The notes beneath the pieces were generated by a model, which was not told the origin of the DNA, made no database searches, and saw only the letters and a program-made list of their open reading frames with translations. DNA of 64,000 nt from assembly GCF_902713615.1 (NCBI RefSeq), contig NC_052162.1:130596653-130660652 (forward strand), read 5' to 3'. The translations under genes were made by a program, and so were the position numbers. Of this stretch, positions 1-64,000 are shown piece by piece (position 1 is the first letter of the stretch; every line of letters starts with the position of its first letter). Source of the DNA: Scyliorhinus canicula. Lineage: Eukaryota.

Positions 1-730
1 GGCGGACGCCCTTGCCTTTGCCTCCCTGATCACCCGCCGTAGAATCCTGTTTGGCTGGCGGTCAGCAGCACCGCCCAGAGCTGCAGACTGGCTGTCCGAC
101 CTCTCGGAATCTCTCCAAATGGAGAAAATCAAATTCGCCATCCGAGGGTCAGACGACGGCTTCCACAGAACGTGGGAGCCATTCATGCAACTGTTCCGGG
201 ACCTGTTTGTGGCCAACGAACAAGAGGAAGAATAGTCGGGTGGCCAAGAATCAGGGGAAAATGGACGGGAATCGAGGGAAGGTAGCCGGGGGGAGGGGGG
301 GCTACGGGTTCGTTATGGGGGTTTGTCCTCATGGTTTTATGCTTATTTCTTTTTCTTGTTGATTTATTGTTTTTGTATTGGAGGGGAGGGGTTACTGTTT
401 TTCTCTGTTGTGATAAAATTTGTTGTTGAAGACTTGAATAAAAATTATTCCAAAAAAAAGGAAGGACAAAGCCGCAAGCGACAGTCTGATGGCAAGCTAA
501 GGCCCAAAACCAAATTGTAAATAAATGCCTATAAACATGTGCCTCGGCCATATTGGGGAATGTAAAATATGTATGCCGGTTAAAGGGGATGGCCACAGTT
601 GTTATTATGAAGATGCTTACCTGTAAATATACATGTTAATTTTTGCGTGTTTTTTTTTCTAATAATTTGTAATTTGTTGGATATAAAATGTGAAAACTCA
701 ATAAAAAACATTTACAAAAAAAAATAAATG
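1..730 (+). mobile_element. 3' end of L1/Tx1-like non-LTR retrotransposon (ORF2 C-terminus, 3'UTR, A-rich tail)
   Basis: Frame from nt 2 reads ADALAFASLITRRRILFGWRSAAPP...MEKIKFAIRGS...WEPF, homologous to ORFs at 6241-7053, 23266-23619 and 50492-51100. AATAAA and A-rich tail near 700-728. Confidence 0.85.
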
Positions 731-955
731 ATGACCTAGGAAACCATTGTCAACTGTTGTAAAAACCCACCAGGTTCACAAGTGCCCTTTAGGGAAGGAA
801 ATCTCCCACCCCTACCCAGTCTGGCCTACATGTGATTCCAGATCCACAGCAATGTGTTTGACTCTTAACAGCACCTCCCCCCCAGGGCAAATAGGGATGG
901 GCAATAAATGCAGCTCCAGCCAGCAACACCCACGCCCCAGGAACAAATAAAACAA
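730..955 (+). mobile_element. Deu-domain/SacSINE1-like SINE 3' half with L2-type tail
   Basis: ggttcac..ccctttagggaaggaaatct..ctggcctacatgtga..ccacagcaatgtg..gggatgggcaataaatgc. Related copies at 34466-34870 and 57645-57740. Confidence 0.65.
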
Positions 956-959
956 ATAG

Positions 960-1170
960 AGATGAGTGAGCAGAAGGTGAGTTTTGTGGATAAGGGGAGC
1001 CTTGAAAGAGCATGAGAGATGGGAGAGAAACTGGTTCAGGGCTCAGACAAGGAGGAACCACAAGAGGCAGTCTGGCCCGGTGAGCCAGTGGGAGGGAGCG
1101 GGAGCAGCAGATCAGATTGTGTCAATCTCGGTGACAAATCAGCTCCATGAGCTCTGCACACCTATTGTTG
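960..1170 (-). mobile_element. Old L2-like LINE ORF2 fragment
   Basis: gatcagattgtgtcaatctcggtgacaaatcagctccatgagctc is homologous to 9060-9190 and, as reverse complement, to 61100-61200. Confidence 0.55.
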
Positions 1171-1511
1171 GGCATTCATACAAAGAGGTGAATTTGAAGC
1201 TGGAGGTGGCCAATCGGCCCCTCAAGCCTGCTCCACCATTCAGTAAGAACACAGCTGATCTGACTGTAACCTCAACTCCGTGTTCCCACATATCCCAATA
1301 ACCTTTCACCCCCTCACTTCCTGTTACAATCCTTGGCCAACCCGTGGGATGTGGGGTGACATGCATTTAGGGACCAATGATGTTTTCTTTGTCGTAGATA
1401 AAGGATGAGATTCAAGACGCTTACCAAGTGAATAAAGCTGTAAGACTTCAGGGATTTTGAATTTTAAAAAAAAACTATAGACAAGGTCAGAAGGATAATA
1501 ACATTGACAAA

Positions 1512-2133
1512 GGGCTGGATTCTCTGCACCCCGACGCGGAAATCGCAGCCGGCGCAGGGGCGGAGAATCCATTTTCCCGCAAGGAATCAGGACCGCCGCC
1601 GGATCCCCGATTCGGGGAGTACGCCGCACCGTCTGGGACCTATCGGGGGCCATTTTCAGAGGCCCGCTCTGCCATTCTCCGGCCAAAGTCCCAACGGCGT
1701 GGAACTAACCTGCTCCAGGTCGGGCGGGATACTCGCGTGGCGGCTGCGTACTCAGTCCGCGGCTGCCCTGGTCGTGGGCGGGCCGATCGGAGGGAGGGGG
1801 GCCTTATAGACGACCGGTAAATGCTTCTGTGGGCGTTGAGGACTGGCCGCGCGACTGATCGGAGGGTTTATATTTTGGGTCCAGCTCCGCGGTCCGAGTC
1901 CGCCATGGAGGACAGTGCGGCCGCTGGAGGCAGCCGCCATGCAAATGCCTCCGACCCGGAAGTGTGGGGGTCCGTATCTGCAGCAAAAGCTGCGAGATCC
2001 ACGACAGGTCCCTGCTAGCCCCTGCAGGGCTGAGAATTTGTGGTCCTTTCATGCCAGGTTTTCTGGTGTGAAACTCCACCTGTTTTGCCGCCGGCTTGAG
2101 GGAACATACTTCCAATAATGGAGAATCCAGCCC
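1512..2133. mobile_element. GC-rich non-autonomous DNA transposon (MITE, PIF/Harbinger-like)
   Basis: TIRs gggctggattctc / gagaatccagccc. Internal homology to 27685-28322. Confidence 0.75.
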
Positions 2134-2309
2134 AGTATGTATCTTAGAGTCTGACGTTCAGGTATGTGTGAATTAACAGAGAAACAGTGCTCAAACACAT
2201 CACACTACAGAGTAAATGACAAATGCAACCAAGACCGAGTCCATAGATTTCGCAACAAATCGCCCCGATGTCAGTCCCAGTGTGAGTCAACCAATCTCAC
2301 AGAAACTTT

Positions 2310-2903
2310 GGGCTGGGTTCTTGTAGTCCGGCGCCAAAATCAGGATCGGGCAGAGAATGGATTCAGATCCGGAATCGGGGCAGGAGACGGATTGATGCCG
2401 GCCCGCGATACTCCACCCCTTCCAAACTGGCGTCATCGGGACACGCGGCGTGCGCAGTCGCTAGGCCATTGGCGCATCTTCGGCCAGCCCCGATTCCAGT
2501 AGGCCGAGTTCCCAAAGCTGAGGTCCACGTGTGGTCCCAGTGGTCGGGAACCCACGTGCCAGCTGCGGACTGTCCAGTGCTGCCACACTCGTCTGGGATC
2601 CGTGCGGTTGGCCAGGGCTTCTGCTAGGGCTGGGGGGACCGGTGGGGTTTGGCCAGGGAGTGGGCTCTGGGGAGGGGCTGGGCAGGTTCGGATTCCAGCA
2701 CAGCTGGCGCCATGTTATCCGGTGCGAGTGGTGCAAGCCATGAGCCCTGCGCATCCGCGGCCCTGCACCAGGCTATTTTCCACGCGGTCCACGGGTGGCT
2801 GAAGGCCAATGCTGGCCCCTCACAAGTAGCGGAATCAGTGAGGGTTCGCACCGATTTCCCTGTCGTGAACCACCTACGGATCCTCCATTGGAGCCAGCAC
2901 TTC
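2310..2903. mobile_element. Related MITE copy, right end truncated
   Basis: Starts gggctgggttct, GC-rich body similar to 1512-2133, interrupted by a CR1 tail at 2904. Confidence 0.55.
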
Positions 2904-3165
2904 ATAAGAACATAAGAACATAAGAACTAGGAGCAGGAGTAGGCCATCTGGCCCCTCGAGCCTGCTCCGCCATTCAATTAGATCATGGCTGATCTTTTGT
3001 GGACTCAGCTCCACTTTCCGGCCCGAACACCATAACCCTTAATCCCTTTATTCTTCAAAAAACTATCTATCTTTACCTTAAAAACATGTAATGAAGGAGC
3101 CTCAACTGCTTCACTAGGCAAGGAATTCCATAGATTCACAACCCTTTGGGTGAAGAAGTTCCTTC
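2904..3165 (-). mobile_element. CR1 LINE 3' end
   Basis: RRNFFTQRVVNLWNSLP motif and (ATAAGAAC)n terminal repeat. Confidence 0.9.
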
Positions 3166-3627
3166 GTTGCTGGAACAGAGAGTTCCGCTTTGTCTTTCTC
3201 ATGACGGCTTCCAATCTCCATCTTTAGAGATCTCTCCTTTGAATATTATCCCACTGACACTCCTACTCAGATGATTTTAACAATTTCCCACCTCACAGGG
3301 TTTCAAAGATTCCTTCCGAGATTTCTTCTCCTTGGATTCCCAAGTACAGTCAAACATAAGCTTGCAAGCACACTACAAATGCATACCTTAGCCCAAATGG
3401 TCCTCTTTACTTGAAAGTCTTATCCCTGCAGCAGTGCCTCTAACTTTTTTAACTCAACTTAACTAGGACCTCTGTCTGTTCCTGTGATACCTGTTGGCTG
3501 GAAGACTCGCCAAAACTGACGACCTCATGAAAAACTAATCACTGACCCCTGAACTGATCCGGTGACCTATCACAACACTCCCAGACAGTAAAACCTGAGT
3601 TGAGCTTCATGTTGAAAAGGTATCTGG

Positions 3628-3855
3628 AGGCAGCACGATGGCGCAGTGAGTTAGCCCTACTGCCTCATGGCGCCGAGGTCCCAGGTTCGATCCCAGCTCT
3701 GGGTCACTGTCCATGTGGAGTTTGCACATTCTCCCCGTGTTTGCATGGGCTTCGCTCCCACAACCCAAAGATGTGCTGTGTAGGTGGATTGGCCACGCTA
3801 AATTGCCCCTTAATTGGAAAAAAATGAATTGGGTACTCTAAATTTATTGTAAAAA
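3628..3855 (+). mobile_element. tRNA-derived V-SINE-like short SINE with A-rich tail (family B)
   Basis: Pol III A-box/B-box head (tggcgcagtg..ggttcgatccc) and tail gtactctaaattt. At least 14 further copies, e.g. 5205-5416, 7968-8190, 11175-11397, 11818-12047, 18885-19103, 28781-29004, 43595-43985, 44438-44668, 52460-52665, 53955-54165, 55975-56200, 59796-60022. Confidence 0.85.
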
Positions 3856-3943
3856 GTATCTGCATGCCTGTGGGTTTTGTTTCACTTTAAACTGTGCTTG
3901 CATTATGATGTGCAAACAATTATAAGCAAATTACAAGCAAATA

Positions 3944-4160
3944 GGTCCCAGCAAGATGGCGCCGGAGTGTAACGACTCTTATACACATCCTCTTATCAAT
4001 GTACTAACCTCTTAAAACGTAATTCTAACACTAATACTACATTGTGTATTTATGTATGCCCTGTTTTTGTTCATGTATGGAATGATCCGTCTGGAGCGTA
4101 TGCAGAACAATACTTTTCACTGTACCTCAGTACATGTGACAGTAAACAAATCCAATCTAA
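3944..4160 (+). mobile_element. Short Rex1/Babar-like derivative (5' head joined to 3' tail)
   Basis: Begins ggtcccagcaagatggcgccgg, ends ttttcactgtacctcagtacatgtgacagtaaacaaatcc. Same tail on the minus strand at about 13600-13645. Confidence 0.55.
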
Positions 4161-5566
4161 TTATGGATTTCAAAACTGAGCTGTTGCTTGGCAACGAAGG
4201 GCTCACATTGAAATGCACAAGTACCTGTGGTTCAACTGGAACCAGGTATCAGAGAAGAAAGCAGCTCTCACAGACACTGCCAGCACAGGCATGGAGAAGG
4301 GGCAGAATAAATCCCAGGTGCTAATGAACACATAGTTCTGGAAACCAGGACATGAAAAGAGAAGTCCCAGAATGACTGAAATTAAAGGGACAAAGAATCA
4401 GAATCTGTACTCGGTACTGTTCACAGAAATTAATCAGAGCAGAGAGAGAGAGAGACAGGCTCCCAGTTAAAAACAGATCTGCAAGATGCAAACCTGTGGA
4501 AATTAGCTAGTGAGAAGCCAGATATCTGAAGGAACCCCAAGGTTGGCGACACCTTAATACAGCTCGTGAAGTCTTATTTTCTGTGGGCTGGGTACCAGCG
4601 AGATTGCGGCAATCCGCGGCAGAGGAATACTGAAAGGAGAGGTTGAAATCCTGGATATGGATCCTTGGTGAAATGATCTGAAAGAAAATGTTGTGTGGAA
4701 GATTTCAAAGTGTGTACTTTCAGAGTGGTGATTGGAAACCGTAATGTGGAAGCCGGCATTCCAGTGGGACCAGTTGGGTCACAGTGTGACAAGCAGCTGG
4801 AGGAATTTGATGAGAAATTCAGAGAAGTTGCTCTGGGTGGCATTTGTCGCTTGTTTTCAGAGAGTGGTGTGTCTGGCCATGTTTCACCTGTTGGTTTACA
4901 TGGACTGTGTACTTGCGGAGACCATTTGAGTGTGAGCTATATTTTGTAATAGAACATAGAACAGTACAGCACAGAACAGGCCCTTCGGCCCTCAATGTTG
5001 TGCCGAGCCATGATCACCCTACTCAAACCCACGTATCCACCCTATACCCGTAACCCAACAACCCCCCCCCCCCCCCCCCTTAACCTTAATGTGAGTGTAA
5101 TCCTTAGAATAATATGTGTACCTGTAAAAATAAAGCTGGGATGAAAGGAGTTGTACATTCTACTTGATCTTTTCTTGTTGAATAAATATTTTATTATTTA
5201 TCATTTTAAAAAATAAATTTAGAGTACCCAATTATTTTTTCCAATTAAGGGGCAATTTAGCCTGGCCAATCCACCTACTCTGTGGGTTGTGGGGGCGAAA
5301 CCCTGGCAAACACGGGGAGAATGTGCAAACTCCACACAGACTGTAACCCAGAGCCGGGATCGAACCTGGGACCTTGACGCCGTGAGGCAGCAGTGCTAAC
5401 CCACTGTGCTGCCCTATAAATATTTTATTATTTTGTTAAAAGTTAATCAGCAGCCCCGTGATGCTGTTCATCTATATCTATAAACAGAAAATAAAAGTTA
5501 CGGTCCATTGAGCCATAATTTCGCTCTGGGACCGGTCTGTCCGGTCATAACATCAGCTGGGATTAT

Positions 5567-7872
5567 TTTATTTTTTAAATAATTTTTATTGGAATTTTTT
5601 GAAAAATATATAGCAACAGAACAATAATAATAACAATAATAATAAACACCCCCCAGCACCCGTAACAACGCATGTAACGAACCCCCCCACCAAACCCATA
5701 AACAACAAAATAAATTAACAATAAGCAAATTAACTTAAACAATACCCCCCTGAGACCCCCCCCAGCCTCCCCTCCCCCCCCCAGCCTCCCCTCCCCCCCC
5801 AGCCTCCCCCCCCCAGCCTCCCCCCCCCCCCAGCCTCTCCCCCCCCCAGCCTCTCTTCCCCCCCAGCCCCCCCCCCCCAGCCTCCCTCCCCCCCCCCGCC
5901 TCCCTCCCCCCCCCCCCAGCCTCCCCCCCCCCAGCCTCCCTCCCCCCCCCAGCCTCCCCCCCCCAGCCTCCCTCCCCCCCCCCCAGCCTCCCCCCCCCCA
6001 GCCTCCCCCCCCCCCCCCAGCCTCCCTCCCCCCCCCCCCCCCAGCCTCCCTCCCCCCCCCAGCCTCCCTCCCCCCCCCCCCCCAGCCTCCCCCCGGGGTT
6101 GCTGCTGCTGCTGACCTAGTTCCTTATTGTTGAACCAGAAAGTCGAGGAAAGGCTGCCACCTCCTAAAGAACCCTTGTACCGACCCCCTCAGGGCGAATT
6201 TGACCCTCTCCAGCTGAATGAATCCCGCCATGTCGCTGATCTAGGTTTCCACGCTCGGAGGTCTCGCATCTTTCCAGTGCAGCAAGATCCTCCGCCGGGC
6301 TACGAGGGACGCAAAGGCCAAAACATCGGCCTCTTTCGTCTCCTGCACTCCCGGCTCCACCCCAACCCCAAATATCGTGAGTCCCCAGCCTGGCTTGACC
6401 CTGGACCCTACCACCCTCGACACCGTCCTCGCCACCCCCTGCCAGAATTCCCCCAGTGCCGGGCATGCCCAAAACATATGGGCATGGTTCGCTGGGCTCC
6501 CCGAACACCTAATGCATCTGTCCTCACCCCCAAAAAACTTGCTCATCCTCGTCCCGGACATATGAGTCCTGTGCAGTACCTTGAACTGGATGAGGCTAAG
6601 CCTCGCACATGAAGAGAAGGAGTTCACCCTCTCCAGGGCATCCGCCCATGTCCCCTCCTCAATCTGCTCCCCCAGCTCCACTTCCCACTTAGCCTTCAGA
6701 TCCTCTACCGACACCTCCTCCACCTCCTGCATCACCTGGTAGATATCAGACACCTTCCCATCCCCGACCCACACCCCCGAAAGCACCCCATCCCTTACCC
6801 CCCGCGGGGGCAGCGAAGGGAACCCCTCCACCTGCCACCCAGCAAACGCCTTGACCTGAAGGTACCTGAACATATTCCCCGGGGGGAGCTCAAACTTCTC
6901 CTCCAGTTCACCCAGGCTCGCAAACCTCCCGTCAATGAACAGGTCTCCCAACTTCCTAATGCCCGCCCTGTGCCACCCCAGGAACCTGCCATCAATGTTC
7001 CCTGGGACAAACCGGTGGTTCCCCCACAGCGGGGCCTCCACCGAGCCCCCCACTTCCCCCGTGTCGCCTCCACTGCCCCCAAATTTTGAGGGTAGCCGCC
7101 ACCACCGGGCTCGTAGTGTACCTCGTTGGAGGGAGCGGCACTGTTACCAGTGCCTTCAGGCTCGTGCCTTCACAGGACGCCATCTCCAGCCGTTTCCATG
7201 CTGCCCCCTCCCCAACCATTACCCATTTGCGTACCATCGAGACATTAGCCGCCCAATAGTACCCAGAGAGGTTGGGCAGCGCCAGCCCCCCTCTATCCCT
7301 GCCCCGCTCCAAAAAGACCCTCCTCACCCTCGGAGTCCCGTGCGCCCAAACAAATCCCAGAATGCTGCTGTTCACCCTCCTAAAAAAAGGCCCTCGGAAT
7401 GAAAATGGGGAGGCACTGAAACAAAAACAAAACCTCGGGAGCACCGTCATTTTAACGGACTGTACTCTACCCGCCAACGACAACGGCAGCATGTCCCACC
7501 TTTTAAATTCCTCCTCCATCTGCTCCACCAACCTAGTCAAATTGAGCTTGTGCAGAGTCCCCCAACTCCTAGTTACCTGAACCCCCAGGTACCTAAAACT
7601 CCTCACTGCCCTCTTTAGCGGGAGCCTACCAATCCCCTCCTCCTGATCTCCCGGGTGTACGACAAACAGCTCACTCTTGCCCAGGTTCAATTTATAGCCC
7701 GAGAAACTCCCAAACTCAGCAAGAATCTCCATCACCTCCGGCATTCGACCCACCGGGTCTGCTACATACAGCAGCAAGGTATCTGCATACAGCGACACTC
7801 GGTGCTCCCCACCCCACACCAGACCCCTCCACCTCCCCGACTCCCTGAGAGCCATGGCAAGAGGCTCAATTG
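5567..7872 (-). mobile_element. 5'-truncated L1/Tx1-like element
   Basis: RT motif SLYADT and C-terminal CxxC..H..WAC. 16-bp TSD catcagctgggattat at 5551-5566 and 7873-7888. T-rich tail at the left end. Confidence 0.92.
5755..6095. repeat. (CCCCCAGCCTCCCT)n low-complexity array in the L1 3'UTR
   Basis: About 20 AGCCT cores separated by variable C runs. Confidence 0.9.
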
Positions 7873-9352
7873 CATCAGCTGGGATTATAACAGACCAATA
7901 TAATAATCATTGGAACATCCTGTACCCCCAATGCTACCATCTCCACAGATGGCGAAGTTAACACCCAGGGGGTAGCACGGTGGCGCAGTGGGTTAGCCCT
8001 GCTGCCTCACGGCGCCGAGGTCCCAGGTTCGATTCCGGCCTCGGGGTCACTCTCCATGTGGAGTTTGCACGTTGTCTGCGTGGCGTTCGCCCCCACAACC
8101 CAAAGATGTGCAGGGTTGACGGATCGGCCACGCTAAATTGCCCCTTAATTGGGAAAAAAATGAATTGGGTGCAAATTTATTTTTTAAAATTTAACACTCA
8201 GGGACACAATGAACTGAATTTATAACATTATCAAGAATCAATCGACCTCTGTTTTGAATACATTCAAGGACTCCGCTTCCACCGCCTAAGAGGAGAGAGT
8301 TATAAAAGACTCATGATTCTCTGAGATAGAAATAAAATTCTCAGCTCTGGGTGACCCTTTATTTGTAAACAGTGACGGCTGGTTCCAGATTCTCTCATAA
8401 GAGGAAACATCCTCTCCACATCGACCCTGTCAAGACCCCTCAGGAACTTATATTTCATTCAAGATTCCTCTTATTTTCAAAACTCCAGCAGGTACAAACC
8501 TTATCTTTTCACCATTTGCTTTGGATACTGGAGGGTGGAGGATTTGAACGCAAAAAAAAATTGTGACAAGCTCTGACTGCAGGGCTGTGATCCCTGGTGG
8601 GGATTCGGGCTGAGGCACTGGTTTCGCGACCACCGGGGCAGCAACTGTGGGACAGAGACTGAGCCGGGATCGCTGGGACAGCAATGGGGGCTGTAGAGGA
8701 GGGTCCGAGTCGGCCCTGCCCTGCCCGGAGTTTCGAGGCTCCGTCACCTGTATGTATATTTTCTTGCTGGGGCCCCATCACTGCATCTGTCATAAACACC
8801 AATAAAAAAAAAGAATGACCACTCCACCACCCCCACTACTCTCACAACTCTTTCCTCCAGCATTTTCTCAAGGCTCACCGACACTGCCTTGCCCGGCCAC
8901 CTCCCACGACTCCAACATCAACCCATCACCCCAGTATTATTCTGGGGTCTGTGATGTGTGCGCGTGGATGAGGCTTCAACTCATCGTCCAATCTGGAGAG
9001 GTAAAGGCAAAGAATCTCGAGAAAGATGCGCGTTCAGGCCTAAGACAGGAGAATGTCAGAGGCAGTTTGTCCCGGTGGGTTCGTGGGAGCGAAGGGAAGC
9101 AGCTGATCAGATTGTCTCGACCTTAGTGAGGAAGAAGCCCCATGAGGTCCTCACAATTGGAGGTGAGGATGGAGGAGACAGGGGAGAGACTTTCAAAAGG
9201 AACTCTCTTGCGTTAGAAATATTAAAAAGACTCCACACGGTGTCTTTAACAGAAGGCTGCTTTATTTTACTTTTATTCTTAATACTAACGATACATCAGC
9301 AAAAACAGACCCCCAATGAACATGGTTCAGCCACAAACTTCCATCACTGTGG

Positions 9353-10405
9353 TTACTTGTGAACTCGCTGGTGTCTCAGCAAAGTGGATGACTGAGCAAA
9401 TCCTTTCCCACACTCCGAGCAGGTGAACGGCTTCTCCCCAGTGTGAATTTGCTGGTGTGTCAGCAAGTTGGATGATTGAGCGAATCCCTTCCCACACTCG
9501 GAGCAGATGAACAGCCTCTCCCCTGTGTGAACCCGCCGGTGTTTCAGCAGGGTGGATGACTGAGTGAATCCCTTCCCACACTCGGAGCAAACGAACGGCC
9601 TCTCCCCGGTGTGATCTTGCTGATGTGTCAGCAGGTGCGATGAACAAGTGAATCCCTTCCCACACTCGGAGCAGGTGAACGGCCTCTCCCCGGTGTGGAC
9701 TAAATGGTGCGTCAGTAGGTGGGAGGACTGAATGAATCCCTTCCCACAATCGGAGCAACTGAACGGCCTCTCTCCTGTGTGAACTCGCTGGTGTACGGTG
9801 AGTTCGGTTAATCGCCTGAACGTTGACCCACAGTGAGAGCACCCGAACGGTCTCTCGTCAGTGTGAACACGTTGATGCCGCATCAGGTCCCCAGAACTTT
9901 TGTAGCACTTCCCGCAGTCTGGACATTGAAAAGGTCGCTCCCCAGTGTGAACTCGCTGGTGTTTCAGCAGGATGGTTGACCGAGTGAATCCCTTCCCACA
10001 CACTGAGCAGGTGAATGGTCTCACCCCGGTGTGAACTCGCTGATGCGTCAGCAAGGTAGAGGAACAAGTGAATCCCTTCCCACAGTTGGGACAGCTGAAC
10101 GGCCTCTCCCCAGTATGAGTGCGCCGATGAATTTCCAGCTCTGACGGGTAATTGAATCCTTTCCCACAGTCCCCACATTTCCACGGATTCTCCCTGGTGT
10201 GACTGCCCTTGTGTCTCGACAGGTCAGAAGATCGACTAAACCCTTGAGCGGACACAGAGCACGTGTACAGTTTCTCGTCACTGCGAACAGTGCTTTTTCC
10301 TTCCGTATTCAAAGGCTGATAATCATCAGGTCCTGATGAATTGAGCCTCTCTGTCGGGTCCTGATTTGATCTCTGGTTTGAGTTTCCCACTTCCAAATCC
10401 TCCAT
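9353..10405 (-). CDS. ZF1: tandem C2H2 zinc-finger protein, 10 intact plus 1 degenerate finger
   Basis: Open ORF with TGERP linkers. Acceptor ttttccag|G, exon starts at 10415. First ATG at 10405. AATAAA at about 9260-9276 (minus). Probable non-coding exon 1 with donor CAG|GTAAAG at 14765/14764. Confidence 0.9.
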
Positions 10406-10775
10406 TTCCAATATCCTGGAAAATGAATTTAAAACAGGAAAAAAAAAGTGACCATCAAAGTTTATGGATTGTCACAGGAAGCACCACTGGTCCACAAATG
10501 GTCTTCAGAGAAGGCAACCTGCCAGACAGCCTGGGCCTACATCCGTGAGTCGCACAATAACCTGTTCACACTGGCCAAGACGCAATTCGTCCACTCGCTG
10601 TGTGAGGAGTGATTTCATTGATGATCACAACTGCTGATACACCAGCCAGTACACCAATGGGTGCCGAAGGAAAAGGGAGAGGAAATATATACTTTCTGGT
10701 GCAGTTCCAAATAGTGTACAGGGTCAGAGAGACCTGGGGATTAATGTACAAAATCTCTGAAAGTGGGAGGTCATA

Positions 10776-12465
10776 TTAAGACCACAAGACAAAGGAGCAG
10801 AATTAGGCCATTCAGCCCATCAGATCAGCTCCACCATTCAATCATTCCATTGGGTGATCCTCTTTCTCATCCCCATTCTCCTCCCTTCTCCCCATAATCC
10901 CTGATCACCTTATTGATCAAAAACTTATATATATCTGTCTTAAAGGCACTCAGTGATTTGGCCTCCACAGCCTTCTACGGCAAAGAGTTCCACAGATTCA
11001 CCTCCCACTGGCTGAAGAAACTCCTCCTCATCTCTGTTTTAAAGGATCATCCTTTCAGTCTGAGGCGGTGTCCTCCAGTTCTAGTTTTTCCTACTAGTGG
11101 AAACATCCTCTCCACATCCACTCTATCCAGGCCTCTCAGGATCCTGTAAGTTTCAATACGATACCCCCTCATCCGGGCAGCACGGTGGCGCAGCAGTTAG
11201 CACTGCTGCCTCATGGAGCCGAGGACCCGGGTTCAATCCCGGCCTCGGGGTCACTGTGGGGTTTGCACATTCTCCCTGTGTCTGCGTGTGTTTCACCCCC
11301 ACAACCCAAAAATGTGTAGGTTGGGTGGATTGGCCACGCTAAATTGCCCCTTAATTGGAAAAAAAAAATAATTGGTATTCTAAATTTTGAAAAAAAGATC
11401 CCCCCTCATCCAGATCCAGAGTCCTCAACCGTTCCTCATATGACAAGCTCTTCATTCCAGGGATAATTCTTGTAAACCTCCTCTGGACCCTTTCCAAGGC
11501 GGGAACATCTCTCCTTAGATACGGGGCCCAAAACTGCTCACAATACTCCAAATGGAGTCTGACCAGAGCCTTATACAGCCTCAGAAGTACATCCCTGCTC
11601 TTGTATTCTAGCCGTCTTGACATGAATGCTAACATTATATTTGCCTTCCTAACTGCAGACTGAACCTGCACGTTAACCTGAAGAGAATCTTGAACTAGGA
11701 CTCCCAAGTTTCCTTGTGCTTCTGATTTCCTAAGCATTTCCCCATTTAGAAAATAGTCTATTCCTAAATTCCCCCTTCCAAAGTGTAGAACCTCACATTT
11801 TTCCACATCTACCACTTCTTTTTTTTTTTATAAATTTAGATTACCCAATTATTTTTTCCAATTAAGGGGCAATTTAGCGTGGCCAATCCACCTACTCTGC
11901 ACATTTTTGGGTTGTGGGGGCGAAACCCACGCAGACACGGGGAGAATGTGCAAACTCCACACGGACAGTGACCCAGAGCCGGGATCAAACCTGGGACCTC
12001 AGCGCCGTGAGGCGGTTGTGCTAACCACTAGGCCACCGTGCTGCCCTCATCTACCACTTCTTTGCCCACTCTCCTAGCCTGTCCAATCCTTCTGCAGCTC
12101 CCTTGCTTCCTCAATACTACCTGTCCCTCTGCATATCTTTGTATCATCTGCAAACTTGGCAACTGTGCCTTCAGATCCTTCATCCAGATTGTTAATGTAT
12201 ATAGTGAAAAGGTGTGGTCCCAACAGTGACCTCTGAAGCACACCACTCGTCACTGGCTGCCAACCTGAAAAAGAGCCCTTTATTCCCACTCTCTGCCTTT
12301 TCCCCGTCAGCCAATCCTCTATCCATGCCAGTAGTTTACCCTTAATACCATGAGCTCTTAACTTGTTTAACAGCTTCCGAGATGACACCTTGTCAAAGGC
12401 CTTCTGGAAATCTAAACAGATCACGTCCACTGGTTCTCCTTTGTATAACTTTGTTGTTACATCCA
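10776..12465 (-). mobile_element. CR1 LINE ORF2 3' part with two nested SINEs
   Basis: LDFQKAFDKV, KFADDTK and YKALVR.HLEYC motifs, frameshifted. Confidence 0.9.
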
Positions 12466-12471
12466 TTATTA

Positions 12472-12785
12472 ACATCGAACATACAGGGCAGAAGGAGGCC
12501 ATTCGGCCCATCGAGTCTGCACCGACCCACTTAAGCCCTCACTTCCACCCTATCCCCATAACCTCTCCTAACCTTTTTGGACACTAAGTGCAATTTAGCA
12601 TGGCCAATCCACCTAACCTGCACGTCTTTAGACTGCGGGAGGAAACCGGAGCACCCGGAGGAAACCCACGCAGACACGGGGAGAACGTGCAGACTCCGCA
12701 CAGACAGGGACCCAGCGGGGAATCGTACCTGGGACCCTGGTGCTGTGAAGCCACAGTGCTAACCATTGTGCTACCGTGCCGCCCA
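12472..12785 (-). mobile_element. HE1-like long tRNA SINE with CR1-type tail (family A)
   Basis: tRNA head, central domain and gggccgaatggcctccttctg tail. Other copies at 14211-14550, 17203-17460, 31450-31637, 34045-34300, 52997-53343. Confidence 0.85.
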
Positions 12786-13802
12786 ATGAGAGCAGTTAGT
12801 AAAATATGCGGGATCTAAGGATTCATAAATAGAGGCATTGGATACAAAAGCAGGGCAAGTAAAGCTCTGGTTGGATCACAGCGAAAGGATCATGTCTCGT
12901 TCTGTTCACCTCATTGCTTTGAAGGAGATGCAGAGCATATTTTCCATAATGGTTCCAGGAGAATGGGAATTTCAATACAAGGTTGGTTTGGAGAAGCTGA
13001 GACTGTTCTCCTTGGAGCAAAGGAGTTGAGGGGAGATTTGATAGAGTTGTACAATATGTACACAGGTTTAATCCAGGTACACAATGAAAATAATGTTTCC
13101 ATTGGGTGATGCTCACGATTAGGGGACACATATTGAAGTTTTGGGCAAGAGGTACAGGGGAGAGGAGTGCCTTTTTAACACAGCAAGAGGTAATGCTCAG
13201 AACGTACTGCGTACAAGGGTGGTGGAAGTGGCGATGGTGAATGATTTATCAAGGAAATTGGATAGACAATTCAGGGAAATAAATGTCGGAGAAAATAAGG
13301 CTGATGGATTGCTCTCTTCTGGGAGCATTAAAGGTAAATAAAAACCGAAAATGTTGCAACTGGAGGAGTCCTAGCAGACTCAACACATTAACTTCATCTC
13401 TTGCCGCCAGCCCTGCCAACAACTTGTTCGAAAAAGTTTCTGTTTTTATTTCAAATGTCACCATCGACGTATTTAGTTTTTATTGTTGTGGTAAATCTGC
13501 ACATCCTCCAAGGCCAACACAGTTTGTGTTTTTAAGATGTGGTGCTCAGAACTGAACCCAGTTCTCCAAATGTGCTTTTTTTCCAGCCACATTGCTATCT
13601 TTGGATTTGTTTATTCTCACGTGTACCGAAGTACAGTGAAAAGTATTTTTCTGCGTGCAGCTCAAACAGATCATTTAGCTCACGAAAAGAAAACCCGTAA
13701 TAGTGCAACACAAGGTCCACAATGTAAACACCTAGATACCGGCACCTGACATCTTTTATCACACACACACACGTAAACCTATTGCCTTCCATAATCAAAG
13801 GC

Positions 13803-14034
13803 TCAGTAAGAGGTCTTACAACACCAGGTTAAAGTCCAACAGTTTTGTTTGGAATCACTAGCTTTTGGAGCACTGCTCCTTCATCAGGTGAGTCACTCCC
13901 CCCCCCGTGCCCTCATTCACTCACCTGAGGAAGGAGCTGCGCTCCGAAAGCTAGTGATTCCAAATAAACCTGTTGGGACTTTAACCTGGTGTTGTCAGAC
14001 TTCTTACTGAGCCCAGCGCCGGCCTCGTCACATA
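13803..14034. mobile_element. Penelope-derived fold-back element 1
   Basis: About 90-bp inverted arms. 12-bp TSD ataatcaaaggc at 13791-13802 and 14035-14046. Confidence 0.85.
13921..13957 (+). ncRNA. Minimal type I hammerhead ribozyme motif
   Basis: tcac-CTGAGGA-a-ggagc(tgc)gctcc-GAAA-gc-TA-gtga: helix I tcac/gtga, 5-bp helix II, palindromic AGCU in place of helix III. Confidence 0.75.
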
Positions 14035-14584
14035 ATAATCAAAGGCCAATGATCTTGAGATCCTGATGAAACGAGTGACTCTGTCTGACCTTAATGTTAT
14101 ATTTAGTTTGAGTTTGCTGTGTGTAAATCCTCCCATTCTAACCCCCCCCCCCCTTCTCCCACCTATTAAAGGAGCTTCCACAATCCAGCACTGTCAATCC
14201 TGGCCAGAAACGGCAGCATTGTGGATAGCACAATCGCTTCACAGCTCCAGGGTCCCAGGTTCGATTCCGGCTTTGGTCACTGTCTGTGCGGAGTCTGCAC
14301 ATTCTCCCCGTGTGTGCGTGGGTTTCCTCCGGGTGCTCCGGTTTTCTCCCACAGTCCAAAGATATGCAGGTTAGGTGGGTTGGCCATGATAAATTGCCCT
14401 TAGTGTCCAAAACCGCCCTTAGTGGTGGGTGGGGTTACTGGGTTATGGGGATAGGGTGGAGGTGTTAACCTTGGGTGGGGTGCTCTTTCCAGGAGCCGAT
14501 GCAGAGTCAATGGGCCGAATGGCCTCCTTCTGCACTGTAAGTTCTATGAAATGCACAACATTATCTCCTCCTGCTGACAGGGAG

Positions 14585-15165
14585 AGCAATTGCGCATGCG
14601 CCTACTGCATCCCCCTGCGATCAAGATGGCAGCCGATAACCGGGGTTTGTCATCAAAAATCTCGCAGCTGCTCTTGGAGAAAGCAGGTTAGTTTTTTTAT
14701 TGGGGTCTGAAAGTCGACGTCAGTTATTTACAAATCTTTCCAGTTCAACAGCTCAATTCTTTACCTGCCCGGGGATATCTGTTACCGCAGCGCAGATCGA
14801 ACACCAGCTCCGACGTCCGATTCTGGCACGACACTGCGCATGGTCCAGTCACAACGCCATCTACGCCTGCGCGGGAGGTGCTCCGAGGGCTCCGCCCCCT
14901 CATTCATTCCGATTGCTTGGAGGACCAGCCGCTCCCTCTCGGTCCTCCAGCCCCGCCCCTTCATTCACTCCGATTGGTTGGAGGACCAGCCGCGGCCGCT
15001 CGGTCCTCCAGACCCGACCCTTCCTTCACTCCGATTGGTTGGAGGACCAGCCGCTCCCGCTGGGTCCTCCAGCCCCGCCCCCTTTCCTGGTCCGGAATCT
15101 CAATCTCCCGCTTCCGGCTTCACCCCGGCTCCAACTTCAACCAAAGGCCCAAGTGGGAAAAGGTG
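14585..15165. promoter_or_regulatory. Bidirectional CpG-island promoter for ZF1 (-) and ZF2 (+)
   Basis: CpG-rich. NRF1-type GCGCATGCGC at 14592, YY1-type CAAGATGGC at 14622, ATTGG and GC boxes. Divergent donors at 14764 (-) and 15163 (+, AAG|GTGAAT). Confidence 0.75.
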
Positions 15166-15432
15166 AATGTTTCTGGACATTAAAATCTACTCAAATCATC
15201 AAAGATAAATTGTTGTTGTGAATTGTATTTGTTAGAATGAGAGTTAAAGTGTGGGCTTGAGCCACAGTCTGAGTCACCAGTTTAAGGACAGAGAATCTGC
15301 AGGAGACTGAATCTGGGAGAGGAGTGTGTAGGGCAGAGATTCATAGATTTGGGGGAATGTAACATATAAACTAGAATCTGTTCTGAATTTATATCCTGTA
15401 TTTACTAGTTTATTTACTGTATTTACTGGTGA

Positions 15433-15603
15433 GAGGCTGGTTTAGCACACTGGGCTAAATCGCTGGCTTTGAAAGCAGGCTAGCAGCACGGTTCAATCCC
15501 CGTACCAGCCTCCCCGAACAGGCGCCGGAATGTGGCGACTAGGGGCTTTTCACAGTAACTTCATTTGAAGCCTACTTGTGACCATAAGCGATTATCATTT
15601 TCA
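15433..15603 (+). mobile_element. tRNA-derived SINE family C (tail gaagcctacttgtgacaataagc)
   Basis: Copies at 22248-24020 (split by an L1), 26923-27030, 34570-34712 (-), 62420-62596 (-). Same tail on family D at 35766-36017 and 61285-61562. Confidence 0.8.
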
Positions 15604-15955
15604 CTGATAACTTCTGTAAACGCCTCTTACAGGGAGTTAGAAGGAGCAAAGGTCCAGATGGGAAAGTCATCATGTCAAAATCTGACATTCACTCCATTCA
15701 TCAGGAACTGAATATCATCGGCCTTTGTCTGTTCTGTCTGTGGGAAAAGATCTCAAACATCAGTGTGTCTGGAAAAGCACCGAGATACACACACCTGAGT
15801 GAGAGTGTTCCAGTGAACTGACTGGTAAGAGCTTCCACCAGTTACACAGTCTGAAACATCATCACACCATTCACAGCGGGGAGCAACCACACAAGAGTCC
15901 TGTGCGCGGGCAAGGCTTCAACTGGTCATCCAAACTGGAGAGACACAACTGCATC

Positions 15956-17050
15956 ATGGAGAAACCATGGACATATGGAGAATGTGGGATGGGATTCATT
16001 TTCCCATTCGAGCTGGATAATGATCAACGCAGTCACACTGGGGAGAGACCTTTCACTTTCTCCCTCTGTGGAGATGGTTTTCCCAAGTTATCAAGTCTGT
16101 CGACACACCAGCATGTTCACACTGGGGAGAGGCCATTCAGATGCTTCATGTGTGGGAAGGAATTTGCTTACTCATCTGACCTTCTGGCACATGAGGAAGT
16201 CCACACTGGGGAGAGGCCATTCACCTGCTCTGTGTGTGGGAAAGGATTCACTCAGTCATCCCAGCTCACTGAACATCAACTTGTACACAGTGATCAGAGA
16301 CCTTTTAAATGTTCCGACTGTGAGAAGAGCTTTAAAAGCAGTAAGTATCTGCGAATACACCAGCGACTTCACACTGGGGAGAAACTGTTCACCTGCTCCG
16401 AGTGTGGGAAAAGTTTCATTCAGTCATCTGATCTACTTATACACAAGCGTGTTCACACTGGGGAGAGGCCATTCACTTGCTCCAACTGTGGAAAAGGGTT
16501 CACTCTGTCACACCACCTCCTGACACACCAACGAGTTCACACTGGGGAGAGGCCGTATACCTGCTCCGTGTGTGGGAAGGGATTCACTCAGTCATCCCAT
16601 CTGCTGACACACCAGCAAGTTCACACTGGGGAGAGGCCATTCACCTGCTCTGAATGTGGGAAGGGATTCATTCAGTCATACCAACTTCTGATGCACCAGC
16701 GGGTTCACACTGGGGAGAGACCATTCACCTGCTCTGTGTGCGCAAAAGGATTCACTCAGTCATCTGACCTACTGGTTCACCAGCGCGTTCACACTGGGGA
16801 GAGGCCATTTACCTGCTTTGTGTGTGCGAAGAGATTCACTCAGTCATCTCACCTGCTGAAACACCAACAGGTTCACACTGGGGAGAGGCCGTTCATGTGT
16901 TCTACATGTGGGAAGGGATTCACTCAGTCATCCCACCTGCTGAGACACCAGCGGGTTCACACTGGGGAGAGGCCTTTCACCTGCGCCGTGTGTCAGAAGG
17001 GATTCTCGCAGTCATCTCACTTACTGACACACCAGCGAGTTCACAAATGA
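15956..17050 (+). CDS. ZF2: tandem C2H2 zinc-finger protein, 11 intact plus 2 degenerate fingers
   Basis: Acceptor cttacag|G at 15632/15633. First in-frame ATG (atcATGG) at 15956. Open to TGA at 17050. Confidence 0.9.
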   Translation: MEKPWTYGECGMGFIFPFELDNDQRSHTGERPFTFSLCGDGFPKLSSLSTHQHVHTGERPFRCFMCGKEFAYSSDLLAHEEVHTGERPFTCSVCGKGFTQSSQLTEHQLVHSDQRPFKCSDCEKSFKSSKYLRIHQRLHTGEKLFTCSECGKSFIQSSDLLIHKRVHTGERPFTCSNCGKGFTLSHHLLTHQRVHTGERPYTCSVCGKGFTQSSHLLTHQQVHTGERPFTCSECGKGFIQSYQLLMHQRVHTGERPFTCSVCAKGFTQSSDLLVHQRVHTGERPFTCFVCAKRFTQSSHLLKHQQVHTGERPFMCSTCGKGFTQSSHLLRHQRVHTGERPFTCAVCQKGFSQSSHLLTHQRVHK

Positions 17051-18459
17051 GTTGTATTGCTGCTGTAAGTCACGTCCAGGACTGAACATGTAGGTGAATC
17101 CTGAAGTGTGTAAGAAATGCAGCCCAGCCACTCCTGAAAGCTCCTTTACAACTGTGTTTAGAGTCAGGAAAAACAATGGTGAATACTGGAAATGTGCTGT
17201 CAGAATCATAGAATTTACAGTGCAGAAAGAGTCCATTTGGCCCATCGAGTCTGCACCAGCCCTTAGGAAAGAGCAGCCCACTTAAGCCCACGCCTCTACC
17301 GTATCCCTGTAACCCCATTTGGACAATAAGGGCTATCTATCATCGCCAATTCACCTAACCTGCACATCTTTGGACTGTGGGAGGAAACCGGAGCACCCCA
17401 AGACGGGAATCGAACCTGGGACCCTGGAGCTCTGAAGCAACTGTGTTAAACACTGTGCTGTCAAATCAGAGATTGGTGTAAAATTGGGATCTGTTCCTGA
17501 CTGAAAGTGAAACAGCAGGTTTAAGTTTCCAATCTGACAACAGTAAAAAGATTTAAAATGTTTTGTGACATTCCTGAGTCTACCAATGTAAGGCAATAAC
17601 AACATCAAGTTACATTTTCCTCCTCCTATTGACCTCAATGTGTTGCAAACTGACAGCTGGAAATTATCAACATTTGAAAGATATTTACAGATGATTTGAG
17701 AGTTTCTTACAGTTGGGATCTTTTTCTGTCCTGTCCATTCAAGGTGTTTGATAACAGACTTTCTCCTGTGAAAATCCAGCTGGAGTTTTGGGCCCTGATG
17801 TGTTTCCTTGTTCATCTTGTTGACTCTAAACATTGAATCTGGTAGTTTCAGACACAAGAGAATCAAACTCCCAACAACAGATTGTCTTTTACTGACTTTA
17901 TTAACAGTTCTGCAATAATAGACTGACCTTACATGGTCCGGTCCTGGATTGGCCATGATAAATTACCCTCAGATACCAAAAAAGTTAGGAGGGGTTATTG
18001 GGTTACAGGGAAATGGTGGAAGTGAGAGCTTAATGGGTCGGTGCAGACTCGATGGGCCGAATGGCTTCCTTCTACACTATGTTCTACATTCTATGAAATT
18101 CTTAAATCATGAGATTTTTATGCACTTCAGACCCTGTAATATAGGAGTGGTCTATTGGGCTGTAATTATAATATAATTGTGATTCAATATTCCTTCTTTT
18201 AATATCTTGTCCACCACTTCCCTGTTACCTGGTGGATTTGTTTATTGTTGTTATTACAGGATTTACATTTTAGCTTGATTCCTTACTTTATAGTTGAATT
18301 TTATGATTTTTTTTTAAATGTACGTTACACTACAATTCAGCCTTTGGGATGTGAACAAGCCTCTTGAATAAAATTCCATTATATTTAAAAAGTAGTTACC
18401 CGATCTGGAGAACAGAGATAATACAATGGATTCAGAGCTCCCTTCTCCTCAGACTGATA

Positions 18460-19785
18460 GATGTAGGAGCAGAAGTAGACCACTCGGCCCATCGAGTCTG
18501 CTCCGCCCATTCAATGAGATTGTGACTGATCTGTTGTGATAATCCTCAACTCCACTTTCCCGCCTTTTTCCCATAAACCCTCGATTTCCTCACTGATGAA
18601 AAATCTGTCTGTCTCTGCCTTGAACGTACTTAACGGCCCAGCCTCTCCAGGAAAGAATTCCACACATTCCCCACCCTCCCGAGAGGGGAAATTCCTCCTC
18701 ATCTCTGTCTGAAATGGGGACGACCCCCTTACTCTGAGATTCTGCCCCCTGGTCCTGGACTCTCCCACAAGGGATAAAAATGTCAGCATCAACCTCATTG
18801 AGCCCCCCCTTGAGAATCTTATCTGTCTCAATAAAGTCACCTCTCATTCTTCTAAATTCCAATGAGTAAAGGCCCAACCTGAGCAGGCAGCATGGTGGCG
18901 CAGTGGTTAGCACTGCTGGCTCATGGCACCGAGGTCCCAGGTTCGACCCCGGCTCTGGGTCACTCTCTGTGTGGAGTTTGCACATTTTGCGTGGGTTTCG
19001 CCCCCACAACCCAAAGATGTGCAGGGTAGGTTGATTGGCCACGCTAAATTGCCCCTTAATTGGAATAAAATCAATTGGGTATTTTAAATTTATTTAAAAA
19101 AAAGTAAAGTCCCAACCTCCCCTCATCAGAAAATCCCTCCATACCAGGGATAAATCTAGTGAAGCTTCTCGGGACTGCCTCCAATGCCAGTATATCGTCC
19201 CTTAGATAAGGGGAACAACACTGTTCACAGTATTCCAGGTGAGCTCTAACTGGTGCCTTGCAGTTTTCTGAGGACTTCCCTATTTTTATATTCCATTCCC
19301 ATTGAAATAAAGGCCAACATTCCATTTTCCTTCCAAATTATCTGCTGAACCGACACGCTGGCTTTTTGTAAGTTATGCACGAGGGCCCCAAATCCCTCTG
19401 TGCTGCAGCTTTCTGCAGTCTTTCTCAATTTAAATAATATTCAGCTGATTTATTTTTCCTACCAAAGTGCAGAACGTCACATTGCCCACTCACCGAACAT
19501 GTGTATATATGGACTATTTTTGTCATCCTCACCACTTGCCTTCCAACCTGTTGTGTCATCCGCAAACTTGGCAATGATGCACTCACTTCCCCTGTCTTAT
19601 CCCAACTCTCATAACAACTGTCCTTCTTCTATCAGTTAGCCAATCCTCTATCCATGCTAATGTGCAACCCCAAACACCATGTTCTCTTATCTTATTAAGT
19701 AGCCTTTTGTTTGGTGCCTTATCAAACACTTTTTTTAGAAATCGAAGTATATTAAGTCTGCTGGTTCCCCTTCATCTATCCTGCT
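18460..19785 (-). mobile_element. Decayed CR1 LINE with nested SINE
   Basis: LGLYSLEFRRMRGD and HLEYC motifs, CR1 tail at the left end. Confidence 0.85.
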
Positions 19786-20109
19786 CTGATCGAACAAGCT
19801 GCAGCTACACTGGAGATATTTACATTTAACTTGTTCACTACATTTGTGATCTGCCCCTGTTCAGCCCATAACCACAGGATACCTGTGCATGGTTCTGAGT
19901 GTGAACACCAGGCTGTGTCACGGTCACGCACACAGATACCATTTCCTTGGTGCACATCTCCACACAAGAGACCAGCTATTTACACATTCCCGATTCTACA
20001 CAATTGCAGCAACATGAGCAAAGATGTGAGGTTCATTAATAATCATCCACATTTCATAACAACAAAGATTCCACTGGGACAAAGATTCAGTCATTTTATA
20101 TTACAGGCA

Positions 20110-20523
20110 AAATACAGAGCAGTACAGGAGCACACTGACAGTGTAACACAGTCTCATCAGTCTGCAAACTCCTGTTAAATACAGAGCAGTACAGGAACAC
20201 ACCGACAGTGTAACACAGTCTCATCAGTCTGCAACCTCCTGTTAAATACAGAGCAGCACAGGAGCACACTGACAGTGTAACACAGTCTCATCAGTCTGCA
20301 GACCCCTGTTAAATACAGAGCAGTACAGGAGCACACTGACAGTGTAACACAGTCTCATCAGTCTGCAGGCTCCTGTTAAATACAGAGCAGTACAGGAGCA
20401 CACTGACAGTGTAACACAGTCTCATCAGTCTGCAGACTCCTGTTAAATACAGAGCAGTACAGGAACACACTGACAGTGTAACACAGTCTCATCAGTCTGC
20501 AGACTCCTGTTCAATACAGAGCA
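20110..20523. repeat. 67-bp minisatellite, 6 full units plus a partial
   Basis: Unit aaatacagagcagtacaggagcacactgacagtgtaacacagtctcatcagtctgcagactcctgtt starting at 20110, 20177, 20244, 20311, 20378, 20445. Confidence 0.95.
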
Positions 20524-21576
20524 AGAAGTCTTCCAACACCAGATTAAAGTCCAACAGGTCTGGCTGGAATCACGAATTGTCGGAATGTAGCTCCATCAGG
20601 TGAGTGAAGAGGTAAGTTACACAAATACAGCATATATAGACAAAGCTAATGATGCTTTGAATGCAGGTAAATAAGTCTTTACAGATCCAAACGGTGTGAC
20701 TGGAAAGAGTGATAATCACAGGTTAAAGAGGTATGAATTGTCTCAAGCCAGGACAGTTGGTAGGATTTCTCAAGCCCAGGCCAGATGGTGGGGGGGGGGG
20801 TGAATGTAATGCAACATGAATCCACGGTCCCAGTTGAGGCCATACTCATGTGTGCGGAACTTGGCTATCGGTTTCTGCTCGGCGATTCTGTGTTGTCGCG
20901 CGTCCTGAAGGCCGCCTTGGAAAACGCTTACCCAAAGATCAGAGGCTGAATGCCCTTAACTGCTGAAGTGTTCCCCGACTGGAAGGGGACATTCCTGCCT
21001 GGTGATTGTCACGCGATGTCCGTTCATCCGTTGTCGCAGCGTCTGCATGGCCTCGCCAATGTACCACGCTTCGGGACATCCTTTCCTGCAGCGTATGAGG
21101 TAGACAACATTGGCCAAGTCGCATGAGTATGTACCACCTACCTGGTGTGTTCTCACGTGTAATGGTGGTATCCATGTCGATGATCTGGCACGTCTTGCAG
21201 AGGCTGTAATAGCAGGGTTATGTGGTGCTGTGGTCGCTGTTCTGAAGGCTGGGTAGTTTGCTGCAAACAGTGGTCTGTTTGAGGTTGTTTGAAGGCAAGT
21301 AGTGGGATTGTGGGGATGACCTTGGCAAGATGTTAGTCTTCACTGATGACGTGTTGAAGGCTCCAAAGATGCCGTCGTTTCTCCACTCCGGGAAAGTACT
21401 GGACGACGAAGGGTACTCTGTCGGTTGTGTCCAGTGTTTGTCTTCTGGTGCGTTTTTTGCTGAGGCGGGTTGGAACTGTAGATTGACGAGTTGAACACCA
21501 TATCCCGTTCGTACGCGGGCATCTTTCAGTGTCTGTTCTGCTCCTCCTCGTCTGAGCAGATCCTGTGTATACGGAG
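20523..21576 (-). mobile_element. Penelope-like element 3' part (GIY-YIG endonuclease and terminal repeat)
   Basis: ANVVYLIRCRKGCPEAWYIGE..TLRQRMNGHR. Its 3' end (20523-20606) matches the arms of the four fold-back elements and carries a decayed hammerhead. Confidence 0.88.
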
Positions 21577-21644
21577 GCAATATGGGTATAGCTCAGGAAT
21601 AGGAAAGGTGTAGTCACAATGTTGGGGGTTTACTGTAGGCCTCC

Positions 21645-24366
21645 ATAAGACATAGGAACAGAATTAGGGCACTCGGCCCATCGAGTCTGCTCCGCCATTC
21701 ACTCATGGCTGATATTTTCTCATCCCCATTCTCCTGCCTTCTCCCCATAACCCCTGATCCCCTTATTAATTAAGAACCTATCTATCTCTGTCTTAAAGAT
21801 ACTCAGTGATTTGGCCTCCACAGCCTTCCGCTGCAAAGTGTTCCACAGATTCACCACCCTCTGGCTGAAAAAATTCCTCCTCATCTCTGTTTTAAAGGAT
21901 GGTCCCTTTAGTCTGAGATGGTGTCCTCTGGTTCTAGTTTTTCCTACAAGTGGAAACATCCTCTCCACGTCCACTGTATCCAGGCCTCGCAGTATCCTGG
22001 AAGTTTCAATAAGATCCCCCCTCATCCTTCTAAACTCCAACGAGTACAGACCCAGAGTCCTCAACTGTTCCTCAAAAGACAAGTTCTTAATTCCAGGGAT
22101 CATTCTTGTGAACCTCCTCTGGACCCTTTCCAAGGCCAGCATATCCTTCCTCAGATACGGGGCCCAAATCTGCTCACAATACTCCAAATGGGGTCTGACC
22201 AGAGCCGTATACAGCCTCAGAAGTACCTTCCTGGTCTTGTATTCAGCAGGGGCTGGTTTAGCACAGTGGGCTTAACATTTGACTTGTAATCGATTAAGAT
22301 GACGGTGCTCCCGAGGTTTTTGTTTCTTTTCCAGTGCCTCCCCATATTGATCCCAAAGGCTTTTTTCATTCGGGTGAATAAGTCGATTCTGGGGTTCGTG
22401 TGAGCGTGGAAGGCCCCGAGAGTAAGGAGGATATTTTTGGAGCGAAGAAGGGAGGTAGGGGGCCTGGCGCTGCCCAACCTGTGTGGATATTATTGGGCAG
22501 CGAATGTGGCAATGATTCGCAGGTGGGTGACGGAAGAGGAGGGTGACGCATGGAAGAGATTGGAGGTGGCGTCCTCTGCGGGTACGAGTCTGGAGGCTTT
22601 GGTGACGGCCCCACTTCCACTCCCCGCAGCTAAGTACTCTACGGGTCCGGTGGTGGTTGCGTCCCTTAAAATCTGGGGACAGTGGAGGCGGCATAGGGGG
22701 GGAAGAGAAGGCCTCAGTTTGGGCCCCGATACGGGGCAATCACCATTTTGCGCCAGGGAGAACGGGTAGGGGATTTGGGAGTTGGCACAGGGCAGGCATC
22801 AGACAGTTTGGGGACCTCTTCCTGGATGGGAAGTTCGCGACTCTGGAGGAGCTGGTGGGGAAGTGGAACCTCCCCCCGGGAACGCTTTTAGGTATATGCA
22901 GATCAGGGCATTTGTTAAACGGCAGGTGGCGGAGTTTCCGCGGCTGCCGCCAAGGGGGGTGCAAGATAGGGTGCTTTCGGGGACGTGGGTCGGTGAAGGA
23001 AAGATCTCGGCTATTTACCAGCTGATACAGGAGGAGGAAGCCTCAGTAGAAGAGCTCAAAGCGAAGTGGGAGGAAGAGCTAGGGGAAGAGATTGAAGATG
23101 GAACGTGGTCCGACGCCCTGGAGGGGGTGAATTCCTCCTCCTCTTGCGCACGGCTCAGCCTAATTCAGCTGAAGGTGCTGCATAGGGCTCACATGACAGG
23201 GGCAAGGATGAGCCGGTTCTTCGGAGGGGAAGACAGGTGCGGGAGGTCCGGCGAACCACACCCATATGTTCTGGGCTTGTCCGGCCTTGGAGAGGTTTTG
23301 GAAGGGGGTGGCGGGGACTTTGTCGGAAGTGGTCGGATCTAGGGTCAGGCCGGGCTGGGGGCTCGCGATCTTTGGGGTAGCTTCGGAGCTGGGAGTGCAG
23401 GAGGCGAGAGAGGCCGGCATTCTGGCCTTTGCGTCTCTAGTAGCCCGGCGCAGGGTTCTGTTACAGTGGAGGGATACACGGCCCCCGAGTTCGGAGGCCT
23501 GGATCAACGACATGGCTGGGTTCATCAGGTTGGAGAGGATGAAGTTTGCCCTGAGGGGGTCGGTACAGGGGTTCTTTCGGCGGTGGCAGCCCTTTCTCGA
23601 GTTCCTGGCGAAGGGGTAGAGAGTGGTCGGTCTCAGTGGCAACTTTGGGGGGGGGGGGGGGGTTTGGGGGTTTGTTTTTGCAGCGGTGGGTTTGCTATGT
23701 TGTTATTTTCTTCTTTCTTGTATTGCTGTTGGTTTTTTGTTATTATTTATTTTGGGGGGGGGTTAGTTCTTTTCTTGTGTTGGTGTGGAAACACGCCTTG
23801 TTTGTTTTAAATTGTGGGGAGAAAATTTGTTATTGAAAAACTTGAATAAATATTATTTTAAAAAAAAACATTAGACTTGTAATGCAGAACAAGGCAGCAG
23901 CGCGCGGGTTCAATTCCCATACCGGCCTCCCCGAACAGGCGCCGGAATGTGGCAGTTAGGGGCTTTTCACAGTAACTTCATTGAAACCTATTTGTGACAA
24001 TAAGCGATTATTCTTATTGCCCTCTTGACATGAATGCTAACATTGCATTTGCCTTCTTAATTGCCAACTGAACCTGCACATTAACCTTCAGAGAATCGTG
24101 AACAAGGACTCCAAGTCCATTTGTGCTTCTGATTTCCTAAGCATTTCCCCATTGAGAAAATAGTCGATGCCTATATTCCTCCTTCCAAAGTGCATAACCT
24201 CACACTTTTCCACATTGTATTCCATCTGCCCACTTCATTGCCCACTCTCAGCCTGTCCAATCCTTCTGCAGCCCCCTTGCTTCCTCAATACTACCTCTCT
24301 ACAGATCTTTGTATCATCTGCAAACTTAGCAACAGTGCCTTCAGTTTCTTCTTCCAGATCATTAAT
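21645..24366 (-). mobile_element. Younger CR1 3' fragment nested in the CR1 above
   Basis: ORF 21720-22187 (MEYCEQIWAPYLRKD...RNFFSQRVVNLWN). gcctcc repeated at both junctions. Confidence 0.85.
22291..23866 (+). mobile_element. 5'-truncated L1/Tx1-like element inside SINE C
   Basis: ORF2 C-terminal homology to 5567-7872. 17-bp TSD aacattWgacttgtaat at 22274-22290 and 23867-23883 (1 mismatch). Confidence 0.9.
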
Positions 24367-25311
24367 GCCTCCCAACAGCCAGCAGGAGATAGAGGAACAG
24401 ATATGTAGGCAGAGTTTGGCAAGGTGTAAAAGTAACAGGGTTGTTGTGGTGGGTGATTTTAACTTCCCCTATAGTGTCTGGAACACACTAGGTGTGAGGA
24501 TGGTGCAGAGTTTGTAAGGATCATCCAGGAGGGCTCTTGAAACAGTATGTAGATAGTCCAACTAGGGAAGGGGCCGTATTGATCCTGGTATTGTGGAATG
24601 AGCCCGGCCAGGTGGACAGCGTTTCCGTAGGGCGGCAGTTCGGGAACAGTGACCACAATTCAGTAAGCTTGAAGGAACTGATGGATAAAGATAAGTGTAG
24701 TCCTCAGCTGAAGGTGCTAAATTGGGGGAAGGCTAATTACAACAATATTAAGGAGGAGCTGAAAAATGTGAATTGGGGGCTGATGTTTTAAGGGCAAAAC
24801 AACATCTGGCATGTGCAGGTTTTCAAGTTCACGTTGATAGGAATTCAGGACCGGCAGGTTCCTGTAAGGATGAAGGATAAGTATGGCAAATTTCAGGAAC
24901 CTTGGATAACGAGAGATATTGAAAGAAAAATGAAACATCTGTCCACTCTAGGAGGGTGGGAACACAAGGAAGGGAGAAAGAAACTGAAGCAAGGAGTCGG
25001 GAGGATGATAAGCAGTCATGAAAAGTAATTGGCCAGCAGGATTCAGGAAAATCCCATGGCTTTTTATACATATATAAAGAGCAAGGTAGCCAGGGAGAGG
25101 GTTGGCCCACTCAAGGACAGAGGAGGAAATCTATGGGTAGAGCCAGAGGAAATGGACGAGATATTAAATGAGTACTTTCCTTCAGTATTCACCAAAGAGA
25201 AGCACATGGTAGATGATGATTCTGGGGGTGTGTCGATAGTTGGGTCATGTTGAGATGAAAAAGGAGGTACTGGCGGTCTTTAAAAACATGAAGGTAGACA
25301 AATCCCTAGGG

Positions 25312-25667
25312 CAGGGGTGGGCAAACTTTTCCGTGCAAGGGCCACATTCAGAAATTCACAATTTTAAAGGGCCGCATAGTATATTAAGTAAAATAATTAA
25401 TATTTAAAATAGCCAAAATAAAAGGTTTTTAAAGAAAAAAAAGCAATTAATTTTTATTAATTAATATTTTAAGGTAGAAACTTCACATGAAACACATGTT
25501 GTGCCGAGCAATGATCACCCTACTCAAGTCAACGTATCCACCCTATACCAGTAACCCAACAGCCCCCCCATATTAACCTTAAAAATTAAAAAAAAAAAAA
25601 TTCTTTTTTAATGACTTGATCTTGGTGGGCCGCATAAAGACCGCGGGCCGTAGTTTGCCCACCCCTG
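25312..25667. mobile_element. hAT (Charlie-like) MITE
   Basis: 16-bp perfect TIR caggggtgggcaaact / agtttgcccacccctg and 8-bp TSD ccctaggg. Confidence 0.92.
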
Positions 25668-27589
25668 CCCTAGGGCCTGATGGGATATACCCCAGAATAC
25701 TGAGAGAGGGAAGGGAGGAAATTGCTGCGGCCTTGAGATAAATCTTTGTCTCCTCACTGGCTACAGGGGAGGGCCCAGAGGACTGGAGAATAGCCAATGT
25801 TGTTCCTTTGTTTAAGAAGGGTAGCAAGGATAATCCAGATAATTACAGGCAGGTGAGCTTTACGTCAGTGGGAGGGAAATTATTGGAGAGGATTCTTGAA
25901 GACAGGATTTATTCCCACTTGGAAATAAGTGGACGCATTAGCAAAGAGGCAACATGGTTTTGTGAAGGGAAGGTCATGTCTCACTAACTTGATCGAGCTT
26001 TATGTGGAAGTGACGAAGATGATTGAGGAGATTAGGGCAGTGGATGTTGCCTACGTGGACTTCAGTAAGGCCTCTGCCATGAGGTTCCTTGTCAGACTGG
26101 TACAGAAGGCAAAGTCGCACGGGATCACAGGTGAGCTGGCAAAATGGATACAGAACTGGCTCGATCATAGAAGGCAGGGGGCAGCAGTGGAAGGGTGCGT
26201 TTCTGAATGGAGGGCTGTGACTAGTGGCGTTCCTCAGGGATCAGTGCTGGGACCCTTGCTGTTTGTAATATGTATAAATAATTTGGAGGAAAATGTAACT
26301 GGTTTGATTGGTAAGTCTGCGGACGACACAAAGGTTGGTGGAATTGCGAAATTGAGGACCGTCAGAGGATACAGATCGGTTGGAGACTTGGGTGGAGAGA
26401 TGGCAGATGGGGTTTAATCCGGACAAATGTGGGGTAATTTTGGAAGGTCTAATGCAGTTCAGTAAATGGCAGAACCCTTAAGAGTATTGATAGGCAGAGG
26501 GATCTGGGTGTACAGGTACACAGGTCACTGAAAGGGGCTACCCAGGTGGAGAAGGTAGTCAAGAGGCATACAGCATGCCTGCCTTCATCAGCTGGGGCAT
26601 TGAGTTTAAACAGTGGCAAGTCATGTTGCAGGTTTATGGAACCTTAGTTAGGCCGCACTTGGAAGATAGGGTTCAATTCTAGTCGCCACAGGACGTGGAA
26701 GCTTTGGAGAGGGTACAGAAAACATTTACCAGGATCCTGCCTGCTGTGGAGGGCATTAGCTATGAGGAGTAGTTGGAGAAACTTGGTTTGTTCTCACTGG
26801 AACGACGGAGGTTGAGGGGGCGACCTGATATAAGCCCACAAAATTACGAGGGGCATGGAGAGAGTGGATAGTCAGAATCTTTTTCCCAGGGTGGAAGAGT
26901 CAATTACTAAGGGCATAGATTTTGTACCAGCCTCCCCGAACAGGCGCCGGAATGTGGCGATTAGTGGCTTTTCGCAGTGACTTCATTTGAAGCCTACTTG
27001 TGACAATAAGCGATTATTATTATAATTATTAAGGAGCGAGGGGCAAGGTTTAAAGGCGATGTACAAGGCAAACTTTTTACACAGAGGATGGTGGGAGCCT
27101 GGAACTCGCTGCCGGAGGTGGTGGAAGCAGGGACGATAGTGACATTTAAGGGGCATCTTGACAAATACATGAACAGGATGGGAATAGAGGGATTTGGTCC
27201 CCGGAAGGGTAGGCGTTTTAGTGCAGACGGGCGGCATGGTCAGTGCAGGCTTGGTGGGCCGAAGGGCCTGTTCCTGTGCTGTAATTTTCTTTGTTCTTTG
27301 AGAGTAACAGGTGGTATGAGACTGAAATAATGTAGAGTTAGAAAGGAGAAAAGGTTCAGTCCTTCTGGGCATGATTCTCAGCAGCTACGACATCATCTAA
27401 CTTTGTCAGTAATGCACGAAGTCACTTATATTTCAGCAGGCTGTAAGACTGAGTACATCACTTTCCACACACACACGCAGCAGGTGGCACAGTGGTCATC
27501 AATGCTGCCTCACAGTGTCGGGACGTGGGTTCAATTACGGCCTTGAGTGACTGTGTGTGGAGTTTTCAGATTCTCCCTGTGTCTGCGTG

Positions 27590-30500
27590 CCTTTCCTCTG
27601 GAAGACATAACTAATGTACCAGAAGTTCTGAATAGCACAAGTTTTAGTGAGGAGCTGAAGCAAAGTAGTATTAATAGAGAAATGGGGCAGGATTCTCCGC
27701 AGCCCCGTGCCAAAATCATGTTTGGCGCGGGGGTGGAGAATCCAATTTCACGCCGAAATCGGGCCCGACGTCGATCCGGCGATTCTCCGGAATCGGTGCG
27801 TTCGCGGAGTACTCCGCGTGGGTGGGGGCCCATTGCCAGAGGCCCGGCCAGCGATCCACCGCACCCGACCAGGCGAGTTCCGACGGCGTAGTTCTAAACA
27901 CCTATCGCCAATCGGGAAGCTTGCGTGGCGGCTGCAAGTCCGTGGCCGCCCTCGTTGGGGGGGGGGGGGGGGGGGGGCGCAGGGGTATTGGACACTGGGG
28001 GGGGGGGGGGGGCCTTACAGTTGGCCAGGGGACAGATTGGCACAGTCGGATCTTTCGGCACGCAGCCGATCCGGGGGAGGGTCTACATTCGTCATCTGCC
28101 TATCTGCCTCCTCGGTCTGAGTCCGCCATGGCCTTCGTACATCTCCTTCAAAACCAGAAGTGCAGGGGCCCTTATCCGCAGTTAAAGCTGCGTGAATCAC
28201 TCTGGGTCCCTGCTAGCCCCCTGCAGGTCAGTCTCATCTTTTCTGCAGGAATATTCAGAGTGAAACACCAGCGTTTTTACGCCGGCATGGGGACATAGTC
28301 CCATTTTGGGAGAATCCAGCCCGTGGTTTGGGGGAAATTGAAGGTTGATAAACCTCCAGAGCCTGATAATCTTCATCCCATAGTACTTAAGGAAGTGGCC
28401 CTCGAAATAGTACATGCGTGGTTGCCCACGCCAAATTGCCCCTTAATTGGAAAAAATGAATTGGGTTCTCTAAATTAAAAAAAAAGGATTGCACAGCACA
28501 GCATTTGGAAAACAGTGGTATCATCAAAGTCAGCATCGATTTACAAAAGGGAAATCAAGCTTGACAAATATACTGGAATTCTTTGAAGGTGTAACTAGCA
28601 GAGTTCATTTTCCAAATCCTTTGGAATCTGGAATGGTTCATACAGATTGGAGGGTAGCTAATGTAGGCCCTCTTTTCAAAAGGGGAGTTAGAGAGAAAAC
28701 AGGGAACTATAGACCAATGAGCCTAACATCTGTAGTAGGGAAGTTGCTCAAGTCCATTATCAAGGATTACACAGCACAGGAGGCAGCACGGTGGCGCAGT
28801 GGGTTAGCACTGCTGCCTCACGGCGCCAAGGTCCCAGGTTTGATCCCGGCTCTGGGTCACTGTCCATGTGGAGTTTGCGCATTCTCCCCATGTTTGCTTG
28901 GGTATCGCCCCTACAAACCCAAAGATGTGCAGAGTAGGTGGGTTGCCCACGCTAAATTGCCCCTCAATTGGAAAAAATAAATTGGGTTCTCTAAATTAAA
29001 AAAAGATTGCACAGCACAGCATTTGGAAAACAGTGGTATCATCAAAGTCAGCATCGATTTACAAAAGGGAAATCAAGCTTGACAAATATACTGGAATTCT
29101 TTGAAGGTGTAACTAGCAGAGTTGACCAGGGAGATCTGGTGGATGTAGTTTATTTAGACTTTCAGAAGGCTTTCAACAAGGTCTCACATAGCAGATTACT
29201 ATGTAAAGCTGAAGCGCGTGGGATTGTGGGTAGTGTCGAGATGGATAGAAAGCTGAGGAGCAGACAGGAAATTAAAAGTTGGAATAAATGGGTCTTTTTT
29301 TGATTGACAGGCAGTGACTAATGGGGTACTGCAGGGATCTGTACTAAGACTCCAGCTGTTCACATTATATATTAATGATTTAGACCAAGGAACAAAATCT
29401 ACTATCTCCACATGTGCAGTTGATACAATTTTGGGTGGGAGGGTGAGCTGTGAGGAGGATGCAGAGATGTTTCAGCGGGAATTGGACAGGCTGAGTGAGT
29501 GGGCACAAGCATGGCAGATTAATGTATAATGTGGATAAATGTGAGGTTATCCATTTTGAAGGCAGATTATTATTTGAATGGGTGTAAATGGAGAGAGGTG
29601 GATACTCAGTGAGAACTTGGATGTCCTCAGACATCAGTCACTGAAAGTAAGTGCGCAGATCCAGCAGGCAGTAAAGAAGGGAAATGGTACGTTGGTCTTT
29701 GTAGCGAGAGGATTTGAGTACAGGAATCAGGATGCTTTACTGCAATTCTGTAGGGCATTGGTGAGGCCACACCTGGAGTATTGTGTGCAGTTTTGGTGTC
29801 CTTATCTGAGGAAGGTTGTTCTTGTTACGGAGGGAGTGTGGCGAAGGTTTACCAGGCTGATTCCTGGGGTGGCGGGACTGTCATATGAGGAGAGACTAAG
29901 TCGGTTAAGATTATATTCATTGGTGCAGCACAGTGGCTAGCATTGCTGCCTCATGGCTCGAGGTTCAATCAAGGCTCTGGGTCACCGTACGTGTGGAGTT
30001 TGCACATTCTCCCCGTGTTTGCATGGGTTTCGCCCCAACAACCCAAAAACGTACAGGGTAGGTGGATTGGCCACGCTAAATTGCCCCTTAATTAGAAAAA
30101 ATGAATTGGGTACTCCAAATTTAAAAAACAAATTATATTCATTGGAGTTTAGAAGAACAGGATTAGACGGAAGAACCGGTGGATGTGCTTTATTTAGACT
30201 TTGAGAAGGCTGTCGACAAGGTCTCACGTAGGAGATTACTATGTAAAATTAAAGCACATGGGATTACGGGTAGTGTCTTGAGATGGAAAGAAAGCTGGCT
30301 ATCGGACAGGAAGCAAAAATTTGGAATAAGTGTCTTTTTCTGATTAGCAGGCAGTGACTAGTGGGGTACCAGAAGGATCTCTGCTCGGTCCCCAAATGTT
30401 CACATTATATATTAATGATTTGGACGAGTTAACTGATTGTGTTATCTCCAGATTTGCAGATGATACAAAGTTGGGTGGGAGGGTGAACTGTGAGGACACA

Positions 30501-31440
30501 GAGATGCTTCAGCGGGATTTGGACAGGCTGAATGAGTGGGCATATGCATGGCAAAAGCATAATAATGTGAATAAATTTGAGGTTATCCGCTTTGCTAACA
30601 AAAATAGGAAGGCGGATTATTATTTGAATGGGTATAAATTGAGAGAGGTGGATACTCAGCGAGACCTTGGTGTCCTTGTGCATCGGTCGCTGAAAGTAAG
30701 CACACAGCTACATCAGGCAGTAAAGGCAAATACTGTAGTACGTTGGTCTTCATGATGACAGGATTTGAGTACAGGAATCGGGATGCTTTACAGCAATTGT
30801 GTAGGGCATTGGTGAGGCCACACCTGAAATATTGTGAGCAGTTTTGGTGTCCTTCTCTGAGGAAGGATGTTCTTGCGATGGAGGGTGTGCAGCGAAGGTT
30901 TACCAGGCTGATTCCTGGTGGGACTGTCACATGCCTTTAAAAAGAACCTTGGTGAGTCCTTGGCACGCCATAGCATTCAAGACTATGGGCCAAGTGCTGG
31001 CAAGTGGGATTAGGTGGGCAGGTCAGAGCTTTCACACGTCCGTGCAGACTTGATGGGCTGAAGGGCCTCTTCTGGACTGTAATATTCGGTGATTAGACAG
31101 GGTAGATTCAGAAATAATGTTCCCGTTGGTGGGAGAGTCCAGAACTAGGGGTCTAAGCTTGAGGATAAGGGGCGCACCTTTTAGGACTGAGGTGAGGAGA
31201 AATTTCTTCACCCAGAGAGTGGTGAATCTGTGGAATTTTCTGCCACAGAAAGTAGTTGAGGCCAAAACATTTTGTAATTTCAAGCAATTAGATAATAGCT
31301 CTTGGGGCTGAAGGGATCTGGGGGAAGGCAAGATCAGGGTATTGAACTTGATGATCCGCCATGATCAGAATAATTGGTGGAGCAATCTCGAAGGGCCGAA
31401 TGGCCTCCTCCTGCTTCTTTTTCCTCTGCAAGTTTCTATG
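27590..31440 (+). mobile_element. Rearranged CR1 ORF2 fragments (RT region present twice) with nested MITE and SINEs
   Basis: YLDFQKAF at about 29150 and 30190, FADDTKL, 3' tail near 31440. Confidence 0.85.
27685..28322. mobile_element. PIF/Harbinger-like MITE
   Basis: TIRs gggcaggattctcc / ggagaatccagccc. Near 3-bp TSD atg/gtg. Homologous to 1512-2133. Confidence 0.75.
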
Positions 31441-31538
31441 TATGTGCTCCAGTTTCCCATCTCAGTCTAAAGATGTGCAGGTTAGATGGATTGGTCATGA
31501 TAAAATTGCCCCTTAGTGTCCAAAGATGCTCGATGGGG

Positions 31539-33386
31539 TTACTGGGTTAAGGGGATAGGGTGGGGTGTCTTTTGGAGGGTGGGTGCAGATCCTGTGGGCT
31601 GAATGGCCTCCTTCTGCACTGTCAGGATTCTATGATTGGTTTTGCCCCCTTTGTGAAGTCGCTGGTGTCTCAGCAAGCGGGATGAATCAGTGAATCTTTT
31701 GCCACACACGGAGCAGGTGAACAGCTTCTCGCTGGTGTGAGTGCGTTGGTGTCTCAGCAGGCCTGACGAATTAACAAATCCTTTCCCACAAACGGAGCAC
31801 AGGAACGGCCTCTCCCTCGTGTGAGTGCGTTGATGTTTCAGCAGATAATTGCTTCTTTTGAAGGTCTTCTTGCATTCTGAGCACTGAAACGGCCTGTTCT
31901 CAGAGTGAACATGTTGGTGTTGGTGGTAGGCGGAAGATTGAGCAAATCCTTTCCCACACACGGAGCAGGTGAATGGCCTCTCCTCGGTGTGAGTGCGTTG
32001 ATGTTTCAGCAGATCATTGCTTCTTTTAAAGGTCTTCTTGCATTCTGAACAATTAAAAGGCCTCTTATCAGAGTGAACATATTGGTGTTGGTGGTAGGCG
32101 GAAGATTGAGCAAATCCTTTCCCACACACGGAGCAGGTGAATGGCCTCTCCTCGGTGTGAGTGCGTTGATGTTTCAGCAGATCATTGCTTCTTTTAAAGG
32201 TCTTCTTGCATTCTGAACAATTAAAAGGCCTCTTATCAGAGTGAACATGCTGGTGTTGAATGTAGGTGGCAGACTGAGCAAATCTCTTTCCACACACAGT
32301 GCAGGCAAATGGCTTCTCCCCAGTGTGAGTGCGGTGGTGTCTCTGGAGGCTGGATGACTCAGTGAAACCCTTCCCACACACCGAGCAGGTGAACGCCCTC
32401 TCTCCGGTGTGAATAGGCCGGTGTCTCAACAGGTGCTGCAGACAAGTAAATGCCTTCCCGCAAATGAGACAGACGTATGGCCTCTCCCCGGTGTGAACTC
32501 GCTCGTGTATCACAAGATGGGATGAGCGAGGGAATCTCTTCCCACACACGGAGCAGAGGAACGGCCTCTCCCCGGTGTGAACTCGCCGGTGCCTCAGCAG
32601 ATAGCGAGACTGAGTGAATCCCTTCCCACACAGCGAGCAGGTGAACGGCTTCTCCCTGGTGTGACCTTGCTGGTCCAAGCTCTCCCCAGCGTGAAGACTC
32701 TCGTGTGCCAAAAGGTGTGAAGATTGAGTGAATCTCTTCCCACACACGGTGCAGAGGAAGGGCCTCTCCCCTGTGTGAACTCGCTTGTGTATCAGAAGGT
32801 GGGCTAAATGTACAAATTTCTTCCCACACACAGAGCAGAGGAGCGGTCTCCTGCCAGTGCGAGTACACCGGTGTCTCAGCAGGCCCACCCTTCTTTTGAA
32901 GGTCTTCGCACAGTGGGAGCATTTAAATTGTCTCTTACGGGAATGAACCAGTCGGTGCTCAATGTAGTGGGAGGCCTGAGTGAACCTCTTTCCACACTGG
33001 GAGCAGATGAATGGCCTGTCCTTGTTGTGAACTTGCTGGTGCTCAGCGAGATGCACTGAGTCGCTGAACGACTCCCCACAGTGGGAGCAGCTGAACGGTC
33101 TCTCATGTGTGTGAAGGAGCTGGTGCTCCGCGAGGCGAGAGGACTGGCTGAACCTCTTCCCACAGTGGGGGCAGCTGAATGGTCTGGCGTCAGTGTAAAC
33201 CCGCTGGTATTGGACCAGGTCCTCGGAGGTATCAGAGCCATCCCCAGAATCAGAGCTTTGAAGAGGCTCCCCGTCAATGTGATCGAGTTGGTGAGCCAGC
33301 AGGTTGGACGAACACATGAATTTCTTCCCACACACGGAGCAGGGGAACGGACTCTCGCTGTTGCGAGCTCGCTGTCGTGTCAGCAT
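31539..33386 (-). CDS. ZF3: tandem C2H2 zinc-finger protein, about 18 intact fingers
   Basis: 625-codon open frame. Acceptor ttttacag|G, exon starts at 33562. First ATG at 33386. Exon 1 donor GCG|GTGAGT at 37121/37120. Confidence 0.9.
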   Translation of the reverse strand: MLTRQRARNSESPFPCSVCGKKFMCSSNLLAHQLDHIDGEPLQSSDSGDGSDTSEDLVQYQRVYTDARPFSCPHCGKRFSQSSRLAEHQLLHTHERPFSCSHCGESFSDSVHLAEHQQVHNKDRPFICSQCGKRFTQASHYIEHRLVHSRKRQFKCSHCAKTFKRRVGLLRHRCTRTGRRPLLCSVCGKKFVHLAHLLIHKRVHTGERPFLCTVCGKRFTQSSHLLAHESLHAGESLDQQGHTREKPFTCSLCGKGFTQSRYLLRHRRVHTGERPFLCSVCGKRFPRSSHLVIHERVHTGERPYVCLICGKAFTCLQHLLRHRPIHTGERAFTCSVCGKGFTESSSLQRHHRTHTGEKPFACTVCGKRFAQSATYIQHQHVHSDKRPFNCSECKKTFKRSNDLLKHQRTHTEERPFTCSVCGKGFAQSSAYHQHQYVHSDKRPFNCSECKKTFKRSNDLLKHQRTHTEERPFTCSVCGKGFAQSSAYHQHQHVHSENRPFQCSECKKTFKRSNYLLKHQRTHTRERPFLCSVCGKGFVNSSGLLRHQRTHTSEKLFTCSVCGKRFTDSSRLLRHQRLHKGGKTNHRILTVQKEAIQPTGSAPTLQKTPHPIPLTQ

Positions 33387-34882
33387 GTTTACAGCTGTAT
33401 CAGTCCCTTCCCACACGTGGAGCAGGCGGACGGACTCTCACCAATTTCCAGCTGAAACGTCAATTAAATCCCTCCAGATGTTCTAATCTTCAGATCCCGA
33501 TGAATCGAGTGACTGTCAGACATGAGGATTGGTTTGATTGCAAATCCTCCTTTTCTATTGTCCTGTAAAATATGTTTACAAAGAATGACACACAATATAC
33601 AAACAGGCCATTCGGTCTAACTAATCTATATTGGAGTTTCTACTCCTTACAAGTCTTCTCTCATTCGGCTGACCTCAACCTTTCAGCTTATCTTTCTAAT
33701 CCTTTTTCTCATCTTGTTTCCCTTTCAAAGAATCTAAAGTATTTGTATCTGAGGAAATAAATGACTCCTATTTTCCTGATGGATTTATTAGTCTCTTTGT
33801 GTGTTCATAGCCTCCTATGTTGGATACACCAACGAACAGAAACATTCTGTCCACATCTACCTGCTCATCCCATTCAGAATTTTGCAGTTTTCCCCGAGTA
33901 TAAATCCTCCGCTTCTAACCCCTTGTAACAGGAGTTTCCAAAATCCTTTCACTGTCAGTCCAGGATAGAAACTCACGACATTCGCTTGGGTACAGCAAAT
34001 AATTAGGAAAGCTATTAGAATGTTATTATTTATTTCGAGGAGAATCTGTGCGGAGTCTGCACATCCTCCCCGTGTGTGCGTGGGTTTCCTCCGGGTGCTC
34101 CGGTTTCCTCCCACAGTCCAAAGATGTGCAGGTTAGGTGGATTGGCCATGATAAATTGCCCTTAGTGTTGGGTGGGGTTACTGGGTTATGGGGATAGGGT
34201 GGAGGTGTTGGGGTAGGGTGGGGTGCTCTTTCCAAGAGCCGGTGCAGACTCGATGGGCCGAATGGCCTCCTTCTGCACTGTAAATTCTATGATTCTATGA
34301 ATACAAAAGTAGGGCAGTTATGTTTCAGGTATACAGGGCATTATTGTGATCAGGTAAGGTACTCTTTCAAAGGCGGTGGGCCGAATGGCCTCCTGCTGCA
34401 CTGTAGTGTTTCTATGGAAAGCTGTTTATAGAAGGTTTAGTACACTAATATCTGGAATGGTTGGTTGTCACTGGACTAGTAAATCAGCGACCCAAAGTAA
34501 TGTTCCAATCCCACCACTGCGGATGGTGAAATTTGAATTCAATAAAATACTGGAATTAAAAGTCTAATGAAATGAAATGAAAATCGCTTGTCACGAGTAG
34601 GCTTCAATGTAGTTACTGTGAAAAGCCCCTAGTCGCCACAATCCGGAGCGCCTGTCTGGGGAGGCTGGTACGGGAATCGAACCGTGCTGCTGGCCTGCTT
34701 GAAAAGCCAGCCAATGACCATGAAATCATTGTCGATTGTCGTGAAAACCCACCTGGTTCACTAATGTCCTTTCGGGAAAAATACATGTAAATCCAGATCA
34801 AAGGCAATTAGGGATAGGCAATAAATGTTGGCCCGGCCAGTGACACCCACCTCCCATGATGAATTAAAAAAGGAACGGTGAG

Positions 34883-35415
34883 CCAGGCTGGGGACTCGCA
34901 ATTTTTGGGGTTGCAGTGGAGCCGGGAGTGCAGGAGGCGAAAGAGGCCGGTGTTCTGCCCTTTGCGTCCCTAGTAGCCCGGCGGAGGATCTTGCTCCAAT
35001 GGAAGGATGCGAGGCCCCCAAGCGTGGAGGCCTGGATCAATGATATGGTGGGGTTCATTAAATTGGAGGAGGTGAAATTTGCCCTGAGGGAATCAGTACA
35101 AGGGTTCTTTAGGCGGTGGCAGCCTTTCCTGGACTTCCTGGTGGAACGGTAGGGAAATAGGCCGGCAGCAGCAGCAACCCGGGGGGTGGGAGGTTGGATC
35201 GGTGGGAGGGAGAACTGTGTACATGGGTTTGTGAGATGTGGCGGGTGTTATCTCTTTCCCTTTTGTTGTTTGGGTGCTCTTTTGTTTTTTTCTCTTTTGT
35301 AGTTGTAGTTGTAGTTGCTTTTGAAGTTGGGTGGGTATTGTTCTTGGGGTGTTACCGCGGTTGTTTTGTAATAGAGTTGAGACGTTTATATTTTCAATAA
35401 AAATTATTTTTTTTA
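34883..35415 (+). mobile_element. Short L1/Tx1-like 3' fragment
   Basis: FASLVARRRILLQWKD...WQPFLDFL. TSD aaaaaaggaacggtgag at 34866-34882 and 35416-35432. Confidence 0.9.
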
Positions 35416-36514
35416 AAAAAAGGAACGGTGAGACAGGCTATTCCCTTGGGGCAGCATGGTGGTTAGCACTGCTGCCTCACGGCACCAAAGCCCCGGATCG
35501 CTCCTGGCCCGGGTCACTATCCATGTGGAGTTTGCACAATTTCCCCGTGTCTGCGTGGGTCTCATCCCCACAACTCAAAAGATGTGCAGGTTTGGAGAAT
35601 TGGCCACGCTAAATTGCCCCTTAACTGGTCAAATTTTTTTTTTTTTTTTTTAAATACTTGTGTCCCCTGCAGTTTTTAAGATTAAGAGGCAACTTAATTG
35701 AAACATTTAAGATCCTGAAAGTCTTATTAGGGTGGATGTGAAGATTTTTCCACTTGTGGGAGACTAGGTTTGATTCCCAGCTTGGTTCACTGTCTGTGCA
35801 GAGTCTGCACGTTCTCCCCATGTGTGCATGGGTTTCCTCCGATTTCCTCCCTCAATTCCCGAAAGACATGCTTGTTTGGTGAATTGGACATTCTGAATTC
35901 TCCCTCAGTGCTCACCGAACAGCTGCCTGAATGTGGCGCCTCGGGGCTTTTCACAGTAACTTCATTGCAGTATTAATGTAAACCTACTTGTGACACTAAT
36001 AAAGATTATTATTATTAATCTAGACCTACAGGTCACGGTTTCAAACTAAGTATTGCTCAACTGAGTATTGAAGAGGCATGAGATCTTTTGTCTCTCATCA
36101 ATCTGAGGAACTCCCTTCCCGCAAAATGGACAGCAGTCTTTGAATATTTTTCAAAGGCAGGATTGGATAGGTTCATGATTAACAATATTCAAACTTTACT
36201 CACACAAGTGGAATGCACTGCCTGGAAGTGTAGTGGAGACAGGTTCAATCGAGGCACTGGATGATTATTTGAAGAAAAAAACATGCAAGGGTATGGAGGA
36301 AAGGCAGGGGAATGGTTATGATGCTCATCTGGGGAACCGGTGTAGACATGATGTGCTAAATGGCGCCCTTCTGCACTGTAACCATTTTGTGATTGTGAAG
36401 GGGGGCTTACTGGGGTAGCTGAGAATATGGAGTTCAGGTTAAGATCAGATGAGCCATGATCTTATTGAATGGCGAAGCCGAGTGGCCTCCTCATTCCTGC
36501 TGTTAGTGATGAGA

Positions 36515-36965
36515 ACACATGCGCCCTGCTGCACATTGTCCCCGCAAAATGGCGGCAGCGCATGCATCCTGCTGCGTCCCAGCAAAATGGCGGCAGCGCA
36601 TGCGCCCTTCTGCACATTGTCCCAGCAAAATGGCGGCGGCAGCGGATGCACCCTGCTGCATTGTCCCCGCAAAATGGCGGCAGCGCATGCGCCCTGCTGC
36701 ACATTGTCCCAGCAAAATGGCGGCGGCAGCGCATGCACCCTGCTGCACATTGTCCCCGTAAAATGGCGGCAGCGCCTGTGCCCTGCTGCACAGTCCCAAC
36801 AAAATGGCGGCAGCGCATGGGCCCTGCTGCATATTTCCCCCGCAAAATGGCTGTAAGGCATACGCCCTGCCGCACATTGTCCCCTGAAAATTGCGGCAGC
36901 GGCGCCTGCGCCCTGCTGCACATTGACCCCGCAAAATGGCGACGGCGCATGCGCTCTGCTGCTTT
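36515..36965 (-). promoter_or_regulatory. Tandem YY1/NRF1 motif array (10 units of about 43 bp) in ZF3 intron 1
   Basis: Seven perfect AAAATGGCGGC plus three variants. GCGCATGCGC perfect three times, with variants in the other units. Confidence 0.8.
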
Positions 36966-37099
36966 GTCCCTACGAAGGCCGTAAACCCGCGAAAGGGTCC
37001 ACAGCTGCCGCTCAGCCTAATCGCCCTGGAACCTGTTGTTTGGTCTGTCTGATCCTGAACTGGGTTTTCCCGTCCGCCCAGTGCCCCTAACGCTGCCTC

Positions 37100-37330
37100 C
37101 TCGCCCGTCCGTGAACTCACCGCCTGCGGATGAGACAAACAAGCCTCTGTCCCTGGACATCATTGTCGCTGCGCATGCTCCGCATCACAATGCTCGGGGA
37201 GTGATTGACGGCGGTTTCGGACCAATAGAATGAGGGGGCGGGACTGGAGGACCGAGCGGGCGTCTTACGGCCAATCGGAGGGAATGAGGGGCGGGGCTGA
37301 GCCCAGATCTCCCTCATTGGCTGAAACTCT
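37100..37330 (-). promoter_or_regulatory. ZF3 CpG promoter and exon 1
   Basis: CCAAT at about 37222 and 37271, GC boxes, GCGCATGC. Homologous to the 14895-15085 repeats. Confidence 0.75.
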
Positions 37331-37711
37331 GCATCATTTTGAAGCTGATTTGTCTCAAACTCCAGGAGAAAACTGGACCTTTCTGTTTGTGGCTTCAAAC
37401 AGATGAAACCCTGTGGGTGTGGAGCAAACATTTCAACATTTGTTACTGAAACATGAACCAATGCACAAACAATTCAAGGGCTGACCTAATAAAATAACAG
37501 GGTAGACAAGGAACGCCACCATTACAACAAAGGAGACTCCCAGATGATAACAGCCAGGAATGTTGGAGAGAAACGTAATACATTAATAATTCAAAACAAC
37601 AAAGTCCATCAAGGAACAACTGATCCCCAAACACACTTACACTGTGTATGGATACAAAGAACAGTGCAGCACAGGAACAGGCCCTTCGGCCCTTCAAGCC
37701 TGGGCCGATCA

Positions 37712-38017
37712 CGTTGATGCACCATCAATTGGACTCGAGTCGTAGTGAAGTTCCAAACAACAGGCTTTAATACGCTAGATGTGAGCCAGGCAGTGGTCGT
37801 ACACAGAAAGGCCAACTGCCAGCCAACACCAGCTCTTGTACCCCGCCTTGTAGGCGGAGCTACCAACCTCTCAGCCAATCGGCGGGGAGTCACATGACCA
37901 GCCACACCCAATTGGCAGAGAGGCACATGACTTGCCTGGGCCAATGGGCAGTGAGGCTGCTGTACCAATGGCAGCCTGGTTCTCTGGTAATATGATCTCT
38001 CTCGCCATACTACCACA
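37712..38017 (-). mobile_element. Solo LTR (Gypsy-like) inside a CR1 tail
   Basis: Ends (c)GTTGATG...TACCACA, multiple CCAAT and CACATGA boxes, interrupts CR1 3' sequence. Confidence 0.6.
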
Positions 38018-38341
38018 CATGTTTCCTATCCAGACCAACCGCCTGTATCCTTCTATACCCCATCTGTTCATGTGTCTATCTAGATAAGTCTTAAAGGTCG
38101 CTAATGTATTTGCTTCAACCACCTCACTTGGCAGTGCATTCCAGGCCACCACCACCCTCTGTGTAAAAAAACTTTCCCCGCACATCTCCACTGAACCTAT
38201 CCCTACTCACCACGAACTTGTGCCCCCTTGTAATTGTCATTTCCACACTGGGAAACAGCCTCCAACTGTTCACCCAGTCTACCCTTATAATTTTATAAAC
38301 TTCTATCAGGTCGCCCCTCAGCCTCTGTCTTTCTAGGGAGA

Positions 38342-38508
38342 GCACAGTAAGAAGTCTTACAACACCAGGTTAAAGTCCAACAGGTTTGTTTCAAACACGA
38401 GCCGTGCTCCGAAAGCTCGTGTTTGAAACAAACCTGTTGGACTTTAACCTGGTGTTGTAAGACTTCTTACTGTGCTCACCCCAGTCCAACGCCGGCATCT
38501 CCACATCA
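38342..38508. mobile_element. Penelope-derived fold-back element 2
   Basis: Perfect 63-bp arms (38340-38402 / 38415-38477), 12-nt loop, 31-nt unpaired tail. 12-bp TSD tttctagggaga at 38330-38341 and 38509-38520. Confidence 0.9.
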
Positions 38509-38534
38509 TTTCTAGGGAGAACTATCCCTAGAAT

Positions 38535-39041
38535 CAGTAGCTAGTGGTGTCCTTCAGGGATCCGTGTTGGGCCCACAATTGTTCACAATTTACATAGATG
38601 ATTTGGAGTTGGGGACCAAGGGCAATGTGTCCAAGTTTGCAGATGACACTAAGATAAGTGGTAAAGCGAAAAGTGCAGAGGATACTGGAAGTCTGCAGAG
38701 GGATTTGGATAGGTTAAGTGAATGGGCTAGGGTCTGGCAGATGGAATACAATGTTGACAATGTGAGGTTATCCATTTTGGTAGGAATAACAGCAAACAAG
38801 ATTATTATTTAAATGATAAAATATTAAAGCATGCTGCTGTGCAGAGAGACATGGTGTGCTAGTGCATGAGTCACAGAAAGTTGGTTTACAGGTGCACAGG
38901 TGATTAAGAAGGCAAATGGAATTTTGTCCTTCATTGCTCTAGGGATGGAGTCTAAGACTAGGGAGGTTATGCTGCAATTGTATAAGGTGCTAGTGAGGCC
39001 ACACCTGGAGTATTGTGTTCAGTTTTGGTCTCCTTACTTGA
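38535..39041 (+). mobile_element. CR1 RT fragment
   Basis: LGPQLFTIYIDDL..KFADDTK. Confidence 0.85.
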
Positions 39042-39348
39042 GACAGACCCAGACATGAGGAGCAGGAAGAAGCTCAGAGGAATGCCAGCTGGCAGGAATT
39101 CCTCGGACCTTGGGGGGGGAGGGGTGTAATGAATTCCAATTGGCTTTATTGGTTGGCCAATTGGAGTATGAGCTCCCTCAATGATAGCTCATTGAGGGGG
39201 CCCATATAAGCACCTGTGTAGGCTTTGTGAGCCAGTCTTAAGTTGACTGGACTGCTAGCAGCACTGTTTGTAGCTGCTCCTGTAATATCGTTATTGTAAA
39301 TAAATATTGGTGTGGTGATGGAACTACTGCCTCCCGTGGATTACTACA
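39042..39348 (+). mobile_element. LTR retrotransposon 3' end: polypurine tract and 224-bp LTR
   Basis: Purine run immediately before TGTAATGAAT (39125)...ATTACTACA (39348), with TATA-like catataag and AATAAA inside. Confidence 0.75.
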
Positions 39349-39919
39349 CCTGCGCTACTGAATTATGATACCTTTTGTATCCGGGTCATCCCAGCAACCA
39401 CATGACCTGGTCCACAAGACTGACAGTATTTCAGAACTGATTCCTGTGAACTATCAGTTTGTTATATCGATTGAAGTATTTAAAGTTGGATAATAATGTA
39501 CACAAGGAATTTGTGAACTATCTGAGGATATTTGTGACAGGAAAGGAAGGGAGCTGGAAAGCAGCAGACTTTTCATATTGTTTAAAGGATGGGAGTGGAC
39601 GGTTGTGCAGATGTCAGCTTTTACCAGGGCTCGTACACACAGACACATATGGAGATACTTCCTGTCCGATAAGGGTGACGACATTTTGCTTCACACCAAC
39701 CAACCAGACTAATACTGGGAATAAGGGGCACAATGTTCCAGAAATTCAAGTAAACATCAGATGGGGAAGACACAAATCATTCTTATAACTTTATTAAACA
39801 GTGTGTAAAGGCACTTTTACACATTAAAACTAAGCATCTGCAGTCGAGGTTTGTTTCAGTAAGTCATATTCAGGGTAAGCTTAGAACCAGAGGGCACTTA
39901 TTTAAGGTCATTATAAAAA

Positions 39920-40118
39920 GATGTGGATATGCCGGCGTTGGACTGGGGTGAGCACAGTAATAAGTCTTACAACACCAGGTTAAAGTCCAACAGGTTTGTT
40001 TCAAATCATTAGCTTTCGGAGCACTGCTCCTTCCTTCACCTGAGAAGGAGCAGTGCTCCGAAAGCTAATGATTTGAAACAAACCTGTTGGACTTTAACCT
40101 GGTGTTGTAAGACTTCTT
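39920..40118. mobile_element. Penelope-derived fold-back element 3
   Basis: About 75-bp arms, tail on the left. 10-bp TSD attataaaaa at 39910-39919 and 40119-40128. Confidence 0.88.
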
Positions 40119-41139
40119 ATTATAAAAATAAACAATTGTGATGTGAGGAACAAAATGATATGCTGCATCATGGAAATCACGGCCTGAAAATGTGGTGGAG
40201 GCAGACTCAAGTGAGGCCTTAAAAAGAAAATTGGACAATTCTCTGAATAGGAAAAACATCTACAGCTTTATTGCCAATGAAATGGAAGTGGGTTCAATTC
40301 TGGTCTTGGGTCATTGTCTGTGCGGTGTTTGCATGTTCTCCCCATGTCTGCATGGGTTTCCTGCTGGTGCTCCGATTTCCTCCCACAGTCCAAAGATTAG
40401 GTGGATTAGCCGTGCTAAAAAAGTTCTCTTTAGTGTTGAAAGATTAGGTGGTTACGGGGAGGGGGGTGGGGGAATGGGCGTCGGTGGGGTGCAGACCCGA
40501 TTGGCTGAATGGCCTCTAGGGATTCTTCGGAATCTATGGATTCATGAGTTGTTCTTGTAAAAAGTTAGCCAATATATGATTTTTCGAATGCCTTCAAACT
40601 GTGTTGTAACTTTTCTATTCCACGGTGATATAAGGGAAATGCAGTGTACCTGCAATGCAGGTTATTCCCCCGCTAGAATTGAAACCCTGGGCCCCAATGA
40701 CTGGGTGATGGACAGTCTGAGCTGAGCACTGAAGGCTAATAAAGGTGAAGCAGATGTTAAAATGCTCGGAGCTAAAAGAGATCTGGACTGGAGGGAGCGG
40801 GTTAATAAACCTACGGATCTATGGCTTGCACGAACATGGAGTGTGACCCAAGTCACAATTATGTACAGTAAACAAATATATCACTGATTTTAATGTGATG
40901 CTTTCCTTGTCCCCTCTCTTTAAACATTGGCTATAAACGGGTGGATTCTCAGGCTGCTGGCTGCCCCTGTGTAAGTGATATCCTATTAGATTGATGTGCT
41001 TCTGTATTTAAAAAATATATATAAACCCTCAATTTGCTTCGTGTCCATTATCCTCTTTCTCCGGGGATCTTCCATTTTACCAACTGGAAAAAGTTTTTCA
41101 AGCTCACGAATTGCTCTCAATGGCAGTTGCTTTTCCCAG

Positions 41140-41620
41140 AACCCCCCGCGCTGCAGAAAGCCCCCTGTCAATCAGTCTGGGAGTCCAGTGCGCAAGTGCA
41201 GCGTGGGTGTATGCTCTGAGCATGCTCAGTGTCAGTCATGGCGAGAGAGTGAGGCGGAGCGGACGGTCCGGGAGGAGGTTGTGGGCGCAGGGTAGGAATG
41301 GAAACCGCGGCTGCACTGCAAACTTCATTAACTTCTGGGTAGGCCTGAGGCACCGAAAAAAGCGGCCGTGTTTACCCCTGCCGGCTACCCGCGGTGACAG
41401 GCCGGGGGGGGGGGGGGGGGGGAGCGGGCTCACTGGCCGCCATCTTGCGGGTGGGAGTCAAGGAGGCGGGGCTTCCGCCCCGGTGACAGGCCCGGGTTAC
41501 CCAGGTAACCGGCCGCCGCCATCTTGCGAGTGGGAGTCAGGGAGGCGGGGCTTCCTCCCCCGTGACAGGCCCGGGTTACCCAGGCAACCGGCCACCGCCA
41601 TCTTGGACAGGGCTCAGGTC
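41140..41620 (+). promoter_or_regulatory. ZF4 CpG promoter, exon 1 and intronic 79-bp YY1/GC-box/RFX tandem repeat
   Basis: Donor G|GTAGGA at 41292. CCGCCATCTTG at 41437, 41516, 41595. X-box-like gttacccaggYaac twice. Confidence 0.75.
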
Positions 41621-42044
41621 GTTCCCATGAGGGACTGGGATTGACAGGTTTGGGGAAAGGATATTCCAGAGAAACTAGAATTGTCTGTTCTCAATTTCTA
41701 TCCTGTACTTACAGAAATGACTCTTTTCAAATCCTTTTCTAGGGGAGGATCAAATCAAACGCCACGTCAAAATCTGGCAGATTCATCAGGAGCGGAATAT
41801 CAGCGGTCTTTGAATGTGGAAGGAGAAATGTTTGACGATTCTGTCTGTGGGAAAATATTTCTAACAACAGCGTGACTGGAAAAGCACCGAGACACACACA
41901 CACGTGAGAGTGTTCTAGTGAAGTGACTGTAGAAAGAGCTCTAACCAATTACACAGTCTCAAAACTCATCACCATTCACACTGGGGATAAACTGTACATG
42001 TGCTCTGTGTGAGGAGGAAGCTTCAACTGATCAACAGCCGCAGC

Positions 42045-43457
42045 ATGGAGAAACTGTGGAAATGTGAAGACTGTGGGAAGAAATTCAATTATCCATCCCG
42101 GCTGGAATACCATCGACGCAGTCACACTGGATCCAACACCACAGAGAGACCATGGAAATGTGGGGATTGTGGTAAAGGATTCCATTATCCATGTCTACTG
42201 GAAATACATCGACGCAACCACACCGGGGAGAAGCCATTCACCTGCTCCATATGTGGGAAGGGCTTTACTCAGTCTTCCGGGCTGTTGTCACATCAACGAG
42301 ATCACACTGGGGAGAGGCCATTCACTTGCTCCGTTTGTGGGAAGGGCTTTACTCGGCTATCAGCTCTCTTAACACACCAGAGAAATCACACTGGAGAGAA
42401 GCCGTTCAGCTGCACTTCCTGTGGAAAGAAGTTCAGGTCTTCATCCAACCTCAGTGCACACAAGCGTGTTCACACTGGGGAGAAACCATTCACCTGCTCC
42501 GAGTGTGGGATGGGATTCACTCAGTCAACCAGCCTGGTGGTACACAAGAGAATTCACACTGAGGAGAAGCCATTCAGCTGCACCTTCTGTGGAAAGAGCT
42601 TCAGGCAGTCATCAACACTCGCTGCACACCAACGCACTCACACTGGAGAGAAGCCATTCACTTGCCCTGTTTGTGGGAAGGGATTTACTCAGTCAGCCAG
42701 CCTCAAGTTGCACCAGCCAATTCACACTGGAGAGAAGCCATTCAGCTGCACTCATTGTGGAAAGAGTTTCGGTCAATCTTCTGACCTCACTGCACACCAG
42801 CGAATTCACACTGGGGAGAGGCCGTTCATCTGCTCCATATGTGGGAAGGGATTCACTCAGTCATCTGGCCTTTGGTCACACCAACGAGTTCACACTGGGG
42901 AGAAGCCGTTCAGCTGCACCACCTGTGGAAAGAGTTTTGGGCAGTCTTCCGACCTCACTTCACACCAACGAATTCACACCGGGGAAAGGCCCTTCACCTG
43001 TTCCATTTGTGGGAAAGGATTCACAAAGTCATCCGGCCTTTGGTCACACCAGCGAGTTCACACTGGGGAGAAGCCATTTTGCTGCACTTCCTGTGGGAAG
43101 AGTTTCAGATCGTCATCTGAACTCGTTGTACACCAGCGAGTTCACACCGGGGAGAGGCCATTCACCTGCTCTGTGTGTGGGAAGGGATTCATAACGTCTG
43201 CCAACTGCCTGGTACACCAGCGAATTCACACCGAGGAGAATCCATTCAAATGCACTCAGTGTGGAAAGAGCTTCAGACAGTCATCCACCCTCAAAGCACA
43301 CCAGCGAATTCACACTGGAGAGAGACTGTTCAGCTGCTCCGTGTGTGGGAAGGGGTTCCCTTGGTCATCCCAACTCGTGACACATCAGCGAGTTCATAAA
43401 CGACCGCAGGATTTGGATTCTGCTGTTAGTGCTGCTGTTAATCACACCCAGGATTGA
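42045..43457 (+). CDS. ZF4: tandem C2H2 zinc-finger protein, 16 fingers
   Basis: Acceptor ttttctag|G at 41742/41743. ATG (agcATGG) at 42045. Uninterrupted fingers. Confidence 0.92.
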   Translation: MEKLWKCEDCGKKFNYPSRLEYHRRSHTGSNTTERPWKCGDCGKGFHYPCLLEIHRRNHTGEKPFTCSICGKGFTQSSGLLSHQRDHTGERPFTCSVCGKGFTRLSALLTHQRNHTGEKPFSCTSCGKKFRSSSNLSAHKRVHTGEKPFTCSECGMGFTQSTSLVVHKRIHTEEKPFSCTFCGKSFRQSSTLAAHQRTHTGEKPFTCPVCGKGFTQSASLKLHQPIHTGEKPFSCTHCGKSFGQSSDLTAHQRIHTGERPFICSICGKGFTQSSGLWSHQRVHTGEKPFSCTTCGKSFGQSSDLTSHQRIHTGERPFTCSICGKGFTKSSGLWSHQRVHTGEKPFCCTSCGKSFRSSSELVVHQRVHTGERPFTCSVCGKGFITSANCLVHQRIHTEENPFKCTQCGKSFRQSSTLKAHQRIHTGERLFSCSVCGKGFPWSSQLVTHQRVHKRPQDLDSAVSAAVNHTQD

Positions 43458-44689
43458 TGTTCTGACAATATCTTAACAACATCTTTAACTGGCTGGAGTT
43501 TAATATTAAGCAGATATAAAAGAACAAGGGATTCATTATATGGGATCAATCCAAGAAATTAATTAAAAAATGACTATTCAGGAAAAGCTACAGACGGGTG
43601 GCGCAGTGGTTATCACTGCAGCCTCACAGCGCCGAGGATCCAGGTTCGATCCCGGCTCTGGGTCACTGTCCGTGTGGAGTTTGCACATTCTCCCCGTCTT
43701 TTCATGGGTTTCGCCCCAACAACCCAAAGATGTGCAGGGTAGTGGATTGGCCAAGCTAAATTGCCCTTTAATTGGAAAAAATGAATTGGGGACTCTAAAG
43801 TTATGGGGGTGAAAAGCACTGATGCCTCATAGTGCCGAGGACCCAGGTCACGTTTCGTGTGGAATTTGCACATTCTCCCCATGTTTGTGTGAGTCTCACC
43901 CCCACAACCCAAAGATGTATAGGGTAGGTGGATTGGCCACGCTAAATTGCCCCTTAATTGGATTTTTAAAAAATAAATAAGAAAAAGCATTCCTCTCAGA
44001 CCAAAGTTGGCCAAACATATACACGGCCAACTCTCTTCATATTAATGTGACATTGCTAATAAAGATTCCGCACATCTTGAGCCACTACCCTAAGGGTTCT
44101 TACAATGACAACTAGCACCAAAGAGTTTAATAATGACAACTCGCACTAAATTACAATGTGAATTCAGATAAGTAAAACCACAATAAGATCAAGGAATGCA
44201 AGGCCCTCAAGTCTTATTATCATACTGGATTCATTAGTTTGACCAACATAACACAATCCTAGTTTTTGGAGAATAAATTCAGAAAAACATTTCTTAGAAG
44301 TTGAATAGGGTAACCTTATTAAAATAGTCATGTCTTCTCACCGAATATGGGATGATGATTAAGGATGGTCTATTATTGAGCAAATGACTGACTTCCACAC
44401 CATCTTTCAATTACACACATCAAAATATTCATTTTGGAGCATCACGGTGACACAGTGGTTAGCACAACTGCCTCACGGCGCTGATGACCCGGATTCGATC
44501 CCGGCCACGGGTCACTGCCTGTGTCGAGTTTGCACATTCTCTGTGTCTGCATGGGTTTCACCCCCAAAACCCAAAGATGTGCAGGCTTGGTGGATTGGCC
44601 GCACTAAATTGCGCCTTAATTGGAAAAGAATAATTGGGTACTCTAAAGTACCATTTTAAACAAAAAATTCATTTTAAATATTTCCACTT

Positions 44690-46924
44690 GACTTCCGGTG
44701 GCGGCCATTGTCTGATCGGTCGCACACGAGGTGGCTCCTCCTTGGAGGTTTTCGTCCTTTCTGCCCATTTCATAGATGATTTTTTTTGTGGATAAGGTGT
44801 GAGGAGGGTGGAGTGGTGATTGTTTCTCCCCCAGATTGAAATGACGGCAGGGTTTCAAACCTGGTTAAAGTCAGTGAAAGCCCTGGCTCAGGATTTGGAG
44901 GATACTCGTGGTGCAAAAGATAGCGGGGAGGTGGGGGAAGGATCGTCGTTGGCCGGCACACTGCCTGTGAAGCAATTGATGAGCTTTATGAAAGAGGGAT
45001 TTCAGTAGCGATGAAAGGAGATGCAGGGAGACAGGTCGAGAGCGATTGAGGAGGCAGTAGCATCACTTTGCGGGACACTGGATCGGGTGGAGAAGCTGTT
45101 AGAAGCGCAAGGGTGATGTCGGACCAGAGTGACCGGATCTTGTCGGTGGAGGTGGCAATCCTGGGTGAGGCCTGTAAAGTGCTGCATGCGAGGGTGGATG
45201 ACCAGGAGAATCGGTCTAGGCGGTAGAATCTGTGTATCGTGTGCCTGCCGGAAGGGGTGAAGGGAACGAATTCCATGGGCTACGTCGCAAAGATGTTTGA
45301 GAAGTTGGCGGAGGAGAGGATCTTCGACAAGGCCCCGGAGGTCGATCCTGCCCACCAATCCTTGAGGCAGAGGATGTGGGCTGTGTATCGCCTTGGATGG
45401 TGATTGTCCGTATGAATAAATTCCAGGACAAAGAAAAGATTCTGAGGTGGGCCAGGATGAGTCGGGGAAAGGAATTAGGTCTGGATCTATCAGGACATTG
45501 TTCCCGACCTGGCCAAGAGGCAGGTTCAATAGCGGGCAGATTCAATAAGGCCAAGGGAGCGCTCCTCTGGAGCAAGGTTAGGTTTGGGGTGCTGTACCTG
45601 GCCAAACTTTGGATACTTTCAAGGGCTGGGAACGTTATTTCTTGATGCCGGAGGAGGTGAATGACCTTATTAAGGAGCATGGGTTGGGGAGGACTAAGGA
45701 GGAGACTTTTGTACCTTCTGTAATGTTTATGGCTTGTTACGTTTGTGTTTATGCTGATTATTGATCGTAATTGATATTTTGGTGTATGTGGTTTTTTTTC
45801 CAGTTATTATTAGGAATGTTTTATGTACATGGGATTTGGGCGATGTGGTTGGTTGTTTGGTTTGCATAAGGGGGACTTGGGGAAGGGATGTTATGGTGCA
45901 AGCAGAGTGGGGGGTGGGTAGGTCGGAGAGTTAGTTGGAGCCTTTTGTTTGGGTTTCAGATGGGAGTCGCCAAGCTAGCAGAATATGCCAGTGAACAGAA
46001 GCAGTGTGGGGGGGCGGGGGGCAGGGACTGTGGGGAGTGCCCTGAGTGGAGGTGGGGAGGTGACGGGGGGGGGGGGGGGGGGGGAGATTGGGGGAGGAAG
46101 AGAGTAAGAGAGTAATGCACGTGGCTTGTCGGTTGAGTTAGATGAGGATAGAGGAGGCAAACATTTTGGATGGGCCCAGGTTAGCGAGGGGACGGACATT
46201 TGGGTGAGACAATGATGGCGGACCTTCGTAAAGGGGGAGGGTAGAAACCCCCAGTGAGGATTGTAACATGGGCTGTACATGGGTTAAATGGTCCAATTAA
46301 ACGGTCCTGGATGTTTGCGCACCTAAAGAGTCTGAGGGCAGATGTGATTTTCCTGCAGGAAACACATCTACGGATGAAAGATCAGATGTGGATAAGGAAG
46401 GGTTGGGTGGAGCAAACGTTCCACTTGGGGCTTGATTCAAAGTCGAGGGGGGTTGCGATCCATAGAAATAGAGTCGAGAGGCAGAGGTTGTTGGACGTTA
46501 TTGTGGAGGTGGATCGCTGATACCCGATGGCTCAGACTCGGGAATTGCTGGCGGAAAGGGAGAAATTGCAGGGCCGGTTTGATCAGTTGACAATGGAGAA
46601 GGCAGTGGGCCAGCTACACTGGTTAAGTGAGTACAGTATGAGTATGGGAAGAAGGCTAGTCGCCTGCTAGCCCATCAATTGAGGCAGGAGCAAGGGAAAT
46701 TGTTCAGGTGAGGGCAGCAGGGGGGGAAGTTGGTGACGGAGCCAGAGGAAATAAATTAGAGGGCTTTTATCGAGAACTCTATAGGTCCAAAACTATGGGG
46801 GAGGAGGCAGACATGGGACGGTGAGGGATTTAAAGGGGGAAAAATGAACAAACTATATGTACCATGTTTATTTTGAGATATGTGTTTGACTGTGTTTAGA
46901 ATAAAATATATTTTAAAAAATAAA
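44690..46924 (+). mobile_element. Internally deleted L1/Tx1-like element with both termini
   Basis: 5' end gacttccggtggcggccat, decayed ORF1 (ENRSR.NL.IV.LPEG), EN start (RIVTW.V.GLN..DVIFLQETHL), A tail. 15-bp TSD taaatatttccactt at 44675-44689 and 46925-46939. Confidence 0.88.
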
Positions 46925-47689
46925 TAAATATTTCCACTTAATTTGAATTATTAGATTTGGTTAGGGGAGAGTTTTGGTAACGTGAGATCAGTCCTGAACC
47001 TAACAGGGATCAAGGTAATATTACTGTGATGTATGATGGACGTTCAAGTTCTCTCTTAAAGTCTACTATTTGTATCAAGTAAACGTTTGTGATTCTCTCA
47101 TAGAAATAAGAATTAGTTTTCTTTTCAGGCTATTATTGCAATTTACACACTTTGTATAACCACCAAGTTGCATGCTTTTCATAATAACATAGAAATTAGG
47201 AGTAAGAAGAGGCCATTTGGCCCATCGAATCAGCTCCGCCATTTATTATGATTACGGCTGATCAGCCAACTCAATAGCCTGATTCTGCTTTCCCCCATAT
47301 CCTTGTATTCCCTTCACCCTAATTGCTCTACCTAACTGTTTCTTGAAAACATGCAATGTTTTAGCCTCAACTGCTTCCTGTGGTAACAAATTCCAAAGGC
47401 TGGGTGAAGAAATTTTTCCTCATCTCTGTGCTAAATGGTTCATATCTTCAGACTGTGAAACCTGGTTCTGGACACCCCCACCAACGGGAACATCCTTCCT
47501 GCATCTACCCTGTCTAGTCCTGTTAAAATTTAATAATAATAATCTCTATTTATTTTTTAAAAATAATTTAGAGTACCCAATTATTCCCTGATGCAAACAA
47601 AAATATCCCAAACTTGTTGCATAAGTGCGAACACTTGCTGTACAACAATCTAATCTAGTCAATAAACCCCGGCTCAAAACCAGCAAATT

Positions 47690-49672
47690 ACTGAGTGTGC
47701 TGGAATCTGAAACAAAAACAGAAAATACTGGACAATCTCCGCATGTCTGACAGCCTCTGTGGAGCGAGAAGGGAGCTAATGTTTCGAGTCTGGATGACTC
47801 TGTCAAAGTTAGAGAGAACTGGATATAGGGTCAGATTTATACTTGGGAGGCGGGGTGGTGAGAGCGGTGGAGCTGAATCGGCGGCCAGCGATAGGTGGAG
47901 ATAGACAAACATGTCGAGGGCAGAAGATAAAAGGAATGAAAATGGAGGAGATTAAGGCTATGGAAGGATGCTGATAGTGGCGCATAAAGAGATTAAAATG
48001 TGTTAATGGCAGAGCAAAGGTGAGCAGTGTATAAAGGGCAGCTAGGAACAGTTGGCCCAAGTGAAGTAGGGAAAGGGGTATAATGGTGAGGGGGAAACAT
48101 TAATGGAAGAAATGAAAACAAATTGATAGAAATAAAAATGGGGTAAAGGTGGAGAGAGTTCACAGTCTGAATTTGTTGAACTCAATGTTACGTCAGGAAG
48201 GCTGTAACATGCCTAATCGGAAGATGAGGTGTTGGTCCTCCAGTTTGCGCTGGGCTTCACTGGAACATTACAGCAGGCCAAGGATGGACATGTGAACGTG
48301 AGAGCAGGATGGTGAATTGAAATGGCAAGCGACAGGAAGCGACTGGTTCCTGCTTGCGGACAGACTGGAGGTGTTCTGCAAAGCAGTCACCCAGTCTGTT
48401 TTGTCTCTCCGATGTAGAGTAGAGTGGACTACTCTGGGAGCAGCGAATGCAATAGATCAAATTGAAGGAAGTGCACGTGAAGCGCTGCCTTTCTTGAAAA
48501 GAGTGTTTAGGGCCTGAGATGATGAGCAGAGAGGAGGTAGAGGGGCAGGTGTTACACCTTCTGCGATTGCATGGGAAGGTGCAGTGAGTAGAGGGTGAGA
48601 TGTTGGGGGTGATGGAGGAGTGGACCAGGGTATCCCAGGGGGAACTGCCCCTGTGAAATGCTGACAGGGGGAGTGAGGGGAAGATGTGTTTGGTGGTGGA
48701 ATCATGCTGGAGTTGGCGGAACTGGCGGAGGATGATTCTTTGAATCCAGAGGCTGCTGGGGTGAAATGTGAGGACAAGGTGCCCTTACCCTGGTTCTGGG
48801 AGGGAGGAGAGGGAATTTGAGAAGAGGTGTGGGAGATGGGTTGGACACAGCCGAGAACCCTGTTGACCACAGTGGGTGGGAAGCCATGGTTGAAGTAAAA
48901 TGAAGACATGTCAGCAGCACTGTTTTGGAAAGTGGCATCATCTGAACAGAAGCTAAGGAACTGAGAGAATGGGATGGAGTCCTTACAGGCTGGGGTGTGA
49001 AGGGCTGTGCCCGAGGTAGCTGTGGGAGCCGTTAGGTTTGTAATGGATATTAGTGGACAGACTATCTCAGAAATTGAAATAGAAAGATCAAGGAAGAGAA
49101 GGGAAGTGCCTGAGATGACCACGTGAAGGTGATAGAGGGGTGGAAATTGGAAGCGAAGTTAATAAATTTTTCCCGGTCCAAACGGAACATAAAACGGTAT
49201 CAAAACAGTCGGCGATGTACTGATAAAAGAGTTGTGGGATGGAGCCGGAGTAGGACTGGAACAAGGAATGTTCCACGTACCCCATGAAGACACAGGCTAA
49301 ACTGGGACCCATGCGAGTACCCATAGCCACACCTTGGGTTTGGAGGAAATGAGACATGTTAAAGGAGAAATTGTTCAGTGAGAGGCCAAGATCAGCCAGA
49401 CGGAGGAGAGTGTTGGAAGATGGGGGATTGTTCAGGTCTCTGTTAGAGGAAGAAGTCGAGAGCCCTCAGACCATCCTGGGGGGGAATAGAGGTCTCGAGG
49501 GATTGGACATCCATGGTAAAGAGGAGGCACTTAGGGCCGGGGAACTGGAAATGGTTGATATGGTGTGGGGCATTGGAGAAATCACGGATGTAGGTTGGAA
49601 GAGACTGGACAAGAGGAGAGAGTATGGAGTCAAGATAGGAAGAAATGAAATCGGTGGGGCAGGAACAGGCTG
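47690..49672 (-). mobile_element. Second Penelope-like family: decayed RT, GIY-YIG and 3' repeat
   Basis: FTMDVQSL.TSIP, Q.QGVAMGTRMGPSLA and IYCIRC..RLGD.FAEHL. Hammerhead-like remnant at 47774-47810. Confidence 0.88.
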
Positions 49673-51560
49673 ACAAAAAGGTACCTCATAAAAGTATGAC
49701 CACTCAACCCGACAAAACGCCTTCTCCGCGTCCATGAATATTAGCACCCCCATCAGGGGCATCATCACCGCATTTAACAACCTCCTAATATTAGACGATA
49801 ACTGTCGCCCCTTCGACTTCCGTTGGTGGCCATGGAGTGACACATTTGATTGGCTCATTCAGTCCCATCATATTCCATTATGAGACCAGTCTAGTTCCCC
49901 CCACCCTGATCAGCCATGTCAAAATCCTAATGGACTCCTCCAAGTCCCTACCTCGCCCACCTCTCGGCCAACCCAGGATGGCCACTGCCAACCCCCCTCC
50001 ATTCAATTAGTCCGTAAAGAAACCTTTAACACCCTCCAGGCGCTCGCCACGGCAGTGCTCCCATCCCTCCCGACGAAACATACATCCTGCCCAGTGGTGT
50101 TAACTACATTGAGGACATGGAACCAGATGAAGCAACATTTCGGCTTGACCAAGATGTCCCCCATAGTCTCCATCTGCGGAAACCATAAATTCCCACCAGC
50201 CATTCTCGACACCACCTTCAATAAATGGAACGGGGGGGGGACACTAACAGTTAGGGACTTGTACATGGGAGACAGACTAGCGACACTGAGCGAGCTGACG
50301 GAGGACCTGGAACTACCGACAGGACAGGAACCTAGACACCTCCAGGTAAAGCACTTTCTCCGCAAAGAGACTAGAGAACCTGATAAACACGGACAGGAAG
50401 GAAGGGGGAAACTGCGGGAAAATATATGGACAGCTGCTGGACAGGGTGAGACTGCCACTGGACAAAGCCAGTTGAGAAATGGGGGACAGAAGTGGGCTGG
50501 GGACTCTGGAGCGAAGCACTGAGCAGGGCCAAATTCACCTCCTCCTGCACAAGGCTTAGCCTCATGCAGCTTAAAGTAGTGTGCAGAGTGCACCTAACCA
50601 GAACCCGAATGAACAGGTTCTTCCCGGAGGTGGAGGATAAATGTGAGCGGTGCCAGACGGGCCCGGCCAACCACACCCACATGTTCTGCGCTTGTCCCAG
50701 ACTTGTGGGGTTCCAGATAGCCTTCTTCAAGGCAATGTCCAAGGTTGTGAGGGTGGAGCTGTGCCCGAGAATGGCAATCTTTGGGGCATCGAAACAGCCA
50801 GAACTACACATGGGGAAGAGGGCTTACGCCCTTGCTTTAGCTTCCCTAATCGCACGCCGGAGAATCCTGCTCGACTGGCGATCAGCAGCACCACCCACAG
50901 CTGCAGACTGGCTGGCAGACCTGGCCGAAGTTCTCCATCTGGAGAAGATCAAGTACACCATCCGAGGATCGGAAGAAGGCTTCCTCAAAGCATTGCTGTT
51001 GAGGAATTTGTTGGCTTGCTCCAAGACCTGTTCGAGGCCAACAGCGACTAGGGAAAAAATTGAGAGACGGGAGAGAGCAGACAGAGATACACACTTCTGA
51101 AATCCAAAAATGTTCAGGTTCAGTGGATTGGCCATGCTAAATTGCCCTCAGTGTCCAAAAAAAAGGTTCAGAGGGGTTTTTGGGCTACGGGGATAGGGTG
51201 GAAGTGAGGGCTTAAGTCAGTCGGTGCAGACTCGATGGGCCGAATGGCCTCCTTCTGCACTGTATATTCTGTGTTAAGAGGTACAAAGGGAAAGTGGGGA
51301 GGAAGAGAGGGGGAATCTCAGGGGAACCACAGGAGGAAGCGTGGGGGAGGGGGGGGGAGTAGCCCTCCTCCCCGAACCCACAAGGCTGCAACAGAAACCA
51401 CAAAAGGAAAGAGGAAAACAAGGGTCAGGGGGGGGGGTCAGGGAGAGGAAACATCAAGAACGGTTGTATGTGCATAAGAACTGCATAAACTGAACATTGG
51501 ACGCAAAGCTTTATTATGTGAAATTGAAAATGCCAATAAAAGATTGTTTTAAAAACAAAA
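49673..51560 (+). mobile_element. Rearranged L1/Tx1-like element (inverted RT piece, 5' cap sequence, ORF2 3' part)
   Basis: DAEKAF.RVEW on minus at 49673-49815, gacttccgttggtggccatgg at 49816, ORF2 C-terminus at 50055-51100. Confidence 0.8.
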
Positions 51561-52059
51561 CCTTTTACGTCAGCAGCACATCCCTCCTGCCTTCCCCACC
51601 CCCTAAACCTTTCCCCGTCCTACGCAAAGAAAATCCTACCGCCCAGGCTCACTATCCCAACCCAAACAAAAATGAACGAGAACAGAAAAATACAACCTCA
51701 CCCCCACCAATAGCCAGTGTTTTTGCTAGCAGGCTGACCCCTCACCCCCCATCTGTGGCTGAAAATAAATTGTATTTACAAAAAGACCCATATAATCCCC
51801 CCCCCCCCCGACTTTAAACCTTACTTCAAACTCGCACCACCAAACCCCTTCACCCCCACATCAACCCTCACATCACCACCCTCACCACACCTCAACAAAT
51901 GTTTCACACCCCCAATGCCCACGCCCCACACGCAGGGTGGCAGATCTTACAAAACCCTAAAACTATACAAAGTCAATGAAAAGTAGCAAGAGACACAAAC
52001 AAGCCCTCAGCCCGCTGACTACTATTGCACAGCTCAACTGCACAGGTGAACCCACCCAA

Positions 52060-53713
52060 AATCCTCAATTGTCCTCCAGTCCATGGTCCTTTATAAAGTT
52101 GTTCGCCTCCTCCGACGTATCAAAATAATGTTCCCGTCCCCCGTGCGTGACCCACAAGCGAGCCGGGTACATCATGCCAAATCGCACCTTGCTCCTGAAA
52201 AGAGCAGGCACTTAAACCCGGCCCTTCTCCTGGCCAGCTCCACTCCCAGGTTTTGACAGAAACGGGCAATATGGCTTTCCCAGCTACATTCACTGGCCTC
52301 CTTTGCCCACCTCAGGATCTTTTCCTTGTCCCTCAGTTCTCCCTCAGTGTACTCGAACAGGCGCCGGAGTGTGGCGACTGGGAGATTTTCACAATAACTT
52401 CATTGCAGTGTTCATGTAAGCCTACTTGTGACACTGGTAAAGATTATTATTATTATTTTAGTAAACTTAGAGTACCCAATTCATTTTTTCCAATTAAGGG
52501 GCAATTTAGCATGGCCAATCCACCTACCCTGCACATTTTTGGGTTGTGGGGATGAAACCCACGCAAACACGGGGTGAATGTGCAAACTCCACACGGACAA
52601 TGACCCAGAGCTGGGATCGAACCTGGGACCTCGGCGCCGTGAGACTACAGGGCTAACCCACTGCGGATAACTATTATAAATTGCCTGTGGTGGTTCCCCA
52701 GCTCTCAGCTTCTTCCTCAAAGACTGATGAGCCCGGTCCACTTCAGGAGGGCAGTCAAAGACCCCTCCTCCACCGACTGCTCGAACAGTAATCCTCAATG
52801 CCTTCGGGCAGCCGCACGATCCTCAGATTCCGCCTACTTGAGATGTTCATCAAGTCTTTGATCTTGTCCTTCAGATGATGACTGTCCAACTTCATCAACA
52901 TTTCTGCCTCCAAAGAGACAATCCGATCCTCGTGGTCAGCAACCGTCTCCTTGACCCATGTGGATCACCACGTTCTGGGTCATCAGCCGCTGTTCGGGGC
53001 AGCACGGTAGCATGGTGGTTAGCATAAATGCTTCACAGCTCCAGGGTCCCAGGTTCGGTTCCCGGCTGGGTCACTGTCTGTGCGGAGTCTGCACGTCCTC
53101 CCCGTGTGTGCGTGGGTTTCCTCCGGGTGCTCCGGTTTCCTCCCACAGTCCAAAGATGTGCGGGTTAGGTGGATTGGCCATGCTAAATTGTCCGTAGTGT
53201 CCTAAAAAGTAAGGTTAAGGGGGGGGTTGTTGGGTTACGGGTATAGGGTGGATACGTGGGTTTGAATAGGGTGATCATGGCTCGGCACAACATCGAGGGC
53301 CGAAGGGCCTGTTCTGTGCTGTATCGTTCTATGTTCTATGTTCCACCCTCTCCAAGGCAGCCCGAATTGGTTCTGCCACTCTTGCCAAGTCCTCCATGAC
53401 CGCCAGCTTTTGTTTCTTAGGTTGGGCCAAATGGAACTCGACCAATTTCTCCGTCGACACTTTGCGGGCAACCATGCCACAGGTCTTTCCTTCATCTTTT
53501 CCCCTCCTCCAGGTCCAAAGAATGCCCCTTGCTCACTCCTTGTCTGGTAACTCTTCAGCATCACCCATCTGAGATGAAAACCGGTTTCCTCAATATCATC
53601 AGTTTTCCATCTGCACCACCCCCGTAAAAAGGGGCAAAAAATGTCAAAGACCCAGTCTGGAGGCAGGAGCCACCCTATGCGACCATTCACTCCATGGCCG
53701 CCACTGGAAGTCG
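52060..53713 (-). mobile_element. L1/Tx1-like 5'UTR and ORF1 remnant with nested SINEs
   Basis: Reverse complement of gacttccagtggcggccatgg ends at about 53712. ORF1-like RFGMMYPARLWVT on minus at about 52145-52190. Confidence 0.75.
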
Positions 53714-54959
53714 ATGCCGGAATGCAGCGACTAGGGGCTTTTTACAGTAACTTCATTGAAGCCTACTTGTGTCAATAAGCGAACTATTACTATAATTATT
53801 ATTATTAATTTCAGTAACCTGCACTAAACATCCCACAAATCCAACTCCTGTTCCCTTTGGAGGGGGAATAATTTCTGAGGAGTTCCTTACAATATCCAGG
53901 AAATTAAAATCTAACTAAAAACAATTACATTCAGAAAGAAGATAACAGTATTTGAAAAATAAATTTAGAATACCTAATTATTTTTATTTTTCCAATTAAG
54001 GGTCAATTTAGCGTGGCCAATCCACTTACCCTGCACATCTTTGAGTTGCAGGGGTGAAACCCACGCAGACACGGGGAGAATGTGCAAACTCCACACGGAC
54101 AGTGACCCAGAGCCGGGATCAAGCCCGGGTCCTCGGTGCCGTGAGGCAGCAGTGCTAACCACGGTGGAGATGGTGATGGAGATCCTTGTAGAGACACAAA
54201 TCTAGGAAAACATTAACACACACATCACTAAGTATGGACTGATAAGGGCAGCACGGTGGCGCAGTGGTAGCACTGGCTTTTAATAACGCCGGCTGCAAGC
54301 GGCCTTTATAATGGCCACGAACATATAAAAAAAATTTGGCCACATGCGCAGTGCTGCCGCTATTTTTTTTAATGGTTGCAGCTTTTTATTTTACAAGTTC
54401 GGGGGGCTATATTAATTTGTTTTATTCATTTTTTTTTTACAAGTTTGGGGGGGGTTATTCATTTATTTTATTCATTTAATTATTATTTTTTTCATTTATT
54501 TTATTAATTTTTTTTTTTACAAGTTATGGGGGTTTATTTGATGAAATTTTACAGGAAAAAAATGCACAACTTTGGACAGATGGAGACTCCATACTTCACA
54601 CGGGAAGGCTTCACTTTCATCCAACAGGTTCCATTGGAGGAGCGTGTTCGAGGGCCAAAGGGACCCAAACCACATTTCCTCCATTTTTGTCAGCAGCAAA
54701 CAAGGTAAGAGAAAATGGTGGGTCGCTCAGGTCGGCCGGGTTGGGTCCTGAAGGTTGGCCAGTTGGTAAAAATGGGTCCCCGGAAAAAAAGTTTGCAGGA
54801 CACTGGAATAGAGGGATATGGCACGAGGAAGTACTGAGGGTTTTGGCCAAGGATGGTATCATGGCCTGTACAGGCTTGGAGGGCCGAAGGGCCTGTCCCT
54901 GTGTTTTTGTCTTTATTCATTCAATGGGGGAGGGGGTGGAGAATGTACTGTCTCCTGAG

Positions 54960-55355
54960 TGACCAAACGAGCGTCCCGCGCAGGCGCAATACTGGGCAGT
55001 GACTGGAACATGGGCAGTGACTGGAACATGCGCAGTGCCGGTTCTGACGGGAGCATGCGCAGTCCGGATGTCCCTGGAGCTCTCGGAAGGCGCTGAAAGG
55101 TGTCGACCGCAGGCGAGCAAACGGAGTCGGTGAGTGGGGAGGAATGTCGGCGGCGGACTTGGAAGCAAGGCTTCTTAAACACCTAGTGGTGGGGCTGAAA
55201 CAGGGAATGCGAGGTTCCCGCTCCCGGGGATGCACTAAGTGAGGGAGTGGTGTCTGCGGCCCTCTCCTTGGAGTCCGACCCGAGTTAACGGCCGCCATCT
55301 TGAGAGGGTCAATGTGCAGCAGAGCGCATGCGCGGTGACCCCTCTCCCCTCAGCA
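54960..55355 (+). promoter_or_regulatory. CpG promoter and exon 1 upstream of ZF5/ZF6, with intronic YY1+NRF1 module
   Basis: Repeated catgcgcagt, donor CG|GTGAGT at 55130, GCCGCCATCTTG at 55291, GCGCATGCGC at 55324. Confidence 0.75.
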
Positions 55356-55515
55356 GGCAGAAGGAATGAGTGATGGATTCTGGAAACTCCTTTACACGGA
55401 GGGGGGAAGGGAGGGGAGGATTAGAAAGGGGAAGAACAGCAAACTGGAACCAAGAGGAATGTTTGTCTCCTCTCAAACTCCATTATATAGATGCTTAACA
55501 CTTCCTACAGATTGG

Positions 55516-55727
55516 GGCCATGATGTGGAGATGCCGGCGTTGGACAGGGCTGGGCTCAGTAAGAAGTCTTACAACACCAGGTTAAAGTCCAACAGGTTTG
55601 TTTGGAATCACTAGCTTTCGGAGTGCAGCTCTTCAACATTCACCTGATGAATGAGCTGCGCTCCGAAAGCTCGTGATTCACAACAAACCTGTTGGACTTC
55701 AACCTGCTGTTGTGAGACCTCTTGCTG
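55516..55727. mobile_element. Penelope-derived fold-back element 4
   Basis: About 75-bp diverged arms, tail on the left. 10-bp TSD tacagattgg at 55506-55515 and 55728-55737. Confidence 0.85.
55640..55676 (+). ncRNA. Minimal hammerhead ribozyme motif
   Basis: tcac-CTGATGA-a-tgagc(tgc)gctcc-GAAA-gc-TC-gtga, one mismatch at the base of helix II. Confidence 0.65.
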
Positions 55728-57240
55728 TACAGATTGGAGGGCAGCTAATGTAATCCGACCATTTTAAAAAGGGCGGTCGAAAGAAAACAGGGAATTATGG
55801 GCAGGTCCACCCGAGGGCATAGTGGGGGAAATTCTGAGTCAATAATAGAAGATTTGATAGCAGAGCACTTGGAAAACAGTGGCACGATCGGACAGAGTCA
55901 GCATGGATTTGGAAAAGGGAAAACATGCTTGACAAATCTTAAGAATTCTTAGAACATGTAACTAGTAGAGTGTTTTAAAAATAAATTTAGAGTATTCAAT
56001 TATTTTTTTTTCCAATTAAGGGGCAACTTTAGTGTAGCCAATCCACCTAGCCTGCACATCTTTGGGTTGTGGGGATGAAACCCACGCAGACACTGGGAGA
56101 ACGTGCAAACTCCACACGGACAGTGACCCAGGGCCGGGATTCGAACCCGGGTCCTCCGCGCTGTAGTCCCAGTGCTAACCACTGTGCCCATGTGCCACCC
56201 TGGAACTAGGAGAGTTGATGAGAGGAGCCAGTGCATGTGGCTTATTTGGACTTTTAGAAGGCTTTCAACAATGTCCCACATAAGATATTAGCGTGTAAAC
56301 TAATGTTCATGTGATTGGGGGGAGTGTATTGAGATTGATAGAAAACTGGTTAGTAGATAGGAAACAAAGAGTGGAAATAAACGGGTATTTTTCCAAATGG
56401 CAGGCAGTGACAAGTGGGGTACCGCAGGGATCAGTACTAAGACTCCGGCAGTTCACAGTGATTTTGATGAGGGAACTAAATGTAATATCTCTAAATTTGC
56501 AAATGACACAAAGGTGGGTGGGCCGTTGAGCTCTGAGGAGGATGCAGACATGCTTCAGTGCGATTTTGGATCAGGTGAGTGAGTGAGAAAATGCATGGCA
56601 GATGCTTTATAACATGAACACATATGAGGTTATATACTTGGGAGCAAAAACTGGAAAGCAGATTATTATCTGTATAGCTATAGATTGAGAGTGGGGAATG
56701 TGCAACTTGACCTGGGTGTCCTTGTGCACAAATTGCTGAAGGTAAGCATGCAGATGCAGCAGACGATGAAGAAGGTAACCGATATGTTGGCCTTCATAGT
56801 GAGAGGATTTGAGTACAGGAGGCGGGATGTCTTGCTGCAGTTATACAAGGTCTTGGTGAGACCCCATCTGGAATATTGTGTGCAGTTATACAGGATCTCC
56901 TTATCTGAAGAAGGATGATCTTGCTGTGGGGAGAGTGTAGCGAATGTTTACCAGACTGATTCCTGGGATGGTCGGAGCGGTGTATGAGGATGTTGAGTCG
57001 GTTAGGATTCTAATCACTGGAGCTTGGACAAATATGGGGGAGGGGAATCTCACAGAAACCCATAGTCTCGTTAGAATTTTAGACAGGGTAGATGCAGGAA
57101 GGGCATTTCTTACGGTGGGGGAGTCCAGAACCAGGAGTCGCAGTCTGAGGTTACGGGGTAGATCATTTAGGGCTACGTTGAGGAGAAATTTCTTCACCCA
57201 GAGAGTAGTGAGCCTACCACAAAGTAGTTCAGGCCAAAAT
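55728..57240 (+). mobile_element. Decayed CR1 ORF2
   Basis: [22 protein letters not shown] and RRNFFTQRVV motifs. Confidence 0.85.
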
Positions 57241-58344
57241 GAGGCATGCAGGGCACTATGTCAGCAGACCCAAGCTTTTGTGATGTACATTTACACACAG
57301 CACAGCTTCAGCTGGCCACATGCTTGAGTGAACTTTGTCTGTTTGTGCTTTCCATGTGTTCCTGGTGAACATGTCCTTTCACAGCCTCACACACCACCAG
57401 GCTAATGGGACAATACAAAATCTCAAAAAACGCAAAACCATCTCCAGCTTATCAGCTACCGTCATCTCAATACACCAAAAGAAAAATAACATGTAGATGT
57501 TATAGGCCAAGGGTTTTAGTGGCAAAGTAGAGCGAGAGAGGCAGCTTTCAAAAATCAAACTCCCATTATAGCTCATAATAATCGTGTTAACCGTTGATTC
57601 TCCACATCAGGCGGTCTTAGTGATCTGCAGTTAAAAGCTGCAGGGATTGCAGTGGTTCAAACTTCCCAAGGGCAATTAGGGATGGGCAATAAATGCTGCC
57701 CCCAGCCAGCGAAATCCACATCCCATAAATGAATAAAAGAAAGCTCAGCTTGGGCTGAAATATGACAGGATTGTGAACAGTCTGGTTCAGCATTAAAGTT
57801 GTAAGAGAGATGAATGGTATTGATGTTTAGTGAGTGGGGACTGAAGACAATGCCTTTGGTCTTCCCAATATTGAAATGGAGGAATTTTCTGTTCATCCAG
57901 CAGACAAGTCAGGACGGAGTGTGATGGAGAGGAACTTTTTTTTTCATTTTTATAAATTTAAGAATACCCAATTTTTCCAATTAAGAGGCAATTTAACGTG
58001 GCCAATCCACCTACCCTGCACATTGTTGGATTTTGGGGGCAAAACCTGCGCAGACACGACTGGAGGGGATCTTGGAGGTGATGCTGTTCACATACACCTG
58101 CTACCCTTCTGTCAAAGTTCCAAAGTTGAAATATTCAATCTGCCCCGACCATTTGACAGGCTCCCTTCCCTGAAGGACATCAGTGAGCCATGACAATCTT
58201 TTATGACAATCCAGTAGTTTCCATGATCACTTTTTCCCAGTGCCGACCCCACAAATGACCAGATTCATTCAGCTCAATATCACAACCTGCCTTCGTGTTT
58301 TTGTGGGTTCTCTCACTTTTTTCTGTTTCAGATCAGTTTCACAG

Positions 58345-59397
<1,053 letters not shown>

Positions 59398-59772
59398 TTA
59401 CCACAAAATAAATGAAGTAACGGCACAGAATGAGGTTAATTATGTGCCGAAGACACTAATGGGAGTAGTCTATGGGCGCCCTGACAGGTGCTATACTGTT
59501 GGACGGAGAATAAATCAAAAGATAAATGAGGGCATGTAAAAAAAATAGATGAAGACCAGACTCTTGTGACAGTCTAGAGCTGGTGACAGGTTCCTCTCCC
59601 TGAAGAACATTAATCAACCAGTTGGGTTTTTATGACAATCCAGCATGGTCACTCTTTCCTCATTCTGGCGCCACAAATGATCAGATTCATTCAGCTCAAT
59701 TTCACAACCTGCCTTTGTCTTTTTGTTGGTTCTCTCTCACTCCCTATTTTCTGTTTTAAATCAATTTCACAG

Positions 59773-60901
59773 GGTATTAGAAGGGGAGGGTTTCAGGGCA
59801 GCACGATGGGGCAGTGGTTGGCACAGCTACCTCACGGTGCCGAGGTCCCAGGTTCGATCCCGGCTCTGGGTCACTGTCCGGGTGGAATTTGAACATTCTC
59901 CCCGTCTTTGCGTCGGTTTCGCCCCCACAACCCAAAGATGTGCAGGGTAGGTGGATTGGCCATGCTAAATTGCCCTTTAATTGGAAAAAATGAATTGGGT
60001 ACTCTAAATTTATATTTAAAACAAAGAAGGAGGATTTGCAGTCGGGAAACTCAAACCAAATATAGTCGCCCAATTTATTGTAACCTGAATATCATCAGAA
60101 TTTGAACATGGAAGAAAAAAGCACCATTCACAGTTGGGACAAACCGCACACGTGTTCTGTGTGTGGACGAGGCTTCAGCCGATCATCTGACCTGTCGAGG
60201 CTCAAGCGCAATCACCCACGAAAAATCATGGAACTGTGAGGACTGTGGGAAGGGATTCAGTTACCCATCTGAACTGTAAACACATCGACGCAGTCACACG
60301 GGGAGAGGCTGTTCACCTGCTCTTGTGTGCGGGAATGGATTCGCTAAGTCAAATAACCTGTTGAAACATCTACGATTTCACACTGGGGAGAGACCGTTCA
60401 CCTGCTCTGTCTGCGGGAAACAATTCACTCAGTCATCACAACTCCTCCAAAACCAGCGGGTTCACACTGACGAGAGGCCTTTTAAATGCCCAGAGTGTGG
60501 GAAGTGCTATAAAAGTTCCTGGGAACTGAAATCCCACCAACGTGTACACACTGAAGAGAGACATTTTAAATGCCTGGCCTGTGGGAAGTGCTTTAAAAGT
60601 ACCAGTGAACTGATGCTTCATCAACGTGCTCACACTGACGAGAGACCGTTCAGGTGCTCTCACTGTGGGGCTGGCTTCAGGCAATCGTCTCAACTTTCTG
60701 CACACCAGCGCATTCACACTCAGGGAAAGAACATCCACCTGCTCCCAGTGTGGAAAAGAATTCACTCAGTCATCCACACTGCTAAGACACCAGGGAGTTC
60801 ACACTGGGGAGAGACCATTCATCTGCTCGGAGTGTAGGAAGAGATTCACTCAGACATCCCACATACTGAAACACCAGCAAGTTCACAAGAAACTACAGTG
60901 A
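59773..60901 (+). pseudogene. ZF6: disrupted C2H2 zinc-finger exon
   Basis: Acceptor at 59772. SINE inserted at 59796-60022. TAA at about 60277. Frameshifts near 60300 and 60725. AATAAA at about 61016. Confidence 0.8.
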
Positions 60902-61828
60902 TTCGACTTTGTTGTTAGTCACATCCAGGGAGCAATAATGTTAACTGGGGTCTTTTCTGCTGATGTTATGGAGGTACACCCCAGGTATAGGTGTTAACCG
61001 TCTCGATAAAAGTGAAATAAATTAATATTGTGTTAAACAGTGTGTGTTGAATCTTTTTAATATCTCAAACACAGGTTTGTTCCATTTGAAGGGCTCCCGC
61101 TCTCACCTGTCTCCTCCATCCTCCCCTCCAACAAGTGTGAGGAGCTCATGGAGCTTCTCTGTCACTAAGATTGAGACAATCTGATCAAACTGTCTCCAAA
61201 TTTCCCTCTTGCCTGGCCTTAACAGATGTATTTCTCCAGTTTCTCTATCTCCTTCCCTCTCGGAGCACATCTTGTTTATAATCTTTATTATTGGCACAAG
61301 TAGGTTTACATTAACACCGCAATGAAATCACTGTGAATAGTGATTTCCACACTCCGGCACCTGTTCGGAAACACAGAGAGAGAATTCAGAATGTCCAATT
61401 CACCTAACAGCACATCTTTCGGGACTTGTGCGAGGCACCCAGTGGAAACCCACGCAGACACTGGGAGAACGTGCAGACTCCACAGACAGTGACCCAAGCG
61501 GGAATTAAACAGGGATCCTGGCGCTGTGAAGCAACAGTGCTAACCACTGTACTACTGTGGCAACCATTCATGAGACACATTTGAGACTCTATTCCCACTA
61601 AACCGCTTGATTCCCCCTTTCATTCCTGTGTTATCTTTAGACTTGCTAATTCCACTGCACCAGGAGAACTTCCCTGTGAACTCTCCTGAGCTGAGAAGGG
61701 AGCTGATTGAGCTGTCGGGCCTGCAGGGTATCTTGAAGTCTGGGATCTTTCCTCTTCATTCAGACTCCCAGCTGAAGTTGTTTCCACAGTAAAATAGTAA
61801 ACTTTGAATACCAATCCCAATTTAATCT

Positions 61829-63980
61829 TTGGAGCAAAATCTACGACTTGTGGAGGGTGCAACAAGAGATGGTGCAGTGCTGGACTTAATTCTGGGGAAT
61901 GAAGCCAGACAGGTAGTTGATGTGATGGTTGGGGAGCATTTTAGTGATAGCGATCACAACATGGTGCAATTTAAGTTTGTTATGGACAAGGAAAGAGTCA
62001 AATTGCAGAAAATGGTCTTGGATTGGGTGGGAGCAGACTTTAGTAAAATAAGGCAAGATCTGGCCACGGTAGATTGGAACAAGTTACTGGTGGGGAGATC
62101 TACAGAAGAGCAGTGGGGGGGGGGGGGGGTGTTCAAAGAGGAAACGGGGAGAGTACAGGCTCAACATGTTCCCTCTAAGCTAATAGGAAGGAGTAACAAG
62201 CCCAGAGAACCATGGATAACCAGAGATATTCAGGATACAATGAGAAGGAAAATAGAGGCTTTTAATAAGTACAAGGTGAGCAAATCAACAGAGGCATTAA
62301 TGGAGTACAGAAAGTGCAGGATGGAGCTTAAGAAAGCAATTAGGAGAGAAAAGATGGGAGATGAGAAATCTCTAGCTGGTAAAAGGAGTGAAAATCCCAA
62401 GATATTCTGTAAGTATATGAAATGAAAATTGTGTATTGTCACAAATAGGCTTCAAATGAAATTACTGTGAAAAGCCCCTAGTTGCAACATTCCGGCACCT
62501 GTTCGGGGAGGCTGGAACGGGAATTGAACCGTGCTGCTGGCCTGCCTTGGTCTGCTTTAAAAGCCAGCTATTTAGCCCTGTGCTAAACCAGCCCCTATAT
62601 CAATGGGAGAGAATAACTAGGGAAAAAGTAAAGCCCATTAGGGACCAAGGGGGGAATCTGTGGGTGGGGCCAGAGGACATTGGTAGGGTGTTAAATGAAT
62701 ATTTCACATCTGTCTTCACCCAAGAGAATGAGGAGGTAGTTATGGAACTCTGGGAGATGGACTGTGAAGTTACTGAGCAAGTTGCCATAGGAAGGGACAA
62801 GGTGGAGAAATCTCCAGGTCCAGACGAATTGTGTCCCAGGTTGCTGTGGGAGACGAAGGAGGAGAGCGCAGGATCCCTGATCCAAATTTTAATTCTTTGC
62901 TCATGGGTAAAAGTGCCAGTGGACTGGAGAACCATGAATGTGGTCCCACTATTTTAGAAAGGCTGTTGGGACAAGCCAGGGAACAACAGGCCAGTGAGTC
63001 TCACGTCAGTGTTGGCGAAACTAATGGAGAAAGATGTGAAGGAGAGATTCTACCTCCACTTGGAGAGGCAAGCTTTGATCTGGAAAAGTCAGCATGGCTT
63101 TGTCAGAGGGAGGTCATGCCTAACAAATTTGATTTGATTCAATTTTTTGACCATGTGACTAAGTGTAGATGAGGGTGGTGCAGCTGATGTTGTTTACATG
63201 GATTTCAACAAAGCATTTGACAAGGTCCCACATGGGAGACTTACAAAGAAGCAAATGCACTTAGGATACAGAGAAACTGGAATCAAAGCTGGCTGAGCTG
63301 CAGGAAACAGAGTGATGTCAGATGGCTTCTTTAGAACTGGAAGCCAGCGTCCAGTGGCGTACCACAGGAATCTGTGCTGGGTCTCCTATTATTCGTCATT
63401 CATTCAAATGACTTTGATGACTATGTGGGCGGTAGGATCAGTAAGTTTGTGGATGACACAAAGATTGGCCGAGTGGTTAATAGTGAGGCTGAGAGTCTTT
63501 GGTTGCAGGAAGATATAGACCGTATGGCCAAATGGGCAGAAGAGTGGCAGATGAAATTTAACCCTGAAAAGTGTGAGGTGTTACACTTTGGAAGGAGCAA
63601 TTCAACAAGGAGATATTCAATGAGTGGCACCACACTGGGAAGTCCTCAGGAACAAAGGGACCGTGGCGTGTTTGTCCATAGATCTCTGAAGGCGGGAGAC
63701 TAGGTTAATAGGTGGTGAAAAAGGCATAGGCTACACTTGCCTTTATCAATCGAGGCATAGATTACAAAAGCAAGGAGTTATATGGAACTTTGGTGAGGCC
63801 ACACCTGGAGTACTGTGTGCAATTCTGCTCGCCACATTATAGAGAGGATGTGAATGCACTGGACGGGGTGCAGAGGTGTTTCACCAGGATGTTGCCTGGG
63901 ATGGAACATTGCAGTTATGAAGTGAGGTTGGATAGGCTTGGGTTGTTTTCGCTGGAGCAGAGAAGACTGAGGGGTGACCT
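61829..63980 (+). mobile_element. CR1 LINE ORF2 (EN end to RT), decayed, with nested SINE C
   Basis: LDLILGNE..SDHN, KSPGPD and KFVDDTK motifs. Confidence 0.9.
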
Positions 63981-64000
63981 TTTAAAAAATAAATTTAGAG

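Follow-up and report, generated by a model that had tools for sequence, protein, structure and literature searches.

The predicted first intron of ZF3, a zinc-finger gene on the minus strand of the 64,000-nucleotide stretch of the Scyliorhinus canicula genome analysed here (the window), contains a compact tandem repeat with many YY1-type motifs. Does this array gather YY1 beside the promoter, or is it a minisatellite that multiplied motif-bearing DNA to no effect? A sequence-only reading had proposed a ten-fold amplified module of YY1 and NRF1 sites, and that interpretation was partly supported by our analysis. We put the probability that the array is a multivalent YY1 platform, lying in an unmethylated promoter-proximal island, at roughly 40%. 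Nearly as likely is a neutral promoter-side minisatellite, produced by slippage or unequal exchange, in which the YY1 and NRF1 motifs are passengers from an ancestral copy and copy number is inconsequential.

TRF placed the array at 36518-36962 with a period of 43 and 10.3 copies (77% matches, score 522), confirming a ten-fold repeat of about 43 bp; higher-order periods of 87 and 130 were also reported. Unit alignment and motif counts resolved it into 10 minus-strand units of 38-46 bp each with a 43-bp consensus, packed into 445 bp. There are no N bases in the 64-kb window. YY1 sites were scored with the consensus forms given in PMC4196374, PMC11602158 and PMC10760456. A perfect AAAATGGCGGC was found in seven units, always on the + strand of the window, which in the orientation of ZF3 reads GCCGCCATTTT. 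All units run in one direction, a single site orientation of the Peg3-DMR type. Matches to AANATGGCGGC numbered 10 in the whole window against 0.06 expected from shuffles, and seven of these 10 were the AAAATGGCGGC copies in the array, in agreement with the seven perfect YY1 motifs out of ten counted originally. The YY1 core GCCATnTT was kept in nine of the ten units, as CCGCCATTTT in seven, GTCGCCATTTT in unit 1 and CAGCCATTTTG in unit 3; the tenth has a GCAAT core and its YY1 site should be dead. Experimentally supported YY1 sites have the form CCGCCATnTT, or GCCAT plus TT (PMC10760456, PMC11602158, PMC4196374). The array core fits these sites, and the tandem repeat carries several YY1 consensus sites with a GCCAT core and downstream TT.

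The NRF1 half of the proposal fared less well. Taking the NRF1 10-mers as given in PMC3575792, we found GCGCATGCGC five times in the window against 0.01 expected, and perfect in only three array units. Allowing GCGCAGGCGC raised the count of NRF1-type sites to four among about 11 copies, and the others are one- or two-base variants. The claim had been that an NRF1 site "or variants" abuts each YY1 site; since the remaining units differ by one or two bases, it is these two words that bear most of it. Neither GCGCATGCGC nor the GCGCCTGCGC palindrome is present in most units, so the array does not qualify as an NRF1 cluster.

Variation among the units separates the two motifs further. In gene orientation each unit runs from a YY1-type block (GCCGCCATTTT) through a 7-nt linker and a middle block, block B (CAATGTGCAGCAGGG), to an NRF1-type block (CGCATGCGC). 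Mismatched cells made up 3.6% of the YY1 block (4/110), 10.7% of block B (16/150), 14% of the NRF1 block, scored as CGCATGCGC(T) (14/100), and 14.3% of the linker (10/70). Within the 8-nt YY1 core, GCCATTTT, a single cell in 80 was mismatched, and the YY1 block was the least variable among all 33 eleven-column windows of the unit. Compared with the rest of the unit (4/110 vs 40/320 mismatched cells) its conservation was significant (Fisher p = 0.006), with the reservation that the cells are non-independent and come from 10 related units; counted by variant events, the contrast was weaker (4 in the 11 YY1 columns vs 28 in the 32 others). That the YY1 block is significantly less variable speaks against a neutral minisatellite, whilst NRF1 sites that decay as fast as the linker speak for one. 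Of the two kinds of consensus site named by the sequence-only reading, YY1 is well kept in the array and NRF1 is degenerate. The expectation that motifs should be better kept than spacers likewise held for YY1 within the array and failed for NRF1, and the supposed spacer proved to be conserved in its own right across 15 lineages (see below).

ZF3 is a C2H2 gene. Its C2H2 ORF lies at 31539-33416 on the minus strand, in a coding exon at 31539..33451 (ATG 33386, stop 31539-31541, 615 aa), and the protein consists essentially of C2H2 fingers (PF00096, E = 1.2e-92; PF13465, E = 2.3e-94). An exact-protein look-up with ZF3, aimed at transcript contigs, gave no match. The promoter, at 37191..37330 on the minus strand, has CCAAT boxes at 37222-37226 and 37271-37275 and GC boxes at 37235-37243 and 37289-37297, and is homologous to a 61-bp promoter unit repeated at 14892-15081. 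In minus-strand reading, a short GC-rich segment lies between these boxes and the predicted donor. A non-coding exon 1 was predicted at 37120..37190 (minus strand), its 3' end given by the donor GCG/GTGAGT (GT at 37119) and its transcription start likewise putative. The array starts 157 bp downstream of this donor, which was itself predicted from sequence; the earlier estimate of about 150 bp was close.

Promoter and array lie in one CpG island of 900 bp (36451..37350), where GC and CpG o/e reach the thresholds of 0.55 and 0.65 over a minimum length of 500 bp. The array forms the downstream half of this island and doubles its length. Its GC content is 0.63 and its CpG o/e 0.80, compared with 0.47 for the whole window and 0.30 in the 500 bp beyond the array. 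Consensus CpG cells were kept in 27 of 40 cases and lost as TG or CA in just five, indicating that CpGs in the array have decayed no faster than other sites. We infer an unmethylated germ-line state of the array during the divergence of its units, in which case such CpG retention is as expected. For a neutral minisatellite it is awkward that CpGs have been kept despite about 12% divergence among the units outside the YY1 block. Taken together, the contrast in favour of the YY1 block, the retained CpGs and the CpG-island status would favour a function.

Between the array and the 3' end of intron 1 lies a transposon-derived insertion of about 2.5 kb (33980..36517), recognised by comparison with paralogues. 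It lies between the array and the conserved branch-point and acceptor region of the family, which resumes at about 33970-33920. A putative non-coding exon 2, homologous to the exon-2 region of the paralogues, was predicted at 33861..33921 on the minus strand (acceptor ...ACAAG/G, donor CAG/GTAGAT). In typical paralogues only about 60 nt separate the module from the intron-1 acceptor downstream of it, and there is a sense-strand GCATG in each NRF1 palindrome. Both observations would suit an intronic RNA element acting on intron-1 splicing, either as a cluster of GCAUG (RBFOX-type) sites or through RNA structure. Such an element is hardly credible for ZF3, where 2.5 kb of transposon insertions stand between array and acceptor and where the YY1 site, rather than GCATG, is kept best. 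Folding of the array strand was also in no way unusual (z = +0.69), leaving the amplification unexplained by single-strand DNA structure, and an Rfam search of the array returned no family (best E = 0.73).

RNA-like runs that hold 0.28-0.35 of the words of 31500-37400 hold just 0.00-0.08 of the words of 36518-37260, and in the one run at 0.08 this share is about the size of a short exon. These values fit an intronic array that is absent from mature RNA, exon 1 and its donor being predictions from the sequence and from homology to paralogues. They bear equally on the idea that the units are small initiator regions, which would provide an alternative start for ZF3 or an antisense transcript running towards the CCAAT promoter. 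The orientation of AAAATGGCGGC in the array (+ strand) is the usual one just downstream of human TSSs. Support for the idea comes from the YY1 motif being typical of positions just downstream of TSSs (PMC8384218), from tandem YY1 monomers that act as promoters in mouse L1 (PMC11602158), and from some small runs that hold 0.20-0.38 of the promoter and array words. We nevertheless consider internal promoters distinctly unlikely, as RNA-like runs that contain the ZF exon hold so little of 36518-37260, and as no retrotransposon body follows the array, its flanks being ancestral ZNF intron.

The origin of the array is clearer than its role. In the window, two paralogues carry the module in single copy. 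In a minus-strand gene it lies at 14592-14634, 130 nt beyond the predicted donor (14764), and in a plus-strand gene at 55291..55333, where the predicted donor GT (55130) is 161 nt upstream. The plus-strand module has perfect YY1 and NRF1 blocks, and block B is present. When ZF3 was globally aligned with this 55-kb gene (54951-55400), the array fell exactly at the position of the single module, with homologous flanks on both sides. Thus, the array was amplified in place, and the view that it is an amplified form of a module found once at the same position in paralogues was borne out. The alignment also identified the ancestral module copy, at the promoter-proximal edge of the array (36944..36988, minus strand). 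This copy has kept block B and a perfect GCGCATGCGC, and compared with the 55-kb paralogue its YY1 core lacks 6 bp. At its distal end, the array passes from the last unit into ancestral downstream flank, which is followed by the roughly 2.5 kb of transposon sequence. Almost certainly, judging from these alignments, the array consists of ten units plus the damaged ancestral copy and was amplified in situ from a 43-bp promoter-proximal module.

Other origins of the repeat were rejected. A transposon source for the unit was dismissed because the module is present in paralogues that lack the transposon, and because the unit's only likeness to the tail of the neighbouring transposon is weak and partial (nhmmer score 8.2 at 36363-36378). 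Long ORFs cross the array, but a coding repeat was discounted since no reading frame would survive a 43-bp period with units of 38-46 bp. A LINE-1-type monomer array was likewise rejected, as both flanks align to the intron of a single-copy paralogue; downstream of the array there are unrelated transposon tails in the opposite orientation and no retrotransposon body. A scan for bacterial-type promoters and terminators, irrelevant here, gave nothing above shuffles.

We then looked at the module across the genome. Its strict pattern, CTGCTGCACAT joined to AANATGGCGGC with a gap of 6-16 nt, matched 66 times, compared with 0 for the reversed control. A 361-bp query made up of promoter, predicted exon 1 and the start of intron 1 returned 1211 first-look candidates in the 4.22-Gb genome, making ZF3 a member of a very large gene family. 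Among these candidates, 40 scored matches showed 77-82% identity over the promoter, exon 1 and the first 45 intron nt. Several other module loci share more of the family's intron-1/exon-2 region, and ZNF ORFs lie downstream at the other module loci where examined, gene context being seen on one side only for 15 loci. The module belongs to the 5' region of a very large shark C2H2-ZNF family.

Amplification of the module is not special to ZF3. BLAST searches from the array found independent arrays at no fewer than six, that is at least six, other loci, with 2-14 copies. A 45-bp unit is repeated 13.9 times at C11:155.37 Mb (91% matches, CpG o/e 0.89, CpG-poor flanks) and 11.1 times at C27:14.00 Mb (95% matches, CpG o/e 0.25), the latter with TCCAT cores and hence dead YY1 sites. 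The array at C17:130.95 Mb is complex (25/44/70-bp) and holds 11 GCCATnTT, and shorter arrays were found on C14 (5 copies, CpG o/e 0.28), on C8 (4 copies, 0.16) and at C17:130.14 Mb (3 copies, 0.83). Recurrence of this kind supports a neutral minisatellite, and so does the C27 array, which is YY1-dead and CpG-decayed yet retains 95% unit identity. With the same piece amplified at several other places in the genome, the ZF3 array may be an ordinary promoter-side repeat. What a neutral minisatellite does not readily explain is that the YY1 GCCAT core survives in most units of six of the seven arrays, even where the flanking CpG has decayed. The NRF1 10-mers survive solely in the ZF3 array and one other.

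In the C11 array (155372167-155372793), CACGTG stands where the NRF1 palindrome would be. Both 500-bp flanks are rich in AT and have a CpG o/e of 0.4, which makes the repeat by itself an isolated CpG-rich island. Within 10 kb on the downstream side there was no ZF ORF.

In an alignment of 15 lineages, block B (ATGTGCAGCAGGG, with an invariant TGCA) was conserved like the YY1 block and above the NRF1 block, an apparent conservation inflated by the choice of lineages for overall similarity. With the supposed spacer conserved too, the unit is more than YY1 plus NRF1, and its 43 bp comprise three conserved blocks: a YY1-type GCCGCCATnTT, the middle block CAATGTGCAGCAGGG and an NRF1-type palindrome. 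The array might then serve another factor as a platform, one that recognises either block B or the 43-bp unit as a whole, for instance a poly-zinc-finger protein of the family, with YY1 and NRF1 secondary. In keeping with such a reader, all seven arrays contain block B, even where an NRF1 site or a GCCAT core is missing. We think it very unlikely all the same: no known motif match was confirmed for block B, it varies more than the YY1 block in the ZF3 array, and its standing across lineages owes something to how these were picked. Block B partly resembles ZIC, CTCF and ZNF143 sites, which we take to be resemblance and not identity.

The largest subfamily provides further evidence for a neutral minisatellite. 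Its 29 paralogue loci were ascertained via the promoter, not via the module, and in them the YY1 core has decayed to ACCACCATCC, with block B and the NRF1 site intact and the gene unit apparently retained. Tandem duplications are, moreover, a common feature of the window: four ZNF 5' regions have motif-bearing units duplicated in tandem, in three cases at a promoter or just upstream of one and in the fourth in intron 1 (the array). Recurrent amplification that includes dead motifs, loss of YY1 in the largest subfamily, linker-like decay of NRF1 and frequent 5' duplication together argue against a selected "tunable" element. This weighs on the fullest functional reading, in which YY1, CAATGTGCAGCAGGG and NRF1 sites form a three-part cis-element of the family, and selection has time and again reset its copy number, which ranges among paralogues from 1 to about 14, as a rheostat independent of Peg3 and L1. 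We regard such a rheostat as unlikely; if it were true, paralogues would differ in promoter strength or methylation resistance through unit number.

In the YY1-platform reading, YY1 would dock at many array units inside an unmethylated promoter-proximal island, and its multimers would strengthen or steady the activity of the ZF3 promoter and help to keep the island unmethylated. NRF1 would contribute at a few units only. Such action of YY1 multimers has been shown for tandem mouse L1 Tf monomers (PMC11602158) and proposed for the Peg3-DMR (PMC4196374). [quoted passage not shown]

Among the closest known systems, the Peg3-DMR is an intron-1 tandem repeat with about 10 YY1 sites (PMC4196374). 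The shark array resembles it as a tandem repeat in the first intron of a zinc-finger gene (in the shark, a predicted intron), directly downstream of a CpG-island promoter. The number of YY1 sites is again about 10, in the form GCCGCCATnTT or, in Peg3, GGCGCCATCTT (PMC4196374). The Peg3-like layout remarked on in the sequence-only reading was thus supported, with the tandem YY1 array in a predicted first intron and inside the CpG island at 36451-37350. The likeness rests on this layout and not on allele-specific methylation, and there is no sequence homology to Peg3. In Peg3 the sites are scattered through irregular repeats that cover about 2.5 kb, whereas the shark has ten 43-bp units in 445 bp. 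Unlike Peg3, the shark unit also contains a conserved middle block and an NRF1-type palindrome, and the module is amplified at several paralogous loci, in a shark host.

Mouse L1 Tf 5'UTR monomers and the shark units are alike in having one YY1 site each, GTCGCCATCTTG in L1 and GTCGCCATTTT in shark unit 1. L1 Tf requires both the GCCAT core and the TT downstream of it, its monomers are synergistic and CpG methylation lowers YY1 binding (PMC11602158). L1 monomers of about 200 bp head a retrotransposon, whereas the 43-bp shark units have no element body and are flanked by ancestral intron. On the X chromosome of Poecilia picta, the YY1 motifs CCGCCATATTGT and CAGCCATTTTGT are multiplied and linked to differential methylation (PMC10760456); the Xist-type YY1 site is CCGCCATnTT (PMC10760456). 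The two fishes share YY1 motif multiplication outside mammals, and shark unit 3 has CAGCCATTTTG. In P. picta the motifs were dispersed chromosome-wide by a DNA transposon, in contrast to local tandem duplication in gene 5' regions in the shark. In human CpG-type promoters the YY1 consensus is over-represented just downstream of the TSS, as PMC8384218 reports citing Xi et al. 2007, and CCGCCATCTT and GCGCATGCGC are among the most retained mammalian 10-mers (PMC3575792). Human core-promoter YY1 sites are single and tens of bases from the TSS, whereas those of the shark are multiplied and lie 130-160 nt past the predicted exon-1 donor.

Set beside these systems, the array would be a non-homologous addition to a known kind, the tandem YY1-site array beside a CpG-island promoter. 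What is new relative to known tandem YY1 arrays is the conserved middle block and the copy-number series among paralogues. If the array is YY1-bound and acts in a copy-number-dependent manner, the Peg3-DMR and L1-monomer design would have a counterpart in a cartilaginous fish, and tandem YY1 platforms by CpG-island promoters would arise repeatedly in vertebrates. Paralogues with 1, 2, 3, 4, 5 and 10-14 units would then form a natural dose series relating motif number to output and methylation. If YY1 is not bound, the array is one more promoter-side minisatellite and a caution on inferring function from motif-rich repeats.

Additional observations concern the family and the sequencing runs. 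Across at least 590 bp spanning promoter, exon 1 and intron 1, the 29 loci of the largest subfamily match their consensus with about 95% identity. Such likeness speaks for a very recent ZNF duplication burst, much of it on unplaced scaffolds, and makes a per-column profile of the 29 paralogues uninformative. Unplaced scaffolds also hold a subfamily of dozens of copies in which two tandem units are fixed, followed by two CCGGAAG (ETS-type) sites and the exon-2 region. Runs X1, X26, X28 and X29 (200-310 million letters, one study) hold 0.20-0.38 of the 36518-37260 words, and X1 also holds 0.44 of the 31500-37400 words. Their share exceeds that of random low-coverage DNA, and they may stem from an enrichment assay such as open chromatin or ChIP.

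The window contains further tandem repeats. At 14892-15081, a 61-bp unit with a CCAAT and a GC box is repeated 3.1 times (89% matches) and forms the promoter of a plus-strand ZF gene (ORF 15902-17050), head-to-head with the minus-strand paralogue whose module lies at 14592-14634. At 41436-41605, just upstream of the ZF ORF at 42000-43457, a 79-bp unit is repeated 2.2 times (93% matches); a perfect GCCGCCATCTTG opens each unit and GC boxes lie inside, making it the second amplified unit with a YY1 motif in the window, distinct from that of ZF3. The 55-kb paralogue has, in its promoter, 18-/27-bp repeats of GACTGGAACATGCGCAGTG-like units (54993-55080), an element that occurs once in the minus-strand promoter near 14800-14860. 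Frequent tandem duplication in ZNF 5' regions points to a general mutational tendency. Away from the ZF promoters, a 67-bp unit is repeated 6.2 times with 95% identity at 20110-20523.
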